From: Spirochaetia bacterium
GTDB taxonomy: Bacteria; Spirochaetota; Spirochaetia; SZUA-6; Bin103
NCBI GenBank assembly: GCA_965208575.1
Contig: CBDBOV010000001.1
Coordinates: 472,783 to 536,782 of the forward strand
DNA length: 64,000 nucleotides
Direction of reading: 5' to 3'
The position numbers and the translations under genes are program-made. Shown here in pieces: positions 1 to 64,000 of the stretch. Under the pieces are notes generated by a model. The model did not search any database, was not told the origin of the DNA, and saw nothing but the letters and a program-made list of their open reading frames with translations. Position 1 is the first letter of the stretch. Each line of letters starts with the position of its first letter.

Positions 1-1347
1 AACCCCACCTTCATGGGCTGGGTCGAGTTCTGGGGCGGCTGGTACCCGTTCCGCTATCCCAAGCACTACCTGTCCCAGTACCACCCCGAGTACAACGACG
101 ACGCGGAAGCGCTGGCCAAGGAGGAGGGCTTCGAATCGTGGCTGCAGTCGTTTCGCGCCCATTCCGACAGCGGTGACTTCGGCCAGAAGGACTTCGACCT
201 GCCCACCATGCGGTCATGGGGTGTGATCGACATCACCGCCACCTACTCGCTGATGGAGCGCAACCCCTACTTCTGGGCTATCGATCCGGCCGGCAACCAG
301 CTCCCCTACATCGACCGGCTGCGCGTCGAGGTGGTCAACGACCAGGAGGGCTACAACCTGAAGGCGATCGCCGGCGAGATCGACATCGCCCAGTTCGGCC
401 TGGAGGCCGCCAACGTCAGCCTGTACAAGGAAAACGAGGAGAAGGGCGACTACCAGCTCCTGATGTGGAAGGCGCCGGACGGCTCGGAGGCGGCGTACGG
501 CTTCAACATGACCCACTCCGACCCGGTGCTGCGCGAGATCTTCCAGGACATCCGCTTCCGGCAGGCGATGTCGCTGGCCATCAACCGCGACGAGATCAAC
601 ACGCTGCTGTACTTCGACCTCGGCGACGTGCGGCAGGCGGCGATGAACCCCGACAACAGCTACTACAAGCAGGAGTGGGCGGAGCGGTTCGTCGACTACG
701 ACCCCGACCGCGCCAACGCGCTGCTCGACGAGATGGGCTTGGCCTGGAACGGCGACGGCACGGTGCGGCTGCGCCCCGACGGTGAGCCACTGCGCATCCG
801 GCTGTGGATCAACCAGCGCCGGCCCACGCTGATCAACACCGGCGAGCTGGTGGAGGCGCACTGGGAGGCGGTCGGCGTGGACGTCGACTTCCAGGGCAGA
901 GACGGCCCGTTCGTGGGCCAGATGGTGCGCGCCAACGAGCATGATGTGCAGAGCTGGCACCTGCGCCGCACCAACGAGAGCAAGGGCTTTCAGGCGCACA
1001 ACAAGTTTCTCTCCGGCGACGGCGTGGAGTTCGGGCGCCTCTGGGAGCAGTGGCACCAGAGCGGCGGCGAACAGGGCGAGGAGCCGCCGGAGAAGATCAA
1101 GCGCCTGTACGAACTGGGCGAGCTGTGGCTGGCGTCCACCAACGACGCGGACTACAACCGCTACGCCGAGGAGTTGTTCGACCTGGCCAGCGAGGAGCTG
1201 CTGATCATCGGCACCGTCGGCTTCGTGCCGTTGCCGGTGATCGTGCAGAACAAGGTGGGCAACTTCCCGCGCGACGTGCGCTGGATCGGCGACGACACGC
1301 AGTTCCTGCGCGACGTCAAGCCGGACACCTGGTTCCTGCGCCAGTAG
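1..1347 (+). CDS. ABC transporter substrate-binding protein, peptide/nickel family 5 (5'-partial)
   Basis: Frame is open from base 1. Motifs RNPYFWAIDPAGNQLPYIDR and FRQAMSLAINRDEI. Close paralog of the pseudogene at 6283-9757. Confidence 0.9.
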   Translation, partial: NPTFMGWVEFWGGWYPFRYPKHYLSQYHPEYNDDAEALAKEEGFESWLQSFRAHSDSGDFGQKDFDLPTMRSWGVIDITATYSLMERNPYFWAIDPAGNQLPYIDRLRVEVVNDQEGYNLKAIAGEIDIAQFGLEAANVSLYKENEEKGDYQLLMWKAPDGSEAAYGFNMTHSDPVLREIFQDIRFRQAMSLAINRDEINTLLYFDLGDVRQAAMNPDNSYYKQEWAERFVDYDPDRANALLDEMGLAWNGDGTVRLRPDGEPLRIRLWINQRRPTLINTGELVEAHWEAVGVDVDFQGRDGPFVGQMVRANEHDVQSWHLRRTNESKGFQAHNKFLSGDGVEFGRLWEQWHQSGGEQGEEPPEKIKRLYELGELWLASTNDADYNRYAEELFDLASEELLIIGTVGFVPLPVIVQNKVGNFPRDVRWIGDDTQFLRDVKPDTWFLRQ

Positions 1348-1357
1348 CGGGATCGGC

Positions 1358-1397
1358 GAGTCCCGGAGCGGTCCCCTTTAGCCGCCTCCGGGGCTCC
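1358..1397. terminator. Imperfect GC-rich hairpin between convergent genes
   Basis: gagtcccggagcgg...ccgcctccggggctc inverted repeat between two stop codons. Confidence 0.4.
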
Positions 1398-1405
1398 ACT
1401 CTCGG

Positions 1406-2251
1406 TTACCCGCCGCCCGCGGCCTCGGCGTCGCGGGCGATGCGGCTCAGGATGCCCTTGACGATGATGTCGAGTTGCCCGTTCCGGGAGTAGTCGGCGG
1501 GCGCAACGAAGTCGACGCGACGGTCGGCGATCAGGCGGTGGATCTTGTCCAGGTGCTCGGGGCTGGTGCGCGGGTCGTACACGGCGATGGCGCAGCCGCC
1601 CTTGTAGGTGACCATCTTCATTGCCGGCACGTCGGTGTCGCCGTCACCGATGAAGATGATGCGGCCGAAGGGAACGGCGCGAGCCTCCTTGGCCATGTAA
1701 CGGTTCATCGCCGCGCTGTCCCAGTGATTGTCGATGCCGCGGTTGATTCGAAACAGGTACTGCGTCTTGGTGGTGTAGTTGATCGCCACGCCGGGCCAGA
1801 TCGCCTCGTTGTGTTCGTTGTAGATAAACTTGGAGGCGAACACGTCGTGAAACTGGTCCACGATTGCGCAGCCGCGGATCATCTCCTCCACCCCCGACGA
1901 AAGTATATAGTGCTCCAGCGCCAGGCCGCAGTCGGCGGCGTGCGCGTTGATGCGCCGGAACCATGACCTGTCGGCCAAGCCCGGAAACAGTTCCACCGTG
2001 GCGCCGTGCGCGCGCAGCGCTTGCCGGGTGATCGGGATGCCCCGTTCGGTCGACTTCTCCAGCATGAGGCGCATGTAAGCCAGGATCTGGTCGGCGTCCT
2101 CGACCTGGGCGCGCATATTGGACTCCCGCCAGAACGCCTCGTTGGACATCCCGAGTGCGGAGATGAAGCCGTGCTCCTGCAGGTTGCCGGGGGCGAGGGT
2201 GCCGTCGAAGTCGTAGATCAGCGCCGTGCGCTGCAGTTCGGCGCGGTTCAC
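1406..2251 (-). CDS. HAD-superfamily hydrolase
   Basis: Motif I YDFDGTL and motif IV IGDGDTD. GTG start overlaps the upstream gene's stop. Confidence 0.85.
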   Translation of the reverse strand: MNRAELQRTALIYDFDGTLAPGNLQEHGFISALGMSNEAFWRESNMRAQVEDADQILAYMRLMLEKSTERGIPITRQALRAHGATVELFPGLADRSWFRRINAHAADCGLALEHYILSSGVEEMIRGCAIVDQFHDVFASKFIYNEHNEAIWPGVAINYTTKTQYLFRINRGIDNHWDSAAMNRYMAKEARAVPFGRIIFIGDGDTDVPAMKMVTYKGGCAIAVYDPRTSPEHLDKIHRLIADRRVDFVAPADYSRNGQLDIIVKGILSRIARDAEAAGGG

Positions 2252-4014
2252 GGCGCCGATCCGGTAAGTGCGGTCGCGTGTGCGATGCCCGTGCCGCGGC
2301 CGCGGCCCTGGTGGTTGCCGGCGTCACGGAGCGGCGGTGCCTCCGGCTCCCGGGTGATCACGATGCGGGTGCCGGCGGCCGGTGCGGCGAACGCGACCTG
2401 TTCGCCATCCGGCCACAGCACGGTAAGCGTGCCGCCCGGCAGGTGGCCGCCGCCGAGCCCGAAGTGGGCCTCCGGTGGGTCGCCGGACAGGTAGCCGCTG
2501 CCGCTGCGCAGTTCGCGTGTCTGCACGCCCTGCCTGCTTTCCAGGTGCAGCCGCGCGCCCACGGCGAACGGGTTGGCCGACCCCGGCCAGCGCAGCGCCA
2601 CCTGCGCGCTTCGGCCGCCGCACAGCCGGTTCTCGTACAGCACCGCCGGCGCGCCGATGTTGTTGATCACGATGTCCAGGTCGCCGTCGCGGTCGAAGTC
2701 CGCCATGCTCATGCCGCGACCGCCGGCGGTGTCGCCCAGCCCCCACTCCGGCGCCGCCGTGAAGTGGCCGCTGCCATCGTTGCGGAACGCCAGGTTCTCC
2801 TCCACCAGCTCGTTGCCCGGTAGGTGGCCGAACATGTCGGCGGCAATCATGCCGTTGACCACGTACAGGTCGGCGAAGCCGTCGTTGTCCAGGTCGCCGA
2901 ACTTGGCCGACCAGCTCCAGCCGGTGGCATCCACGCCGCGCGCCGCCGCCTCGTTCGCGAAGCGGAGCTGGCCGCCGCCCGGCTCGCCGGCCGCCGTGCG
3001 GCGCAGCAGAACATTCTCGTTGATCTGCCGCGAACCGCGCCGCGGCTTCTCGTAGTAACGGTACACCGGCTCCCAGGCTGTTTCGGTAGCCGCGTCCGGG
3101 CGAAACGGCTTCATGTCGGCGGCGAACAGCTCCTCGCTGCCGTCGTTGTCCAGGTCGGCGATGTCGAAGCTCATGGTGTTGCGCGCCGTGGCCGCGAACG
3201 GTTCCGACAACTCCCAGCCGTCGCCGCGGCGCAGGTACACGTAGTCCTCGCGGTCGAAGTCGTTGCCGACCAGGATGTCTGCCAGCCCGTCGCCGTCCAG
3301 GTCGGTGAACAGCAGCGCCAGCGCCTCGGCGGTGTTGACCAGCGAGCGCGGTTCCAGCCTCCCCGCGGCCCGCTCGTAGTAGACCACGCCGCTGCCGAAC
3401 AGCACGTTGCCCATCTCCTCCACCATCTCCGCGTCGTAGGTGGCCGACGCGATGTCCAGGTCGCCGTCGCGGTCGGCGTCGGCCCACGCCATGGTCATGG
3501 CAGGATACCACGCCCCGAAGCGGTCCGCGGGCGCAAAGTTGGCGGCGCCGTCGCCCAGCCACAGTTGCGGCGGCGTGTGCGGGCGGGTGAACACGAGGTC
3601 GAGCGCGCCGTCGGCGTTCTCGTCCACCAGGAACACCGCGCGCGTGCGCGAGTTGGCGATTGTCGCCGTCTCGAACACCGGTCCGCCACCGGCCCACGGC
3701 GCGCCGGCGTTGATCAGTACCGTGCCGGGCCCCACCAGGTTGGCGAATGCGATGTCCAGGTCGCCGTCGCCGTCGACGTCGCCCACCGCCACCCCCGAGC
3801 CGATGCCGGCGAACGGGCTTCCGGACTCGGCGTCGAAGGGCGATGCGTGCGGCAACTCATGGCGCACGAACCGTGCCGTGCCGACGCAGACCGGCTCGGC
3901 AAATCGGGTGACGGCGAAGCGGTAGCCGGGCGGCGGCGAACTCTGAGCGGCGGCGTCGCCCGCGAACAGCGCCGTCGCCAGGAGCGTCGCGGTCACCAGC
4001 GCTGTCGGCGCCAC
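2248..4014 (-). CDS. Secreted FG-GAP/VCBS repeat protein with C-terminal ASPIC/UnbV domain (CRTAC1-like)
   Basis: Repeated DxDGDGDLD motifs, GWSWSAKFGDLDNDG, and C-terminal SGSGYLSG...HFGLG. Signal-peptide-like N-terminus; start placed at GTG 4014. Confidence 0.85.
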   Translation of the reverse strand: MAPTALVTATLLATALFAGDAAAQSSPPPGYRFAVTRFAEPVCVGTARFVRHELPHASPFDAESGSPFAGIGSGVAVGDVDGDGDLDIAFANLVGPGTVLINAGAPWAGGGPVFETATIANSRTRAVFLVDENADGALDLVFTRPHTPPQLWLGDGAANFAPADRFGAWYPAMTMAWADADRDGDLDIASATYDAEMVEEMGNVLFGSGVVYYERAAGRLEPRSLVNTAEALALLFTDLDGDGLADILVGNDFDREDYVYLRRGDGWELSEPFAATARNTMSFDIADLDNDGSEELFAADMKPFRPDAATETAWEPVYRYYEKPRRGSRQINENVLLRRTAAGEPGGGQLRFANEAAARGVDATGWSWSAKFGDLDNDGFADLYVVNGMIAADMFGHLPGNELVEENLAFRNDGSGHFTAAPEWGLGDTAGGRGMSMADFDRDGDLDIVINNIGAPAVLYENRLCGGRSAQVALRWPGSANPFAVGARLHLESRQGVQTRELRSGSGYLSGDPPEAHFGLGGGHLPGGTLTVLWPDGEQVAFAAPAAGTRIVITREPEAPPLRDAGNHQGRGRGTGIAHATALTGSAP

Positions 4015-4031
4015 CCTGAAACTACCCCTCG

Positions 4032-4092
4032 TCAAGCTACTGCTTGCACTCTGACAAACTATTGTTTGTACCCCCACAAACTACTGTTTGTA
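4032..4092. promoter_or_regulatory. Three tandem palindromes CAARC-N4-GYTTG at 22-bp period (putative operator array)
   Basis: tcaagc-tact-gcttgc (4032), acaaac-tatt-gtttgt (4054), acaaac-tact-gtttgt (4076). Confidence 0.6.
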
Positions 4093-5211
4093 GGGGTCGG
4101 CGGCGTCGCGTAGGCCGTCGCCCACGAAGTTGAACGCCAGAACGGTCACGATCACCCACAACCCCGGTACCAGCAGCCACGGGTGCAGCGCCACCGTGCG
4201 CACGTTCTGCGCCTCCTTCAGCAGCACGCCCCAACTCACCACCGGCGGGCGCAGCCCCAGCCCCAGGAAGCTGAGCGCCGTCTCGCCCAGGATCATGCCC
4301 GGCACCGCCAGCGTCAGGTTGACGATCAGGTAGCTCATGAACGAGGGCAGCAGGTGGCGCACGATGGTCGCCCCCGGTCCGGTGCCGGCGATGGCGGCGG
4401 CCATCACGAAGTCCTCGGCGCGCAACTGCAGCAGCTTGCCGCGCACCACCCGTGCCAGGCCGCCCCAGCTCACGATCGACAGGATGATGGTGATGGCGAA
4501 GTAGATCTGCAGCGGGCTCCAGTTGCGCGGCATCGCGGCCGACAGCGCCATCCACAGCGGGATGGTGGGAATCGACTGCATGAACTCGATCAGCCGCTGC
4601 ACCGCCATGTCGGCGCGCCCGCCGAAGAACCCGGAGATGCCGCCGAGCGAGCAGCCGATCACGAACGTCATCGCCACCCCGATCAGGCCGATGGAGAGCG
4701 AAGTGCGCGCCGCGTACAGGACGCGCGAGAACATGTCGCGGCCGAACTTGTCGGTACCGAGCAGGTACAGCGTGCCGTGCTCCACCCCGAACAGGTGCAG
4801 GTCGCTGCGGAACAGGTTCCACAGCCGGTACTCGTCGCCGCGCACAAACAGGCGCAGGTAACTCGGCCGCGAGGTCTCCAGGTGGTACACCTTGCGGAAC
4901 TTCTCGCGGTCCATCTCCAGGCGCAGCGGGTAGACGAACGGGCGCGGCGAGAACCCCTGCTCGCTGACGAAGCGGATGCGCTGCGGCGGCGCGTAGATGT
5001 TGTCGGTGTCGCGCTTGGCGATGTCCCCGGTGGCGAAGAACTCGGCGAAGATCGACACGAAGTAGAGCACGGCGAGCACCACCAGGCCGGCCTGGGCCAG
5101 CTTGTGGCGCGCAAACTTGCGCCTGATGAGCTGCCATTGCGAGGCGAGAAAGTAACTCTCGTTGGCGGCGTCGTCACGGGCGGCAACGCCTGCCGGCAGC
5201 GCCTCGCTCAT
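4081..5211 (-). CDS. Peptide/nickel ABC transporter permease (DppC/OppC-like)
   Basis: ASQWQLIRRKF, LGTDKFGRD, ETALSFLGLG, FNFVGDGLRDAADP. ATG at 5211 overlaps the upstream stop. Confidence 0.92.
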   Translation of the reverse strand: MSEALPAGVAARDDAANESYFLASQWQLIRRKFARHKLAQAGLVVLAVLYFVSIFAEFFATGDIAKRDTDNIYAPPQRIRFVSEQGFSPRPFVYPLRLEMDREKFRKVYHLETSRPSYLRLFVRGDEYRLWNLFRSDLHLFGVEHGTLYLLGTDKFGRDMFSRVLYAARTSLSIGLIGVAMTFVIGCSLGGISGFFGGRADMAVQRLIEFMQSIPTIPLWMALSAAMPRNWSPLQIYFAITIILSIVSWGGLARVVRGKLLQLRAEDFVMAAAIAGTGPGATIVRHLLPSFMSYLIVNLTLAVPGMILGETALSFLGLGLRPPVVSWGVLLKEAQNVRTVALHPWLLVPGLWVIVTVLAFNFVGDGLRDAADPYKQ

Positions 5212-6206
5212 GCCGTCTGCTCCGCCTCGAAGCGGATGCGCGGGTCGATCCAGATCAGCAGCATGTCGGAGATGAAGGTGCCGATCACGGTCAGGATCGC
5301 GAGCACCATCACGATGCTGGAGGCGAGCTGCATGTCCTCGGCGGTGAGCGCGGTGAACAGCAGCGGCCCCACGGTCGGCAGGTTGAGGACGATGGCGGTG
5401 ATGATGGTGCCGGACACGATCTCCGGCAGCAGGCCGCCGACGGTGCTGACGATCGGGTTGACCGCGATGCGCACCGGGTACTTGAACAGGAGCTGGCCCT
5501 CCTCCACGCCCTTGGAACGGGCGGTGATCACGTACTGCTTCTGCAGCTCGTCGAGCAGCGAGCTGCGCATCACCCGGATCAGGCCGGCGGTGCCGGCGGT
5601 GGCGACTACCAGGATCGCCACCGGCAGGTGCTTGAGCATATCGATCACCTTGGCGAAGCTCCACGGCGCATCCAGGTACTCGGAGGAGAACAGGCCGGTG
5701 ATGCTGAAGTCGAGCACGCTGTAGGAGAACCACATCAGGATCAGGGCGAGCAGAAAGTTGGGAGTGGCCAGCCCGATGAATCCGAAAACGGTGGCGGTGT
5801 AGTCGCCCACCGAATACTGGTGGGTGGCGGAGTAGATGCCGATCGGAATCGCCATCGCGTAGGTGGCGGCCAGCGTGATCACTGCCAGCAGCACGGTGAG
5901 GCCGATCCGTTCTCCGATCAGCTCGGTTACCGGCTTGTTCCACTGGTGGGACAGGCCCAGGTTGCCCTGGAGGAAGTTGGCGACCCACTTCAGGTACTGG
6001 ATGTAGTCGGGCTGATCGAGGCCGTACAGCTTGCGCAGCCCCTCGAGCTGTGCCTCGCTCATCGTGGTGCCGGAAAGCTGAAGCTGCTGCAGGTGGAACG
6101 TGAGGTAGTCCCCTGGCGGCAGCTTGATGATCGCGAAGCCGACCACCGACACCGCCACCATGGTGAACACCATGTACAGTAGCCGCCGCCCGATGTACGA
6201 GGTCAT
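5208..6206 (-). CDS. Peptide/nickel ABC transporter permease (DppB/OppB-like)
   Basis: YIGRRLL...PPGD, YVITARSKG, DPRIR. Confidence 0.92.
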   Translation of the reverse strand: MTSYIGRRLLYMVFTMVAVSVVGFAIIKLPPGDYLTFHLQQLQLSGTTMSEAQLEGLRKLYGLDQPDYIQYLKWVANFLQGNLGLSHQWNKPVTELIGERIGLTVLLAVITLAATYAMAIPIGIYSATHQYSVGDYTATVFGFIGLATPNFLLALILMWFSYSVLDFSITGLFSSEYLDAPWSFAKVIDMLKHLPVAILVVATAGTAGLIRVMRSSLLDELQKQYVITARSKGVEEGQLLFKYPVRIAVNPIVSTVGGLLPEIVSGTIITAIVLNLPTVGPLLFTALTAEDMQLASSIVMVLAILTVIGTFISDMLLIWIDPRIRFEAEQTA

Positions 6207-6229
6207 GGCGCCCTTACCTTAGCCGAAAA

Positions 6230-6261
6230 CGCATCGGCCCGCCATTCGGCGGGCCGATGCG
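6230..6261 (-). terminator. Perfect 14-bp hairpin downstream of the SBP gene (terminator or mRNA stabiliser)
   Basis: cgcatcggcccgcc-attc-ggcgggccgatgcg, followed by TTTT on the minus strand. Confidence 0.75.
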
Positions 6262-6737
6262 AAGCGATTGGGCGGTCCAGTCCTATTGGCGGATGAACCA
6301 CTGGTCGGGCTTGACGTCGCGCAGGAACTGCGTGTCGTCGCCGAACCAGCGCGCGTCGCGCGGGATGTTGCCCACGCGGTTGTGCACGATCACCGGCACC
6401 GGCGCGTAGCCCACCGTGCCGATAATCAGCACGTTCTCCGAAGCGAAGTCGAAGATCTGCTGCGCGATCCGGTCGCGTTCGGCGAGGTCAGTGGTGGAGT
6501 ACCAGGTCTCCGCCAAGGCGTAGAATCGCTTGAACTCCTCGGGCGGCTCCTCGCCCCCCTCGCCGCCGGTCTGCACCCAGCGCCACCACTCGCGGGCGTA
6601 GTCGATCAGGCCGCCGGTGATGAACTTGTTGTTGCGCGAGAATCCCTTGCTCGGATTGGTGCGGCGCAGGTGAGCTGGTCCCGGAAAAACGGACGGTATG
6701 GTAGAGTGTATCCAAGGCCACGAGGAGGGCCAGCAAG

Positions 6738-7022
6738 ATGGCGACGAAGAGGCGTCGGTTCACAGCGGAGTTCAAGGCGAAGGTAGTGATGGAGGCGCTG
6801 CGGGGAGACCGTACGATCCAGGCGATCGCGGCCAAGCACGAAATACATCCGAACCAGATCAGCAGTTGGAAGCGGCAGGCTCAGACCGGTCTGCGGGACC
6901 TGTTCGCCGACGGCCGGAGCCGGCGGCAGAAGGAGCACGATGAGACCATTCACGACCTGCATGCCAAGATCGGGGAGTTGACCGTGGAGCGCGATTTTTT
7001 AGCACGCGGGCTCGGGCGCTGA
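6738..7022 (+). CDS. IS3 transposase OrfA (HTH)
   Basis: KRRRFTAEFKAKVVMEAL...HPNQISSWK. Slippery T-TTT-TTA at 6995-7001 would allow -1 fusion to OrfB. Confidence 0.92.
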   Translation: MATKRRRFTAEFKAKVVMEALRGDRTIQAIAAKHEIHPNQISSWKRQAQTGLRDLFADGRSRRQKEHDETIHDLHAKIGELTVERDFLARGLGR

Positions 7023-7042
7023 GCCGGGCCGAGCGACGAGAG

Positions 7043-7879
7043 ATGATCGACCGCGAGCACGACCGTCTGAGCATCAGCCGGCAGTGCCGCCTGATCGGGC
7101 TGAACCGGTCGACGCTGTACTACCGAGCGGTGGGCGAGAGCGCTGACACGCTCGCGTTGATGCGCCGCATCGACGAACTTTATCTGGAATGTCCGTTCTA
7201 CGGCAGCCGGCAGATGATGCGCCATCTGGCACGCGAGGGAAAGCGGGTCGGTCGGCACCGGGTGCGGCGGCTGATGCGGCTGTTGGGGCTGGAGGCGATC
7301 TACCGCAAGCCACGCACCAGCGTCGCGCACCCGGACCATCGGGTGTATCCGTATCTGCTGCGAGGGCTTACGATTGAGCGCCCGAACCAGGTGTGGTGCG
7401 CGGACTTGACCTACATCCCGGTGCAGGGAGGATTTCTGTACCTGGTGGCGATCATGGACTGGGCGAGCCGGCGGGTGTTGGCCTGGCGGCTGTCCAACAC
7501 GATGGACACCTCCTTCTGCCTGGAGGCGTTGGCGGACGCTCTGGAAGACTTCGGCATTCCCGAGATCTTCAACACCGATCAGGGCAGCCAGTTCACCAGC
7601 ATCGCGTTCACCGGCCAGTTGGAGGCGACCGGGATACGGTGCTCGATGGACGGGCGCGGTCGTTGTCTGGATAACGTATTCATCGAACGGTTGTGGCGCT
7701 CGCTGAAGTACGAGTCGGTATACCTGCACGATTTGGAGGATGGCTTCGAGGCGCAGCGGGTGATCGACGGGTGGATGGCATTCTACAACGAGACCCGACC
7801 ACACTCGGCGCTCGGCGGGCGTACGCCCGCGGAAGCGTACCGCGACGGGGTGGCGGAACAACAGCAGGAGGTGGCGTAG
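7043..7879 (+). CDS. IS3 transposase OrfB (DDE integrase core)
   Basis: WCADLTYI, NTDQGSQF, DNVFIERLWRSLKYE. Confidence 0.95.
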   Translation: MIDREHDRLSISRQCRLIGLNRSTLYYRAVGESADTLALMRRIDELYLECPFYGSRQMMRHLAREGKRVGRHRVRRLMRLLGLEAIYRKPRTSVAHPDHRVYPYLLRGLTIERPNQVWCADLTYIPVQGGFLYLVAIMDWASRRVLAWRLSNTMDTSFCLEALADALEDFGIPEIFNTDQGSQFTSIAFTGQLEATGIRCSMDGRGRCLDNVFIERLWRSLKYESVYLHDLEDGFEAQRVIDGWMAFYNETRPHSALGGRTPAEAYRDGVAEQQQEVA

Positions 7880-9848
7880 CGAACAGGAACGGCAGGCGGT
7901 TGGCATGGGGTGCAAGGGCATCCGAGGACCAACGGGAGCGCGAGCAGTGGGGACGAAGTATCCACATATCCACAGGCTCGCTCACCCCCTCCCCGGACCC
8001 CACCCCCATTACCGCCGCCTGATCATCTCGACCAGGAGGGTGGGTTGACAACGAACGAGATGCACTCTACAATATCCCATCCACTGTCCAACCTATCGGG
8101 TCCACGTCACAGGAACCACACCGCGATGTCGTGGTCGTTGGTGGAGATGCGGGTCTCGACCAAGTCGACGTCGCCGGTGCGCATGTCGACCTTGAGGCCC
8201 ACGTCCTCCCAGTACTCCTTGACCAGCTCACTGATGTCGATCAGCGACTCGGACTCGTTGTTGATCCACATCTGCGCCTCCAGCACCTTGCCCGTCGGGG
8301 CGCAGCCGGAACTCGTTGTTGCTGTCCCACTGCAGGCCCATCTCGTCCAGCAGGGCGTTGGCGCGCTGCGGATCGTACTCGGCCAGGTGGTTGGCCCACT
8401 CTTCCTTGTAGTAGCTGTTCTCCGGGTCCATGGCCGCCTGCCGCGGCACCGCCATGCCGAAGAACATCACCTCGTTGATCTCGTCGCGGTCGATGGCCAG
8501 CGACATCGCCTGCCGAAAGCGCAGGTCGCCGAAGACCTCGCGCAGCACCGGATCCTTGCTGGTCATGTTGAAGCCGTAGCCCGCCTCGGCGCCGGCCGGG
8601 CGCGGCCACAGCAGGGTCATGTAGTTGGCTTTCTCCTCGCCATCCTTGTACAGCGGAATGTCCGCCGCGGAGTGGCCGAAGCCGGACACGTCAAGCTCGC
8701 CGGACACCGCCTTGAGCGTCTTGCCCTCGTTGTCGTTGACCACCTCCACCCGTACCACGTCGATGTAGGGGAGCTGATTGCCCGCCGTGTCGATGGCGAA
8801 GTGATAAGGGTTGCGGACGAAGGTGCGGTAGGTCGGATCCACGTCGCCGAGCAGCCAAGGCCGGATGGTGGGCGGCTCGTCGTCCTGTCCGAAGGTGCTG
8901 ATGCCCGACTTGCGACCGAATGCCTGCACCCACGACTCGAATCCCTCCTCCTTGGCCAGCGCCTCCGCGTCGTCGTTGTAGCGCGGGTGCCACTTCGACA
9001 GGTAGTGCTTGGGATAGCGGATCGGGTACCAGCCGCCCCAGAACTCCATCCACGACATGGCGGTCGGGTTGGGCTCGCTCCAGTGCAGCTTGACGGTGTA
9101 GTCGTCGACCCGCTCCACGGTGGAGATCGGCCCGAAGTTGTTCAGCACCCAGCCACCGGATGGCGTGTCCGGATGCAGCAGCACCTCCTCCGCCCAGAAC
9201 ACCACGTCGTCGGCAGTGTAGGGCTCGCCGTCCGACCACTTCATGCCGCGGCGCAACTCCATGGTGAAGGTGTAGGCGTCCTCCGAGAGGTAGTTCTTCT
9301 TGTGCGCGTAGTTCACCCACTGGTGCGGGTGACCGGGGCCGTGGTTGGCGATGTGCACGGTGCCCGCCAGATCCCGGATCGGGGTGAAGACGTTGTAGCC
9401 GGCGCCCACGGTGGCCATGCGCAAGGTACCGCCGTACTGGCCGATCTCCTCGAACACGTTGAGCACGAGCGGTTCCTCGGGCAGCCGCTCGTCGACCGGC
9501 GGCAGCCGGCCGTCGGCCACCATGGCGGCCAGCGCCGGCGCTTCCTGGAAGCTCAGGATGCGGTTGCCGGTATCGCTCTCCTACTCGGCCAGGGTGTCCC
9601 ACGACCACGCGTCGCCGACGCGCTCCCCCGCGGCCGCGCCGCCCGCGCCGTCCGCGCCGCTGCCCGAGCCTTCCTCGCCCTCGCCGCCGGCGAACGCGCC
9701 CGGCGCGCTCAGCGTGCAGATCAGGCCGGCAATTGCCAGCCGAAAAAGCCTGTTCATGAAGGTCCTCCCGTTTCCGGACTCAGTCGGTGGGGCGCCAACC
9801 TGTGCCTTCACGCGCAGTTCCGCCGGCCCAACCGGCTGTCAATGCGCC

Positions 9849-9877
9849 ACGTTACGCCGTGTGCCGAGGCCTGTCAA
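9849..9877 (-). promoter_or_regulatory. sigma70-type promoter of the peptide ABC operon
   Basis: TTGACA-N17-TAACGT on the minus strand. Confidence 0.65.
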
Positions 9878-9910
9878 ACTGCTCGCGCGGGGACCGGCGT
9901 TGGGGTGCTG

Positions 9911-10915
9911 CTAGACCGGGAATTCGAGCTGTTCGGCGCGGAATACCTCGCTGACCGACTGGCGGTTGTGGATGCGGGCGATGGCGTCGGCGAGCAGCGG
10001 CGCGATGGTGAGCACGCGCACCTTGCCGCCGAGGCGCTTGTGTTCGGGCACCGGCACGGTGTTGGTGGTGACCACCGCCTGCACCGACGGGCGGTCCAGG
10101 CGCTCCACCGCCGGCCCCACCAGCACGCCGTGGCTGACGCTGATGATCGCCGGCTCGGCGCCGGCATCCACCAGGGCGTCGGCCTGCTGGTAGATCGAGC
10201 CGCTGGCGATCACGTCGTCGATCAGCACCGGCGTCTTGCCGTGCACGTCGCCGACGATGTCCACCACCTCCACCTCCAGGCCGGCGACCCCGGAGCGCCG
10301 CTTGTGCACCACCACGATCGGCAGCTCCAGGATCATCGCGTACTTGTCGGCCATCTTGGCGCGCCCCACGTCGGAGGCCACCACGACGGCGTTGCCGAGG
10401 TCGAAGCTGTCGCGCAGGTAGCGGCACAGCGTGGTGACGGCGGTCAGGTGATCCACCGGGATGTCGAAAAAGCCCTGGATCTGGGTGCTGTGCAGGTCGA
10501 TGGAGACGATGCGGTCGGCGCCCGCGGTGGTAAGCAGGTTGGCGACCAGCTTGGCGGTGATCGGTTCGCGCCCGGTGGACTTGTGATCCTGGCGCGCGTA
10601 GCCGAAGTAGGGGATGACCGCGGTGATGGTGGCCGCCGACGCCCGGCGCAGGGCGTCGATCAGCACCAGCAGCTCCATCAAGGTGTCGTTGACCGGTTGG
10701 CAGGTTGGCTGGATGACGTACGCGTCCACGCCGCGCACGCTCTGCTCGATCTGGATGTGCACCTCTTCTTCGTGGAAGGTCTGGAAGCGCACCTCGCACA
10801 GGTCGCGGCCGAGCACGCTGGCCACTTCCAGCGCCAGTTCGGGACTGGAACGCCCGGAGAAGAGCCGGAAGCGGTCACTGAGGTCGGCGTTCACCAGCGC
10901 ACTTTCGGGAGCCAT
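9911..10915 (-). CDS. prs: Ribose-phosphate pyrophosphokinase
   Basis: PYFGYARQD, IDLHSTQIQGFFDIP, LIDDVIASG. Exact start uncertain. Confidence 0.93.
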   Translation of the reverse strand: MAPESALVNADLSDRFRLFSGRSSPELALEVASVLGRDLCEVRFQTFHEEEVHIQIEQSVRGVDAYVIQPTCQPVNDTLMELLVLIDALRRASAATITAVIPYFGYARQDHKSTGREPITAKLVANLLTTAGADRIVSIDLHSTQIQGFFDIPVDHLTAVTTLCRYLRDSFDLGNAVVVASDVGRAKMADKYAMILELPIVVVHKRRSGVAGLEVEVVDIVGDVHGKTPVLIDDVIASGSIYQQADALVDAGAEPAIISVSHGVLVGPAVERLDRPSVQAVVTTNTVPVPEHKRLGGKVRVLTIAPLLADAIARIHNRQSVSEVFRAEQLEFPV

Positions 10916-11090
10916 CAGGCGGTGACGGTAGCACCGGCGGCGGGCGGCCGTAAAGAGCTTCGGGCGCGGGCGGGGCGCGCCGCGAGACGGTCCCGCGGGC
11001 TGTCGCCGGCTCCGATGCGCCCGGACACCGGCACCGTGATCGCCGTACCGGGACGGTGTTCCGAGCCGGACGTGCTCGCCGGGCGGTGCG

Positions 11091-11342
11091 TCAGGGGCAG
11101 CAGGCGCAGCCGTTGGGCTGGCAGGGCACGCTCGGCGCCGGCTGCGCGGCCGCCGCGGGTTCCTTGCCGCCAATCAACGGTGCCGAGAACACGCGCCGCA
11201 GCGGCGCATCGACCGGCGTTTCGCCGGGATCGAGATCGGCGCTGTCGCACAATTCGCCCCAGGTCTGCAGCAGCGTGGTCATGGCGTGGCTCACCTCGAT
11301 GGTGCGCCCGTTGGTCTCGCAGTGGTAATCGTAAGCAGGCAT
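11091..11342 (-). CDS. FmdB-like zinc-ribbon small protein
   Basis: MPAYDYHC N-terminus and Cys-rich C-terminus CQPNGCACCP. Confidence 0.75.
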   Translation of the reverse strand: MPAYDYHCETNGRTIEVSHAMTTLLQTWGELCDSADLDPGETPVDAPLRRVFSAPLIGGKEPAAAAQPAPSVPCQPNGCACCP

Positions 11343-11401
11343 TCCTCAACCTCTTCCTGGTTCCTTAGCAAATGCTACCCGGCGCCGGTACGTCAAGCTC
11401 T

Positions 11402-12355
11402 TCATGCCGACCTCGTGTCGCCCGCCATTACCGGCAGCTCGTCGGCAGTCGGGAAGCCGTGCTGATGGCGGTGCGGCGGCGCGTCGAACGCCTGCGTCGA
11501 CTTGTACCACTCCAGGCGGCCGTCGGCGGCCACCGGGCGCACGCGGGCCAGGATCGCTTCCTGCTCCTCCGCGCTCATCGGCGTGAAATCGCGCGCGAGG
11601 GCACTGTTGTGGTCCACCATCTCGGTGGTGGTCATGCCGGAGATCAGCGTCGCAATCGGTTGCGACATGGCGAAGCGCAGGCACTCGGCCGCGGACAGTC
11701 CGGCCCTGGTCAGGAACTGAGTGCGCCCGCCGAGCGCCTTCATGCCGAGCACGCCGACGCCGCGCCGCTGCGCCTCCGGCAGCACGCCGCGGATGAAGCT
11801 CTTGTAGTGCGGGTCCATCACCGTCACCGGCATCTGCACCGAGGCCCACGGGAACTCGTGGCCGAGCATCGCCAGCAGGTAGGCGGGATCCTTGTGGCCG
11901 GTGCAGCCGACGTAGCGCACCTTGCCGTCGGCCAGCGCCTGGTGGGCCGCCTCGGCGGCGCCGTCGGCGGCGAACACCAGCTCGTCGTCGTTGGCGTAGT
12001 TGATCTCGTGGAATTGCCACAAGTCGATCACGTCGGTGCGCAGGCGGCGCAGGCTGTCCTCCAGGTTGGACAGCGCACCGGCGCGGTCGCGCGCGCACAC
12101 CTTGGTCATCAGGAACACTTCGTCGCGGCGGTGCTCGATCGCCTGCCCCATGAGGGTCTCCGAGCGGCCCCCGTTGTACTCCCAGGCGTTGTCCATGAAG
12201 GTCACCCCGCGGTCGATGGCGTGCCGGATCACGCGCACCACCTCGGCGTCGGAGTTGGCGGCCCCGACGCCGGCGACGTGGGCGCCGCCCATGCCGAGCA
12301 TCGACACCCGTTCCCCGGTCGACCCGAGCGGGCGGGTCGGTAGCTGGTCACTCAT
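11402..12355 (-). CDS. Aldo/keto reductase
   Basis: RPLGSTGERVS, FMDNAWEY, SLRRLRTDVIDLWQFH. Confidence 0.9.
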   Translation of the reverse strand: MSDQLPTRPLGSTGERVSMLGMGGAHVAGVGAANSDAEVVRVIRHAIDRGVTFMDNAWEYNGGRSETLMGQAIEHRRDEVFLMTKVCARDRAGALSNLEDSLRRLRTDVIDLWQFHEINYANDDELVFAADGAAEAAHQALADGKVRYVGCTGHKDPAYLLAMLGHEFPWASVQMPVTVMDPHYKSFIRGVLPEAQRRGVGVLGMKALGGRTQFLTRAGLSAAECLRFAMSQPIATLISGMTTTEMVDHNSALARDFTPMSAEEQEAILARVRPVAADGRLEWYKSTQAFDAPPHRHQHGFPTADELPVMAGDTRSA

Positions 12356-12416
12356 GTCTGGCACCCTACACCGCCGCGCCGACGCCATGCCAGCGCGCGG
12401 GAAGGCTCGTCGAGCG

Positions 12417-13889
12417 CTATCCGGGAAGGTAGGGCCGGTCGCCGACGGCGGCTTGCTGTTCGTGGAGCAGTTCGGTCAACTCCGCGGTCAGCGCGGCGTA
12501 GGCCGGATCGGCGTACACCGAGTGCATCTCGTACGGATCGCGCTGCAGGTCGAACAGCTCCCACTCCGCCTCCTCGGCGCGGCCGGTGTTGCCTGGGATG
12601 GCGAGCGGGTCGGCGTAGAAGTAGATCAGCTTGTGGGTGTGGGTGCGCACCCCGTAGTGCGCCCACGTGTTGTGGTGCGAGCCGTGCATCCAGTAGCGGT
12701 AGTACATGGCGGTGCGCCAGTCGGCGGGGGTGACGCCCTCCAGCAGCGGCCGGAACGAGCGGCCCTGCATGTCGTTCGGAATCGCCACTCCCGCGTAGTC
12801 CAGGAACGTCTCGGCGAAATCGACGTTCAGGATCATGTCATCGTTGACGCTGCCCGGCTGCACCGCGCGCGGGTAGCGCACGATGAACGGCATGCGCAGC
12901 GACTCCTCGTACATGAACCGCTTGTCGTACCAGCCGTGGTCGCCGAGAAAGAAGCCCTGGTCGGAGGTGTACACGACGATGGTGTCGTCGGCGATCCCGT
13001 CGGCGTCGAGGTAGTCGAGCAGCCGCCCGACACCCTCGTCGATGGCGTCCACGCAGCGCAGGTAGTCCTTGATGTAGCGCTGGTAGAGCCAGCGCTTGCG
13101 CTCGTCCGGCGATGCGAAGTGCGCCGGCTCGCCGCCGGTGGGGGTGAGCGATCCGGCTCCGGCGCCGAGCCGGCGTTGTGGATCGCCCGGCTCGGGCGGG
13201 TGCACCTTCACGTCGCCGGGGATGAAGTCGCGCTCGATGCGCATCTCGGCGGCCGCGGCGGCGCGGGCGCGGTGCGCGTAGTCGTCGTCGAAGGTCTCCG
13301 GGTAGGGGATCTCGTCGTCCTCGTAGCGGTGCGCGTGGCGCGGATGCGGGTCCCAGGGGCGGTGCGGCGCCTTGTGGTGGCACATCAGCAGGAATGGCCG
13401 CGACCGGTCGCGCTGCCGCAGCCAGCGCAGCGAGTGGTCGGTCACGATGTCGGTGGCGTAGCCGGGGATCACCTTGTGTTCGGTCATCTCCACCATCTCG
13501 GGGTCGTGGTAGCGCCCCTGACCCGGAAACACGGTCCAGTAGTCGAACCCGGTCGGCCAGTGCGCGGGGCCTTGGCCCAGGTGCCACTTGCCGACGTGAG
13601 CGGTCTGGTAGCCGGCGGCCTGCAGCAGCTTCGGGAAGGTCTGCAGGCGGTTGTCCATCAAGGTGGCCAGCGTGGTAACCCCGTTCACGTGGTTGTAGGT
13701 GCCGGTCAGGATCGTGGCCCGGCTCGGCGTGCAGATCGAGTTGGTGCAGAAGCAGTTGTCGAACCGCATCCCGCCCGCCGCGATGCGGTCCAGGTTGGGG
13801 GTGCGGTTGATGCGGCTTCCGTAACAACTCATCGCATGCGACGCATGATCGTCGCTCATGATAAACACGATGTTCGGCGCGCGCTTCAT
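12417..13889 (-). CDS. Formylglycine-dependent sulfatase
   Basis: PNIVFIMSDDH, CTPSR signature, GKWHLG, SDQGFFLGDHGWYDKR. Confidence 0.95.
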   Translation of the reverse strand: MKRAPNIVFIMSDDHASHAMSCYGSRINRTPNLDRIAAGGMRFDNCFCTNSICTPSRATILTGTYNHVNGVTTLATLMDNRLQTFPKLLQAAGYQTAHVGKWHLGQGPAHWPTGFDYWTVFPGQGRYHDPEMVEMTEHKVIPGYATDIVTDHSLRWLRQRDRSRPFLLMCHHKAPHRPWDPHPRHAHRYEDDEIPYPETFDDDYAHRARAAAAAEMRIERDFIPGDVKVHPPEPGDPQRRLGAGAGSLTPTGGEPAHFASPDERKRWLYQRYIKDYLRCVDAIDEGVGRLLDYLDADGIADDTIVVYTSDQGFFLGDHGWYDKRFMYEESLRMPFIVRYPRAVQPGSVNDDMILNVDFAETFLDYAGVAIPNDMQGRSFRPLLEGVTPADWRTAMYYRYWMHGSHHNTWAHYGVRTHTHKLIYFYADPLAIPGNTGRAEEAEWELFDLQRDPYEMHSVYADPAYAALTAELTELLHEQQAAVGDRPYLPG

Positions 13890-14017
13890 GACCTCAGAGT
13901 GATACCGGCGTAGTGGGCCCGTGTCTACGAGCCCCTCGCAATCATGATGAGAATATTGGGCGCGCGCTTCATGACCGGTGATTGATACCCGGCGCCGTGA
14001 TCCCGTGTCTACGAGCC
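13876..14017. repeat. Imperfect ~58-bp tandem duplication spanning the Fic stop and sulfatase start
   Basis: Copies at 13876-13933 and 13959-14017 share ggcgcgcgcttcatgacc...tgatacc...cccgtgtctacgagcc. Confidence 0.85.
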
Positions 14018-15412
14018 GGTCCAGGCTCCCTGCCACGCCTCGAACTCGGACGGCCTGACCCGGTAGCGCGCGAAGTTGCCCTCGTGCAGGCTCAGCAACT
14101 CTCTCTCGGCGACCTCTCGGAACCGCTCTCGCTGTTGTTGGTCGATGTGCTCCTCGGTCCACGCGGCGACCCAGGCACTGGCGCGCTTCGTGTTCATGCG
14201 CTCGCGAATGACCGTGCCGATCACCTCGCGCAGCGCCGAGCGGTGCTGCAACCGAAACGGATCGGGTTCTCCCAGGGACTGCCTGACGGCGGCGTAGCGG
14301 GCCGCCGATCGCCCGTATGCCCAGATGAACACGTCGCGCAGCAACTCGACGCGCTTCATCTCGTACACGCCGAGGATCGCTTCGGTATACAGGTCGCGCG
14401 GTACGTCCTCGAAGGACAGCGGCACCAGGTTTGCCTTGATCAGTGGAATGTTGGCGGCGAGCCGCGACACTCGCTTGTTGACATCATCGAACGGCTGCAA
14501 ATAGGGAAGCTGCACCATCACGAACAGCGCCTGCTCGAACGGATCGTCGATCGCGGCGGCGGTGGCAAGAATCTGACCGAAGCACTCTTCGATCAGGGCC
14601 GGCGTCTCCAGCGGATAAAACACCGAGCCGTCGATACCGACGGCGATACGGCGGAGCCGCCCCGCCGCGCGGGAATCGGCAAGCAGGTTGTCCGCAAGCA
14701 GCGCGTGGAGACTGAGGATGGTGTGGCGATCGAAGCCGATCCTCCCTGCCTCGTCTACCAGGAACTCGATCGCGTCCTTGTGGTTGAGGATCATCTGCGC
14801 TTCGAGCCGTTGCTTTCCTTCCGCTTCCTCGCCAATCTCCAGCAGGCGCGTGGTATCGAGCAGCGAATAGGTGTTGCCCTCGAGGCGGCTCGAGTTCCAG
14901 GACAGATCGATCAACAACCTGTTCAGGATTTGTCTCGCGTAGGTGCCGGCGGGTTGGCCGGCGGTCACCGGCCGCCCCACTTCGTGGAGGTGCTGCCGCT
15001 CCGCCTGTGAGAAATAGAAGGTCATGTTGGGCCGGTACGAATCGAGGAACGCCCGGTCATAGCCGACCGGGCGGCGCGCCGCGAGCGGCTGGCGGACATA
15101 CTCCCGAACCTCAGCCCCGGCCTCCGACAGCCCGGGTACAGCTTCAACCCTTATGCCGACCGTGGGAGTCCCTGAGACCGCATGGATCGCGATATCGACC
15201 ATCCTCGGCACGCGGTAACGTGCTGAGCGGCCTGTGCCTTCCATGATCAGGCGCTTGTTGTCGACGAGAGACTTCAGGCGGTATTGCAGTGTCCTCCGTG
15301 GCGGTGCACTGGCCAGGGCTGCCTCGATCTGTGCTGCAGTCCTGCCCTCCGGGTGTTCCTGCAAGACAGCTTCGATTGCCTGAAGATGCGCTTCCTGCAC
15401 GGTCCGTGCCAC
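14009..15412 (-). CDS. Fic-family protein with N-terminal HTH and non-canonical motif
   Basis: SWNSSRLEGN and QPFDDVNKRVSR (canonical HPFxxGNGR). GTG 15412 preceded by GGAGG. Confidence 0.88.
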   Translation of the reverse strand: MARTVQEAHLQAIEAVLQEHPEGRTAAQIEAALASAPPRRTLQYRLKSLVDNKRLIMEGTGRSARYRVPRMVDIAIHAVSGTPTVGIRVEAVPGLSEAGAEVREYVRQPLAARRPVGYDRAFLDSYRPNMTFYFSQAERQHLHEVGRPVTAGQPAGTYARQILNRLLIDLSWNSSRLEGNTYSLLDTTRLLEIGEEAEGKQRLEAQMILNHKDAIEFLVDEAGRIGFDRHTILSLHALLADNLLADSRAAGRLRRIAVGIDGSVFYPLETPALIEECFGQILATAAAIDDPFEQALFVMVQLPYLQPFDDVNKRVSRLAANIPLIKANLVPLSFEDVPRDLYTEAILGVYEMKRVELLRDVFIWAYGRSAARYAAVRQSLGEPDPFRLQHRSALREVIGTVIRERMNTKRASAWVAAWTEEHIDQQQRERFREVAERELLSLHEGNFARYRVRPSEFEAWQGAWTGS

Positions 15413-15424
15413 GTTGCCCCTCCG

Positions 15425-15560
15425 AAGTTGCGCGAAAGATATGCGCGCAAGGTCAGTGGATGAACGCGCAATATACGAGAGTATGCGCAAGCGTAGCGAA
15501 TCTTCGCGCAACTTTCAATATTATGCGCAGCTATTCTTGCGCAATAAACCGTTCACGCAA
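15425..15560. promoter_or_regulatory. Periodic GCGCAA repeat array upstream of the Fic gene
   Basis: GCGCAA-like hexamers end at 15450, 15471, 15490, 15511, 15530, 15544 and 15560. 12-bp inverted repeat at 15425-15436/15503-15514. Confidence 0.55.
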
Positions 15561-15595
15561 GTTCGAGCGGGTGGCGGCCGGCGGGGCAGCCTCGC

Positions 15596-16430
15596 TTACG
15601 CCAGTTGCGGGGTGCTCGGCTTGTTGAGCGGCGCGCCGCGGCGCAGGCCGGCGGTGCCGACCGTGTGTGTTCTCGACGCGCGAGTTCCAGTCCGGCCAGT
15701 CGTAGACGGCGTCGGCGGACATGTAGGCGACGGTCATCGCCTCGCGCATGGCGGGGGTGCGGTTGGCGTCGGCGCGGTGGTAGACGCAGCCGGAGTGGAA
15801 CGTGCAGTCGCCCGCGGCCAGCGGCACCCACCGCCAGTCCAGCTCGCCGGGCAGCGGGATATCTTCGGTGACGTTGAAGATGTCGACGAACTCCGGGGCG
15901 TCCACGGCGCGGTGGCTGCCGGCGGCGAACGCCATGCAGCCGCGCTCGCGCGGCACGTCGACCAGCGCCACCCAGATGGTGGTGGTGTGCCCCGCCGGCT
16001 GCACCGGCCAGAACGCCGCGTCCGCGTGGTAGTCGGTGAGCCGCCCGCCGGGCTGCTTGTAGAGCGCCTGGTCGAACCACAGCCGCACCCCGCGGATCCC
16101 CATCAACCGGCGCGCCAGGTCGGCGAACCGGAACGCATGCGCGAACGGCCGGATCGCCGGATACTTCGGCCCCAGGTTGATCGCCTGCAGGAAGCTGCGC
16201 TCGTACACCCGCTTGTCCGCCGGTGCGCGGTCGTCGTCGACGAAGTAGTGGCCAACGGCGTAGCCGATCACCTCCCGGAAGTAGCGCAGCGCCTCGCCGT
16301 AAATCACCCGCTCCAGCTTCACGAACCCATGCTCCCGGTAGTGCTCGACCTGCTCCGGAGCGAGCGCATAGGGCCCGGCCAGAAACTCGCTCACCGCGCG
16401 CGGCGGCGGCTCGTACAACCGCCGCTCCAC
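15596..16430 (-). CDS. Phytanoyl-CoA dioxygenase (PhyH) family Fe(II)/2OG enzyme with probable C-terminal frameshift
   Basis: HAD iron motif (YHADAAFWP) and FHSGCVYHRA. As sequenced the ORF runs to 15531; a GC3-rich alternative frame stops at 15596. Confidence 0.8.
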
Positions 16431-16553
16431 ATCCGGCCGGCAACACCGGCTTCAGCGACCGCCTCAGATCCATTGTTGGGCTGTTGCGGTACCTACGCCT
16501 TTCAGTCGGTACCGGAGAGACCCACGAGCTTCGATGTGGGCCACAGGGTCCTG

Positions 16554-16742
16554 TCAGTCCTTCTTTGGTTGCTGTTGGGTGTCGTCGGACGAGGACGGGT
16601 GAGTCGCAAGAGTTGTTTCGCCTGTTCCTCCCTTGGGTGGAACTATTTTCTCGGGAGGAACAGTGGTCTTCGGTGTGTAGCCCCTTCGATGAAGTGGCCA
16701 GTCATCGACTCCCTGCCTTGGTGTGTTCTTCCGATGCTTCAT
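16554..16742 (-). CDS. Small Pro/Thr-rich hypothetical peptide (62 aa)
   Basis: ATG preceded by AGGAGG; overlaps the 3' end of the DUF6338 gene; contains GYTP...PPKGG. Confidence 0.55.
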   Translation of the reverse strand: MKHRKNTPRQGVDDWPLHRRGYTPKTTVPPEKIVPPKGGTGETTLATHPSSSDDTQQQPKKD

Positions 16743-17328
16743 TCGAAGGTCCTCCTACTGCGTAGAATTCAAGGTAGTCGATGACGCCGTGGTTGACAAG
16801 TGCTCCCATGGTTGCGTCGATTCTCGATTGGAATCGTCCTTGCTCATCCACTTTCCACACTTCGCCAAGATAGATGTCTTGAGATTCGGGATAGGAGGAA
16901 GCAAACGACTCACCGTTGTACAACCCGCCGATCACTTTGCCGTCTTTGAGATGTACAAGGACGAAGCACGAGTGTCCTTGGCGAAAGAAGTAATCCCAAG
17001 CCAAGGGATCAGGGTGTATGATACGGCCGCGAAGCATGCGCCCGTTGAGGGTTGCCCGAAGTAGTACCGGCCATGCAGCGGGAGCACCAATGAAGACGCC
17101 GGCTCCGACGATGATTCGCAGCCATAGCGGAGAGTCCGTGGTAATCGCTAGCAGCCAAGAGAGTGCAGCGAAGTTCAGCGCGCTGAAGGCGATGATATCC
17201 AGCAGGTAGTCCGCCAGCTTCAATCGTGCCGTCGGATTGATGAGAGTCCACACCTTCAGGGACGCGAATCCCGGAATGATCAGGACCAGGATCTCTTCGA
17301 GTCTGTCGAAATCCAAGAGCTCAAGCAT
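16702..17328 (-). CDS. DUF6338-like membrane protein
   Basis: IPGF, three TM helices, PLAWDYFF, HLKDGKVIGGLY, SFASSYP..DIYL. Lower GC than flanks. Confidence 0.75.
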   Translation of the reverse strand: MLELLDFDRLEEILVLIIPGFASLKVWTLINPTARLKLADYLLDIIAFSALNFAALSWLLAITTDSPLWLRIIVGAGVFIGAPAAWPVLLRATLNGRMLRGRIIHPDPLAWDYFFRQGHSCFVLVHLKDGKVIGGLYNGESFASSYPESQDIYLGEVWKVDEQGRFQSRIDATMGALVNHGVIDYLEFYAVGGPSNEASEEHTKAGSR

Positions 17329-17355
17329 TGATCGCAACTCGCATGGGTGGCCGGG

Positions 17356-18429
17356 TCATGGGAAGCGGATGCCGAGTTTTACTACGCGGTCGGGGTGGTC
17401 CTGGATCCAGTGGTAGACTTCGGCGGACTGCTCGAAGGGGACGATCGGGTGCACCAGGCCGTCGCTCTGCAGGCGGCCCTCGCGCATCAGGTGAAGGGCG
17501 GTCTCCTCGACACGGCGGTTGTCCCAGAGTGGGTGATCGCGGGACGGGTTGCCCCACACCGGCATGCTGCTGCGCACCGTCACGCGGGTCAGGTGCCACT
17601 CCTCGTCCAGGTGCAGGGCGCTGCCGGGGCCGTGGTAGTTTGACACGGTCACCACCAAGCCGGAGTAGTGCACGGCGCGGATCGCGTCCTGCAGAGCGCC
17701 GTAGTTGCCGCTCACCTCGATGGCCACGTCGACGCCGGCGCCGGCGGTGGCCTTCTTGATCTCCAGGCCCGCGTCGCTGACGGCGGGATCGTAGCAGGCG
17801 GTGGCGCCGAGGCGGCGGGCGAGCGCGCGACGCGAGGGCAGCGGGTCGACGGCATACACGGTCACCGCGCCGCTCAGGAGGGTCATCTGCAGGATGAGCA
17901 GGCCGATGGCGCCGAGACCGAACACCGCCACCCGCTCGCCGACCCGCACGTTGGCATCGCGCACCGCTGCCAGCGCGAAGTGGGCGGGGTCGAGCAGCAC
18001 CACCTGCTCGCTCCGGCGGCACCAAGTGCAGTTCCTGCTCGCGCGGGCCGGCGGCCATCGATTTGTAGGGGCCGTCCTCGGGCACGGTGTGGGTTTCCCG
18101 AATCGGCAGGTGGCCGTACACGCGGTCGCCCACCTTGAACCGGGTCACCGCGCCGCCCACCTCGGTGACCGGCCCACGGTCATGTTGCCGAGGCGGCGCG
18201 GAAACGGCCGTCCGGTAGCATCCCCATTCGCGGGCACGAAGATTCGGTACTCGGGGTGAAAGCGCCGCGCGAGCCGGCGCTGGACGTCCAGGTAGGCGTG
18301 CGACTCGGTGCCGTGCTTGGGGGCGACGAACTCGCTCCGGATGCGGACGTCGCGGTCGCCGAGCGGCGGCTCTTCGTATTCGACCAGCTCGGTGGTGCGC
18401 GGCGCGACCGCCACCAGGGCGCGCGGCAT
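17356..18429 (-). pseudogene. Zinc-type (MDR) alcohol dehydrogenase-like gene with two frameshifts
   Basis: Three consecutive frames: KHGTE...LGNMTVG, then FKVGDRVY, then GLGAIG Rossmann. Breaks near 18170 and 18010. Confidence 0.85.
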
Positions 18430-18433
18430 CCGG

Positions 18434-19567
18434 CTATTCCTGCGAGGCGCGTGCGGCGCGCGCCTTCATTGCGGCCATCTCGGCGTTTACCGGCACGGTG
18501 CGGCCCGGGTGGCGGCGCGCCGGGTCATGCAGCCAGCGGCCCTGGTTGTCGCGCAGCACCGGCAGGCGGGCGGCCATCGGCGGCGGCGTGGCCGCGGCGG
18601 CCGGTTCGGCGGCGTACCAGTACGCCGTGGAGGCCATCTCGTTGGCCAGGTGGTTGCCGTGGCCGTGCTCGATGGTCACCTTGATCTCCTCGCGGAAACG
18701 CACCGGGTTCTCCAGGTGCAGCACGTAGCTGGTCTGGTAGCCGCCGGTGTTGTCCTCGAAGATCGACGAGCCATTGCGCAGGAACGCGTTGTCCTGCATG
18801 CGCCACGCCTGGTTCAGGTAGTCCTCGCTGCCGGTGCCGTGCAGGTCGGGCGGCCAGCGGTAGCCGTCCACCCAGATCATGTCGTCGCCCTCGCCCCACC
18901 AGGTGCCCTGGAAGTTGGTAACCGACATGTTGCAGCCGAGGTAGTGCCCGCGCCCGCGCGTCTGGAGGATCACGTAGTTGTTGTCCCACGCCTCCCGTTC
19001 GCGGTTGACCACGTTGGCCTCCGGCGTGTTGACGCGGATCTCGTGCCCCCAGCCGCCGAACGGGTTGGCGCGGCGGAACTCGGCGTGCAGGTAGCCCGCC
19101 TCCGCGCGCGGCTCGTCCAGCCGCTCGTAGTCGATGTAGAAGTACTGCAGGTGCTCGTCAGCGCTCTCGTTGACCAGCTCCAGCAGCGCACGGCGCCGGA
19201 ACGGCATGGGGACGTAGCTGTTCAGGGCGCAGCCTTCGTTGAAGCGGTTGTTCGACCGGGTCGAGGCCGTGAACAGCGCCGACTGGTAGCTGTTCACGAT
19301 GCCGTGGCCGAGGCCGAAGAAGTCGCCGAGCGGCACCACGACACTGGGCGCGGGCGCGTCGTCCCAGGTGATGCGCAGCAGGCACTCGCGGTAGTGGTTG
19401 CGCTGCGTGAACCAGAGGTGGGTGATGACGCCCGGGCCTTCCAGGTCGGCAAGCACGCGCGCCTCCCCGGGCGCCAGCAGCCAGCGGTCCCGGTTGCGGC
19501 CGCTGGTGTCCCACGAGGAAACCCGCCCGGTGCGGCCGCCGGTGAGCGAAGCAAGGTGATCGTACAT
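18434..19567 (-). CDS. Glycoside hydrolase family 172 (DUF2961)
   Basis: GPGVITHLW, VPLGDFFG, WWGEGDD, GTGSEDY. Confidence 0.9.
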   Translation of the reverse strand: MYDHLASLTGGRTGRVSSWDTSGRNRDRWLLAPGEARVLADLEGPGVITHLWFTQRNHYRECLLRITWDDAPAPSVVVPLGDFFGLGHGIVNSYQSALFTASTRSNNRFNEGCALNSYVPMPFRRRALLELVNESADEHLQYFYIDYERLDEPRAEAGYLHAEFRRANPFGGWGHEIRVNTPEANVVNREREAWDNNYVILQTRGRGHYLGCNMSVTNFQGTWWGEGDDMIWVDGYRWPPDLHGTGSEDYLNQAWRMQDNAFLRNGSSIFEDNTGGYQTSYVLHLENPVRFREEIKVTIEHGHGNHLANEMASTAYWYAAEPAAAATPPPMAARLPVLRDNQGRWLHDPARRHPGRTVPVNAEMAAMKARAARASQE

Positions 19568-19641
19568 GCGGCGCTACTGTACGGGAGCCCGGCACGGGCG
19601 GGCAAACCGGGTGGCGCCCAGCACCCTCGCGGCTCGGCCTG

Positions 19642-19796
19642 GCAGCCCGTGCCGAAACACCGGCTGCACGGGACGCGGCGATGCATGCGGCTGGCGGCGA
19701 TGCTCCTCGCTCACACCCCAACCGACATGTTGCGTCGCGCCTTGCCAGCGTGGCACCACCGCCCATCGTGCGATGCCGAGTTCCACCACGAGCGGC
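19642..19796. repeat. MITE/REP-like element, uninterrupted copy (~155 bp)
   Basis: Colinear with 34650-34748 plus 36747-36807. Imperfect terminal inverted repeats gcagcccgtg/cacgagcggc. Confidence 0.8.
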
Positions 19797-19826
19797 CGGT
19801 GGTGCGCCGCCGGTGGCGCACCACCG

Positions 19827-20654
19827 TCAGTCCATGCGTACTCCGCCGCACACGTTGATGGCGATGCCGGTGAGGTAGCCGGCCTCACCCGAGGCCAGGA
19901 ACGCTGCCGTGTTGGCAACCTCGCCGGGGTCGGCGACCCGGCCTATCGGGTTGCGGGCTGCATAGCCCTCCAGGAACTTGCGCAATCTCGGCTCGGGGTC
20001 CAGGTCGGGGAGCGCGGTCATGGCGAGCGGCACGACCCGCTCGGTCTTCACCAAGCCGGGACAGATGGCGTTGACGGTGATGCCGGCGGGCGCGAGTTCC
20101 TGGGCGAGCGCCTGGGTGAAGCCGTTCACGGCGAACTTGGAGGCGTTGTAGGCGGAATAGCGCGCGGTGCCGGACCGGCCGGCGATCGACGAGATGTTGA
20201 TGACCCGCCCGCCGCCGCCGCGTTCCAGCATGTGGCGCGCCACCGCACGCGAAACCAGGTAGGTGCCGCGCACGTTGGTCCGCTGCACCGCGTCCCACAG
20301 GTCGACCTCCAGTTCCACCACCGGCACCCGGTCCCAACCGGCGAGCGTGCCGGCGTTGTTCACCAGTATGTCGATGCGCCCCATCTTCTCCAACGTCTCC
20401 GCCACCATGCGGTCCACCTGCTGCGGGTCGCCGACGTCCGCCGCCACGCACGCGGAGCGGCGGCCGAGCGCCTCGATGGCGGCGACCGCGGCCTCCAGTC
20501 CGCCCCACTCGGCATCGGGGTAGGGCCGCGCGCTGACGTCGTTCACCACCACGTCCGCCCCCTCCTCGGCGAGGCGCCGGGCGATGGCGTATCCGATGCC
20601 GTGTTCGCCGCCCGCGCCCGTGACCAGCGCTACCTGTCCCTGCAAGTCGTACAT
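19827..20654 (-). CDS. SDR family oxidoreductase
   Basis: TGAGGEHGIG, NNAG, YNASK. Confidence 0.92.
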   Translation of the reverse strand: MYDLQGQVALVTGAGGEHGIGYAIARRLAEEGADVVVNDVSARPYPDAEWGGLEAAVAAIEALGRRSACVAADVGDPQQVDRMVAETLEKMGRIDILVNNAGTLAGWDRVPVVELEVDLWDAVQRTNVRGTYLVSRAVARHMLERGGGGRVINISSIAGRSGTARYSAYNASKFAVNGFTQALAQELAPAGITVNAICPGLVKTERVVPLAMTALPDLDPEPRLRKFLEGYAARNPIGRVADPGEVANTAAFLASGEAGYLTGIAINVCGGVRMD

Positions 20655-20827
20655 GTGCTGTCCTCCTGTGCTCGCGGGCGCCGTCGCGCGCCGGAACCGT
20701 TCTGAGGTAGGGTTGCCTCGGCTGCCCGCCGCTACGCCACGCTACCCGCGCCGCGCGCCACGGTCAACGGTGCAAGGCGGCGCGGGGCGCGCGCCGGCGC
20801 GGCGGCCACTGCAAGGAGCGTCTCGAC

Positions 20828-22282
20828 ATGCAATCTCCGGCCGCGGCGCGGCGGCCCAACATCGTCTGGGTGATGTGCGACCAGTTGCGCTGGGATGCGC
20901 TCGGCTGTACCGGCACCGGCTACGTGCACACCCCCAACATCGACGCCCTGGCGCGCCGCGGGGTGGTGCTGCGCAACGCCTATTGCGCCTCGCCGGTGTG
21001 CTCGCCGGCGCGCGCGAGCTGGCTGAGCGGCCTCTATCCGCACGCCACCGGGCAACTGGTCAATTACGGGCCGCACCGCGCCGACCAGCCCGGCTGCCGC
21101 ATGCGCGCCGATGTCGTGACCATCGCCGACGTGCTCGCCGCCGACGGCTACCGCTGCGCCAACGCCGGCGTGTGGCACCTCGGCGACGACGAACACGCGC
21201 AGCACGGCTTCGACGCCGGCTGGGTCACCTACCGCTATCACCGCGATCCCGACGACCCGCTGGTGCGCTACTTCGCCGCTTGCGGCGTCGCCAACCCCTA
21301 CCGCCACGGCGCCCCCGAGGTGCAGCGTTACGGACCCAACACGCTGCCGTTCGGCACCATCGCCGATCCGCGCCAGCAGCGCACCACCTGGACCGTGGAC
21401 CGCGCCATCGAGCTGCTCGACGGCCTGGCCGGTGCGCCGTTCTTCCTGCTGTGCGGGGTGAAGGATCCGCACCCGGAAATGATGGTCATGCCGGAACTGC
21501 TCGCCCGCTACCCGGAAGAGGAAGTGCCGCTGCCGGCCACCCGCCACGACCCGCTGGCCGGCAAGCCGCGTTTCCAGCACGACGCGAAGTTCCGCATCCC
21601 GCCGGACACGCTCGACGACCGCTCCTGCCGGCGCATGCTCGCGCACTACTACGCCCTGGTCACCCATGTCGACGCCGAGATGGGCCGGCTGTTCGGCCAC
21701 CTGCGGCGGCTCGGCGTGGCCGACGACACCGTCGTGGTGTTCAGCAGCGACCACGGCGAGATGCTCGGCGACCACGGCTTCGTGGAGAAGTGCCTGATGT
21801 ACGAGGAGTCGGTGCGTGTGCCGTGCATCCTGGCATGGCCGGGCGGGCTGCCCGCCGGCGCCGAAGTGCGCAGCCCGGTCGGCGGCGTCGACCTGATGCC
21901 GACCCTCCTGGAACTGGCCGGGGCGTCCCTGCCGGCGCCGCTGGACGGCCGGTCGCTGGCCGCCGCGCTGCGCCGCGGCACGGAGCCGGCGCCGGCCCCG
22001 GTGCTCGCGGAGATCGCCGCCATCGCCGGCGAGCAGGCGATCGAGCACGGCAGCCTGGCGCCGGACCAGCTCGCCGCGCACGTGATGCTGCGCGAGGGCG
22101 GCTGGAAGTACGTGCGCAACCGGCACGACATCGACGAACTGTACGACCTGGATGCCGACCCGCGTGAGATGCACAACCTGGCCGCGGTCTCCGAGTACGC
22201 CGGGAGGGTGGACGAAATGCGGCGCAGGATCGCCGCCATGGTGCGCACCACCGGTCCCGGACCGTACGCCTGGTGCGCTTGA
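20828..22282 (+). CDS. Sulfatase (choline-sulfatase-like)
   Basis: PNIVWVMCDQ, CSPAR signature, SDHGEMLGDHG, ELYDLDADP. Confidence 0.93.
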   Translation: MQSPAAARRPNIVWVMCDQLRWDALGCTGTGYVHTPNIDALARRGVVLRNAYCASPVCSPARASWLSGLYPHATGQLVNYGPHRADQPGCRMRADVVTIADVLAADGYRCANAGVWHLGDDEHAQHGFDAGWVTYRYHRDPDDPLVRYFAACGVANPYRHGAPEVQRYGPNTLPFGTIADPRQQRTTWTVDRAIELLDGLAGAPFFLLCGVKDPHPEMMVMPELLARYPEEEVPLPATRHDPLAGKPRFQHDAKFRIPPDTLDDRSCRRMLAHYYALVTHVDAEMGRLFGHLRRLGVADDTVVVFSSDHGEMLGDHGFVEKCLMYEESVRVPCILAWPGGLPAGAEVRSPVGGVDLMPTLLELAGASLPAPLDGRSLAAALRRGTEPAPAPVLAEIAAIAGEQAIEHGSLAPDQLAAHVMLREGGWKYVRNRHDIDELYDLDADPREMHNLAAVSEYAGRVDEMRRRIAAMVRTTGPGPYAWCA

Positions 22283-22376
22283 AACCCAGGTCCCCGGCGC
22301 CGATCATCGTATATCACGCCACGTTGCACTGCGGCGGCCGCTGTGGCACCATTGGAGCCATGAAGTGGGAGTTCGC

Positions 22377-22784
22377 GTGTCGGTAGAAGCTCATCGCACC
22401 GTCCTGATGCGTTTCCATGAAGAGGTGTTCAACCAGCGCAACCTCGCGGTCATCGACGAGGTGCTGCATCCCCGCTACGCACACTACGACGCCGGCAGCA
22501 AGAGCGCCGACGAGCACAAGAGGATCCTGGCCGACCAGCTCGCCGGGCAGAGCGACTTCCGGGTCGAGGTCGTGCAGACCATCGTCGAGGGCAACAGCGC
22601 CGCGGTCGAAGTGTCGCATTACCAGGGCGACCGGAAGTATCGCACCGGCGTGGCGCTGTTCACGTTCGAAGATGGCCTGATCATAAGTGACCGATTCTGG
22701 TATCGCCTTGTCTCGGAGAGCGAATCGGTGGATGCGGACCTTGTCCCGGAGCCCGGAACGGGGGCGCCGGAGACGTCCGGGTAG
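22377..22784 (+). CDS. SnoaL-like/NTF2-fold protein
   Basis: RFHEEVFNQRNLAVIDEVLHP...IVEGN...FTFEDGLI. GTG start with GGGAG. Confidence 0.75.
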   Translation: MSVEAHRTVLMRFHEEVFNQRNLAVIDEVLHPRYAHYDAGSKSADEHKRILADQLAGQSDFRVEVVQTIVEGNSAAVEVSHYQGDRKYRTGVALFTFEDGLIISDRFWYRLVSESESVDADLVPEPGTGAPETSG

Positions 22785-22880
22785 GGCGCCGAGCGCCCCC
22801 ACGCACCGCACAGATGGCCGGCAGGAACAGCGAGGCGCAACGCTGGGCGGAGGCGAAGCGCAATTATTGGGAGCGCGGCG

Positions 22881-23063
22881 GTGGGCATCGGCGGCGTCGT
22901 GCTGCACCACAGCCACACGCTGCACACCTCGCACGTCAACCGTTCGCAGCGCTGGCGGCGCGGATACGCCACCCATTGGGCAGCCTCCGACGTCACCTCG
23001 GAGAGCGGCTTCGTCGAAGGCGCATACTTCAACCGCCCGGGCTACCCTAATTCCGATACCTGA
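22881..23063 (+). pseudogene. C-terminal fragment of a PhyH-family dioxygenase
   Basis: GGVVLHHSHTLHTSHVNRSQRWRRGYATHW matches the distal-His/Arg region. No N-terminal part is present. Confidence 0.6.
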
Positions 23064-23231
23064 CGGTCCACCAGACGGCCCCAACCTGGTCTATCAGGCC
23101 CTGCTGGACCGAGCCGGACCCTACAACCGGGCGGCAACGCCGCGGGGGCATCGGAACGCTTTGCGCTGTCCGGGCCATGGGCTCCCCGGCCTGTCCGGGA
23201 GTCGCGCCCGGGCCCGAGCCAGGGCGTCGGG

Positions 23232-24089
23232 TCAGTCGGACTCCGGTGCGGGCGGACCTTCGCGAGTCGGCAACCGCCGGGCCACGAAGCCCAGTTCCCG
23301 CTCGATGCGGCGCACGTCGTAGGCGCTGTCCCACTCGTGGCCGGCCTGCTCGTACCAACTCAGGTCGACCGCGTCGCCCCACCAGCTCCGCAGCACCTCC
23401 GCCGTCGGGGCGGCCACCCAGGCGCGCGGCCCGGTGGTGTTGAGGATGCGCAGCCCCGGCTTCAGCGGCGACTCCACCGCCGCGGTGAAGGCGGCCACGG
23501 CGTCCTTCAGGGTCATCATGGTGATGCTGCCCAGCGCCCACTGGCCCAGCGGACCGGGCGAGACCAGCGGGCGCGGCGCGTCGTCCGGGCACACCGACGA
23601 CAGCCGCAGATTGATGATGTCCAGATCCGGATCCTGGCGCTGCACGTAGCGGGTCAGCTCCTCCATCAGGTACTTGGAGACACCGTAGCCGTCGCGGTCC
23701 AGGCACGGGTGCTCGTCGGGAATCGGCACCTGCAGCGGGCGGAACGCCGTGGTCTGAAAGCCCACCGCGGCGATCGAGCTGGCGGTAACGATCTTGCGGC
23801 AGCCGCGGTGGCGCAGGTAGTGCAGCAGGGTACGGGTGCCGACGGCGTTCACCATGATGGCGGTGTGCTCCGGCGCCCCGCCGGTCACCGCCCCCAGGTG
23901 CACGGCGCCGTCGAAGCGATGCCCATCGAGCCCAAGCAGGTCCTCGTACTGCTGGAAGTCGCCGCGCACCACCGGCACCTCCAGGTCCGGGCGCCCGCGC
24001 GCCAGCGCCACCACCTCGTGCCGGCGCGCCAGCTCGCCCACCAGCGCACGCCCAATGAACCCGCTCGCCCCCGTCACGAGGATCTTCAT
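23232..24089 (-). CDS. NAD-dependent epimerase/dehydratase
   Basis: GASGFIG and YGVSK. Confidence 0.9.
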   Translation of the reverse strand: MKILVTGASGFIGRALVGELARRHEVVALARGRPDLEVPVVRGDFQQYEDLLGLDGHRFDGAVHLGAVTGGAPEHTAIMVNAVGTRTLLHYLRHRGCRKIVTASSIAAVGFQTTAFRPLQVPIPDEHPCLDRDGYGVSKYLMEELTRYVQRQDPDLDIINLRLSSVCPDDAPRPLVSPGPLGQWALGSITMMTLKDAVAAFTAAVESPLKPGLRILNTTGPRAWVAAPTAEVLRSWWGDAVDLSWYEQAGHEWDSAYDVRRIERELGFVARRLPTREGPPAPESD

Positions 24090-24096
24090 GATTCGA

Positions 24097-24408
24097 TTAC
24101 TCCTTCCCGCGTTCGTAGATCGGGATACCCCACCGGTCGATGTGGGTCTTCAACGGCGCATGGTGGATCCGCTCGTACGCCTGGACGCCGCACGCCTGGG
24201 GGATGGCTACTTCGTCCAGGTCGAGGGAGAGGCGCCCGAGCCGGTGCCGATCCAGAATCCCGCGGGTAGCCAGGTCGATGTCCGACCGCTCGGTCGCTTT
24301 GCCGATTGCCCGCGACCCGAACAGGATCACCTGCTGCAGGTCGGGGTAGCGTCTGAACACGGCAACCAGCTCACGCAGCGCGGCGCTGGGCAGTTCGACC
24401 TGTCTCAC
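24097..24408 (-). CDS. Minimal nucleotidyltransferase (MNT) antitoxin-like protein
   Basis: LFGSRAIG...SDIDL motif, 103 aa. Confidence 0.88.
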   Translation of the reverse strand: MRQVELPSAALRELVAVFRRYPDLQQVILFGSRAIGKATERSDIDLATRGILDRHRLGRLSLDLDEVAIPQACGVQAYERIHHAPLKTHIDRWGIPIYERGKE

Positions 24409-24839
24409 GGCTCCTCCGTCTCCTGTTCAGCCATCTCGTGGCTCAGGCGAACATGCAGCTCGTTCAGCCGCTCGAGATATCGCTCTTCGATCTCCGTGAT
24501 GATCGTTTCGAACGTTGCGCTGTCGTAGGTGTGGGACATGCGGTTGCGATCGCCGAGCATGTCGATCCATTGCTCGCCCTCGGAGATCAGCTTCGCCTGG
24601 AACGCGCGGCGGATCACGGAGCGCGGGGTGACCGGGCTCAGCACGATGCCGTCGTGCTCCAGGCGGTCCTTGAGCGTGTTCCAGGCCAATTCGAAGGTGT
24701 ACTCGAAGCGCTGGATCACGCCCTCCTGCTCCAACTCGTTCAGTGCCTCAGCGCCCTCTTTCAAGGCATCCTGCAACCGGCCAAGTGCCCGGGAGAAGTT
24801 CTGGAACCGGTAGTGCCAGCGAATCTCCTCCTCGGGCAC
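24405..24839 (-). CDS. HEPN nucleotidyltransferase substrate-binding protein (HI0074 family)
   Basis: EGVIQRFEYTFELAW and RNRMSH (RX4H). 4-bp overlap with the MNT gene. Confidence 0.9.
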   Translation of the reverse strand: MPEEEIRWHYRFQNFSRALGRLQDALKEGAEALNELEQEGVIQRFEYTFELAWNTLKDRLEHDGIVLSPVTPRSVIRRAFQAKLISEGEQWIDMLGDRNRMSHTYDSATFETIITEIEERYLERLNELHVRLSHEMAEQETEEP

Positions 24840-24871
24840 GTCGACTCGGCCTGCGTGCTCCTGGCCGCCGG

Positions 24872-26530
24872 CTACTTGTAGTCGCGGTCGTAGGTGCTTT
24901 GCACCAGCTCCAGGTAGCGGTCGATGCCGATCTTGTCCAGCTCCGCCAGGTAGGCGTCCCAGTCGCCGTCCGGGTCCATCTTGCCGGTCACGAACAGGGC
25001 GATGTTCTCGCCCACGAACTCGTTGATGGTAGTGCGCAACTCGTTGAACTCCTGCTGGTCGGTCAGCGACACGAACAACGGCGGCAGCACCATCTCCTCC
25101 GGCGCGCCGTACGGCTCCTGGCCGCTCTTGGTGGCGTCGTAGAGGCGCTTCTCAATGTACCAGATGTCGTCGGGATCGGTGGTGCGGCTCTGGATGATCG
25201 CCCAGCTCGCGTGCCGCGGCGACATGTGGCTCCACGCCTGGTTCTGGCCCGGCACGCCGCGCACCATGGTCAACTCCTCGAACAGCGCCGGCTCGTCGTC
25301 CACGCCGACCTCGCCCGGCTCCGAGTACTTCCAGTCCACGCCCTGCTCGCCGAAGTACAGCGTGAGCGTGGCCTCCTCGGCGTACATGTAGTCCGCCCAG
25401 CGGAACGCCACCTCCGGGTGCTCGGCCTCGCGGGTAATCACGAAGCGCCCGTTGCGGAAGCCGTGTGCGGGCGGAAAGAACGGCGTGCGGCGCAGGCCGC
25501 CCGGCCCCGCCACCGGCGGCAGCAGGTAGAAATTCTTGGTCGCCTCGCCTTCGTTGAGCGAGAACGCCGCCGGCACGCCGGCCGCGATCGTCCCGTACAG
25601 GATCGTCTCGCCCTCCACGCCCTGCTTCATCTGGTTCTGATCCTGGGTGAAGCCCTCCTGGTCGATCAGCCCCTCCGCGTACAGCCGGTTCATCCAGCGC
25701 AGCCCGTCGCGCCAGCCGTCGGTGGTGAACGCCGCCACCACGGTGCCGCCGGCCAGGTAGAGGCGGTCGCGCGCGTCGTTGTACTCGAACGGGTTCATCA
25801 GGTAGCCGTCGAGCGTGGTGTTCCAGCCGGTGGTGGCGCCGGTGAACGGCACCTCGTCCGCCTTGCCGTTGCCGTTGGGATCCTGCGTCTTGAACGCCGT
25901 CAGCACCGCGTACAACTCGTCGGTGGTCTGCGGCACCGCCAGGCCGAGCTTGTCGAGCCAGGTCTTGTTGTACCAGACGCGCTGGCTGTAGTAGCAGTGG
26001 TAGCACAGGTCGTAGTTGCCCAGGCTGTAGATGTTGCCGTCCGGCGAGGTGCCGATCTTCTCGATCAGCGGGTTCTCCTCGAAGAACCGCTTCACCTCGG
26101 TGCTGTACTGGTCGATGAAGTCGTTCAGCGGCAGGAACAGCCCCTGGCCGCCGTACAGCGCCGCCTGCTCGGGGGTAACGGCGCCGTTGCCCAGGAACAC
26201 GTCCGGCAGGTCGGTGGCGCTGGTCAGCATCAGGTTGATCTTCTGGCGCGCATCCTTGCGCGGCAGCACGTTCCACTCCACGTGTACGCCGGTCTGCTGC
26301 TCCAGCCACTCGGTTGCGTAGTTGGTGGTGAGATCCTCCACCGTGACATGCGGAATCGCCGCCACGCGCAGGGTCACCGGCTCCTCGACGATCGGCAGCA
26401 CGCCGGGCGCCGACATCATTACGCCGGAAGCGCCCGCCTCCGTCTCGCCCGCCGCGAACGCGGCCCCCGCCACGCCCAGGCTCAACAGGGCGACAATCGC
26501 CCCAACCGCAATGGTCCTCGAAATGAACAT
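24872..26530 (-). CDS. Carbohydrate ABC substrate-binding protein (LplA-like)
   Basis: Signal peptide, WLDKLGLAVPQTTDELYAVLTAFKTQDPNGNGKADE, GGAGG RBS. Confidence 0.9.
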   Translation of the reverse strand: MFISRTIAVGAIVALLSLGVAGAAFAAGETEAGASGVMMSAPGVLPIVEEPVTLRVAAIPHVTVEDLTTNYATEWLEQQTGVHVEWNVLPRKDARQKINLMLTSATDLPDVFLGNGAVTPEQAALYGGQGLFLPLNDFIDQYSTEVKRFFEENPLIEKIGTSPDGNIYSLGNYDLCYHCYYSQRVWYNKTWLDKLGLAVPQTTDELYAVLTAFKTQDPNGNGKADEVPFTGATTGWNTTLDGYLMNPFEYNDARDRLYLAGGTVVAAFTTDGWRDGLRWMNRLYAEGLIDQEGFTQDQNQMKQGVEGETILYGTIAAGVPAAFSLNEGEATKNFYLLPPVAGPGGLRRTPFFPPAHGFRNGRFVITREAEHPEVAFRWADYMYAEEATLTLYFGEQGVDWKYSEPGEVGVDDEPALFEELTMVRGVPGQNQAWSHMSPRHASWAIIQSRTTDPDDIWYIEKRLYDATKSGQEPYGAPEEMVLPPLFVSLTDQQEFNELRTTINEFVGENIALFVTGKMDPDGDWDAYLAELDKIGIDRYLELVQSTYDRDYK

Positions 26531-26640
26531 TTCTGGTCTCTCCTCCGTTGGTTCTGACGGTCGATCATAGTGCCGGCGCTCACCATGCGGCAAGTCCGCG
26601 CATCTGCGCCAGCGAGGGACCGCGCCAGCAATTGGGTCGC

Positions 26641-28062
26641 TCATGGGGCGCGGCGGTTGCGCAGCCGTTTGCTCAACGCCTGGTGGCTGACGCCCAGGAG
26701 GGCGGCCGCGCGTGACTGGTTGCCGCCGGTACGCCGCAGCGCTTCGGCCACCAGCAGGCTGCCGATCTCCTTGAGCTGCGGCAGCCTGCCCCCGAACCTC
26801 AGGTCAGGCCCGCCCGCCGGCGGTTCGGCAGGCGGCGGTGCCGTCGCCGTCGCGCCGGGCAGCGCGGCGAGGTCGCCCGCGGTGAGCACGTTGCCCTGCA
26901 CCCGGTACACGGCGTCGATGATCAGGGAGCGCAACTCGCGCACGTTACCCGCGAACGGGTGCCGGGCGAGCCGCGCCACCACGTCGTCGCCCACCTCCAC
27001 CGCGCCCCGGCCGCGACTGCGCGTGCCTTCCTCCACGAAGCAGGCGACCAGCAGCGGCAGATCGTCCTGCCGCTCGCGCAGCGGGGGCACGTGCACGCTG
27101 TGGGTGTTGAGCCGGTAGAAGAGGTCGCGGCGAAACGTGCCCGCCGCGACTTCGCGGGCCAGATCCTGGTGCGTGGCGGCCACCACGCGCGCGGCGGCGC
27201 GGCGCGGCACGTCGGAGCCGAGGGGGTAGTACTCGCGCTCCTGCAGGAGCCGCAGCAGCTTCACCTGCGACGCGGTGCTCAGGTCGCCGATTTCGTCCAG
27301 GAGCAGCGTGCCGCCCGCGGCGCGTTCGATCATGCCGCGTCGTTCGGAGGACGCCCCGGTGAACGCTCCCTTGCGATGCCCGAACAACGCATCCGAGAAC
27401 AACGTGTCGTCCAACCCCGCCAGGTTGACCGCAACCAACTCCCCGCCCAGGCCGCTCAGCCGGTGCAGCGCCTGCGCGAACAGCTCCTTGCCGACGCCGC
27501 TCTCGCCGGTGATCAGGACCGGCTCCGGGCTTGGCGCGATCGCCTCCAGGTAGGAGAACAGCGCGAGCATCGTTGCGTTGTTGGTGGCGATGCGCGCGAA
27601 CGCCTCCGGGTGCTGCAGCCCGCGCTGGATCAAGCGCTCCTTGAGCCGCGAGATATCGGCGCGGAGACTGGCCTGCTCCAAGGCCCGCCGTATCGCCTGT
27701 CCGAAGGCATCCTGCTCCAGCGGCTTCAGCACGAAGTCGTAGGCGCCGAGCTTCATGCACTGCACCGCCACCGCAACGTCGTTGGTCCCCGTCGCCACGA
27801 CGACCGGGATGTCGGGCCGCGCCAACCTGACGCGCTCCAGGATCTCCTGCCCCGAAACGTCGGGCATCGCAAGATCCAGCAGGATCAACCGCGGGTCGTG
27901 CTCATCCAGGAGCCGCATCACCCGGGTGCTGTCGGCGCACAGCACGACGTTGCGCAAGCCAAGCGTGAACAGCAGCAGCTCGGTGCTCTCCAGCACGTCC
28001 ACCTCGTCGTCCACCACCAGGATCGGCCGTTCGCCGGCAGCAGCGTAGCTCGGGCGCGCCAT
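26641..28062 (-). CDS. sigma54-dependent response regulator (NtrC family)
   Basis: Receiver VVDDE/LLDLAMP, GESGVGKE, GAFTGA, C-terminal Fis-type HTH. Confidence 0.95.
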   Translation of the reverse strand: MARPSYAAAGERPILVVDDEVDVLESTELLLFTLGLRNVVLCADSTRVMRLLDEHDPRLILLDLAMPDVSGQEILERVRLARPDIPVVVATGTNDVAVAVQCMKLGAYDFVLKPLEQDAFGQAIRRALEQASLRADISRLKERLIQRGLQHPEAFARIATNNATMLALFSYLEAIAPSPEPVLITGESGVGKELFAQALHRLSGLGGELVAVNLAGLDDTLFSDALFGHRKGAFTGASSERRGMIERAAGGTLLLDEIGDLSTASQVKLLRLLQEREYYPLGSDVPRRAAARVVAATHQDLAREVAAGTFRRDLFYRLNTHSVHVPPLRERQDDLPLLVACFVEEGTRSRGRGAVEVGDDVVARLARHPFAGNVRELRSLIIDAVYRVQGNVLTAGDLAALPGATATAPPPAEPPAGGPDLRFGGRLPQLKEIGSLLVAEALRRTGGNQSRAAALLGVSHQALSKRLRNRRAP

Positions 28063-29600
28063 CAGGTTTCCCGTGCGCCGGTTCGCGGCAGTCTGGCGGT
28101 GGCCGTGGTGCCGGCCCCGCGCTGCGAGGAGAAGGTGAGGCTGCCGGAGTGCTCGCCCATGATGTGGCGCGACACGTACAGTCCCATGCCGGTGCCGCCG
28201 CGATCCGGACGGGTGGAGAAGAACACCTCGCCGGCACGGGCCAACGTGTCCGGCTCCATCCCCACGCCATCATCGGCCACTGCCAGCTCGACACCATCGC
28301 CGGTCGCGCGCGTGCTGACCGTGATGCCCGCGCCGCTGCCGGCGTGGCCGGCGTCGCGCGCCTCCCGGATCGCCTCGACCGCGTTCGACAGCAGGTTCAC
28401 CAGCACCTGTTCGAGTCGTTGCGCGTTGCCCGCCACCGGCGGCAGCGAGGCGGCCAGCCTGGTCCGCAACGGGATGTTACGCCGCCTGATCTGGTGTCCG
28501 AACACGACCAGCGCGGCGTCGACCACGCCGTTCAGGTCCACCGTGTCGCGGTACTGTGCGCGCGTGCTCCGGTAAAATCTCCTGAACTCGGTGACGATGC
28601 CGGCGATACGCTCGGCGCTGTGCGCGATGCCGGCGATGGCGCGACGCATGCGATCGCGCACCACCGCGTGGGGCAAGTCGCCGATGAATCCATCGCCGCC
28701 GTCCTCCTGAGCGCCGTCCAGGAGCGGCACGGCGTGTTCGTAGTAGGTGCGCAGGAACGCGGCGTTCGCGGCGATGGCGCTGTTCGGGTTGGCGATTTCG
28801 TGGCTGAGGCTCGCCGCCATGGTGCCGATCGATACCAGCTTGTCCGCCTCCACCAGCTTCTGCATCTGCCGCTCCCGGTGTTGGCGCATCCGATCCAGCC
28901 GGATGGAAGTGGCAAGTGAGAGACAGGAGATCTGGCCCAGTACTCCCCAGTACATCGCGTAGCGCGTGGCCAGGTTGTCGGCAAGCACCTGGTCTTCGCG
29001 CAGCAGCTGCACCCAGGCGCCGGCCGCCACCAGGACCCACCCCACCAGGTACAGCCAGGCGAAGGGCGCCCTGCGCACGGCGCAGATGATCCCGACCGCC
29101 AGGAGGATCGGCAGGTGGACGATTCCGATGAGCGGCAGCAGGAACTGGACCGGATACGTGGACTGCACGGCGCCGAGGATGGCGACCCACAGCAGCAGGT
29201 TGACCGCGTCGAACACGATCACGCCGACGAGGACGCGATCCGCGACCGGAAGGTCCTGCCTGGTCGCAAAAACGAGGCGCGAGAACTGGGTCAGCCACAA
29301 CAACAGCAAGAGCGAGAAGACGAGCGACATGAGGTTGTTGACCAGGGGCAGGCGGCCGCCGAGCACGTGGCGGTAGAACAGGCCCTCGGCGACCGCGAGC
29401 ACGCCGATGAACGACACGAGCACGAGTGCGTAGACGAGATAGCTCGGTTCGCGTAGCGAGAGGGCGAGCAGCAGGTGGTAGAGGGCGAGGATCGCCAGCA
29501 CGCCGAAGAAGACGCCGAGGATGAACGGATCGCGCGGCTCGCGCCAGACCTGGACGGTCTCACCGGGAGCCTGCACCAACAACTGCCAGATCGTTGCCAT
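28062..29600 (-). CDS. Sensor histidine kinase with 7TM-DISM membrane domain
   Basis: Seven TM helices, SHEIANP H-box, NLLSNA, DDGVG, GTGMGL. Confidence 0.9.
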   Translation of the reverse strand: MATIWQLLVQAPGETVQVWREPRDPFILGVFFGVLAILALYHLLLALSLREPSYLVYALVLVSFIGVLAVAEGLFYRHVLGGRLPLVNNLMSLVFSLLLLLWLTQFSRLVFATRQDLPVADRVLVGVIVFDAVNLLLWVAILGAVQSTYPVQFLLPLIGIVHLPILLAVGIICAVRRAPFAWLYLVGWVLVAAGAWVQLLREDQVLADNLATRYAMYWGVLGQISCLSLATSIRLDRMRQHRERQMQKLVEADKLVSIGTMAASLSHEIANPNSAIAANAAFLRTYYEHAVPLLDGAQEDGGDGFIGDLPHAVVRDRMRRAIAGIAHSAERIAGIVTEFRRFYRSTRAQYRDTVDLNGVVDAALVVFGHQIRRRNIPLRTRLAASLPPVAGNAQRLEQVLVNLLSNAVEAIREARDAGHAGSGAGITVSTRATGDGVELAVADDGVGMEPDTLARAGEVFFSTRPDRGGTGMGLYVSRHIMGEHSGSLTFSSQRGAGTTATARLPRTGARET

Positions 29601-29658
29601 CAGTGGCGTGCTTCCATGGGGCCGGCTGATCTTAGCACGACCCCCTCCGCCCTGGCCC

Positions 29659-29702
29659 GCAACTTCGGTTGCACAGCGTGCCGCCGGTGCAACCGCGGTT
29701 GC
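29659..29702. promoter_or_regulatory. Tandem enhancer-like palindromes GCAAC-N4-GTTGC
   Basis: 29659-29672 and 29689-29702, 30 bp apart, 80-120 bp upstream of the -24 box. Confidence 0.65.
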
Positions 29703-29781
29703 CGTCGCGCGAGCGCCGCCAGAGCCTCGGAGACACTCACAAGTCTCTTTCCCGAAACCAGTTACGAATTACAACAGCGCC

Positions 29782-29796
29782 TGGCACGGTTCTTGA
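29782..29796 (+). promoter_or_regulatory. sigma54 -24/-12 promoter
   Basis: TGGCAC-GGTTC-TTGA versus consensus TGGCAC-N5-TTGC. Confidence 0.7.
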
Positions 29797-29823
29797 GATG
29801 GCGTTCCGCGAGGAGGCGGAACG

Positions 29824-30684
29824 ATGAAAACAGTTCCCGGCGCGTACGCGCTGATCACCGGAGCGAGTCAGGGGTTGGGCAGGGCGCTCGCCGAGGAGTG
29901 CGCCCGGCGCAGGATGCACCTGCTGCTGGTCGCGCTTCCGCAGACCGGTCTGCGGGAACTCAGCGCCGAAATCGCCGCCCGGTACGGCGTCGAGTCTCAC
30001 TACCTGGAACAGGACCTGACCGATCCCTCGGGGCCCGAGCAGGTCTCGCATTGGGTCACGGCTCACGGCTGGAACCTGCGGGTGCTGATCAACAACGCCG
30101 GCGTGAGCACGCATGGTCTGTTCGAGGACACCTCGCTGGAGAGCAACGAGCGGGTGATGAACCTCAACATGGCCGCGGTCGTCAGGACCACGCACCTGCT
30201 CATCCCGACCCTCAAAGCCCGCCGGCCGTCGTACGTTCTGAACGTGGCGAGCCTGGCCGCCATGGGTCCCATGCCCTACATGCCGGTCTACGCGGCGTCC
30301 AAGGCGTTCGTGCTCAGCTTTACGCTCGCGCTGCGCGAGGAGCTCTGGCGGTCGGGGATCCGGGTCAGCGTGCTCTGCCCCGGCGGCATGCCGACCAACG
30401 GCGATTCCGCGCGGCGCATCGGCGCCAACGGGTGGGGCGGCAGGCTGTCCGCGGTACGCCCCGGGCGCGTCGCCAGGATCGCGCTGGCGCGCACGCTGCG
30501 CGGTCGCGCGTGCATCATCCCGGGCTGGCTCAACAGGATCGTCGCCGTCGCGAGCAGCGTAACGCCGCGCACGCTGTTCACCCGTTCCGCCGGCAACCAG
30601 TTCGAGCGCGCCGAACTGCGCCTGCAACGCAGGAGTGCGGCGCTCAAGCCGGCCGCGGCGGGCCCCGGCGTTTCATGGAGGTGA
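29824..30684 (+). CDS. SDR family oxidoreductase
   Basis: TGASQGLG, NNAG, YAASK; AGGAGG RBS. Confidence 0.92.
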   Translation: MKTVPGAYALITGASQGLGRALAEECARRRMHLLLVALPQTGLRELSAEIAARYGVESHYLEQDLTDPSGPEQVSHWVTAHGWNLRVLINNAGVSTHGLFEDTSLESNERVMNLNMAAVVRTTHLLIPTLKARRPSYVLNVASLAAMGPMPYMPVYAASKAFVLSFTLALREELWRSGIRVSVLCPGGMPTNGDSARRIGANGWGGRLSAVRPGRVARIALARTLRGRACIIPGWLNRIVAVASSVTPRTLFTRSAGNQFERAELRLQRRSAALKPAAAGPGVSWR

Positions 30685-30689
30685 CGGAG

Positions 30690-31580
30690 ATGGCGAACGG
30701 GCACAACACGGCGCAACGCGCCACCGCAGGGCCCACGCGCGCGGTGCAGCGCGCAGCGACCGCGCGCAGGATCTTCGTGACGGGAGCGAGCACCGGCATC
30801 GGCCGCGCCATCGTCGAGCACCTGGCCGCGCGCGGCGACCACCTGTTCGCCGGCGCGCGCAGCGACCGCGCCCTCGGCGAACTCGGCAGGCTGCCGAACG
30901 TGGTCCCGGTGCGGCTGGACGTGACGCAGGCCGACAGCGTGGACGCGGCGGTCGCCCGCGTGCGCGAGCTGACCGGCACCCTCGATGCGCTGGTGAACAA
31001 CGCCGGCTCGGTGGTAGCGGGTCCGCTGATGGATGTCACGCCGGAGGCGATGAGCGCGCAGTTGGAGGTCAACCTGGTAGGCGTGCACCGGGTCACGCGC
31101 GCCTTCTTTCCGCTTCTGCTTGCGGCGAAGGGCCACGTCGTGAACATCTCCTCGACCGGGGGCCGGGTCGCGCTGCCGTTCATGGGTCCGTACGTGGCGA
31201 GCAAGTTCGGCCTGGAGGCGTTCTCGGACTCGCTGCGGCGCGAGCTGGCGCCGTGCGGGGTGCAGGTGAGCGTGATCCAGCCGGGAGCGATCCGCACCCC
31301 GATCTGGGACAAGACCGACCCGCACGACGCGCGCCTCGACGGCTCGATGTTCGCGCCACGGGCGCGCGCCTTCGGCCGGCTGATGCTGGAGCGCGCCCGC
31401 ACCGGCGGCCGTCCGCCGGCCACCATTGCGCGCGCCGTGCACCGGGTGCTCGGCAGCCGCCGGCCCCGGCCGCGCTACCTGGTGACCGAGGCCAACCTCA
31501 TGACCCGCATCGCCGGCCTGCTGCCGGACCGGTGGCTGGACTTCGCCATCAGCCGTGCCATTCGGGGTGGTTCGCAATGA
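30690..31580 (+). CDS. SDR family oxidoreductase (retinol/17beta-HSD-like)
   Basis: TGASTGIG, NNAG, YVASK, SDSLRREL. Confidence 0.92.
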   Translation: MANGHNTAQRATAGPTRAVQRAATARRIFVTGASTGIGRAIVEHLAARGDHLFAGARSDRALGELGRLPNVVPVRLDVTQADSVDAAVARVRELTGTLDALVNNAGSVVAGPLMDVTPEAMSAQLEVNLVGVHRVTRAFFPLLLAAKGHVVNISSTGGRVALPFMGPYVASKFGLEAFSDSLRRELAPCGVQVSVIQPGAIRTPIWDKTDPHDARLDGSMFAPRARAFGRLMLERARTGGRPPATIARAVHRVLGSRRPRPRYLVTEANLMTRIAGLLPDRWLDFAISRAIRGGSQ

Positions 31581-32386
31581 GCGGCTTCAGCCTCGATGCG
31601 GCGGCGCTCCTGCAGCGGTGGGCGGCGACCGTGTCCGCGAGCTACGGCGTGAACCCGTACCTGTTCATCGCACTGACGACGATCTGCGCACCCGCGTTCT
31701 ACTATTCGATCTACCGCCTGACCAAGGCGCTGGCGACCAGGCAGCGCCGCCACGTGTCCACGTGGAGCTCGGTATTCCTCGGCGCATCGGCACTCCCGTA
31801 CGGCTACGTGCTGGTGTCTGGCCGCAACCTGCCGTGGTGGATCTACCTGGCCCTCGGTATCCTGCTTGCCCAGGGCTTCGCGTCCCTGGTGCGCAAGCTG
31901 ACGAGCCGGCCGGGAATACGTCCCACCGGTGGGACGGGCCGCCGATCCCTGGCTTCAGTCGATCCAGATGTCGACGCGGTAGCCGCGGTCGCCGTCGGCG
32001 ACCTCCAGCACCGTGCCCACGGTACCGGAGGCGATCGCTTCCTGAACCCGTTCCAGGTCGTCCGCGGAGATGCCGGCGCACGCCAGTTCCGCGGCGATCT
32101 CCTCGTGCGCCGCGAGCCGCGCGGCGAACTTCGCGAGCAACGCCGGCAGCGTGACGTGCACGCGCTGCGCACCGGTGGCCGAGTCGGTCACCCGGATGTG
32201 CAACCTGCCGCTTCCGCCACCGTCGGGCCGGGCGGGCGCAGCGGGCGCCTCCCGCACCGCGTCCAGCAGCCGCGCCGCCTCCGCGGCGGAAATCTTCCCC
32301 TCCTCCAACAGGGAGAGGATCTGCATCCGTTCTTCGTTCATCATCTGCCTCCCTTGGTGCCGAGCCCGACCCGCCCGCGGTCATAA
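31577..32386 (+). CDS. Small membrane protein (~115-aa core) with apparent read-through extension
   Basis: ATGA overlap with the SDR stop. YGVNPYLF and three TM helices. The tail runs antisense over 31955-32344. Confidence 0.55.
   Translation: MSGFSLDAAALLQRWAATVSASYGVNPYLFIALTTICAPAFYYSIYRLTKALATRQRRHVSTWSSVFLGASALPYGYVLVSGRNLPWWIYLALGILLAQGFASLVRKLTSRPGIRPTGGTGRRSLASVDPDVDAVAAVAVGDLQHRAHGTGGDRFLNPFQVVRGDAGARQFRGDLLVRREPRGELREQRRQRDVHALRTGGRVGHPDVQPAASATVGPGGRSGRLPHRVQQPRRLRGGNLPLLQQGEDLHPFFVHHLPPLVPSPTRPRS
31955..32344 (-). CDS. SHOCT-like/YvlB-type N-terminal domain protein
   Basis: EERMQILSLLEEGKISAAEAARLLDA; GGGAGG RBS. Confidence 0.8.
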   Translation of the reverse strand: MMNEERMQILSLLEEGKISAAEAARLLDAVREAPAAPARPDGGGSGRLHIRVTDSATGAQRVHVTLPALLAKFAARLAAHEEIAAELACAGISADDLERVQEAIASGTVGTVLEVADGDRGYRVDIWID

Positions 32387-32470
32387 TACTCTACCGGGTG
32401 CCCCACCGGCCCTGGCCGACGTGACCCGAACGTCTGCGCACTGACGACCGTGGCCCGATGCTGGCGTGCC

Positions 32471-32668
32471 TCAGCCGCCGGCGGCGTACTGCTGCAACGC
32501 GCGCACCGCCCAGTAGCCGAGCGTGGCCGGCCAGAATGCGCCGGAGATGATCGCCATCGGAATCGATGCCGAGGCTGCCGCGGCGATGCCGACGCCGATG
32601 CCGACCAGTATGTAGGTGCCACCGCTGACGCTGGTGGTGATGTGCCCGCCCTGTCTGCCGTTGGTCAT
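32471..32668 (-). CDS. Small hydrophobic hypothetical protein (65 aa)
   Basis: ATG 32668, two hydrophobic segments, GC3-rich codons. Confidence 0.5.
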   Translation of the reverse strand: MTNGRQGGHITTSVSGGTYILVGIGVGIAAAASASIPMAIISGAFWPATLGYWAVRALQQYAAGG

Positions 32669-32779
32669 GATCCCAAGGGAACCGGACCTCCGCACGAACG
32701 TCAATCGGCGCCACGCCCTCCCACGCCCTCTCCGTGACGCGGCTCGGCGGCGGCGCCGCGGCGCTGATAGAATGGCGGT

Positions 32780-33736
32780 ATGGCTGACGTGCGGATGGCA
32801 GCGGCGCGTACGGTGGGGCGGCGCCGCGGACGGCTGCTGGCGCGGATTCGCGGCAACTGGCAGCTCTACCTGATCCTGTCGGTCCCCATCGCCTTCTTCG
32901 TGATCTTTCACTACCTGCCGATGTACGGCGCGCAGATCGCGTTCCGGGAGTTCATCGCCATCAAGGGCATCTGGGGCAGCCCGTGGGTGGGCGTCGACCA
33001 GTTCGTCAAGTTCTTCCGCTCCTACCAGTTCACGCGCGTGGTGGGCAACACCGCCGGCATCGCCGTCTACACCCTGGTGGCGGGGTTTCCCATCCCGATC
33101 ATCCTGGCGCTGCTGATCAACAACTCGGAGGCGCCGCGCTTCAAGAAGACCGCGCAGATGGTCACCTATGCGCCGCACTTCATCTCCACGGTGGTGATGG
33201 TGGGGTTGCTGCTGCAGTTCCTGTCGCCCCGCTACGGCGCCGTGAACGCGCTGATCAAGGCGCTCGGCTTCGAGCCGGTGCACTTCATGGGCGAGGCCGG
33301 CATGTTCTGGAGCGTGTACGTGTGGTCGGGCATCTGGCAGGAGGCGGGCTGGGGCACGATCATCTTCCTGGCGGCGCTGGCGAGCATCGATCCCACCCTG
33401 CACGAGGCGGCGATCGTGGACGGGGCGAGCAAGCTGCAGCGCACCTGGCGCATCGACGTGCCCGGCATCCTGCCCACCGCGGTGGTGCTGCTGATCCTGC
33501 GCATGGGCCAGCTCATGAACGTCGGCTTCGAGAAGGCGCTCCTGATGCAGAACCCGCTCAACCTGCAGGCCTCCGAGATCATCCAGACGTTCGTGTACAA
33601 GATCGGCATCGAGTCCAACCTGCCGGCGTACTCCTACTCGTCGGCGATCGGCCTGTTCAACTCGGTGATCAACTTCGCGCTCATCATCACCGTCAACGAG
33701 ATCGCCAAGCGGGTGAGCAACACCAGCCTGTGGTGA
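32780..33736 (+). CDS. Carbohydrate ABC permease (LplB-like)
   Basis: YAPHFISTVV, HEAAIVDGASK, IGLFNSVIN. Confidence 0.93.
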   Translation: MADVRMAAARTVGRRRGRLLARIRGNWQLYLILSVPIAFFVIFHYLPMYGAQIAFREFIAIKGIWGSPWVGVDQFVKFFRSYQFTRVVGNTAGIAVYTLVAGFPIPIILALLINNSEAPRFKKTAQMVTYAPHFISTVVMVGLLLQFLSPRYGAVNALIKALGFEPVHFMGEAGMFWSVYVWSGIWQEAGWGTIIFLAALASIDPTLHEAAIVDGASKLQRTWRIDVPGILPTAVVLLILRMGQLMNVGFEKALLMQNPLNLQASEIIQTFVYKIGIESNLPAYSYSSAIGLFNSVINFALIITVNEIAKRVSNTSLW

Positions 33737-33761
33737 GGCGGGCGAGGGGGGTCATGAGGCG

Positions 33762-34649
33762 ATGGCCATAGAACGCAGCCAAGGCGACCGCGTCTACCAG
33801 TGGTGCAACAACGCCCTGCTGGCGCTCGCCATCGCGGTGGTGCTGTATCCGCTGATCTACGTGCTGTCGGCGTCGTTCAGCTCCACGCGGGCGGTGCTCG
33901 GCGGGCGGGTGTGGCTGTGGCCGGTGGAGCCGACCCTGCTCGGCTACCAGACCATCTTCGACTACGCGCTGATCTGGCGCGGCTACGCCAACACCGTGTT
34001 CTATACCTTCTTCGGCACCATCATCAACGTGGTGCTGACCATCATGGCCGCCTACCCGCTGTCACGGCGCGACCTGGTGGGCCGCAGCCTGTTCATGTTC
34101 CTGATCACCTTCACGATGATTTTTTCCGGCGGGCTGATTCCGACCTACCTGCTGGTGCGCGAGTTGGGGATGATCAACACGCGCTGGGTGATGATGATCC
34201 CCAACGCGATCGCCGCCTGGAACGTGATCATTACCCGCACCTACTACCAGACCACCATCTCCGACGAGCTGCTGGAGGCGGCGCAACTCGACGGCTGCAG
34301 CGACGCCCGCTTCATCTGGCAGATCGTGGTGCCGCTGTCGGGCGCCATCACCGCCGTCAACACCCTGTTCTACGCCGTCGGCCACTGGAACGCGTTCTTC
34401 AATGCCTTCATCTACCTCAACGACGACCGCCTGTTCCCGCTGCAGATCGTGCTGCGCGAGATCCTGATCGCCAACGACATCGACCTGGAGCTGACCGGCG
34501 ACGTGATCGACGACGAAGCGCGCCAGGGCCTGCGCGAGCTGCTCAAGTTCTCGCTCATCGTGGTGGCCAGCGTCCCGGTGCTGATGATGTACCCCTTCGT
34601 CCAGAAGTACTTCGTCCGCGGCGTCATGATCGGCTCCATCAAGGGCTAA
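33762..34649 (+). CDS. Carbohydrate ABC permease (LplC-like)
   Basis: GGLIPTYL, EAAQLDG, YPFVQKYFVRGVMIGSIKG. Confidence 0.93.
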   Translation: MAIERSQGDRVYQWCNNALLALAIAVVLYPLIYVLSASFSSTRAVLGGRVWLWPVEPTLLGYQTIFDYALIWRGYANTVFYTFFGTIINVVLTIMAAYPLSRRDLVGRSLFMFLITFTMIFSGGLIPTYLLVRELGMINTRWVMMIPNAIAAWNVIITRTYYQTTISDELLEAAQLDGCSDARFIWQIVVPLSGAITAVNTLFYAVGHWNAFFNAFIYLNDDRLFPLQIVLREILIANDIDLELTGDVIDDEARQGLRELLKFSLIVVASVPVLMMYPFVQKYFVRGVMIGSIKG

Positions 34650-34748
34650 GCAGCCCGTGGCGAAACTCCGGCTGCATTCGAGCGGCGATCCATCCCGTCT
34701 GGCTGCGTTGCTCCTCGCTCCCATATACACGGATATGCTCGTTCGTCG

Positions 34749-36746
34749 TCGCGCCAGGCCAAGCCTGGGGAAGGAGGAAGATGAAATAGACATCAGAAAC
34801 CTTTCTTAGCCACCCCGTGGGTAGCCAATCCCATCCGGTAAAGCATAGCAAGCAGCCGGAAGCGAGTCTTGCGTCGGCAGGGGCGACCCTGAGGGCGAAG
34901 CGTAGACAGCGACCGCAGAAGCCGTGTGATTGAGCCTCGAAAGGAGAATGCTCGCTGGGGCCTTCGTAGTCGACAATGCGGGGGCAGCACCGTACGTGCC
35001 GAAATGGCGAGGCACGGCGGCCCGGTCGGGGTCGGAGAGCAGGGCAGATGCGGAGCGGGTGGCCCAGGAACCTGGGAGAGCTCGATGTCTCCATGACGGG
35101 AGAGCCGGAGGGACGCCGGCACACCAACGTCCGGGCCTGCACGGGAGAGCGCCCGTGAACGTGCAGGAGCGAAGCAGCGGGTGCGGTCGTGGTACCGCCA
35201 AGCGAAGGCAACGAAGCGCGGCGGGAAGGGCAACGAGCAGTCTTAGCGCCCCCATAGTACCGAGGAAGCGGGGGAACGGTCGCCGCACCGGACCCGGCGG
35301 AGGGAAGGAGGGCGTCAAGTCGTAGAACTGGTGCGGGGAAACATGGAGGATGCGATGGAATCCGGGAACGTGTTAACGAAACAGCAGCAGATAGCAGAGA
35401 ACGCGAGAATCCACGCCGGCGTGGCATTCACGTCGCTGGCGTATCACATGGATCTGGAGTGGCTGTACGAAGCCTACCGGCGTACCCGGAAGGATGGTGC
35501 AGTTGGAGTTGACGAACAGACTGCCGAGCAGTACGGGGAGAACCTGGAGCAGAATTTGAAATCACTGCTGGAGCGGGCGAAGGCGGGAACGTACCGCGCG
35601 CCGCCGGTAAGGCGGGCGCACATTCCGAAAGGGAAGGGCGGAGAAACCCGCCCGATCGGGATACCGACCTTCGAGGACAAGGTACTTCAGCGGGCGGTAC
35701 AGATGCTGCTTGAGCCCCTGTACGAGCGAGACTTTCTAAGCTGTGCACACGGCTTTCGCCCGAAGCGATCGCCGCACACGGCGCTGCAAGCACTCTGGGA
35801 CCAGATGATGGGTCAAGGGGGCGGTTGGGTGATAGACCTGGACATACGAAAGTATTTCGACACGCTGTCACACGCTACCATGCGCACGATTCTGGCACAG
35901 CGGATGCGAGATGGAGTGATCACACGATTGATCGGAAAATGGCTAAAGGCAGGGGTCATGGAAGATGGCTCAGTGACCTACCCGGAGCAGGGGACACCGC
36001 AAGGTGGCGTACTATCGCCGTTGCTCAGCAATGTTTATCTGCACGAGGTACTCGACCGATGGTTCTATGAGGTGGTCCGACCGCGCCTGCGGGGGCGGGC
36101 GTTCCTGGTGCGTTTTGCGGACGATGCGGTACTGACGTTCAGCGACCGGCGCGATGCCGAGAACGTGCTGCGCGTGTTACCAAAGCGCTTCGCGAAGTAC
36201 GGGTTGACCGTGCACGAGGAAAAGACACGGATGCTTCAGTTTCGACCGCCGGGAGGGAACGCGACAGCCCACCACGGGGCGAGTTTTCCATTCTTGGGAT
36301 TCACGCACTATTGGGGGCGCTCGCGCAACGGGAAGTGGATCGTGAAGCGGAAAACCGCCTCCGACCGGCTGACCCGTGCGTTACGAGCACTCGCCGTGTG
36401 GTGTAAGCGCCATCGGCACGAGCCTCTGCGGGCGCAGCAAGCGGCCCTCCGGCGCAAGCTGCTGGGCCACTATGGGTATTACGGCATTACCGGCAATGGG
36501 CGCTCGTTGGGGTACTTCCACGACGCCGCCAAGCGCCTCTGGTTGAAGTGGCTGAACCGGCGCGGTGGACGACGCCTCACGTGGGCCTGCTTTGCGCGGT
36601 TGCTGGCCCGATATCCGCTGCCGGCCGTTCGTGTCGTCCAGTCCATCTATGCAGCGAACTCTACGACCTGAGGAACCGTGTGCGTCAATCGCGCTCGCAC
36701 GGGACTGTGGGGGCCTGGGGCGGGCAACCGCCCTGGGCTACCCGGA
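34749..36746 (+). mobile_element. Group II intron (RT/maturase without endonuclease; resembles bacterial class E)
   Basis: Domain I motifs (cgaagcgtagacag, aggaacctgggag), domain III catagtaccgaggaag, domain V gaaccgtgtgcg...cgcacgg at ~36673, domain VI hairpin with bulged A. Ends deduced from the empty MITE copy. Confidence 0.9.
35331..36671 (+). CDS. ltrA: Group II intron reverse transcriptase/maturase
   Basis: RPIGIPTFEDK, GFRP, GTPQGG, RFADD, FLGF, maturase X domain, no HNH. Start may be ATG 35343 or 35355. Confidence 0.95.
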   Translation: MRGNMEDAMESGNVLTKQQQIAENARIHAGVAFTSLAYHMDLEWLYEAYRRTRKDGAVGVDEQTAEQYGENLEQNLKSLLERAKAGTYRAPPVRRAHIPKGKGGETRPIGIPTFEDKVLQRAVQMLLEPLYERDFLSCAHGFRPKRSPHTALQALWDQMMGQGGGWVIDLDIRKYFDTLSHATMRTILAQRMRDGVITRLIGKWLKAGVMEDGSVTYPEQGTPQGGVLSPLLSNVYLHEVLDRWFYEVVRPRLRGRAFLVRFADDAVLTFSDRRDAENVLRVLPKRFAKYGLTVHEEKTRMLQFRPPGGNATAHHGASFPFLGFTHYWGRSRNGKWIVKRKTASDRLTRALRALAVWCKRHRHEPLRAQQAALRRKLLGHYGYYGITGNGRSLGYFHDAAKRLWLKWLNRRGGRRLTWACFARLLARYPLPAVRVVQSIYAANSTT

Positions 36747-36781
36747 CGCCTTGCCAGCCGGGCGCCTCGCCGCTCTCGGTG

Positions 36782-37960
36782 CTACGCCGGGTTCCACCAC
36801 GGGCTGCTAGCCGGCAAGCTGGCGTCTGGCGCTGGCGGGGCGTGGTCGACGACGTGGGTCATCAGCGACGGGATGCCGGCCATCCAGACGACCGGCGGCA
36901 GTTGCCCCGGCGGGGTCCATATGTAACCCAGCCGGTGCAACTCCTCGCGCGCGGCCAGCCGGGCAGCGGCGTCGGCGCCGGTCGTGGCCAGGGCCGCGTC
37001 GATGGCGTGGTCGGAGACGGCGGCGCCGGATTGGAACAGCGGCGCCGTCGCCGCGGCCGCGGGCAGCAGGCCGCGCCCCTCCAGTTCGCGATAGCGATCC
37101 TGGTAGTAGTCGGTAACCCTGGCGGCCACGTCGGCGCGCGCCGCGTCCGCGTGCGCGGTGGTGAGCCGCGTCGCGCCGGTGGCCAGGCGCTGCTGCCAAA
37201 GGGCGCGCCCCCAAACCTGGATGAAGTACGGGTAGCACTGGCTGTCCTCGACTACCGCATCGACGGCATCGGCGTCGATCGCCACGCCGTGGGCGCGCAG
37301 CGGCTCGACCAGGGCGGCGCGCGCGGCCGCGGCGCTCAGCAGACCGATGCCCAGGCGGCCTTCGTCCAGCCGACTCCAGAAGGACGCGTTCATGGCGCCG
37401 AGATGCGCCGCCAAACCCGGCGTGCCGGCGAGCACCAGCAGGAACGGGGCGTCGCCGCGCACCTGTTGACTGGCGTTGAGCAGCGTTCTGCCCACCCCGA
37501 GATCGAGCGTGTGCGCCTCGTCGAGCAGCACGGCAAGCGGTTTCTTGCGGCACCGAGCGGTCAATTCCGCCCGCAGGTTCCGCACGCCCCCGGACGGCGG
37601 CGCCCATTCGACCGAACCCACGGCCGCCACACCCACCTTCCGGGGCAGCAGTTTCATCACCGCGGACGACGGCGACAGGACGTCGATCAGCGCTTCCCGC
37701 GTGGAGATGTCGTCGGGTGTCGCGGCCACCACGTCCACTTCCGTAGCGTGGTCGCGGCAGGTGCGCTCGAACCAGCCTAGCAGCACGGTCTTGCCGTTGC
37801 CGCGCGGCCCGGTCAGGACGACGTCGTGCGGCGGGGACGTGCCGCCGAGCAGGTCTGTCAGACACCGGGTCAGTACTGCCTGCTCCCGTTCGCGCCCGGT
37901 AAGCGCCGGCGGCATGGCACCCGTACCGGGAGTGAATACGCGCTGTTGCGCCTCCGTCAT
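36782..37960 (-). CDS. AAA+ ATPase (AAA_16-like)
   Basis: FTPGTG..PPALTGRE, Walker A GPRGNGKT, Walker B LLDEAH, YPYFIQ. Confidence 0.85.
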   Translation of the reverse strand: MTEAQQRVFTPGTGAMPPALTGREREQAVLTRCLTDLLGGTSPPHDVVLTGPRGNGKTVLLGWFERTCRDHATEVDVVAATPDDISTREALIDVLSPSSAVMKLLPRKVGVAAVGSVEWAPPSGGVRNLRAELTARCRKKPLAVLLDEAHTLDLGVGRTLLNASQQVRGDAPFLLVLAGTPGLAAHLGAMNASFWSRLDEGRLGIGLLSAAAARAALVEPLRAHGVAIDADAVDAVVEDSQCYPYFIQVWGRALWQQRLATGATRLTTAHADAARADVAARVTDYYQDRYRELEGRGLLPAAAATAPLFQSGAAVSDHAIDAALATTGADAAARLAAREELHRLGYIWTPPGQLPPVVWMAGIPSLMTHVVDHAPPAPDASLPASSPWWNPA

Positions 37961-38295
37961 GCCGGCGAATACGGCACCACGGCGACTCCCTGCAGACGAG
38001 AAGCCGAATCCGCGGTCAAGCTTCGTGACACCGAGGCAAGCGATTGAGCCATCAGGTTGTCGTCCATGGTGGATCATCGGCCAAGGCAAGTCAAGCTCAG
38101 TTCGCTCAGCCCCGCGGGGCGCGCCGCGATCCTTGCCATCGAGAGCTGGCGCACAAGCGCTCGCGATGCGGGGTCCGTCCGGGCCGTCCTCCGGAGCGCC
38201 ATGTTGAACGGCACCCGGCATTTCGGTAAGGTTTCAAGCGCCCCGGCACGGCGATGAACGGCTCAGCCGACCGGCTGGGAACATGGAGTGTTTCG

Positions 38296-38733
38296 ATGAG
38301 TACGGTTCTCGACGAAGTCACCAGCGAAGCCATAGACGCGACGCACGTACGGCGGCGCGTCGATGACTGGGAAGAGCGCTTGAACGGACTCTACGAGACG
38401 ATCGGTGACTGGTTGCCGGACGGGTGGGTCGCCCGGCGCGGCGCCCCGGTGCTCATGCACGAAAAGCTGATGCGCAAGTTCGGTGTCGCGTCGAGACCGA
38501 TGCCCACGCTCGAGCTCCACGACCGGACCGGCCAGTTCGTCAAGCTTGAACCGCATGCATTGTGGATCATCGGCAACAACGGCCGGGTCGACGTGAGACG
38601 CGACGGTCGCCGCTTCCTCATCGTCGATGCGGCCGACAACTTCGAAGAACCGGACTGGCAGGTGGCTCGCGACGACCAGCGGCGCCGCCTCGAGTCCGTC
38701 ACGCGCGATTGGCTGATACGGTTCCTGGGGTGA
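38296..38733 (+). CDS. Hypothetical protein
   Basis: ATG with GGAG RBS, natural amino-acid composition, GTGA overlap with the next ORF. Confidence 0.7.
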   Translation: MSTVLDEVTSEAIDATHVRRRVDDWEERLNGLYETIGDWLPDGWVARRGAPVLMHEKLMRKFGVASRPMPTLELHDRTGQFVKLEPHALWIIGNNGRVDVRRDGRRFLIVDAADNFEEPDWQVARDDQRRRLESVTRDWLIRFLG

Positions 38734-38906
38734 GCGACCTTCAGGCCATCGCGGAATCCTACCAACGGATCGACAGCTATCTCGGAGACTTGCGCGATAG
38801 CGTGCGCAACCAGATCGCCCACGGCACTCTTCTCTCCGAACGCATCGACGTGTCCAGCGAGATACAGGACTTCTTTCGTATTCGGTCATCGCTGGCGCGG
38901 GAGTGA
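38730..38906 (+). pseudogene. Internally deleted HEPN-domain remnant
   Basis: 58 aa containing RNQIAHG (RX4H), too short for a full HEPN fold. Confidence 0.55.
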
Positions 38907-39116
38907 GCGACATGGCCGGCCGATCGTAGTGGTTGGAGGCCCGCAAGCGGCCGCGGGTCGCGGTGTGCGGACCGGTCAGTCGACCAGCGGCAGGGTGGCC
39001 GTTGCGGTGAGGCCCTTCATCGTCTGGTCGGCGTGGCGGATCATCGTGTCCGGGTCGGCCGCGTCGTTGGAGTTGTCCATGTCCATGCCGGTGCACGTAG
39101 CGCGTTCGTCGATCCG

Positions 39117-39842
39117 ATGAAGTTCGCGCCATACCACGACGAAGTCCTCCACGCGCTGCAGGGGCTGGGAGATCCCGCGTTCGGTCGACATATGGCCAAG
39201 GACCGCGGTTCGTCGCTCAAGTACGTGGGCATCCGCGTACCGGCCCTCCGCCGCCGAGTTCAGCAGGGATTCTCCTTCTACGACCTCGACCTGGCGACGG
39301 TACTGGCAGTCTGGGACGACCTGTGGATGGGCAGCGAGTGGGGCGATGTCCTGTTCGCCGCCGAGGAGTACTACCGGCCCATCGTCCGCAAGCGCGTGGA
39401 CGGCGCCTACTGGCCCGTGATGAAGCGATGGATCAACCGGGTCGACAACTGGTGCCACGCGGATGTGTTGAGTTGGACCTATTCACGCCTCCTCGAGGCA
39501 AACCCCACGACGGTCATGCCCGTGCTGGAGCAATGGAATGTGGACGCGGCGCTATGGCCACGCAGGGTGTCCGTCGTCAGCCTCATCCACTACTCCGGCA
39601 AGAACGCGGTGTTTCTGACGCCCGACGAGGTGTTGCCCATGGTGGACCGCTGCGTCGAGGATCGCCGTCAACCCATGCAGAAGGCCGTCGGCTGGGTGCT
39701 GCGCGAGATGTGGCGGGCGTACCCGATGGAGATCCAGGACTACCTCGAAGCCAATGCCGGTCGAATTGCACCGTCCGCCTTCACCCGCGCGATCGAACGC
39801 ATGGACGTTGCGACGCGCAGGGAAATGCGTGCGAAACAGTAG
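39117..39842 (+). CDS. DNA alkylation repair protein (AlkD-like)
   Basis: GIRVPALR, VDNWCHAD, QKAVGWVLRE. Confidence 0.85.
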   Translation: MKFAPYHDEVLHALQGLGDPAFGRHMAKDRGSSLKYVGIRVPALRRRVQQGFSFYDLDLATVLAVWDDLWMGSEWGDVLFAAEEYYRPIVRKRVDGAYWPVMKRWINRVDNWCHADVLSWTYSRLLEANPTTVMPVLEQWNVDAALWPRRVSVVSLIHYSGKNAVFLTPDEVLPMVDRCVEDRRQPMQKAVGWVLREMWRAYPMEIQDYLEANAGRIAPSAFTRAIERMDVATRREMRAKQ

Positions 39843-39997
39843 CCAGAAACCACGTAACGGTCGATCTCCGGCACCGAGGTGTGCAGGTGGCTGGCCACCC
39901 CCAAGCGTCGGCAATCGGTAGCGCGCGATCGTGTCGAGGTCAGCTACCGCTACCGATAGCGCTTTCCGGCGTTCCCGCCCGCGGGCGGAGGCGATCC

Positions 39998-40026
39998 TTG
40001 CCGGCGGGTGGGGGGTGGGGTAGGAT
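39998..40026 (+). promoter_or_regulatory. sigma70-type promoter of the second sugar ABC operon
   Basis: TTGCCG-N17-TAGGAT, 9 nt before the ATG. LacI-operator-like gatagcgctttc at 39955-39966. Confidence 0.55.
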
Positions 40027-40035
40027 GCGCGGGCG

Positions 40036-40986
40036 ATGAGGCCGGCTGCCGAATCACTGGCCGCGCCGCGGGTGCGGCATTCGCTGTGGCGCGACGCGCG
40101 CGTCAACTGGCAGCTCCACCTGCTGCTGCTGCTGCCGCTCATCTACCTGCTCATCTTCAAGTACGTGCCGATGTGGGGGGCGCAGATCGCGTTCCGCGAC
40201 TTCTTCGCCGTCAAGGGCATCGTCGGCAGCCCCTGGGTCGGCATGGCCAACTTCGAGCGCTTCTTCGAGTCGCCGCAGTTCTGGACCGTGCTCAGGAACA
40301 CGCTCGGGCTGTCGGCATACCAGATCGCGGCGATGTTTCCGATCCCGATCATCCTGGCGCTGGCGCTCAACAACGTCGAGCACCGCCGCTTCAAGAAGAC
40401 GGTGCAGCTCACCACGTACGCTCCCCACTTCATCTCCACGGTGGTGATGGCGGGCATGATCATGCGCTTCCTGTCGCTGCACACCGGGGTGGTCAACAGC
40501 GCGCTGGAGGGGCTCGGACTGGCGCGGATCTCGTTCATGAGCAGCCCGGAGCTGTTCCAGTCGATCTACGTGATCTCCGGAATCTGGCAGAACGCCGGCT
40601 GGGGCACCATCATCTACCTGGCGGCGCTCGCCGGCGTCGATCCGCAACTGCATGAGGCGGCGATCGTGGACGGCGCCTCCAAGCTGCAGCGCACGCGCCA
40701 CATCGACGTGCCGGGCATCCTGCCGGTGGCGATCATCCTGCTGATCCTGGAGACCGGGCGCATCATGCAGGTGGGGTTCGAGAAGGCGTTGCTGCTGCAG
40801 ACGCCCCTGAACCTGACCACCTCCGAGGTGATCCAGACCTACGTGTACAAGATCGGGCTCGCCTCGCCGGTGCCCGACTACTCGTTCGCCACCGCCATCG
40901 GGCTGTTCAACTCGGTGGTCAACCTCGCGCTGATCCTGGTGGTGAATTGGATCGCGCGCCGCTTGAGCGATACCAGCCTGTGGTAG
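40036..40986 (+). CDS. Carbohydrate ABC permease (LplB-like), paralog of 32780-33736
   Basis: YAPHFISTVV and HEAAIVDGASK. Confidence 0.93.
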   Translation: MRPAAESLAAPRVRHSLWRDARVNWQLHLLLLLPLIYLLIFKYVPMWGAQIAFRDFFAVKGIVGSPWVGMANFERFFESPQFWTVLRNTLGLSAYQIAAMFPIPIILALALNNVEHRRFKKTVQLTTYAPHFISTVVMAGMIMRFLSLHTGVVNSALEGLGLARISFMSSPELFQSIYVISGIWQNAGWGTIIYLAALAGVDPQLHEAAIVDGASKLQRTRHIDVPGILPVAIILLILETGRIMQVGFEKALLLQTPLNLTTSEVIQTYVYKIGLASPVPDYSFATAIGLFNSVVNLALILVVNWIARRLSDTSLW

Positions 40987-41909
40987 CCCGAGAGCCCACC
41001 CTCGACCTGCATCGCGTGGTGCGCCGGCGCATCGGCAAGAGCCGCGTGGACGTGATCTTCGACGGCTTCAACTACACGTTCCTGGCGCTGGTGCTGATCG
41101 GTGTCGCCTACCCGCTGATCTACATCGTCAGTGCATCGCTCAGCGCCCCGCAGGCGACCATCGGCGGCCAGGTGTGGCTGCTGCCGGTGAAGCCCACGCT
41201 GCGCGCCTACGAGGCGATCTTCGAGTACCGCAAGGTGTGGATCGGCTACGGCAACAGCCTGTTCTATGCCAGCGTCGGCACCGCCATCAACATCGTGCTC
41301 ACCGTGATGGCCGCCTACCCGCTGTCGCGCCCCGACTTCAAGGCGCGCCACCTCTACATGGCGCTGCTGGTGTTCACCATGCTGTTCAACGGCGGCATCA
41401 TCCCCAACTACCTGCTGGTGCGCGACCTGGGCATCCTCAACACGCGCTGGGCGATGCTGCTGCCGCAGGGCCTGTTGGTATGGAACGTGATCATTACCCG
41501 CACCTACTACCAGACCACGATCAGCTCCGGCCTGCTGGAGGCGGCGCGCATCGACGGCTGCAGCGACCTGCGCTTCGTGTGGTCGATCGTGGTGCCGCTG
41601 TCGGGCGCCATCACCGCGGTCAACGCGCTGTTCTACGCGGTGTTCCACTGGAACACCTTCTTCGACGCGTTCATCTACCTGAACAAGGAGGAGCTGTACC
41701 CGCTGCAGATCTTCCTGCGCGCCATCCTGATCATCAACACCGTGGAGGCGGAACTGATGGATCCCAAGGAGTTGGAGGCGCTGGAGGGGATGCGCGACCT
41801 GCTGCAGTTCGCCCTGATCATCGTCGCCAGCCTGCCGGTGCTGATCGCCTACCCGTTCGTGCAGAAGTACTTCGTGCGCGGCGTGATGATCGGCTCGTTG
41901 AAGGAATAG
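40980..41909 (+). CDS. Carbohydrate ABC permease (LplC-like), paralog of 33762-34649
   Basis: GGIIPNYL, EAARIDG, YPFVQKYFVRGVMIGS. Confidence 0.93.
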   Translation: MVAREPTLDLHRVVRRRIGKSRVDVIFDGFNYTFLALVLIGVAYPLIYIVSASLSAPQATIGGQVWLLPVKPTLRAYEAIFEYRKVWIGYGNSLFYASVGTAINIVLTVMAAYPLSRPDFKARHLYMALLVFTMLFNGGIIPNYLLVRDLGILNTRWAMLLPQGLLVWNVIITRTYYQTTISSGLLEAARIDGCSDLRFVWSIVVPLSGAITAVNALFYAVFHWNTFFDAFIYLNKEELYPLQIFLRAILIINTVEAELMDPKELEALEGMRDLLQFALIIVASLPVLIAYPFVQKYFVRGVMIGSLKE

Positions 41910-42048
41910 AGAGAATTGAAGACCAAGACATTACCACATGGCTCTACAAAATGAGTAACGGCAGACACTGGGCTATATCACGCCGGGGATCTGTGATACC
42001 GGGCCGGGCGGACGGGATTCGGGCCTCGCTCAACTTTGTGCCGAATCG

Positions 42049-43497
42049 GTGATTCCTGACGAGAGCGTCGCTGCGCTCCCTCCATCTCCAGCTGAACTTA
42101 GTGCACGACTTCCGCTCCGTAGTGGCGCGCGTTCTGCGAGCCCGAACGATTCCGTACGTCGACACGATCGGCACCGGCCGGTGAGCGTCAATAAGGGAGA
42201 CGTTGATGAGACAGACTATACCGAAACTCTTGGACGATTGTTAAGAGCATACCGACGCGAGAGCCGTGCGATCGAGGTGAACTTCCGCGAGCTCGTTCCG
42301 TTGCGTACTGGCGTGGATCGGGCTACGCATCTTTTCCATCCATATCCCGCCAAACTGCTATTGAATATCCCCCTGTTCTTCCTACGATGTAGTCAACTAG
42401 GCCGTACTGGATCACTTCGTGACCCCTTTTGTGGAACGGGCACCGTACTAGTTGAAGGTGCACTTGCTGGATGGGACATCTCTGGAGCTGATGCCAACCC
42501 GCTCGCTCGCCTAATCACCAAAGCGAAACTAACTCATTTTGAAACACAGCACCTGACGTCGGCGGGCGAACGGGTTTGCAAACATGCCAAGGACGTAATC
42601 GGAGTCTTCTCTCCCGTAGTAGATGTCGACTTCTGGTTTCCCAGAAGAGTACAACGACGCCTTGGCGGACTCGTGAAGTCGATAGAATCGGAGCAGTGTG
42701 TTGACTTACGACGGTTCTTACAGGTCTGTCTTTCTTGCGTCGTTCGAAGGGTCAGCTATGCAGATCCCCGTATACCGGTACCCGTGAAAGCGAGCGCGGA
42801 TTCCAAACATTCATCCTTCGTAGAGAATGCCTGCGTTCACGACGTTTTCCTGCGAGTAGTTGAGGAGAACGCACGGCGGCTCCAGCGCTTCCACCATATT
42901 CGACCAGCCACGCGCCGTGCATTGACTCTGTCGACAGATGCTCGGGGTACGGCGGATGAGTCACGGCTGCGGGAGGACGTCGATTTAGTGATAACGTCGC
43001 CACCATATGTCGGTGCTCAGAAGTACATTAGAGCGAGTAGCCTTAGCATCGGGTGGCTTGGCCTTGCTCCGGGAGACAAGCTTCGCCCACTAGAGCGAGA
43101 GAACATCGGACGCGAACACTATGACCGTGCAGATTACACAAGGCCGGATTTTGAATTCGGATCACTTGGCTATGACATATTGACCAAGATTCGGGAGAAC
43201 AATCCACTTAGGGCACACATCGCATCGACCTACCTGAAGGAGATGCAGTCTGCGCTGCAAGAGACTGTGAGACGGTTGCGGACTGGAGGCCATCTAGTAC
43301 TTATCTCTGGGAATAACACTGTTGCCGGCTACCACTTTCCAACGAGCAGATTTCTGGCGCAACTTGCGATCAATCAGGGGCTGTCGCTGCGACTTGAGTT
43401 GGTCGATGATATACGGTCGCGGGGACTAATGACCAAGCGGAATAGGACCGCCGGTATCATTAGTCGGGAGCACATACATTTGTTTCGGAAGTTATGA
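42049..43497 (+). CDS. Amino (probably N4-cytosine) DNA methyltransferase, alpha-type motif order
   Basis: HPYPAK, SAM-binding DPFCGTG, catalytic TSPPY. Start uncertain (42049 or 42181). Confidence 0.9.
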   Translation: MIPDESVAALPPSPAELSARLPLRSGARSASPNDSVRRHDRHRPVSVNKGDVDETDYTETLGRLLRAYRRESRAIEVNFRELVPLRTGVDRATHLFHPYPAKLLLNIPLFFLRCSQLGRTGSLRDPFCGTGTVLVEGALAGWDISGADANPLARLITKAKLTHFETQHLTSAGERVCKHAKDVIGVFSPVVDVDFWFPRRVQRRLGGLVKSIESEQCVDLRRFLQVCLSCVVRRVSYADPRIPVPVKASADSKHSSFVENACVHDVFLRVVEENARRLQRFHHIRPATRRALTLSTDARGTADESRLREDVDLVITSPPYVGAQKYIRASSLSIGWLGLAPGDKLRPLERENIGREHYDRADYTRPDFEFGSLGYDILTKIRENNPLRAHIASTYLKEMQSALQETVRRLRTGGHLVLISGNNTVAGYHFPTSRFLAQLAINQGLSLRLELVDDIRSRGLMTKRNRTAGIISREHIHLFRKL

Positions 43498-43516
43498 GCC
43501 GCGGGAGGGTTGTTCG

Positions 43517-44467
43517 ATGGTTCGGGAAGCGCTAGAAGAAAAGATCAGGATTCTGAATCAGTTTGTATGGGAGGATCGGGTCCGGGGCCCAACTCTGGCG
43601 GACTGGTTGAACCAGTTCTCGTGCGATGGTGATTTGGAGGACGATGAGCAGTTGCAGGCTCTTTTCTTGTTGAGTCATTTTCTGTATTTTGGTCAGGACG
43701 AATTGCGGTGTTTGGTGAAATCGTTATACCGCGATCAGATTCGGGCACCCATGCTTCGCGATATTCGTTATAGAAACGGAGACACTACCGACTGGAGGGT
43801 GTTACGTGCGAAATTTGGCAAGGAGCTTGGCGCGAGTAGATTTTTGCCAATTGGCAACCCTGCGGAGAGCGGGGCTCATATCCTGTATTACTTTCGGCAG
43901 GAAAACGGACTCTCAAGGAGCCTATTTAGGAGTGCACATGAGGTCTTTGAACGTCAAGTGACTGGAAGGCGCGTGGTATTGGCGATTCGTGAGCAGAGGG
44001 TAAAGAACTACGTATTCATTGACGATGTGCGCGGTTCGGGGTCACAAGTGAAATCATTTTGCGTCGACATGGTTTGTGCGCTCAAGTCACTTGGATCAAG
44101 GGCGAGAGTTTATTACTTCGCACTATTCGGAACGACGCACGGGCTTGATGCGGTTCGTTCGCTTGGGGTGTTTGACCGCGTGGAAGCGGTATTTGTACTA
44201 GACGAATCTTTTAAGACGGTTGACACGAACTCAAGGATATTCGGTGGGGAGCAGGGTCCGTTTGATCGGGATAAGATTCGGGCTACGTGTGAGAAGTACG
44301 GTCTAAGATTGTTTCCGAAGCACCCACTTGGATACCGGGATGGACAATTGGCTATCGGTTTTAGTTACAATACCCCGAATAATTCGCTTCCAATATTCTG
44401 GGCGGAACGGGAAGCCGGAGCCGCCTCGTGGAGACCGGCGTTTCGCCGTTATTCTAAGGTTTATTGA
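43517..44467 (+). CDS. Phosphoribosyltransferase-like protein (PRTase-CE-like)
   Basis: PRPP-loop-like YVFIDDVRGSG, GNPAESG, PLGY...NTPNNSLPIFW; GGGAGG RBS. Confidence 0.75.
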   Translation: MVREALEEKIRILNQFVWEDRVRGPTLADWLNQFSCDGDLEDDEQLQALFLLSHFLYFGQDELRCLVKSLYRDQIRAPMLRDIRYRNGDTTDWRVLRAKFGKELGASRFLPIGNPAESGAHILYYFRQENGLSRSLFRSAHEVFERQVTGRRVVLAIREQRVKNYVFIDDVRGSGSQVKSFCVDMVCALKSLGSRARVYYFALFGTTHGLDAVRSLGVFDRVEAVFVLDESFKTVDTNSRIFGGEQGPFDRDKIRATCEKYGLRLFPKHPLGYRDGQLAIGFSYNTPNNSLPIFWAEREAGAASWRPAFRRYSKVY

Positions 44468-44469
44468 CG

Positions 44470-46470
44470 ATGAACACTTACAAGATAGACGAAAACCCTT
44501 TCGCGGTTACCAAGGCCAATGACCTTGACAACGAGGAGATCTTGACATACTGGGTGCATACGCCGGGCGGCGCGGATGATGTCGCCGAGTACGTGCGTCC
44601 ACGGTCGGCGACGCCCATGTTTGTGCTTGGCGGGAAGGGATGCGGTAAAACCCACCTATTGAGGTATCATTCCTATGACCTACAGAGGCTCAGATGGGAG
44701 CAACGCGGCCAAACGGAGCGCGTTGGGATTCTTGATGATGGATACATAGGGATCTACCTATTGTGCGGTGGTATCGATACTGGCCGGTTCGCCGGAAAGG
44801 GGCAGAGGGCCGCACAGTGGGATGAGCTTTTTGCCTACTATGTGGAGTTGTGGGCCGCGGCGCGACTGATTGCGACCGTCGACGACTCTCTTTGGCATGA
44901 GGAATACGATCGTGAACAGCTTTGTAGGGAAATCATTGATCTTTTCGATGAACCACCCGACGGTAAAGCAAACTCACTAAGCGACTTAGTTAAGCTTATC
45001 ACACACATAAAAAAGGATCTCGATCTTCAGATAAATAACTGTGCTTTCTCGGGAAAGTTGGATGTTCGAGTGTTAGCAACCCGAGGGCGATTGATTTTCG
45101 GTATTCCGAGGATTTTGTCGAGGACGATAGATATGTTTTCTGACATCTCCTTCGTATACATAGTCGACGAACTAGAGAATCTATCGGAATCGCAACAACG
45201 ATTAGTCAACTCGCTAGTACGAGATAGAAAACTTCCAGCTACATTTCGGATAGGAGCACGGCGATATGGGGTAAAGACTCACAGAACGGACGCCAGCCAA
45301 GAGGAAAATATTCCAGATTCGGAGTTTGAAGAAGTATTCCTTGACGATGCGTTTCGGAGGAGAAAGGAAGCCTATCGCTCGTTTGCAAAACAACTACTAG
45401 GTAAGCGAATTGTCCCGATCGGGGAAGGTCGGTCGCGAATAGCGAGAGACTTGTCGCTGATGTTTGAGATTCAGAATGAGCGATGGAATAGTAATCTGTA
45501 TATGGATATTGTCGACTCGGTACCATCGCAAGAGCGGCGTCATTTCCGTGACCTGCTTGATAAACTAGAATCGGCGAAAGTGGCTAATGCGCATCAGATT
45601 ATTGACGAGCTTGCCGTGGAGAAGTACCCTTTGATCGAAAAGGTCAACATACTCCTATTTTTTGGAGCCTTGAAGTCCGGACACGACGCCCTCGGGGAAG
45701 CGAAAGGGATTCGAGAGGAGTGCGAAATATTCTTGTCCGAAGACGGCCGTGGCAGCCGTCAAAATAGAGTCATGCGAACGTTGGGACATTATCGATCTGA
45801 TTTGGTGGCGCAGCTCCGACGGGAGAACCGAGTGAGGAACCTCTATCTGGGCCTCGAAAACCTTGTGGCTATGTCTGGTGGACTGCCCCGAGCGCTCCTC
45901 ACGACGCTCAGGAACATATTTGATTGGTCGATCTACAAGGGTGAGGATCCGCTCTCACTGCGGGGGATTTCAATCGATGCACAGTACCGTGGCGTGAGCC
46001 GGGCATCTGAGTGGTTCTTCGACGTGAATGTCCGTAAGGCCGGATCCGATGGGCGTCTCGTCCAGAGCGCGGCGGACAGATTGGGGCAGTTGTTCAGAAC
46101 CAATCGATTTGCGGATAGGCCCGTGGAGTGTTCATTGAACAGTTTCTCTGTTGCCGAACATGAACTTAGCGCCGAGTCAAGGCGCGTGTTGAGGCTCTGT
46201 GAGGACCGATCACTGTTGAACAGAGTGACGAATAGCCAGAAGCACCGGAACACAAAGAGGATTGAGCTAAAATTCCAATTACACCCCATGCTGTGTCCCC
46301 GATGGCAATTGCCACTAGGCCGGAGAGGTGTGTTACCGCTAAGTGCGGAGGTAGCCGACAATATATTCGACATACGGCTAGACGAACGGTTTCAGGAGTA
46401 CCTACGGCGATTTCGGACGGCGAGGAGCTTTTCGAATCTCGGTGTAAACCTTCAGCGGACGCTATTCTGA
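44470..46470 (+). CDS. ORC/CDC6-like AAA+ ATPase
   Basis: NPF N-terminus, Walker A GGKGCGKT, Walker B YIVDELENL, SGGLPR sensor-like motif, probable C-terminal winged helix. Confidence 0.8.
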   Translation: MNTYKIDENPFAVTKANDLDNEEILTYWVHTPGGADDVAEYVRPRSATPMFVLGGKGCGKTHLLRYHSYDLQRLRWEQRGQTERVGILDDGYIGIYLLCGGIDTGRFAGKGQRAAQWDELFAYYVELWAAARLIATVDDSLWHEEYDREQLCREIIDLFDEPPDGKANSLSDLVKLITHIKKDLDLQINNCAFSGKLDVRVLATRGRLIFGIPRILSRTIDMFSDISFVYIVDELENLSESQQRLVNSLVRDRKLPATFRIGARRYGVKTHRTDASQEENIPDSEFEEVFLDDAFRRRKEAYRSFAKQLLGKRIVPIGEGRSRIARDLSLMFEIQNERWNSNLYMDIVDSVPSQERRHFRDLLDKLESAKVANAHQIIDELAVEKYPLIEKVNILLFFGALKSGHDALGEAKGIREECEIFLSEDGRGSRQNRVMRTLGHYRSDLVAQLRRENRVRNLYLGLENLVAMSGGLPRALLTTLRNIFDWSIYKGEDPLSLRGISIDAQYRGVSRASEWFFDVNVRKAGSDGRLVQSAADRLGQLFRTNRFADRPVECSLNSFSVAEHELSAESRRVLRLCEDRSLLNRVTNSQKHRNTKRIELKFQLHPMLCPRWQLPLGRRGVLPLSAEVADNIFDIRLDERFQEYLRRFRTARSFSNLGVNLQRTLF

Positions 46471-47429
46471 TGCGAGACTACACGCACTTGTACCGGCGCG
46501 AGTTGCATCCGAAAGAAGACTGGAAAGACCATTGGGATTTCTTTCTATCGGCATACAATTCGTCAGATCGCGTACAGCTTGCGTTCGAGAAGGTGTCCGC
46601 AACGGCTAAGTTGTGGATAATTCATGAGGAGTATGGGTATTGTGAGTCGGAACTCCCTCCGGATGCACCGTTCCTTTCGGAGGCAATGAGCGAGGTGTCG
46701 ATGCGTAGGATTTGGGATGAACATATTGCGGGAGCGAGTGACACGGGACGGCGGATCTGCATCGATGCAACAGGTTTCATGAGGCCACACCTAGTCTATT
46801 TTATGGCCCTATTGGTTTCGAACGGCATCCTAAAGTTTGACGTGCTCTATTCAGAGCCCGACTACTATACACGGAAGGACGAGACAGAGTTTTCAAGTAG
46901 CGAGGTGGAAGTTGTAAGGCCGGTCGATGGGTATGCTGGCGTGAGCGGCGATGGTGGTGAGGGCGAGGTACTGATAATCGGAGCCGGTTATGAGACGCAT
47001 CTTGTGCAGGAGGTCGCCGAGGACAAGGACCGTGCGAGGAAGGTCCTGATTTTGGGCCTCCCGTCACTTCGCGCGGATATGTATCAGCAGAACGCATGGA
47101 GGACATGGCGGGCTGAAGACGCACTGGAGCGGGGTAGAGTGGATAGGTACTTTGCTCCTGCGGCAGACCCATTCGCGACGGCGACAGTTCTGAGTGAGTT
47201 GATTCATCGTGAACGGAATAGGGGCGATGTCACTCACCTATACATAGCGCCGTTAGCCACGAACGCCCAGGCCGTCGGGTTTGCGCTATGTTATCTCTCA
47301 GAGTATGTTGGGAGCAATACAAGCATTATATTCCCATTTACGCGTCGATACGGGAAGCAGACGGCAGTTGGATTTTCGCGGACTTGGGTGCATACGATGG
47401 AGTTCGCTTCGGCAGCCGGAGGACGTTGA
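46470..47429 (+). CDS. Hypothetical alpha/beta protein (319 aa) coupled to the ATPase
   Basis: TGATG stop/start overlap. Motifs IDATGFMRP, YSEPDYY, IGAGYE, IAPLAT. Confidence 0.8.
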   Translation: MRDYTHLYRRELHPKEDWKDHWDFFLSAYNSSDRVQLAFEKVSATAKLWIIHEEYGYCESELPPDAPFLSEAMSEVSMRRIWDEHIAGASDTGRRICIDATGFMRPHLVYFMALLVSNGILKFDVLYSEPDYYTRKDETEFSSSEVEVVRPVDGYAGVSGDGGEGEVLIIGAGYETHLVQEVAEDKDRARKVLILGLPSLRADMYQQNAWRTWRAEDALERGRVDRYFAPAADPFATATVLSELIHRERNRGDVTHLYIAPLATNAQAVGFALCYLSEYVGSNTSIIFPFTRRYGKQTAVGFSRTWVHTMEFASAAGGR

Positions 47430-47808
47430 TAGGTGGCAATGTCGTGCCAAGCGATTGAGGGAGGGGCTTACGCATCGCCGCCTATGGAGCGCAATACGGT
47501 TCTGCCGGAGCGACGGCGCATGTCGACGCGTTATTCGCGACGTTTACAATCGCGTGAGTGAAGGTGCGAGAGGGTAAAGAGCGGGGATAGTTAGGAATGA
47601 GACTGGTAGTTTGTCTGCTGCGTATCGTTCGGGGAGTTCGGGCGGCATTGTTGTAGGGAGGGGCACCACGGGAGAGTATCGCGATGTTCTCGACGGTTGG
47701 CACCGACCGCCGATCGTGGTACAAGGGGTTACAGTCTTACCGCATCAGTTGCGGCGAGAAACGACCGGCGGCCGTGTGTGCGGCCCGCCGCTAGAAGGAG
47801 GAAGTCGC

Positions 47809-49482
47809 ATGAAACGACTCCACGCGATCATGGGGGCGGCGCTGTTGCTGCTGGCTCCCGCAATGGCATACGCCGGCGCCGAGGGAGAGGGCTCCGGCGC
47901 GGCGATGGACGCGCTGTCGGCGCCCGGCGTCTACCCGATCAGCGACGAGCTGATCACGGTGACGGCGCTGGCCAACGTCGACACCCGCATCCAGGACATC
48001 ACCACCAACTACGCGGTGACCTGGCTGGAGGAGCAGACCAACGTCCATATCGAGTGGGACCAGGTCACCGGCTCCGACGCCGCCCAGAAGATCAACCTGG
48101 TGCTGGCCGCCGGCTCCGACCTGCCGGACATGATCATCAACTCCGGCATCACCACCGAGCAGCAGTTCCTGTACGGCTCGCAGGGATTCCTGGCGCCGCT
48201 GGAGGGACTGATCGACGAGCACACCGTCGAGCTGAAGCGCATCTTCGCCGAGGATCCGCACGTGCCGCGCCAGCTCACCGCGCCGGACGGCCACGTGTAC
48301 GCCCTGTCGGTGCGCCCGGTGGCCTACCACTCCACGCTGTCGCAGAAGCTGTGGATCAACGTCGAGTGGCTGGAGCGGCTCGGGCTGGAGATGCCCACCA
48401 CCACCGATGAGCTGCGCACCGTGCTGGAGGCGTTCCGCGATCAGGACGCCAACGGCAACGGCGACCCGAACGACGAGATCCCCTACTCCGGCCTGATCCG
48501 GTACTGGCGCAGCAGGCCCGGCGCGTTCGTGATGAACGCGTTCATCTACGACGACGGCTTCGGCGACCCCACCAACTCGCACCGCATGGTGGTCAACGAC
48601 GGCATCATCTCGCCGGCGTTCACCACCGACGAGTGGCGCCAGGGCCTGGCCTACCTGAACGGCCTGTACAACGACCGGCTGTTCGACGGCGAGGCGTTCG
48701 TGATGGACCGCAACCAGCTCCACACGCTCAACAATGGCGGCGTGGAAGGCGTGGCACGGGTGGGCGCCCACCAGGCCGGCACGCCGTGGGGGGCGCTGGC
48801 GCCGGGGGGTACGATGCACCGCCAGTACCGCGCCGTACCGCCGCTGATCGGACCCAATGGCGCCCAGTTCACCGCCTTCTATCCGAAGAACCAGCGTGGC
48901 TCCAAGTTCAGCCTGACGACGGCTGCGACCGACCTGGAGCAGGTGGCGATCATCAAGTTCTTCGACTTCGTGCACCACGCCGGTGAGTCGCGCATGGTGC
49001 CGTGGTTCGGTCCCGAGGGCGAGGGCTGGCGCTGGGCCGAAGAGGGCGAGATGGCCTATACCGGCGAGACCGCGCTGTGGAAGCAGATCGAGCTCTACAA
49101 CACCGCGCACAATCACAAGCTCGGCCACATGTTCCCCAGCTATTTCGAGGAGGGGTTCTTCGACCGCCAGGTGCCGGTTTCCGACGATCCGCTGTCGATC
49201 GAGCCGCGCCTGTACTGGGAGACGATCGAGAAGTACGAGGGGCACCAGCCGGACGAGATCGTGCGCCCGCTGATCCACGAGTTCGACGAGGGCCGCGAGT
49301 ACGGCCAGTTGCGCGCGCCGATCAACGAGTTCGTGGAGCAGAGCTTCGCCCGCTTCGTGACCGGCGACCTGGACATCAACTCCGACGGCGACTGGAACAA
49401 CTACCTGGCGCAGCTCGATGCGCTGAAGGTGGGCCGGTTCGTGGAGATCCTGCAGATCGCCTACGACCGCATGTACCGGTAG
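47809..49482 (+). CDS. Carbohydrate ABC substrate-binding protein (LplA-like)
   Basis: AAGGAGG RBS, signal peptide, WLERLGLEMPTTTDEL...DANGNGDPNDE. Paralog of 24872-26530. Confidence 0.92.
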   Translation: MKRLHAIMGAALLLLAPAMAYAGAEGEGSGAAMDALSAPGVYPISDELITVTALANVDTRIQDITTNYAVTWLEEQTNVHIEWDQVTGSDAAQKINLVLAAGSDLPDMIINSGITTEQQFLYGSQGFLAPLEGLIDEHTVELKRIFAEDPHVPRQLTAPDGHVYALSVRPVAYHSTLSQKLWINVEWLERLGLEMPTTTDELRTVLEAFRDQDANGNGDPNDEIPYSGLIRYWRSRPGAFVMNAFIYDDGFGDPTNSHRMVVNDGIISPAFTTDEWRQGLAYLNGLYNDRLFDGEAFVMDRNQLHTLNNGGVEGVARVGAHQAGTPWGALAPGGTMHRQYRAVPPLIGPNGAQFTAFYPKNQRGSKFSLTTAATDLEQVAIIKFFDFVHHAGESRMVPWFGPEGEGWRWAEEGEMAYTGETALWKQIELYNTAHNHKLGHMFPSYFEEGFFDRQVPVSDDPLSIEPRLYWETIEKYEGHQPDEIVRPLIHEFDEGREYGQLRAPINEFVEQSFARFVTGDLDINSDGDWNNYLAQLDALKVGRFVEILQIAYDRMYR

Positions 49483-49508
49483 AGCCGGGATCGAGTCACC
49501 GGCGTGAC

Positions 49509-49544
49509 GGACGCGGCGCGGCCACCCGAGCGGGCGCCGCGTCC
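49509..49544. terminator. Hairpin between the convergent SBP and tRNA
   Basis: ggacgcggcgc...gcgccgcgtcc 11-bp stem. Confidence 0.55.
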
Positions 49545-49591
49545 GCGCTCCCCGTCCGCACGGCCGGCGGCACCACGGGCTGCTGGCAGGA

Positions 49592-49663
49592 AGCGCCCGA
49601 GCGGACTCGAACCGCCATCACGAGCTTGGAAGGCTCGGGTAATGACCCTTATACGACAGGCGC
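49592..49663 (-). tRNA. tRNA-Gly(TCC)
   Basis: Acceptor stem GCGCCTG/CGGGCGC, anticodon arm CGAGC-CTTCCAA-GCTCG, T-loop GGTTCGAGTCC. CCA not encoded. Confidence 0.95.
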
Positions 49664-49816
49664 GGAGGCTCTGAAGGTACGCTGCGCGGGGCGGCCATGT
49701 CCATACCCGCTTGGCCTGATACGGAGGATCACGGTCGATTTGCCGCTCGCGTTACCGCCGCTGTTGCCAGAGACCTCCGAGCCTTTTCTCGATCATGCCG
49801 GTGCTCCTCGATATGC

Positions 49817-52579
49817 TCAGGTGGCCACGGCGAGTTCGCGCTCCGGGGAGCGTTCGGAGGCGGGCAGGCGCAGGGTGACCAGGCGCGACACGCCCTGCTC
49901 CTCCATGGTGATGCCGAACAGGTGGGAGGCGCCGGCCGCGGTGCGCTTGTTGTGGGTGACCACCAGGAACTGGGTGTCGGCGCTGAACTCGGTGAGCAAC
50001 TCCACCAGGCGGCCCACGTTCTCGTCGTCGAGCGCGGCGTCGATCTCGTCCAGGACGCAGAACGGCGACGGACGTACGCGGTAGAGGGCGAACAGAAGCG
50101 CCACCGCGGTGAGGGCGCGTTCGCCGCCGGACAGCAGGGTGATGTTTTCCAGCTTCTTGCCCGGCGGCTGGGCGAAGAACTCGATGCCGGATTCCAGCAG
50201 CGCGTCGGGGTCGGTGAGCTTGAGCTCGGTGCGCCCGCCGCCGAACAGGCGCCGGAACATGCCCTGGAACTCGCCTCGGATGTCGTCGAACGCCTGCCGG
50301 AACAGGGAGCTGGACTCGGCGTGGATCTGCTCCGCGATGCTGCTGAGGTCGCGCGTGGCGGTCTCCAGGTCGTCGAGTTGGGCGCGCAGGAACCGGAAGC
50401 GCTCGTCCACCTCGCGAAACTGCTCGGAGGCCATCAGGTTCACCTGGCCGAGGTTGCGTACCTCCTCGCGCAGGCGGGCCAGCGTGGCGCGCAGTTCGCT
50501 ACGCGACTCGGACTGCGTAATGTCCAGCTCGTACTGGGACAGGTCCTGGGCGTGCACCTCCTGGAATGTGCGCAGGGTGGTGCGGATCTCGGTGGCCACC
50601 TCCGTGTGGCTCAACTGCAGCCGCTCGATCCCGCCTGCCGAGCGCTCCAGCTTCTCCTGCACCTGCTGCACGGTGCGTTCGAACGCGGCCTGCCGAGCGC
50701 TCTGCCTGCGCAGTTCACCATCCAGCTCGTCGAGGCGGGAGCGCAGCTCCTTGTCCTGCTCCGCCAGGCGTTCGCCGCGTGCTTCCAGGTCGTGCAGCGC
50801 CTGATTCATGGCCGCGATGCTCTGCGCGGCGTTCTGCTCGTCGCGCGCCAACTCGCCGCGGCGCCCCTGCTGTTCGGCAATCTGGCCGGTGAGCTGCTCA
50901 CACTCCGCGGTCAGACTCTCGCGCGCCGCGGCGGTGCGGGTGCTGTCCACCTGCAGATCGTGCACCCGGCGTTGCTGTTCCCCGATGCGAAGGGCCAACT
51001 GCTCGTTGTCGCGGCGCGCCGCTTCGGCCCGCCGGCGCTGCTGCGCGATATGGGCAACCGCGGTCCCGAGCTCTTCGTCGAGCTGACGTTTTTGAGTCAC
51101 GATGCCCTGCGGCGACAGGAAGTCGTCGATCACCGCCGAGGTCAGATTGCCGTACGACCTGATCAACTCGTCCAACTGGCGCACCTGCCGGCGCGCGGCG
51201 CGCAGGCGCCCCGGCGCGCTGTCGGCGTCGCCGTCCGCCGCCAGCGTGGCGTGCAGATCCTGGATGAGCCGCGCGATCTCTTCCTCCGCCGCCGCCCGCG
51301 CTTCCGGCGAGTACCCGGCGGCCTGCAAGCCGGAGTCCAGGCTGGCCACGATGTCGTCGGTGGTGGTGCGCAACCGGCCGCGCAACTCTTCGAGGCGCTG
51401 GTCCTCCCGCTGTACGGCGGCGTTCGCCTCCGCCGCCACTGCCGCGTTGTCACGCACGCGGTTCTGCAGGTCGGTGATCTCGGCGGTCACCCGCTCGCGC
51501 GCAGCGCCCAACTCGTGGAGGCGGGCGCGGGCCTCCGCGGCCTCCTCCTGCCTGCCCGTCCGCAGTTCCTGCAGCTCCACGATGCGCGCCGCCACGCCGC
51601 GCTCGCGGTCGCGATAGCCGGCCATGCTGCGCTCCGCCTCGACCACGCGCTCGCGGGCCGCGGCCATCCGTTCCCGCGTGTCGCCGCGCTGCAGGTCGAC
51701 GCCGTAGAGCTGCCGTTGCAGATCCACCACCTCCGCCTGCAGCGTGCCGGTGTGGTCGGCGTTGCCCTGCAGCGCCGCCCGCGCCCGGCGGCTCTTCTCC
51801 TGCAGTTGTTCGTGGCGTCCGCGGGCGGCGCCGAGGTCGGCTTCGATGGCGGCGCGCCGCGTCTTCATCTCACGCAGCCGGATCAACTCCAGGTCGCGCT
51901 CGGCGCCGAATATCCGCTCCTGCAGATTGCGGTACTGGTTGGCGCGTTCGACCTGGTTGGCGAGCACGTCGCGCGAGCGCTTCACCTCCGCGATGATCGC
52001 GTTCACCTGGGACATGTTCTGGCGCGTGTGGTGCAGCTTGCGTTCGGCCTCGGCGGCCCGCGTCCGGTAGCGCGCGATGCCGGCCGCTTCCTCGAACACC
52101 TGCCGGCGCTCCTCCGGTTTGGCGGCCAGCAGCAAGTCGATGCGACCCTGCTCCATGACCGAGTAGGCGTTCTTGCCGACGCCGGTGTCCAGGAACATGT
52201 CGCGCAGGTCGCGCAGCCGCACCACCTGGCGGTTGACGAGGTACTCGCTGTCGCCGGAGCGGTACAGGCGGCGCCGCACCTCGACCTCGCTGACGTCCAC
52301 CGGCAGCGAGCGGTCGTGGTTGTCCAGCACCAGCGTGACTTCCGCGACGGAAACGCGGCTGCGATTCTCGGTACCGCCGAAGATCACGTCTTCCATGCGC
52401 TCCGCGCGCAGGGCGCGTGGGTTCTGCTCGCCGAGCACCCAGCGGACGGCGTCCACGACATTGCTCTTGCCGCAGCCGTTCGGGCCCACCACGGCGGAGA
52501 TACCCGCGGAGAAATCTACGACGGTACGCTCAGGAAACGATTTGAAGCCGAGCAACTCGACCCGTTTGATGAGCGCCAT
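49817..52579 (-). CDS. smc: Chromosome segregation protein SMC (short form)
   Basis: GFKSF, GPNGCGKSN, Q-loop EQG, coiled coils, LSGGE, LDEIDAALD. Confidence 0.93.
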   Translation of the reverse strand: MALIKRVELLGFKSFPERTVVDFSAGISAVVGPNGCGKSNVVDAVRWVLGEQNPRALRAERMEDVIFGGTENRSRVSVAEVTLVLDNHDRSLPVDVSEVEVRRRLYRSGDSEYLVNRQVVRLRDLRDMFLDTGVGKNAYSVMEQGRIDLLLAAKPEERRQVFEEAAGIARYRTRAAEAERKLHHTRQNMSQVNAIIAEVKRSRDVLANQVERANQYRNLQERIFGAERDLELIRLREMKTRRAAIEADLGAARGRHEQLQEKSRRARAALQGNADHTGTLQAEVVDLQRQLYGVDLQRGDTRERMAAARERVVEAERSMAGYRDRERGVAARIVELQELRTGRQEEAAEARARLHELGAARERVTAEITDLQNRVRDNAAVAAEANAAVQREDQRLEELRGRLRTTTDDIVASLDSGLQAAGYSPEARAAAEEEIARLIQDLHATLAADGDADSAPGRLRAARRQVRQLDELIRSYGNLTSAVIDDFLSPQGIVTQKRQLDEELGTAVAHIAQQRRRAEAARRDNEQLALRIGEQQRRVHDLQVDSTRTAAARESLTAECEQLTGQIAEQQGRRGELARDEQNAAQSIAAMNQALHDLEARGERLAEQDKELRSRLDELDGELRRQSARQAAFERTVQQVQEKLERSAGGIERLQLSHTEVATEIRTTLRTFQEVHAQDLSQYELDITQSESRSELRATLARLREEVRNLGQVNLMASEQFREVDERFRFLRAQLDDLETATRDLSSIAEQIHAESSSLFRQAFDDIRGEFQGMFRRLFGGGRTELKLTDPDALLESGIEFFAQPPGKKLENITLLSGGERALTAVALLFALYRVRPSPFCVLDEIDAALDDENVGRLVELLTEFSADTQFLVVTHNKRTAAGASHLFGITMEEQGVSRLVTLRLPASERSPERELAVAT

Positions 52580-52697
52580 TTTCCCAGTTCGCCGCCACTG
52601 TACCCAAGCGGGCGGCGAATCGTCAACGCACCCGGCGAGTTGGCGGGTTGCCCGCGGGCCGTTTACGGCGCCGCCGGGGAGCGGCTATGCTGCCGTC

Positions 52698-53279
52698 ATG
52701 GGCCGGGCCAAGCTGCGCTGCGGGATCGACGAGGCGGGCCGCGGGCCGCTCGCGGGCCCGGTCACGGCCGCGGCCGTGGTGCTGCCGCGGCGCTTCCCGC
52801 GGGCGTGCCTGAACGATTCCAAGCAGCTCACCGCCGCCGAGCGCGAGCAGGCGGCGGCGCTCATTCGCACGCGCGCCGCCGCCTGGGCCGTCGGCTGGTG
52901 TTCGGCCGCCGAGATCGACGCGCTCAACATTCACCGCGCGACGCTGCTGGCGATGTGGCGTGCCCTGCGCGGTCTGCATGTGGAACCGGACGAGGTGTTG
53001 ATCGACGGCCGCTTCGCGCTGCCCCTGGCGGTGCCGTGCCGGGCCATCGTCAAGGGCGATCAGCGGATACCCGAGATCATGGCCGCCTCGATCGTCGCCA
53101 AGACCGAACGCGACCGCTTCATGCGGCGCTACGCCCGCATCGAGCCGGCCTGGTGCTTCCACGAGCACAAGGGCTACGCTACCCCGAGCCACCGCTTCCT
53201 GCTGCGCCTGCACGGCCCGTCGCCGATCCACCGCCGGTCGTTCCGCGGCGGCGCGGCAGGGGGCGTGCGCGACGGCTAA
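52698..53279 (+). CDS. rnhB: Ribonuclease HII
   Basis: GIDEAGRGPLAGPV, DSKQL, AASIVAK, HKGY. Confidence 0.95.
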   Translation: MGRAKLRCGIDEAGRGPLAGPVTAAAVVLPRRFPRACLNDSKQLTAAEREQAAALIRTRAAAWAVGWCSAAEIDALNIHRATLLAMWRALRGLHVEPDEVLIDGRFALPLAVPCRAIVKGDQRIPEIMAASIVAKTERDRFMRRYARIEPAWCFHEHKGYATPSHRFLLRLHGPSPIHRRSFRGGAAGGVRDG

Positions 53280-53563
53280 CCGCGCCGCTCGCCGCGCGGC
53301 GGCGCGGTGCGTCTCCCCTGCGCATGCCGGGTGGCGTAGTCGAGCGCCTTGTCGAGGGCGTCCACGAACGCGCGCAGATCCTCCTCGTAGACGATCAGCG
53401 AGTGGCGCTCGAAACCGTCCCGGTGTGTGCCCGCGCTGTCCCGCTTGCGGCTCTCGACGATGTTCAGGAACATGTCGCCGACCCGGTTTTCCTTCACGTT
53501 GAAGAAGTAGGTCCGCTTCTCGGAATCTGCGCGCGAACTGAACAGCTCCCCGCGTTGCGCCAT
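53276..53563 (-). CDS. PUR-domain (DUF3276) nucleic-acid-binding protein, BpuR-like
   Basis: RTYFFNVKEN.GD..LNIVES..FERH; AGGAGG RBS. Confidence 0.85.
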   Translation of the reverse strand: MAQRGELFSSRADSEKRTYFFNVKENRVGDMFLNIVESRKRDSAGTHRDGFERHSLIVYEEDLRAFVDALDKALDYATRHAQGRRTAPPRGERRG

Positions 53564-53726
53564 GCGTGCCTCCTGAGGTGCCGTCCGCGTGCCCCGGCGG
53601 TCGATTCGGTTGCGGGCCCCGGCTACCTTGGTGCGGGTCTCCGCTACCTCCTGGACTATACGGCGCGATCTGGTAGATTATCTACTGTTATCCGGTAGCG
53701 CCGCCGCCGCGGCGCTGGAGAGAGAT

Positions 53727-55763
53727 ATGTCTGACCAACGTGAACACGAGTCTGAACACGAGCGCGAGGCCGAACACGAGCGCGCAGCGCCGCAAACGCA
53801 ACCGGCGGACGGAGAAGCCGCGGTGCCCGCCGCCGAGGGAGCCCAGGCCTCGTCCGTAAACGGCGAGCAGGAGGAGGCGCGGCAGCCGAGCTTCTGGCAG
53901 AACGTGCGCGTTCCCGACCTGGTCAAGCATCGCATCGAGGTGGTCAAGCAGCAACGCCGCCTGTCCAAGAGGATGCGCCAGTTGGTGCGCAAGATCGTGC
54001 CGCTGGTGGTGGTGATCGGGCTCGGCGTGATGATCGGGCTCAACGAGACGCTGCTCAACCTGTTCCTGCAACTGCTCAGCTTCATCGGCCAACTCCTGTT
54101 CGCCATCCTGTTCATGCTGGTGCAGTTCGGGTCGCTGTTCTGGTTCATGTCGCGCTCCAAGATCGAGCGCATCCGGCCCGAAGATCCCAAGATCATCACC
54201 TTCGACGACTACTGGGGGCAGCCGCGGCTGAAGCGGCTGGTGCGGCAGTGGCTCGGGTTGCTGTCCGACCGGCAGCAGTTCGTGGAGATGGGCGGGCGCT
54301 ACATCAACGGCCTGCTGCTGTACGGCCCGCCCGGCACCGGCAAGACGATGCTGGCCAAGGCGATGGCCGGCGAGGCGGGGGTCGCGTTCATTTCCATCGA
54401 GGGCTCCGGGTTCCGCGCCATGTTCTGGGGCGTGGACGTGATGAAGATGATCTGGTTCATCCGCAAGGCGCGCAAGCTCGCCCAGCGTTACGGCGCGGCG
54501 ATCGCCTACATCGACGAGATCGACGCGGTCGCGCAGAGCCGTGGCGGCGTGATGGGCGAAGGCGGTGGTGGCGGCGGCGGCGGCATGGGCGGGTTCATGG
54601 GCGGCGGCACCGGCGCGCTGACCCGCCTGCTGTACGAGATGGACGGCATCGACAGCAAGACCTTCAAGGAGAAAGTGAAGGGCAAGCTGTTTCAGATCAT
54701 GGGCAGGAAGCCGCCGGAGCGCAACTGGCACGTGCTGTTCATGGGCTCCACCAATCGCCCCGACGTGATCGACCCGGCGCTGAAACGGCCCGGGCGCTTC
54801 GATCAGCTCATCAAGGTGGACCTGCCCGACCGCACCGGGCGGCGCGAGATCGTCGACGGCTACCTGCGCACCGTGAACCACGACGACACGGTCGACATCG
54901 ATGCGATCGTGATGAACAACCGCTCGGCGACGCCGGCGCAGATCATGGCCGCGATCACCAAGGACGCGGTGCGCGTGGCGCTGTTCGATCACCGCCGCGC
55001 GGTGTCGCAGGACGACATCGAACGGGCGTTCCTGCAGCAGTACACCGGCATCGAGAACCCGATCGAGGAGATGCAGGAGGAGCAGCGCTGGCAGGTCGCC
55101 GTGCACGAGGCGGGGCACGCCGTGGCGCAGCACTTCCTGATGCCGGATACCCGCATTGCGCACATCACCATCGTGCGCCGCGGCGACGCGCTCGGCTTCG
55201 TGCTGCCGATGGACGAGGTGGAGATGTACTCGCAACCGCTGGAGCGGATCGTGAAGGACATCATGGTGTGCCTGGCCGGCCAGGCGGCGATGCGCGTGGT
55301 GTTCAACGAGCCGTTCACCGGCGCCTCCGGCGGCGACTACCCGATGGTGCGGGCGCGGCTGTGGCACCTGTACAACGAGGGCTACTTCGGGCCGCCGCTG
55401 GTCGACTGGCGCACCGGGCGCGACTCCACGGGCGGCGTATCCGGCGAAAGCTCCAGCGCCGAGCAGCGCGCGGTGCGCAATGCGTGGGAGAACCTGGAGC
55501 GCGCCACGCAGACACTGCTGCGCCGGCGCCAGGATCGGCTGATCGCACTCGCGGAAGGGCTCATGGATCACAATTCGCTGACCACCCGGCAGGTGGTGGA
55601 GATCCTCGGACCCAACAAGCCGGAGCAACCGCCCGAGTTGCCGCCGCCACCCACCGGCACCGAGCCGCCGGCAATTGCCGCCCCGGCGGCGGTAGTGGCG
55701 GAGGAAACGGTGGCGAGTGCGCGCGGACAGACCGACCGGGGTGGAGAATCGGCGGCAGGTTAG
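53727..55763 (+). CDS. FtsH-like membrane AAA+ zinc metalloprotease
   Basis: Two TM helices, GPPGTGKT, IDEID, TNRPDVIDPALKRPGRFD, HEAGH. Confidence 0.88.
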   Translation: MSDQREHESEHEREAEHERAAPQTQPADGEAAVPAAEGAQASSVNGEQEEARQPSFWQNVRVPDLVKHRIEVVKQQRRLSKRMRQLVRKIVPLVVVIGLGVMIGLNETLLNLFLQLLSFIGQLLFAILFMLVQFGSLFWFMSRSKIERIRPEDPKIITFDDYWGQPRLKRLVRQWLGLLSDRQQFVEMGGRYINGLLLYGPPGTGKTMLAKAMAGEAGVAFISIEGSGFRAMFWGVDVMKMIWFIRKARKLAQRYGAAIAYIDEIDAVAQSRGGVMGEGGGGGGGGMGGFMGGGTGALTRLLYEMDGIDSKTFKEKVKGKLFQIMGRKPPERNWHVLFMGSTNRPDVIDPALKRPGRFDQLIKVDLPDRTGRREIVDGYLRTVNHDDTVDIDAIVMNNRSATPAQIMAAITKDAVRVALFDHRRAVSQDDIERAFLQQYTGIENPIEEMQEEQRWQVAVHEAGHAVAQHFLMPDTRIAHITIVRRGDALGFVLPMDEVEMYSQPLERIVKDIMVCLAGQAAMRVVFNEPFTGASGGDYPMVRARLWHLYNEGYFGPPLVDWRTGRDSTGGVSGESSSAEQRAVRNAWENLERATQTLLRRRQDRLIALAEGLMDHNSLTTRQVVEILGPNKPEQPPELPPPPTGTEPPAIAAPAAVVAEETVASARGQTDRGGESAAG

Positions 55764-55850
55764 CCCCGATTTCGTCGCCCGGCGGCCATCCGCAAGCGGC
55801 GCAAGATGAGACGGTTCTGACCGATGGGGAAGCGGCGCCCGCCGCTTCCG

Positions 55851-57236
55851 TTACGGTGACCAGTGGGCGAAGTCGCCCTCGGCGACAAGCTGCGGGCGCA
55901 GCGTGCCGTTGGCGGGGGAAGCGAAGATGCCCGGGGTGCCGGCCTCGGTGAGCGCGGGGTAGATCAGCGTCCTGCTGTCCGGCGACCATACCGACGTGGA
56001 GCGCAGGTACTGGTCGAAGTAGGGCAGTTGCTCGCGCACGAACCGGGGGCTGAGCGGAAACTGCGTCACCCGCCAGGAGTTGCCCCGGCGCACGTTGACC
56101 ACGCGCAACTCGGCGTAGAAGCGGCCCTGCTCGCGCGCAAACAGCGGATCGATCTGCAGCCCCGCTTCTTCGTCCTCGGCGCGCGCCGGCACCAGGTAGG
56201 CGACGCGGCGCCCGTTGGGCGCCCAGAAGAAGGCGATCACGTCGTCATGCGGAAGCTCCAGCTTCGCATCCGTGCCGGTATCGTAAATGGTGAGCTGCCC
56301 ATCCGCGGACGGCCCCGGACGCGCGCTGGTCATCACCGCGATGCGCGAGCCGCTCGGGGCGAAGGCGAGGTAGGCGAATCCGGGGACGTCCGCAAGCAGG
56401 CGCTCGTCGGGCCCCTGCAGCTCGCGCAGCACCAGCGCGGAACCGCCGCCGCTGCCGGCCCCGGCGCCCGCTCCGGCGGCGGCGACGTAGGCGACGTAGC
56501 GCCCGTCCGGGGACACCGCCGGCGCCTGGAAGCCGGCCGGCGGGATGTTGAAGTCGGACTTGACGCGCGCCGGGTCGAGCGGCACCAGGGACAACCGCGC
56601 CGCGTCGTTGAACCGGATGTCGCCGCCGACGTGGGTGATCAGGGCCGAATTGTCGGGCATCCAGCTCCAGTAGTAGGGCTGTCCCTGGTCCAGTAGCCGG
56701 TAACGGTTCGCCGCCACCTCGATCACCCCCAGTTCCAGTTGCGCCGAGCCGACCGGCTGCGCCAGCATGGTCAGTTTTTCGCTGTCCGGCGACCAGTACA
56801 GGTAAATCGGGCGCAGCCGGTCGGAGCGGTGCACCTCGCGCGGCGGTTCGCCGTCGCCGGACACCCAGATGGAACTGCTCAGCGTGCGCCGCCCGGTGAT
56901 CGCCGTGCGCGCGAAGGCGAGGCTGCGCCCGTCCGGTGACCAGGTGGGCTGGCTGTAGGAGACCACGGTGCGGGCGGCGCGGTTGGCGCCGGCGTCCTCG
57001 GTAAGCGGCGTGTTGCGGGCGCCGGTCTGGTCGACGCTGCGGATGTTGCCGTCGATCCCGATGAAGCCGATGCGGCCCGCCTTGCGCTGCAGGTAGGGCA
57101 GCAACGGGCTGGACCTGAACTGAACCCGCTGTTCGGCACAGGCGGCGAGCAGGGCCACCGCGGCCAGTGCCAGCGCTGGCACCCGCAACCGGTTGCGGGC
57201 CGCGGGCCGCCGGGCGCGGCGCGGCCGGTGGTGCAT
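55851..57236 (-). CDS. TolB-like beta-propeller lipoprotein (PD40 repeats)
   Basis: Lipobox LLAAC and repeated WSPD motifs. Confidence 0.82.
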   Translation of the reverse strand: MHHRPRRARRPAARNRLRVPALALAAVALLAACAEQRVQFRSSPLLPYLQRKAGRIGFIGIDGNIRSVDQTGARNTPLTEDAGANRAARTVVSYSQPTWSPDGRSLAFARTAITGRRTLSSSIWVSGDGEPPREVHRSDRLRPIYLYWSPDSEKLTMLAQPVGSAQLELGVIEVAANRYRLLDQGQPYYWSWMPDNSALITHVGGDIRFNDAARLSLVPLDPARVKSDFNIPPAGFQAPAVSPDGRYVAYVAAAGAGAGAGSGGGSALVLRELQGPDERLLADVPGFAYLAFAPSGSRIAVMTSARPGPSADGQLTIYDTGTDAKLELPHDDVIAFFWAPNGRRVAYLVPARAEDEEAGLQIDPLFAREQGRFYAELRVVNVRRGNSWRVTQFPLSPRFVREQLPYFDQYLRSTSVWSPDSRTLIYPALTEAGTPGIFASPANGTLRPQLVAEGDFAHWSP

Positions 57237-57286
57237 CCCGGTGTCGCACCGGGCTCGATTGCTGCCGGGAGTTCCGCCGCGGCCTG

Positions 57287-58663
57287 CTAATGCCACGACC
57301 AGAAGCCGATCAGACCGTCGGCCACGCGGCGCGGTGCGAGCGTGCTGTCCGCCTTCGCCACCATGATGCCGGGGCCCTGCTGCGTATACCCGGCAAACAG
57401 GATGTTGCGGCTGTCCGGCGACCACACGCGGGCGGCGAGGTAGAACTGGTCGAACTGCTGCACCACCTGCATGAACTGCTGGGTGGGCACGAAACTGTGG
57501 ATCTCGCGGCTGGTGTCGCGGCGCAGGTTGTGCACGTGCAGGGTAAGGAACAGCGTCTGTTGCTCCTCGTCCTCGGGGTTGACGTACGTGCCGGGCACGA
57601 AATAGGCGATCTTGTCGCTGTCCGGCGACCAGAAGAATCCGATGACCAGCGTGTTTTCGGTCAACACCAGGGGCTCGGTGCCGCGCGCCTCGGCGTCCAC
57701 CACGTGCAGGTTGGCCTGCACCCCCTCCTCGTCGATGGTGCGCGTGATGTATGCCACCCGGTTGCCGTCCGGCGCCCAGGCGAAGGTGGGCGCGGTCCGT
57801 GCGCGGTGCAACACCCGGTACAGCGATCCGTCGCGGTTGGTCATGACCAGTTCCGCCTGGTCACCGGCCTGCGCCGCCACCAGCAACCGGCTGCCGTCCG
57901 GCGACCACGCCGGTGTCTGGAACGCCGCCGGCCGCACCGCCAGTCCTTCCTCGTACACGGTGCCGTCCACGTTCAGGAATGCCAGCCGCGAACGGTACGC
58001 GGCCCCGGCGCCGCCGGCGTGCACGACGATGGTGGTGGCGTCCGGCGCCCACGACCAGTAGAACGGATTGCCGGCGTCCAGCTTGGTCGCTTCGCCGCCG
58101 GCGGCCGGCACGATCTGCAGCGCCGAGGCGGTGCTGCCGGCCGTGGAGGTGAGGAAGGTGAGCCGCCGCCCGTCCGGGGACCAGTACAGCGTGTGCGGCA
58201 GGTACTGCCCGGAGGAGAACGCCTGCACGATGTTGGTGCCGTCCGGCGCGGTGGTGAACACGCTGCTGGTGGTGGCGATCTGGTCGTTGCCCTGGTAGCC
58301 GATGAATGCCAGGCGCGAGTCGTCGGGCGACCACGCCGGAAACTGGTAGTAGCGGATCAGCCCCTGGTTCTGGTCCGGGATTACGGCGTCCACGGTAACC
58401 GGCACGCGGGCGCCGCCGGCCTGATCCATGGTGTAGATGTTGCCGTCCGAACCCATGATGGCGATGCGCCCCGACTTGCGCTCCACGAAGCGCAGCAGCG
58501 GGCTCTGCTGCATGCTCGCCCGGTCGCCCGAACAGGCCGCCAGCAACAGTGTTGCCAGCACCGCCAGCGCCGCCAGCGCCGCCGCCATCCAGCGCCGCAC
58601 GAACGGCGCCGCCGGCCGGGTGCCGTCCCGAGGCCGCCGGGCGCGGGTGGCGGATCCCGGCAT
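57287..58663 (-). CDS. TolB-like beta-propeller lipoprotein (PD40 repeats), paralog of the neighbouring gene
   Basis: Lipobox LLAAC, repeated WSPD motifs, shared SPLL...RK.GRI...G.DGNI..DQ.G segment. Confidence 0.82.
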   Translation of the reverse strand: MPGSATRARRPRDGTRPAAPFVRRWMAAALAALAVLATLLLAACSGDRASMQQSPLLRFVERKSGRIAIMGSDGNIYTMDQAGGARVPVTVDAVIPDQNQGLIRYYQFPAWSPDDSRLAFIGYQGNDQIATTSSVFTTAPDGTNIVQAFSSGQYLPHTLYWSPDGRRLTFLTSTAGSTASALQIVPAAGGEATKLDAGNPFYWSWAPDATTIVVHAGGAGAAYRSRLAFLNVDGTVYEEGLAVRPAAFQTPAWSPDGSRLLVAAQAGDQAELVMTNRDGSLYRVLHRARTAPTFAWAPDGNRVAYITRTIDEEGVQANLHVVDAEARGTEPLVLTENTLVIGFFWSPDSDKIAYFVPGTYVNPEDEEQQTLFLTLHVHNLRRDTSREIHSFVPTQQFMQVVQQFDQFYLAARVWSPDSRNILFAGYTQQGPGIMVAKADSTLAPRRVADGLIGFWSWH

Positions 58664-60009
58664 CAGCCGCCCGCTCCCGCCAGCGCCGCCTGCGAGGCGT
58701 TGCGCACCGGGTCCACCTGCTCGGTAACCGCGTCCCAGTCGAAGCTCACGCTCAGGTTGGGTTCCAGCCCCGCCAGCCCCACGTCGTGTCCCGTGGAGGT
58801 GCGGTAGGAGGTGCTCGAAATCATCACCCGCGAGCCGTCCGGCAGCGGCACCAACTGGCTGGCCTCGATGATGCCGCCGGTGCGGGTGCCGAACAGCACC
58901 GCGCGGCCGACGCTTTGCAGCGCCCCGGCGAAGATCTCCGGCAGGCCCTCGGTGTCGCGCCCGACCAGCAATGCCAGCGGCAGCGTCTGCGAGCCGGCCA
59001 CGTCCTGGCCGGCAATCACCAGCGGGATGGTCTCGCCGACCGAGTACATCTCGCCGAGGGTCCCGTTGCCGAACATGGTGAGCATTTCGTCGAGCGGCCA
59101 ATTGCTGCCGAGCGCGGCGATGCGCAAATCCAGGATTACCCCGCGCAGCGCCACCTCCTCACTCATCACGGTCAGTGCCTGGGCGACTTCGGCGCCCTGG
59201 GTGGAGGTGCTTTGGCGCGGCAGCAGGATGTAGGCGATGTCGGTTTCCGGCAACAGCGCGTAGCGCACCCGGTTGGCTCCCTCGGTAAGCTGAACGCGGC
59301 CGCGGGTAACCGCCACGTTGCGCGGCTCGGCGTTGGGGGTGCGTACGGTCAGATTGACCACCGAGCCGGCGGGGCCGCGGATCCGGTTCACCACCTCCTC
59401 GCCCTCGTCCACGCTGACCGGAATGCCGTCCACCGCCAGCAGCGCGTCGTGGTCGCGCAGCCCGGCCTGCTGCGCCGGTGAGCCGGGCATCACCGACAGC
59501 AGGATGACGCGCGGCTGCGGCTCCGCCCGGAACGCGACGTAGGCGCCGATGCCCTCGTAGTTGCGTCCATCGGTCGACTGCCGGTCGATGCGCTCGTCGC
59601 GTGACTGCCAGACCGCGGCATCCCGCGGCAGCTCGGCCATCATGTCGCGCACCACGTCGGGAAACTCGCTCGAGCGCAGCAGGCCGAGCACCCGGGTCCG
59701 GTAGCGGCTCTCCAGGTCGTCCCACGGCACCGAGTGATGTTCGCTGAACACGTAGTGCTCGCGCAGTGCGTCGACAAGCTCGTCGAAGGTGCGCAACTGG
59801 ACGCTCAGGGCGGATTGGCTGTCGCCGTCGCCGCCGCCCCCCTGGTCGCGCGTGCTCTGCTCCTGCTGCTGCGTTGCCGCGACCGAGAACGGGGCCTTCT
59901 CCGTTTCCGGCTCGTCGGCGTCGGCGCAGCCGGCAAGCGGCAGGATCGCGGCGGCGACCGCGAGGATGGCGAGGAAGGCGGTTGTGGAACGATTTCGGTT
60001 GCTTGACAC
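58663..60009 (-). CDS. S41/CtpA-like lipoprotein with PDZ domain and degenerate active site
   Basis: Lipobox LAGC, YEGIG, PGSPAQQAGL, IRGPAGS, ILDLR. Start uncertain. Confidence 0.8.
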   Translation of the reverse strand: MSSNRNRSTTAFLAILAVAAAILPLAGCADADEPETEKAPFSVAATQQQEQSTRDQGGGGDGDSQSALSVQLRTFDELVDALREHYVFSEHHSVPWDDLESRYRTRVLGLLRSSEFPDVVRDMMAELPRDAAVWQSRDERIDRQSTDGRNYEGIGAYVAFRAEPQPRVILLSVMPGSPAQQAGLRDHDALLAVDGIPVSVDEGEEVVNRIRGPAGSVVNLTVRTPNAEPRNVAVTRGRVQLTEGANRVRYALLPETDIAYILLPRQSTSTQGAEVAQALTVMSEEVALRGVILDLRIAALGSNWPLDEMLTMFGNGTLGEMYSVGETIPLVIAGQDVAGSQTLPLALLVGRDTEGLPEIFAGALQSVGRAVLFGTRTGGIIEASQLVPLPDGSRVMISSTSYRTSTGHDVGLAGLEPNLSVSFDWDAVTEQVDPVRNASQAALAGAGG

Positions 60010-60161
60010 GATGCTGGCGGGTTGGCGCTTTATACCCAATGATAGCGGTTCCCTCCGGTGCCGGTAAACCGGCCGCGTGGACGACCTGCGGAGCACCGGG
60101 CGACACGGGGTATACGTCCACGTTGACACGAAGATAACGAGACGGCTATACAACTACGCCT

Positions 60162-61499
60162 ATGCTCGACGGGCTCACCAGCAAGCTCGGGGACGTCATC
60201 CGCCAAGTCTCCGGGAAAACGAACATCACCGAGAAAAACATCCAGGATGCGGTGCGCGAGATCAAGGTAGCCCTGCTGGAGGCAGACGTTAATCTGCGCG
60301 TCGTACGGCGGTTCGTCAACCGTACCACCGACGAAGCACTCGGCGCGCGCGTGTTGCGCGACGTTTCCCCCGGCCAGCAGTTCACGCGGATCGTGTACGA
60401 GCGCATGACGGCGTTGCTTGGCGGCGAGCGTGAAGGCCTGGCGCTGAAGGGCCCCGATACCCTGTCGGTGATTCTGCTCGTCGGTCTGCAGGGATCGGGC
60501 AAGACCACCACCGCCGCCAAGCTCGCCCGCCATCTGAGCGGACAGGGCCGCAAGCCGCTGCTGATCGCCGCCGACCGTGTGCGTCCGGCGGCGATCGAGC
60601 AGTTGCAGCAGCTCGGCACCGCCCTCGGCGTGCCGGTATTTGCCGGCGACACGGCGGGCCGCGGCGACGCCGTCGCCACCGTGCGCGACGGGTTGCGCCA
60701 CGCGCGCGCCGGCGGCAGCGACGTCGCCATCGTCGACAGCGCCGGGCGGTTGCAGGCCGATGCCGCCCTGATGGACGAGTTGCGCGAAATTCACAAGACG
60801 GCGGCGCCGCGGGAGACGCTGCTGGTGGCCGACGCGATGACCGGCCAGACCGCCGTCGAAGTAGCGGGCGAATTTGATCGTCAAGTGGGGCTCAGCGGTA
60901 TTATCCTTAGCAAGTTCGATTCCGACACCCGCGGCGGCGCTGCGCTGTCGATCCGCGAGATCACCGGCAAGCCGATCAAGTTCGTCGGCACCGGTGAATC
61001 GAACGATGCCCTGGAGCCGTTCCATCCCGACCGCGTCGCATCGCGCATTCTGGGCATGGGCGACGTGGTCACGCTGGTCGAGCAGGCGCAGGAGACCTTC
61101 GACCAGGAACGCGCCGAGCGCCTGGTGCGCAAGATGCGCCGGCGCACGTTCAGCATGGCGGACTATCTTGACCAGCTCGCCGAGTTGCGCAAGATGGGCA
61201 GCCTCACTTCGCTGGTGGAAAAGCTGCCCGGCATGCAGGCGGCCGTGGCATCGGGGGCGGTGAACGAGAAGGCGTTGCGCCGCGAGGAGGCGATCATGCT
61301 TTCCATGACCCGCGCCGAACGGAATAATCCGAGGATTCTCGGGCCAAGCCGTCGCAAGCGGGTGGCGCGCGGCAGCGGCACGTCGGTGTCGGAGGTGAAT
61401 CGCCTGGTGCGCAAGTTCGACAAGATGGCGCTGGCCATGAAGAAGATGACCAAGAACAAGAAGATGCAGCAGCAGTTCCTGGCCCAGATGGGCCGATGA
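60162..61499 (+). CDS. ffh: Signal recognition particle protein
   Basis: ALLEADV, GLQGSGKTTT, DSAGR, RILGMGD, M domain. Confidence 0.97.
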   Translation: MLDGLTSKLGDVIRQVSGKTNITEKNIQDAVREIKVALLEADVNLRVVRRFVNRTTDEALGARVLRDVSPGQQFTRIVYERMTALLGGEREGLALKGPDTLSVILLVGLQGSGKTTTAAKLARHLSGQGRKPLLIAADRVRPAAIEQLQQLGTALGVPVFAGDTAGRGDAVATVRDGLRHARAGGSDVAIVDSAGRLQADAALMDELREIHKTAAPRETLLVADAMTGQTAVEVAGEFDRQVGLSGIILSKFDSDTRGGAALSIREITGKPIKFVGTGESNDALEPFHPDRVASRILGMGDVVTLVEQAQETFDQERAERLVRKMRRRTFSMADYLDQLAELRKMGSLTSLVEKLPGMQAAVASGAVNEKALRREEAIMLSMTRAERNNPRILGPSRRKRVARGSGTSVSEVNRLVRKFDKMALAMKKMTKNKKMQQQFLAQMGR

Positions 61500-61540
61500 T
61501 CCGGGCTGGCGCGGATCGGCTGTTGAGGAGTGTGGCAGAT

Positions 61541-61801
61541 TTGAGTGTCAAGATTCGATTGAAGAGATTCGGGACGCGCGGGCGTCCGTTCTACCGGCTG
61601 ATCGTGGTCGATACCCGTGCGGCCCGCGATGGGCGCGCCATCGAGGAAGTTGGGCTGTACCACCCGATCGAGCGGGAGGAGGAGCAGCAGGTTCGCCTCA
61701 ACGAGGAACGAATCAAGTCGTGGCTGCGGCGCGGCGCACAGCCGTCTCCCACCGTTCGCCGCCTGTTGAACAAGAGAAACGTCCACATTACGCGGACCTG
61801 A
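61541..61801 (+). CDS. rpsP: 30S ribosomal protein S16
   Basis: [19 protein letters not shown]...RDG..IEEVGLY, GAQPS. TTG start with GAGGAG. Confidence 0.95.
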
Positions 61802-61877
61802 GCTGCGCGCAGCCGGGCGCAGGCATGGGCCGCGGGGCGCGCGGCGGCCGCGCGGCAGGAATGGCAAGGAGCATGTG

Positions 61878-62111
61878 GTGGAGAAGGAACTCGTCGAGTT
61901 CATAGCGAGGGCGCTGGTAGACGAGCCTGACGAGGTCGTGGTGAGCATGATCGAGGGCGAGAAGTCGACCATTCTGGAGCTTCGTGTCGGCGCCGACGAC
62001 CTGGGCAAGGTAATCGGCAAGCACGGCCGGATCGCCAAGTCGATCCGCACCATCCTCAGCGCGTCCGCCACCAAGACCGGCAAGCGCGTGGTGCTGGAGA
62101 TTCTCGACTGA
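61878..62111 (+). CDS. khpA: KH-domain RNA-binding protein
   Basis: [11 protein letters not shown]; conserved position between rpsP and rimM. Confidence 0.92.
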
Positions 62112-62227
62112 TACCCGATGCGGGCGCGCGCCGTGCCTGCATCGGGAAGTGGACTCATCGCGATGGTTCTGCCGTGGATGGATTTCTCAATGGTGCTGCC
62201 GTAGTGGCCGACGGACAGGCGAACACC

Positions 62228-62746
62228 GTGGTCGACGAGGCGGCGAAACTGGCTACCGCCCGCCTCGGTGCGCCCTACGGAGTGCGCGGCTTTCAGGCGG
62301 TGCGCACCTACTCCGGTGATACCGAACACCTGTTCCGGCTCGCCGAGGTGGAGTTGCGCGAGTCACGCAGCGGCCGGTTGCGCACCGCCGCCGTGGCCGC
62401 GGTGCGCCGGCTCGGAGACAAGGTGGTGATGAGATTGCGCGGCGTAACCACGCCGGAGCAGGCGCGCGAATTCAGCGGCTGGGAGCTGTGGGTGCCGCGC
62501 AGCGAGGCCAGCACGCTTGCCGACGGCGAATACTATGCCGCCGACTTGTGCGGCTGCACCGTGTTGCACGGCGGGCAGGCGGTCGGCACCGTAACCAACG
62601 TCCTGGCGGCCGGCGGCGGCGACATGCTGGAGGTCGCCGACGGCGCCGGCACCTCGTTCATGGTACCGTTCCGGGAGCTGTTCGTGCCGGTGCTCGACAT
62701 TGCCGCGCGCCGTATCGAGCTGGCCGAGGAGTTCGAGCGCCCGTGA
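62228..62746 (+). CDS. rimM: Ribosome maturation factor RimM
   Basis: PYGVRG, GEYY..DL.G, VPF; synteny. Start uncertain (62174-62228). Confidence 0.9.
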   Translation: MVDEAAKLATARLGAPYGVRGFQAVRTYSGDTEHLFRLAEVELRESRSGRLRTAAVAAVRRLGDKVVMRLRGVTTPEQAREFSGWELWVPRSEASTLADGEYYAADLCGCTVLHGGQAVGTVTNVLAAGGGDMLEVADGAGTSFMVPFRELFVPVLDIAARRIELAEEFERP

Positions 62747-63426
62747 AGTTCACCGTGCTCACGCTGTTTCCGGAGATCTTCGACGGATTCCTGGAGTCCA
62801 CCATCCTCGGACGGGCGCGGCGCAGCGGGCGCGTCTCGGTGGAACTGGCGCAACTGCGCGATTTCGCCACCGACCGCCACCGTACCTGCGACGACTCCCC
62901 GTACGGAGGCGGCGCCGGCATGGTGCTGCGCCCGGAGCCGCTCGCGGCCGCGCTCAGGAGCCTCGACGCAGCGCGCCGCTGGACCGTGTACCTGTCGCCG
63001 GGCGGGCGCCTGCTCACGCAGAAGGTGGTGCACGAGTACTGCCGGCGCGAGTCGATTCTGCTCATCGCGGGCCGCTACGAGGGCATCGACCAGCGCATCA
63101 TCGACGGCTTCGTCGACGAGGAGCTGTCGATCGGGGACTATGTGCTCGGCGGCGGCGAGGTGGCGGCGATGGTGGTGATCGAGGCGGTGGCGCGGGTGGT
63201 CGACGGCGTGATCAACCGCGAGTCGCTGCGTGACGAGAGTTTCGCCGGCAACCTGCTGGAGTATCCGCACTACACGCGGCCGGAAGAGTTCGACGGGCAG
63301 CGCGTGCCGGAGGTGCTGCTGTCGGGCAACCACGCCCAGATCGACGAATGGCGTTACCGGCAGCGCCTGCTGAAGACCAGACGCCGACGGCCCGACCTGC
63401 TAACCACGGAGGAAGAACATGAGTAA
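62743..63426 (+). CDS. trmD: tRNA (guanine37-N1)-methyltransferase
   Basis: [42 protein letters not shown]. Confidence 0.97.
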
Positions 63427-63775
63427 TCTCATTCGCGAGATCGAGCAGACGCAGAAGCGCGACGACCTGCAGCAATTCGCCATCGGCGACACCATTCGCG
63501 TCCACTACCGGATCGTGGAGGGCAAGACGGAACGGATCCAGGCCTACGAGGGCATCTGCATTGCCACGCGCGGCAAGGGTCTGACCAGGACCTGCATGGT
63601 GCGCAAGATCTCCTACGGGGTGGGCGTGGAACGAGTGTTCCCCGTGCACAGCCCCAAGATCGCCCGCATCGAGGTAGTGCGCCGCGGCCGCGTCCGGCGC
63701 GCCAAGCTCTACTACCTGCGCGACCGGGTGGGCAAGGCGGCCAAGGTCAAGGAGCTGATCGGCGGCAAGCGCTGA
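63419..63775 (+). CDS. rplS: 50S ribosomal protein L19
   Basis: [14 protein letters not shown] and [10 protein letters not shown]. Confidence 0.97.
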
Positions 63776-64000
63776 TCGCTGCCGCGAATCGGCCTGCGCG
63801 CCCTGTCGCCGGCGGCGGCCGCGGTAGCCGAAAGGTGATAACCTCGGGCGCGAAGTTGACGATACTATTAGCGAGGATTCGCTTTGTATCGATTCGCCCC
63901 AGGGCGTGCGGCAGCATCCGGTCCTGCGACCGGCATGCCGCCGCGCGAGCAATAGATGGCATGCGTCGGGCGGGTGACCGCTGAAGCGCCGCCGCCACCC

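Follow-up and report, generated by a model that had tools for sequence, protein, structure and literature searches.

A recently mobile group II intron with UCGCG...GGA ends and an AAC triad, in which active-site changes have probably been matched in pairs

The DNA analysed here, a window of 64,000 nucleotides, contains on its forward strand a complete group II intron of 1998 nucleotides (34749–36746; Rfam RF02005, 153.5 bits, E 4e-44). Very probably, it is a functional and recently mobile intron with its own reverse transcriptase (RT)/maturase, in which conserved terminal and active-site nucleotides have been jointly replaced while the same contacts are kept. Group II introns usually start with GUGYG, end in AY, possess an AGC or CGC triad in domain V, and pair the gamma nucleotide of J2/3 with the last base. 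At the 5' end of the window intron, GUGYG is replaced by UCGCG, with positions 3–5 (GCG) retained and positions 1–2 changed, while the 3' end reads GA in place of AY, within ...A-CCC-GGA. The triad is AAC (36674–36676) rather than AGC, or the CGC of IIC introns. The first-pass annotation of this DNA had already described a group II intron lacking GUGYG at its 5' junction, with TTA in J2/3 and AAC in the triad. All of these readings held, with the RF02005 match accompanied by an intact RT that passes TIGR04416, TCGCG present at 34749, GGA ending at 36746, and J2/3 reading U35243 U35244 A35245. The intron, its ends and the host repeat are located as follows.

34749–36746, forward strand: group II intron; five copies about 100% identical over 1–1998, with diverging flanks and empty sites equal to the flanks
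34749–34753, forward strand: 5' terminal pentanucleotide UCGCG, in place of GUGYG; aligned column for column with GUGCG or UUGCG in relatives, where the same hairpin follows at once
36744–36746, forward strand: 3' terminal GGA, with G36745 penultimate and A36746 as gamma-prime; placed by the divergence of the copies past A36746 and by alignment with GAC or GGC of relatives
34650–34748, forward strand: left part of a MITE-like interspersed repeat of about 160–170 nt, serving as 5' exon, with terminal inverted repeat GCAGCCCGTGG at 34650–34660; from the 12-copy alignment
36747–36807, forward strand: right part of the MITE-like repeat, the 3' exon, with terminal inverted repeat CCACGGGCTGC at 36797–36807; from the 12-copy alignment and repeat copies in the genome
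19642–19796, forward strand: diverged empty repeat copy inside the window, its unoccupied site between 19737 and 19738; from blast of the flanks

The five genomic copies have the entire 1998 nt in common, diverge immediately outside it, and occupy four different sequence contexts. Their 5' flanks end in TCGTCG in two cases and TTGTCG in three, and their 3' flanks begin with cgcc, cgcc, ctcg, gcca and cgcc. Two copies lie in the MITE-like repeat family, and the remaining three at sites unrelated to the repeat, all of which end in UUGUCG. Because five copies in four contexts can be compared with empty copies of the host repeat, the comparison fixes the ends exactly at 5'-UCGCG...GGA-3', with no residual ambiguity. 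A CGCC redundancy at the junctions had earlier been thought to leave these ends uncertain by a few nucleotides, and alignment of other copies had been proposed to place them; that alignment gives 34749 and 36746 and removes the uncertainty. Since retrohoming inserts exactly the excised RNA, the identical boundaries of the five copies should also define the ends of the RNA. Additionally, one copy is interrupted by a later insertion of 570 nt, and about nine further RF02005-type elements are present in the same genome.

The MITE-like repeat occurs in at least 25 genomic copies, and its consensus and 11-nt inverted termini were derived from an alignment of 12 of them. Empty copies elsewhere in the genome read ...GCTCGTTCGTCG|CGCCTTGCCAGCC (for instance at C6:952468 and C5:821555), and the joined flanks of the window intron give exactly the empty repeat sequence, without a target-site duplication. 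The empty copy within the window is 75% identical to the 3' flank of the intron over 61 nt (blast of the flanks against the genome). Its positions 19733–19749 (cgtcgcgccttgccagc) correspond to the sequence regenerated by excision, as had been noted in the first pass, and belong to an empty copy of the repeat. The flanks of the copies and the empty repeats together indicate site-specific insertion without target-site duplication.

Public sequencing runs were also inspected. A joint from 34748 to 36747, which skips the 1998 nt, was carried by 2 contigs of X19 (side 27) and 1 contig of X20 (side 34), both RNA libraries, and likewise by 2 contigs of X6 (side 48), whose record does not list it as RNA. 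It was rejected as evidence of ligated exons, given its short sides and 90% likeness; because the non-RNA run has it too and the repeat is multicopy, it represents empty sites at most, and it was counted neither in favour of splicing nor as evidence against it. Cover of the intron body in the RNA libraries comes from relatives of 90–95% identity and is not informative on expression.

Domain I carries the elements that would recognise the 5' exon:

34754–34768, forward strand: first hairpin of domain I, CCAGGC-CAA-GCCUGG; family-conserved, following the pentanucleotide in nearly all relatives
34825–35041, forward strand: domain I core, Rfam group-II-D1D4-6 match; RF02005, 153.5 bits against a gathering score of 49
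34971–34976, forward strand: EBS1 (CGACAA) in a hairpin loop; a loop in the RF02005 alignment, whose homologues pair with their own exon ends
34743–34748, forward strand: IBS1, the last six exon nucleotides, UCGUCG here and UUGUCG at three other copies; from the flanks of the five copies, complementary to EBS1

The RF02005 match spans the full model (1–225). The loop previously presumed to be EBS1 does pair at five of six positions with the exon end tcgtcg of the window copy, and CGACAA is indeed a loop in the Rfam domain I match. Pairing is complete at L003, L004 and L005, so that three of the five copies have six pairs out of six and two have five. Across the family, EBS1 loops were complementary at 6/6 to their own last six exon nucleotides in 20 of 57 loci (500 shuffles: mean 2.9, maximum 8), a lower bound because the anchor of this loop-restricted scan misplaces the loop in many distant relatives. 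It supersedes a scan of a 75-nt region with high background, in which 44 of 64 reached 6/6 while shuffles averaged 16. Furthermore, EBS1 changes along with the flank in homologues, for instance GACCUA with UAGGUC in L088 and CUGUCG with CGAUAG in L090. Inspection by eye for EBS2/IBS2 and EBS3/IBS3 gave no convincing pairing.

The protein is encoded in domain IV as an intact open reading frame:

35331–36671, forward strand: intron-encoded reverse transcriptase/maturase, 446 aa, without an endonuclease domain, FADD replacing YADD; Pfam RVT_1 E 8e-32, NCBIfam TIGR04416 328.8 bits (cut-off 300 bits)

Compared with L088, the RT gene differs by 0.12, 0.10 and 0.39 per site at the first, second and third codon positions, similar values were obtained for 6 more loci, and no stops were found. 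By this codon pattern, purifying selection acts on the RT genes of the clade.

J2/3 and the two 3' domains lie as follows:

35243–35245, forward strand: J2/3, with U35243 as gamma, U35244 as partner of the middle triad nucleotide and A35245 conserved; from covariation with the last nucleotide and the triad, where canonical relatives have G-G-A
36673–36705, forward strand: domain V, with triad A36674-A36675-C36676 and two-nucleotide bulge U36695-C36696; from alignment with relatives, with the same helix-bulge-helix in the minimum free energy fold
36709–36743, forward strand: domain VI, with a GCAA tetraloop and the bulged branch-point candidate A36740; from the fold and a layout common to relatives

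The predicted fold of domain V is a hairpin of about 34 nt with a 6-bp helix, a two-nucleotide UC bulge, a 4-bp helix and a 5-nt loop, and domains V and VI together fold with z = -3.34 against 200 shuffles. A36740 is predicted to be bulged six nucleotides before the intron end, as in the relatives, whose 3' layout is identical (bulged A, then CCC, then three terminal nucleotides). Two oppositions in domain V are non-standard, A36675 with G36703 and A36674 with A36704. The A-A mismatch at the first triad pair was observed in only 3 of 126 loci (the window intron, L089 and L090), and might mean weaker catalysis in the window copy. The domain V/VI model RF00029 found no match in the window even at E<=10. 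As a control, it scored 38–49 bits on the canonical L019, L014 and L037 and nothing on L088 (E<=1). This miss is therefore no evidence of decay, because the model loses AAC variants. In the solved IIC structure, the second J2/3 letter reportedly touches the middle triad nucleotide specifically.

The family comparison covered 145 related loci, with close relatives and multiple copies from one genome all entering the raw counts. The 5' ends read GUGCG in 58 loci, UUGCG in 26, UCGCG in 18, CUGCG in 5 and other sequences in 6, with 32 not readable; some ends were recovered by profile searches, and others were read by hand or left as not readable. The 3' ends of relatives were placed by domain VI homology rather than by flanks. 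Four loci (L032, L082, L102, L134) were excluded because their 3' ends were unclear, and six were corrected by hand (L055, L157 and L161, for which a 7-nt tail was read, as well as L044, L047 and L106). In this alignment, GUGCG and UUGCG of relatives stand opposite UCGCG, and ...A-CCC-GAC opposite ...A-CCC-GGA.

Three pairs of positions were found to change together. Gamma and the last nucleotide are Watson-Crick partners in all 109 readable loci, in four pair types (G-C 94, U-A 12, A-U 2, C-G 1), represented here by U35243 with A36746. The first-pass annotation had proposed that gamma U pairs with a terminal A in a co-evolved variant rather than a decayed one; the exact ends, the alignment of relatives and the unbroken pairing bear this out, and a co-evolved variant core is thus supported over decay by comparative evidence. 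Beyond that proposal, two further associations emerge from the aligned loci. U1 accompanies a penultimate G, since nucleotide 1 and the penultimate nucleotide (n=86) are G/A in 48 loci, U/G in 35 and C/G in 3, with no other combination. Likewise, AAC accompanies U (or C) at the second J2/3 position: triad and second letter (n=126) are AGC/G in 97 loci, AAC/U in 25, AAC/C in 3 and AAC/G in 1, so that 28 of the 29 AAC loci have U or C. The lone uncompensated AAC is L046, which looks like a fresh point mutation when set beside its sister copy L074 in the same assembly, which has AGC. For nucleotide 2 (C), a mutual-information scan of 99 aligned 5' halves returned clade-linked columns only and no Watson-Crick partner. 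L195 combines UCGCG with an otherwise canonical core, and C2 is therefore not tied to AAC or to the U-A pair.

A functional intron whose correlated letters are clade markers carried by shared descent, not physical compensating contacts, is unlikely. On an RT tree of 132 loci, the minimum numbers of changes were 6 and 6 for nucleotide 1 and the penultimate, 7 and 6 for gamma and the last nucleotide, and 6 and 6 for triad and J2/3. Independent contrasts on supported branches numbered 4, 3 and 3, and all were concordant, except that the triad pair occasionally showed no difference under some of the random pairings. With only 3–4 such contrasts, the tree-corrected sign tests gave p 0.125–0.25 and cannot reach 0.05. 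In addition, nucleotide 1 shows high mutual information with domain I columns 34963, 34964, 34982 and 35048, columns that themselves follow phylogeny at least in part. Against shared descent alone, each pair changes at least six times on the tree with 0–1 discordant loci, whereas the cross-pairings used as controls (nucleotide 1 and triad, nucleotide 1 and gamma, triad and gamma) for the most part show no joint change, and gamma and the last nucleotide occur in all four Watson-Crick combinations without a mismatch. Moreover, contacts at these very positions, namely the first with the penultimate nucleotide, gamma with gamma-prime, and the triple helix of triad, bulge and J2/3, are already established by experiment, as described in two reports (PMC3669008, PMC4238363).

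The clade of the window intron, defined by the letters UCGCG / UU / AAC / GGA, recurs in 15 or more further genomes from its order, and it extends to other phyla (L008, L027) and to metagenomes (L117, L119–L121). Among same-order loci, 15 of 20 with a covered 5' end start with UCGCG, all with different flanks, and 9 of 11 with a covered 3' end finish with GGA. The letter set is maintained over about 30–40% nucleotide divergence. It is very unlikely that the copies are decaying and catalytically dead, with odd letters that are damage, and spread with the MITE-like repeat, by recombination, or in trans by the protein of another intron. Such decay would fit the missing RF00029 match, the two adjacent purine-purine oppositions in domain V, the two of five copies in the same repeat family, and the other RF02005-type elements in the genome. 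It does not fit the three copies at repeat-unrelated UUGUCG sites that match EBS1, the constancy of the letters in many genomes with different flanks, an intact RT under purifying selection, or changes that are matched pairwise and not random.

It is extremely unlikely that the RNA is spliced elsewhere than at the boundaries of the DNA insertion, as with a cryptic GUGGG (present at 34817–34821) or a 3' site a few nucleotides off, since the boundaries of the five copies, the alignment of UCGCG with GUGCG of relatives and the pairing of EBS1 with the six nucleotides just before 34749 all oppose it, even though such shifts are known in a few introns, according to a review (PMC4424553).

For the preferred reading of a functional intron with a compensated core, a way of working can be proposed from the covariation and the known architecture. 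IBS1 (UYGUCG) would pair with EBS1 (CGACAA) and set the 5' splice site, and the last nucleotide, A36746, would pair with gamma U35243, where canonical family members pair C with G. In the catalytic triple helix, U35244 of J2/3 would read the middle triad nucleotide A36675 (opposite G36703), the role played in canonical members by a G that reads G (opposite A). The excised RNA, together with the RT, would then reverse-splice into DNA sites ending in UUGUCG without target duplication, and one UUGUCG-type target would happen to sit inside the abundant MITE-like repeat.

The case for one active site common to group II introns and the spliceosome draws on the J2/3 purines, the AGC triad and the ends GU...AY, features that are usually studied with engineered mutants. 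The family described here appears to supply natural double and triple mutants that have arisen repeatedly and are still mobile: AAC with U or C in J2/3, U1 with a penultimate G, and all four Watson-Crick gamma–gamma-prime pairs. Since these stand among close relatives, the base-triple and end-to-end contacts are testable by simple swaps, and the intron offers a natural test of how a spliceosome-related ribozyme holds its catalytic centre together. On balance, we favour the view that a widespread active lineage has swapped AGC for AAC, giving up a middle G regarded as invariant, together with its J2/3 partner G for U or C, nucleotide 1/penultimate G/A for U/G, and gamma–gamma-prime G-C for U-A, the triad change having occurred several independent times. 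If this is true, repeated origin would make the family a natural compensatory-mutation series for the active-site triplex common to group II introns and spliceosomal U6/U2. Surveys that rely on the standard domain V/VI covariance model will miss AAC members, and such introns may accordingly be under-counted.

The closest known systems are the canonical RF02005-type introns without an endonuclease domain (En-less), such as L014 and L037 (Sorangium) and L013 (Polyangium), and RF02005 was absent from all 14 control genomes examined for class assignment. The RT is 50–57% identical to annotated ltrA genes on Halomonas, Bradyrhizobium and Rhizobium plasmids. The window intron has the same domain I as L014, L019, L037 and L088 (RF02005 108–155 bits), with the same first hairpin and RT length. 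It is also like its canonical relatives in domain V (9-position lower helix, 2-nt bulge, 4-bp upper helix, 5-nt loop) and domain VI (bulged A, CCC, three terminal nucleotides). The difference lies in the letters, as canonical members have 5'-GUGCG, G-G-A in J2/3, AGC (G opposite A) and 3' GAC, whereas the window intron has UCGCG, U-U-A, AAC (A opposite G) and GGA. To our knowledge, an AAC core has yet to appear in a solved structure. The literature searched yielded neither an AAC triad nor ends of the form UCGCG...GGA; the curated intron database, figures and supplementary tables lay outside this search, and earlier descriptions may exist.

Among described introns, RmInt1 of Sinorhizobium meliloti (class D / IIB3) is mobile, En-less, homes into another mobile element and ends in CC, and its mutants show that gamma–gamma-prime and the penultimate position matter for the second step (PMC4238363). 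Like the window intron, it thus combines an En-less RT with insertion in another mobile element and a 3' end departing from AY. RmInt1 deviates at its 3' end only and keeps a consensus-type 5' end, while a comparison by published description shows the window intron to differ from it at nucleotides 1 and 2, in the triad and both letters of J2/3, and at the last two positions (PMC4238363). UHB.I2, a chloroplast-like (CL1) IIB intron in an integron, has the ends 5'-UUGCG..GU-3' (PMC7923331). Its U1 with penultimate G follows the same rule as 35 loci of the present family; it belongs to a different class, and the accessible part of its description reports no triad or J2/3 change and does not treat the ends as covariation. 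Finally, in the Oceanobacillus iheyensis IIC intron, the triple helix comprises triad C358-G359-C360, bulge A376-C377 and J2/3 A287-G288-C289, with gamma A287 paired to U412 (PMC3669008). That intron has CGC and A-G-C where the window intron has AAC and U-U-A, and the positions that vary in the present family (gamma, the purine that follows it in J2/3, the bulge and the triad's middle nucleotide) map onto this architecture.

The intron at window positions 34749-36746 appears, from comparative sequence data, to be a functional, lineage-level variant of the group II intron. Its features, and others of the window and the source genome (G000), are as follows.

34749-36746, + strand: group II intron, 1998 nt (Rfam RF02005 and encoded reverse transcriptase (RT)/maturase)
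34825-35041, + strand: full-length match to group-II-D1D4-6 (RF02005; Rfam, 153.5 bits, gathering score 49)
34971-34976, + strand: EBS1, CGACAA, a hairpin loop in the Rfam alignment
35331-36671, + strand: reverse transcriptase ORF, 446 aa (Pfam RVT_1, E 8e-32)
36673-36705, + strand: domain V, folding as a 6-bp helix, UC bulge, 4-bp helix and 5-nt loop (z -3.34)
36709-36743, + strand: domain VI, with a GCAA loop; A36740, six nucleotides from the end, is bulged
34650-34748 with 36747-36807; 19642-19796; at least 25 places in the genome: MITE-like host repeat, terminal inverted repeats GCAGCCCGTGG ... CCACGGGCTGC
49592-49663, - strand: tRNA gene (Rfam RF00005, 54.9 bits)
G000 contig C4, 536323-536542 (locus L197, 224-443), plus about eight other places: further RF02005 match (Rfam)

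The RT ORF is the sole long ORF of the intron on the + strand. Its product exceeds the cut-off of TIGR04416, the NCBI equivalog model for group II intron RT/maturases (328.8 against 300 bits), and lacks an endonuclease domain. RT genes of the clade are free of stops, and their third codon positions differ 3-4 times as often as their second (0.12, 0.10 and 0.39 by codon position against relative L088, with six other loci similar).

The genome carries five intron copies, about 100% identical across the full 1998 nt, and their similarity breaks off immediately beyond this length on both sides. Two copies, which lie in one and the same repeat family, follow a 5' flank ending in TCGTCG, and the remaining three, in other surroundings, follow one ending in TTGTCG; the first letters of the 3' flanks are cgcc, cgcc, ctcg, gcca and cgcc. 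An interspersed repeat of about 160-170 nt with 11-nt inverted termini hosts the window copy. Empty copies of this repeat read ...GCTCGTTCGTCG followed directly by CGCCTTGCCAGCC, the same letters as the window copy's flanks when joined. Excision of 34749-36746 thus regenerates the unoccupied repeat, as the first-pass annotation had proposed. Since the five copies diverge at once outside the intron and the empty repeats equal the joined flanks, the ends are exactly 5'-UCGCG...GGA-3', and the uncertainty of a few nucleotides previously attached to them is removed. Target duplications are absent at the insertions, as reverse splicing would predict. A join of 34748 to 36747 is present in contigs from two RNA libraries, but it also occurs in a run that is not listed as RNA, and the repeat exists in many copies. 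Two host-repeat copies contain the intron, and in several public metagenome runs the contig depth summed over the repeat is very high. Additionally, one intron copy (contig C5, 154972-155541; locus L198, 73-642) is split by a 570-nt insertion, located behind approximately position 138 of the intron and bordered by a 9-nt direct repeat, TCGCCCCTG, a duplication.

The EBS1 loop pairs 6/6 with UUGUCG and 5/6 with UCGUCG, the latter as originally noted. In homologues at other sites (e.g. L088, L090, L092 and L099), the loop varies along with the flank. Complete 6/6 pairing was found in 20 of 57 distinct intron/flank pairs, a lower bound given that the loop is misplaced in many distant relatives; 500 shuffles of the flanks averaged 2.9 such pairs and never exceeded 8. 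The 5' junction is the one the ribozyme would pick.

Relatives were gathered from species genomes of many phyla (80 loci, RT 53-64% identical), genomes of the same order (29 loci; matches in 34 of 92 genomes) and metagenomes (80 loci). A J2/3 profile matched 144 of these 189 loci, giving 145 tabulated loci with the window copy. Four loci with unclear 3' ends (L032, L082, L102, L134) were dropped, three with a 7-nt tail were read by hand (L055, L157, L161), three were hand-corrected (L044, L047, L106), and 23 5' ends were taken by eye. Canonical relatives start with GUGCG and then share the CCAGGC-loop-GCCUGG hairpin of the window intron; their J2/3 reads GUC-GG-AGC, domain V begins GAGCC with an AC bulge, and the end is ...A(bulged)-CCC-GAC. 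Aligned column for column, the window intron reads UCGCG, GUC-UU-AGC, GAACC with a UC bulge, and A-CCC-GGA. All the letters quoted in the first-pass annotation, including the triad, EBS1 and the empty copy, are in place, and its observation of non-canonical ends and core is confirmed.

The changes are matched in three pairs of positions, with counts that take in relatives and multiple copies per genome and are not independent. Nucleotide 1 and the penultimate nucleotide, both known in 86 loci, are G/A (48), U/G (35) or C/G (3), with no other combination. Gamma, the first J2/3 letter (U35243), and the last nucleotide are Watson-Crick partners in 109/109 loci, with G-C in 94, U-A in 12, A-U in two (L086, L161), C-G in one (L042) and no mismatch, which supports the proposed compensation of gamma=U by a terminal A. 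In the solved IIC structure the second J2/3 letter touches the middle triad nucleotide, and substitutions of the triad G are strongly deleterious in model introns. Among 126 loci, triad and second J2/3 letter are AGC/G (97), AAC/U (25), AAC/C (3) or AAC/G (1); opposite the middle triad position stands A in 93 of the 97 AGC loci, and AAC loci have G (21) or A (8) there. L074, which is the sister copy of the sole AAC/G locus (L046) and comes from the same assembly, reads AGC, so the AAC of L046 is probably a recent, uncompensated and inactivating point mutation. Matched changes across the 145 loci support a co-evolved variant core rather than decay, the interpretation first put forward.

On a tree of 132 RTs (IQ-TREE, quick, LG+G4), the minimum numbers of changes were 6 and 6 for nucleotide 1/penultimate, 7 and 6 for triad/J2/3 letter, and 6 and 6 for gamma/last. 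Supported branches yielded 4, 3 and 3 independent contrasts, respectively, concordant in direction; for triad/J2/3, concordance averaged 2.8/3 over random pairings, the remainder showing no difference. Control pairings (nucleotide 1-triad, nucleotide 1-gamma, triad-gamma) mostly showed no joint change. Sign tests gave p 0.125-0.25, 3-4 contrasts per pair being too few to reach 0.05, so the covariation is strong descriptively and not formally proven. Domain I columns beside the EBS1 hairpin (34963-34964, 34982, 35048) also covary with nucleotide 1 (MI 0.50-0.72), with GCCGACG...GGAAGGC in most GUGCG introns versus GCCUUCG...GGGGGC in most U1 introns. This signal is at least partly phylogenetic, because some independent U1 lineages (L052, L030) retain the canonical form.

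The window intron falls in a clade characterized by UCGCG, UU, AAC and GGA. Within the same order, UCGCG starts 15 of the 20 loci with the 5' end covered, every flank being different, and GGA ends 9 of the 11 with the 3' end covered; the clade is also represented in other phyla (L008, L027) and in metagenomes (L117, L119-L121). L099 and L100, inside the UCGCG group, have G-U in J2/3 and end in AGC, so gamma-gamma' switches within the group. L195 starts with UCGCG and has an otherwise canonical core, so C at position 2 is uncoupled from the other changes; a scan of aligned relatives found no partner for this C. Three copies of a relative that is 80% identical to the window intron adjoin directly head to tail in another genome (G021:C1, 1624980-1626973, 1626974-1628964 and 1628965-1630958), and in L055 the intron's 3' end abuts another intron's 5' end.

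The base of domain V sets A36675 against G36703 and A36674 against A36704, the latter mismatch being rare (3/126 loci: the window intron, L089 and L090). RF00029 recovered canonical relatives used as controls (L037, 48.8; L014, 39.2; L019, 38.0 bits) and gave no match on the AAC relative L088 (E<=1) or the window intron (E<=10).

The roughly nine further RF02005 matches in the genome reach 179.7 bits and are not copies of the window intron. Each has a conserved palindromic stretch upstream, ending ...GCGCGCGTGCGG, so these introns may begin GUGCG at that point. No J2/3 or domain V patterns from this family were found downstream of them, and RF00029 had no match on L197 at E<=0.01. They may form a second family of introns, or be derivatives with few ORFs that insert beside a hairpin. 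Furthermore, window positions 32849-34644, which include a gene ending just before the host repeat (ORF 33762-34649), share 71-82% identical stretches with 40099-41904, about 7.26 kb apart, and resemble a pair of paralogous genes or a duplicated operon.

We propose that splicing and retrohoming follow the usual group II route with contacts that have been re-paired: U1 would contact G36745, U35243 would pair with A36746, and U35244 would read the triple helix at A36675/G36703. The three contacts exist in canonical introns, according to PMC4238363, PMC3669008 and the review PMC4424553. For annotation, and for those who study ribozymes or the spliceosome, such a variant would be of moderate interest. 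In the article text of the searched library, no AAC triad and no UCGCG...GGA ends were reported. A CL1 intron, of another class, has the ends UUGCG..GU (PMC7923331) and, like the U/G loci described here, fits the rule linking U1 to a penultimate G.
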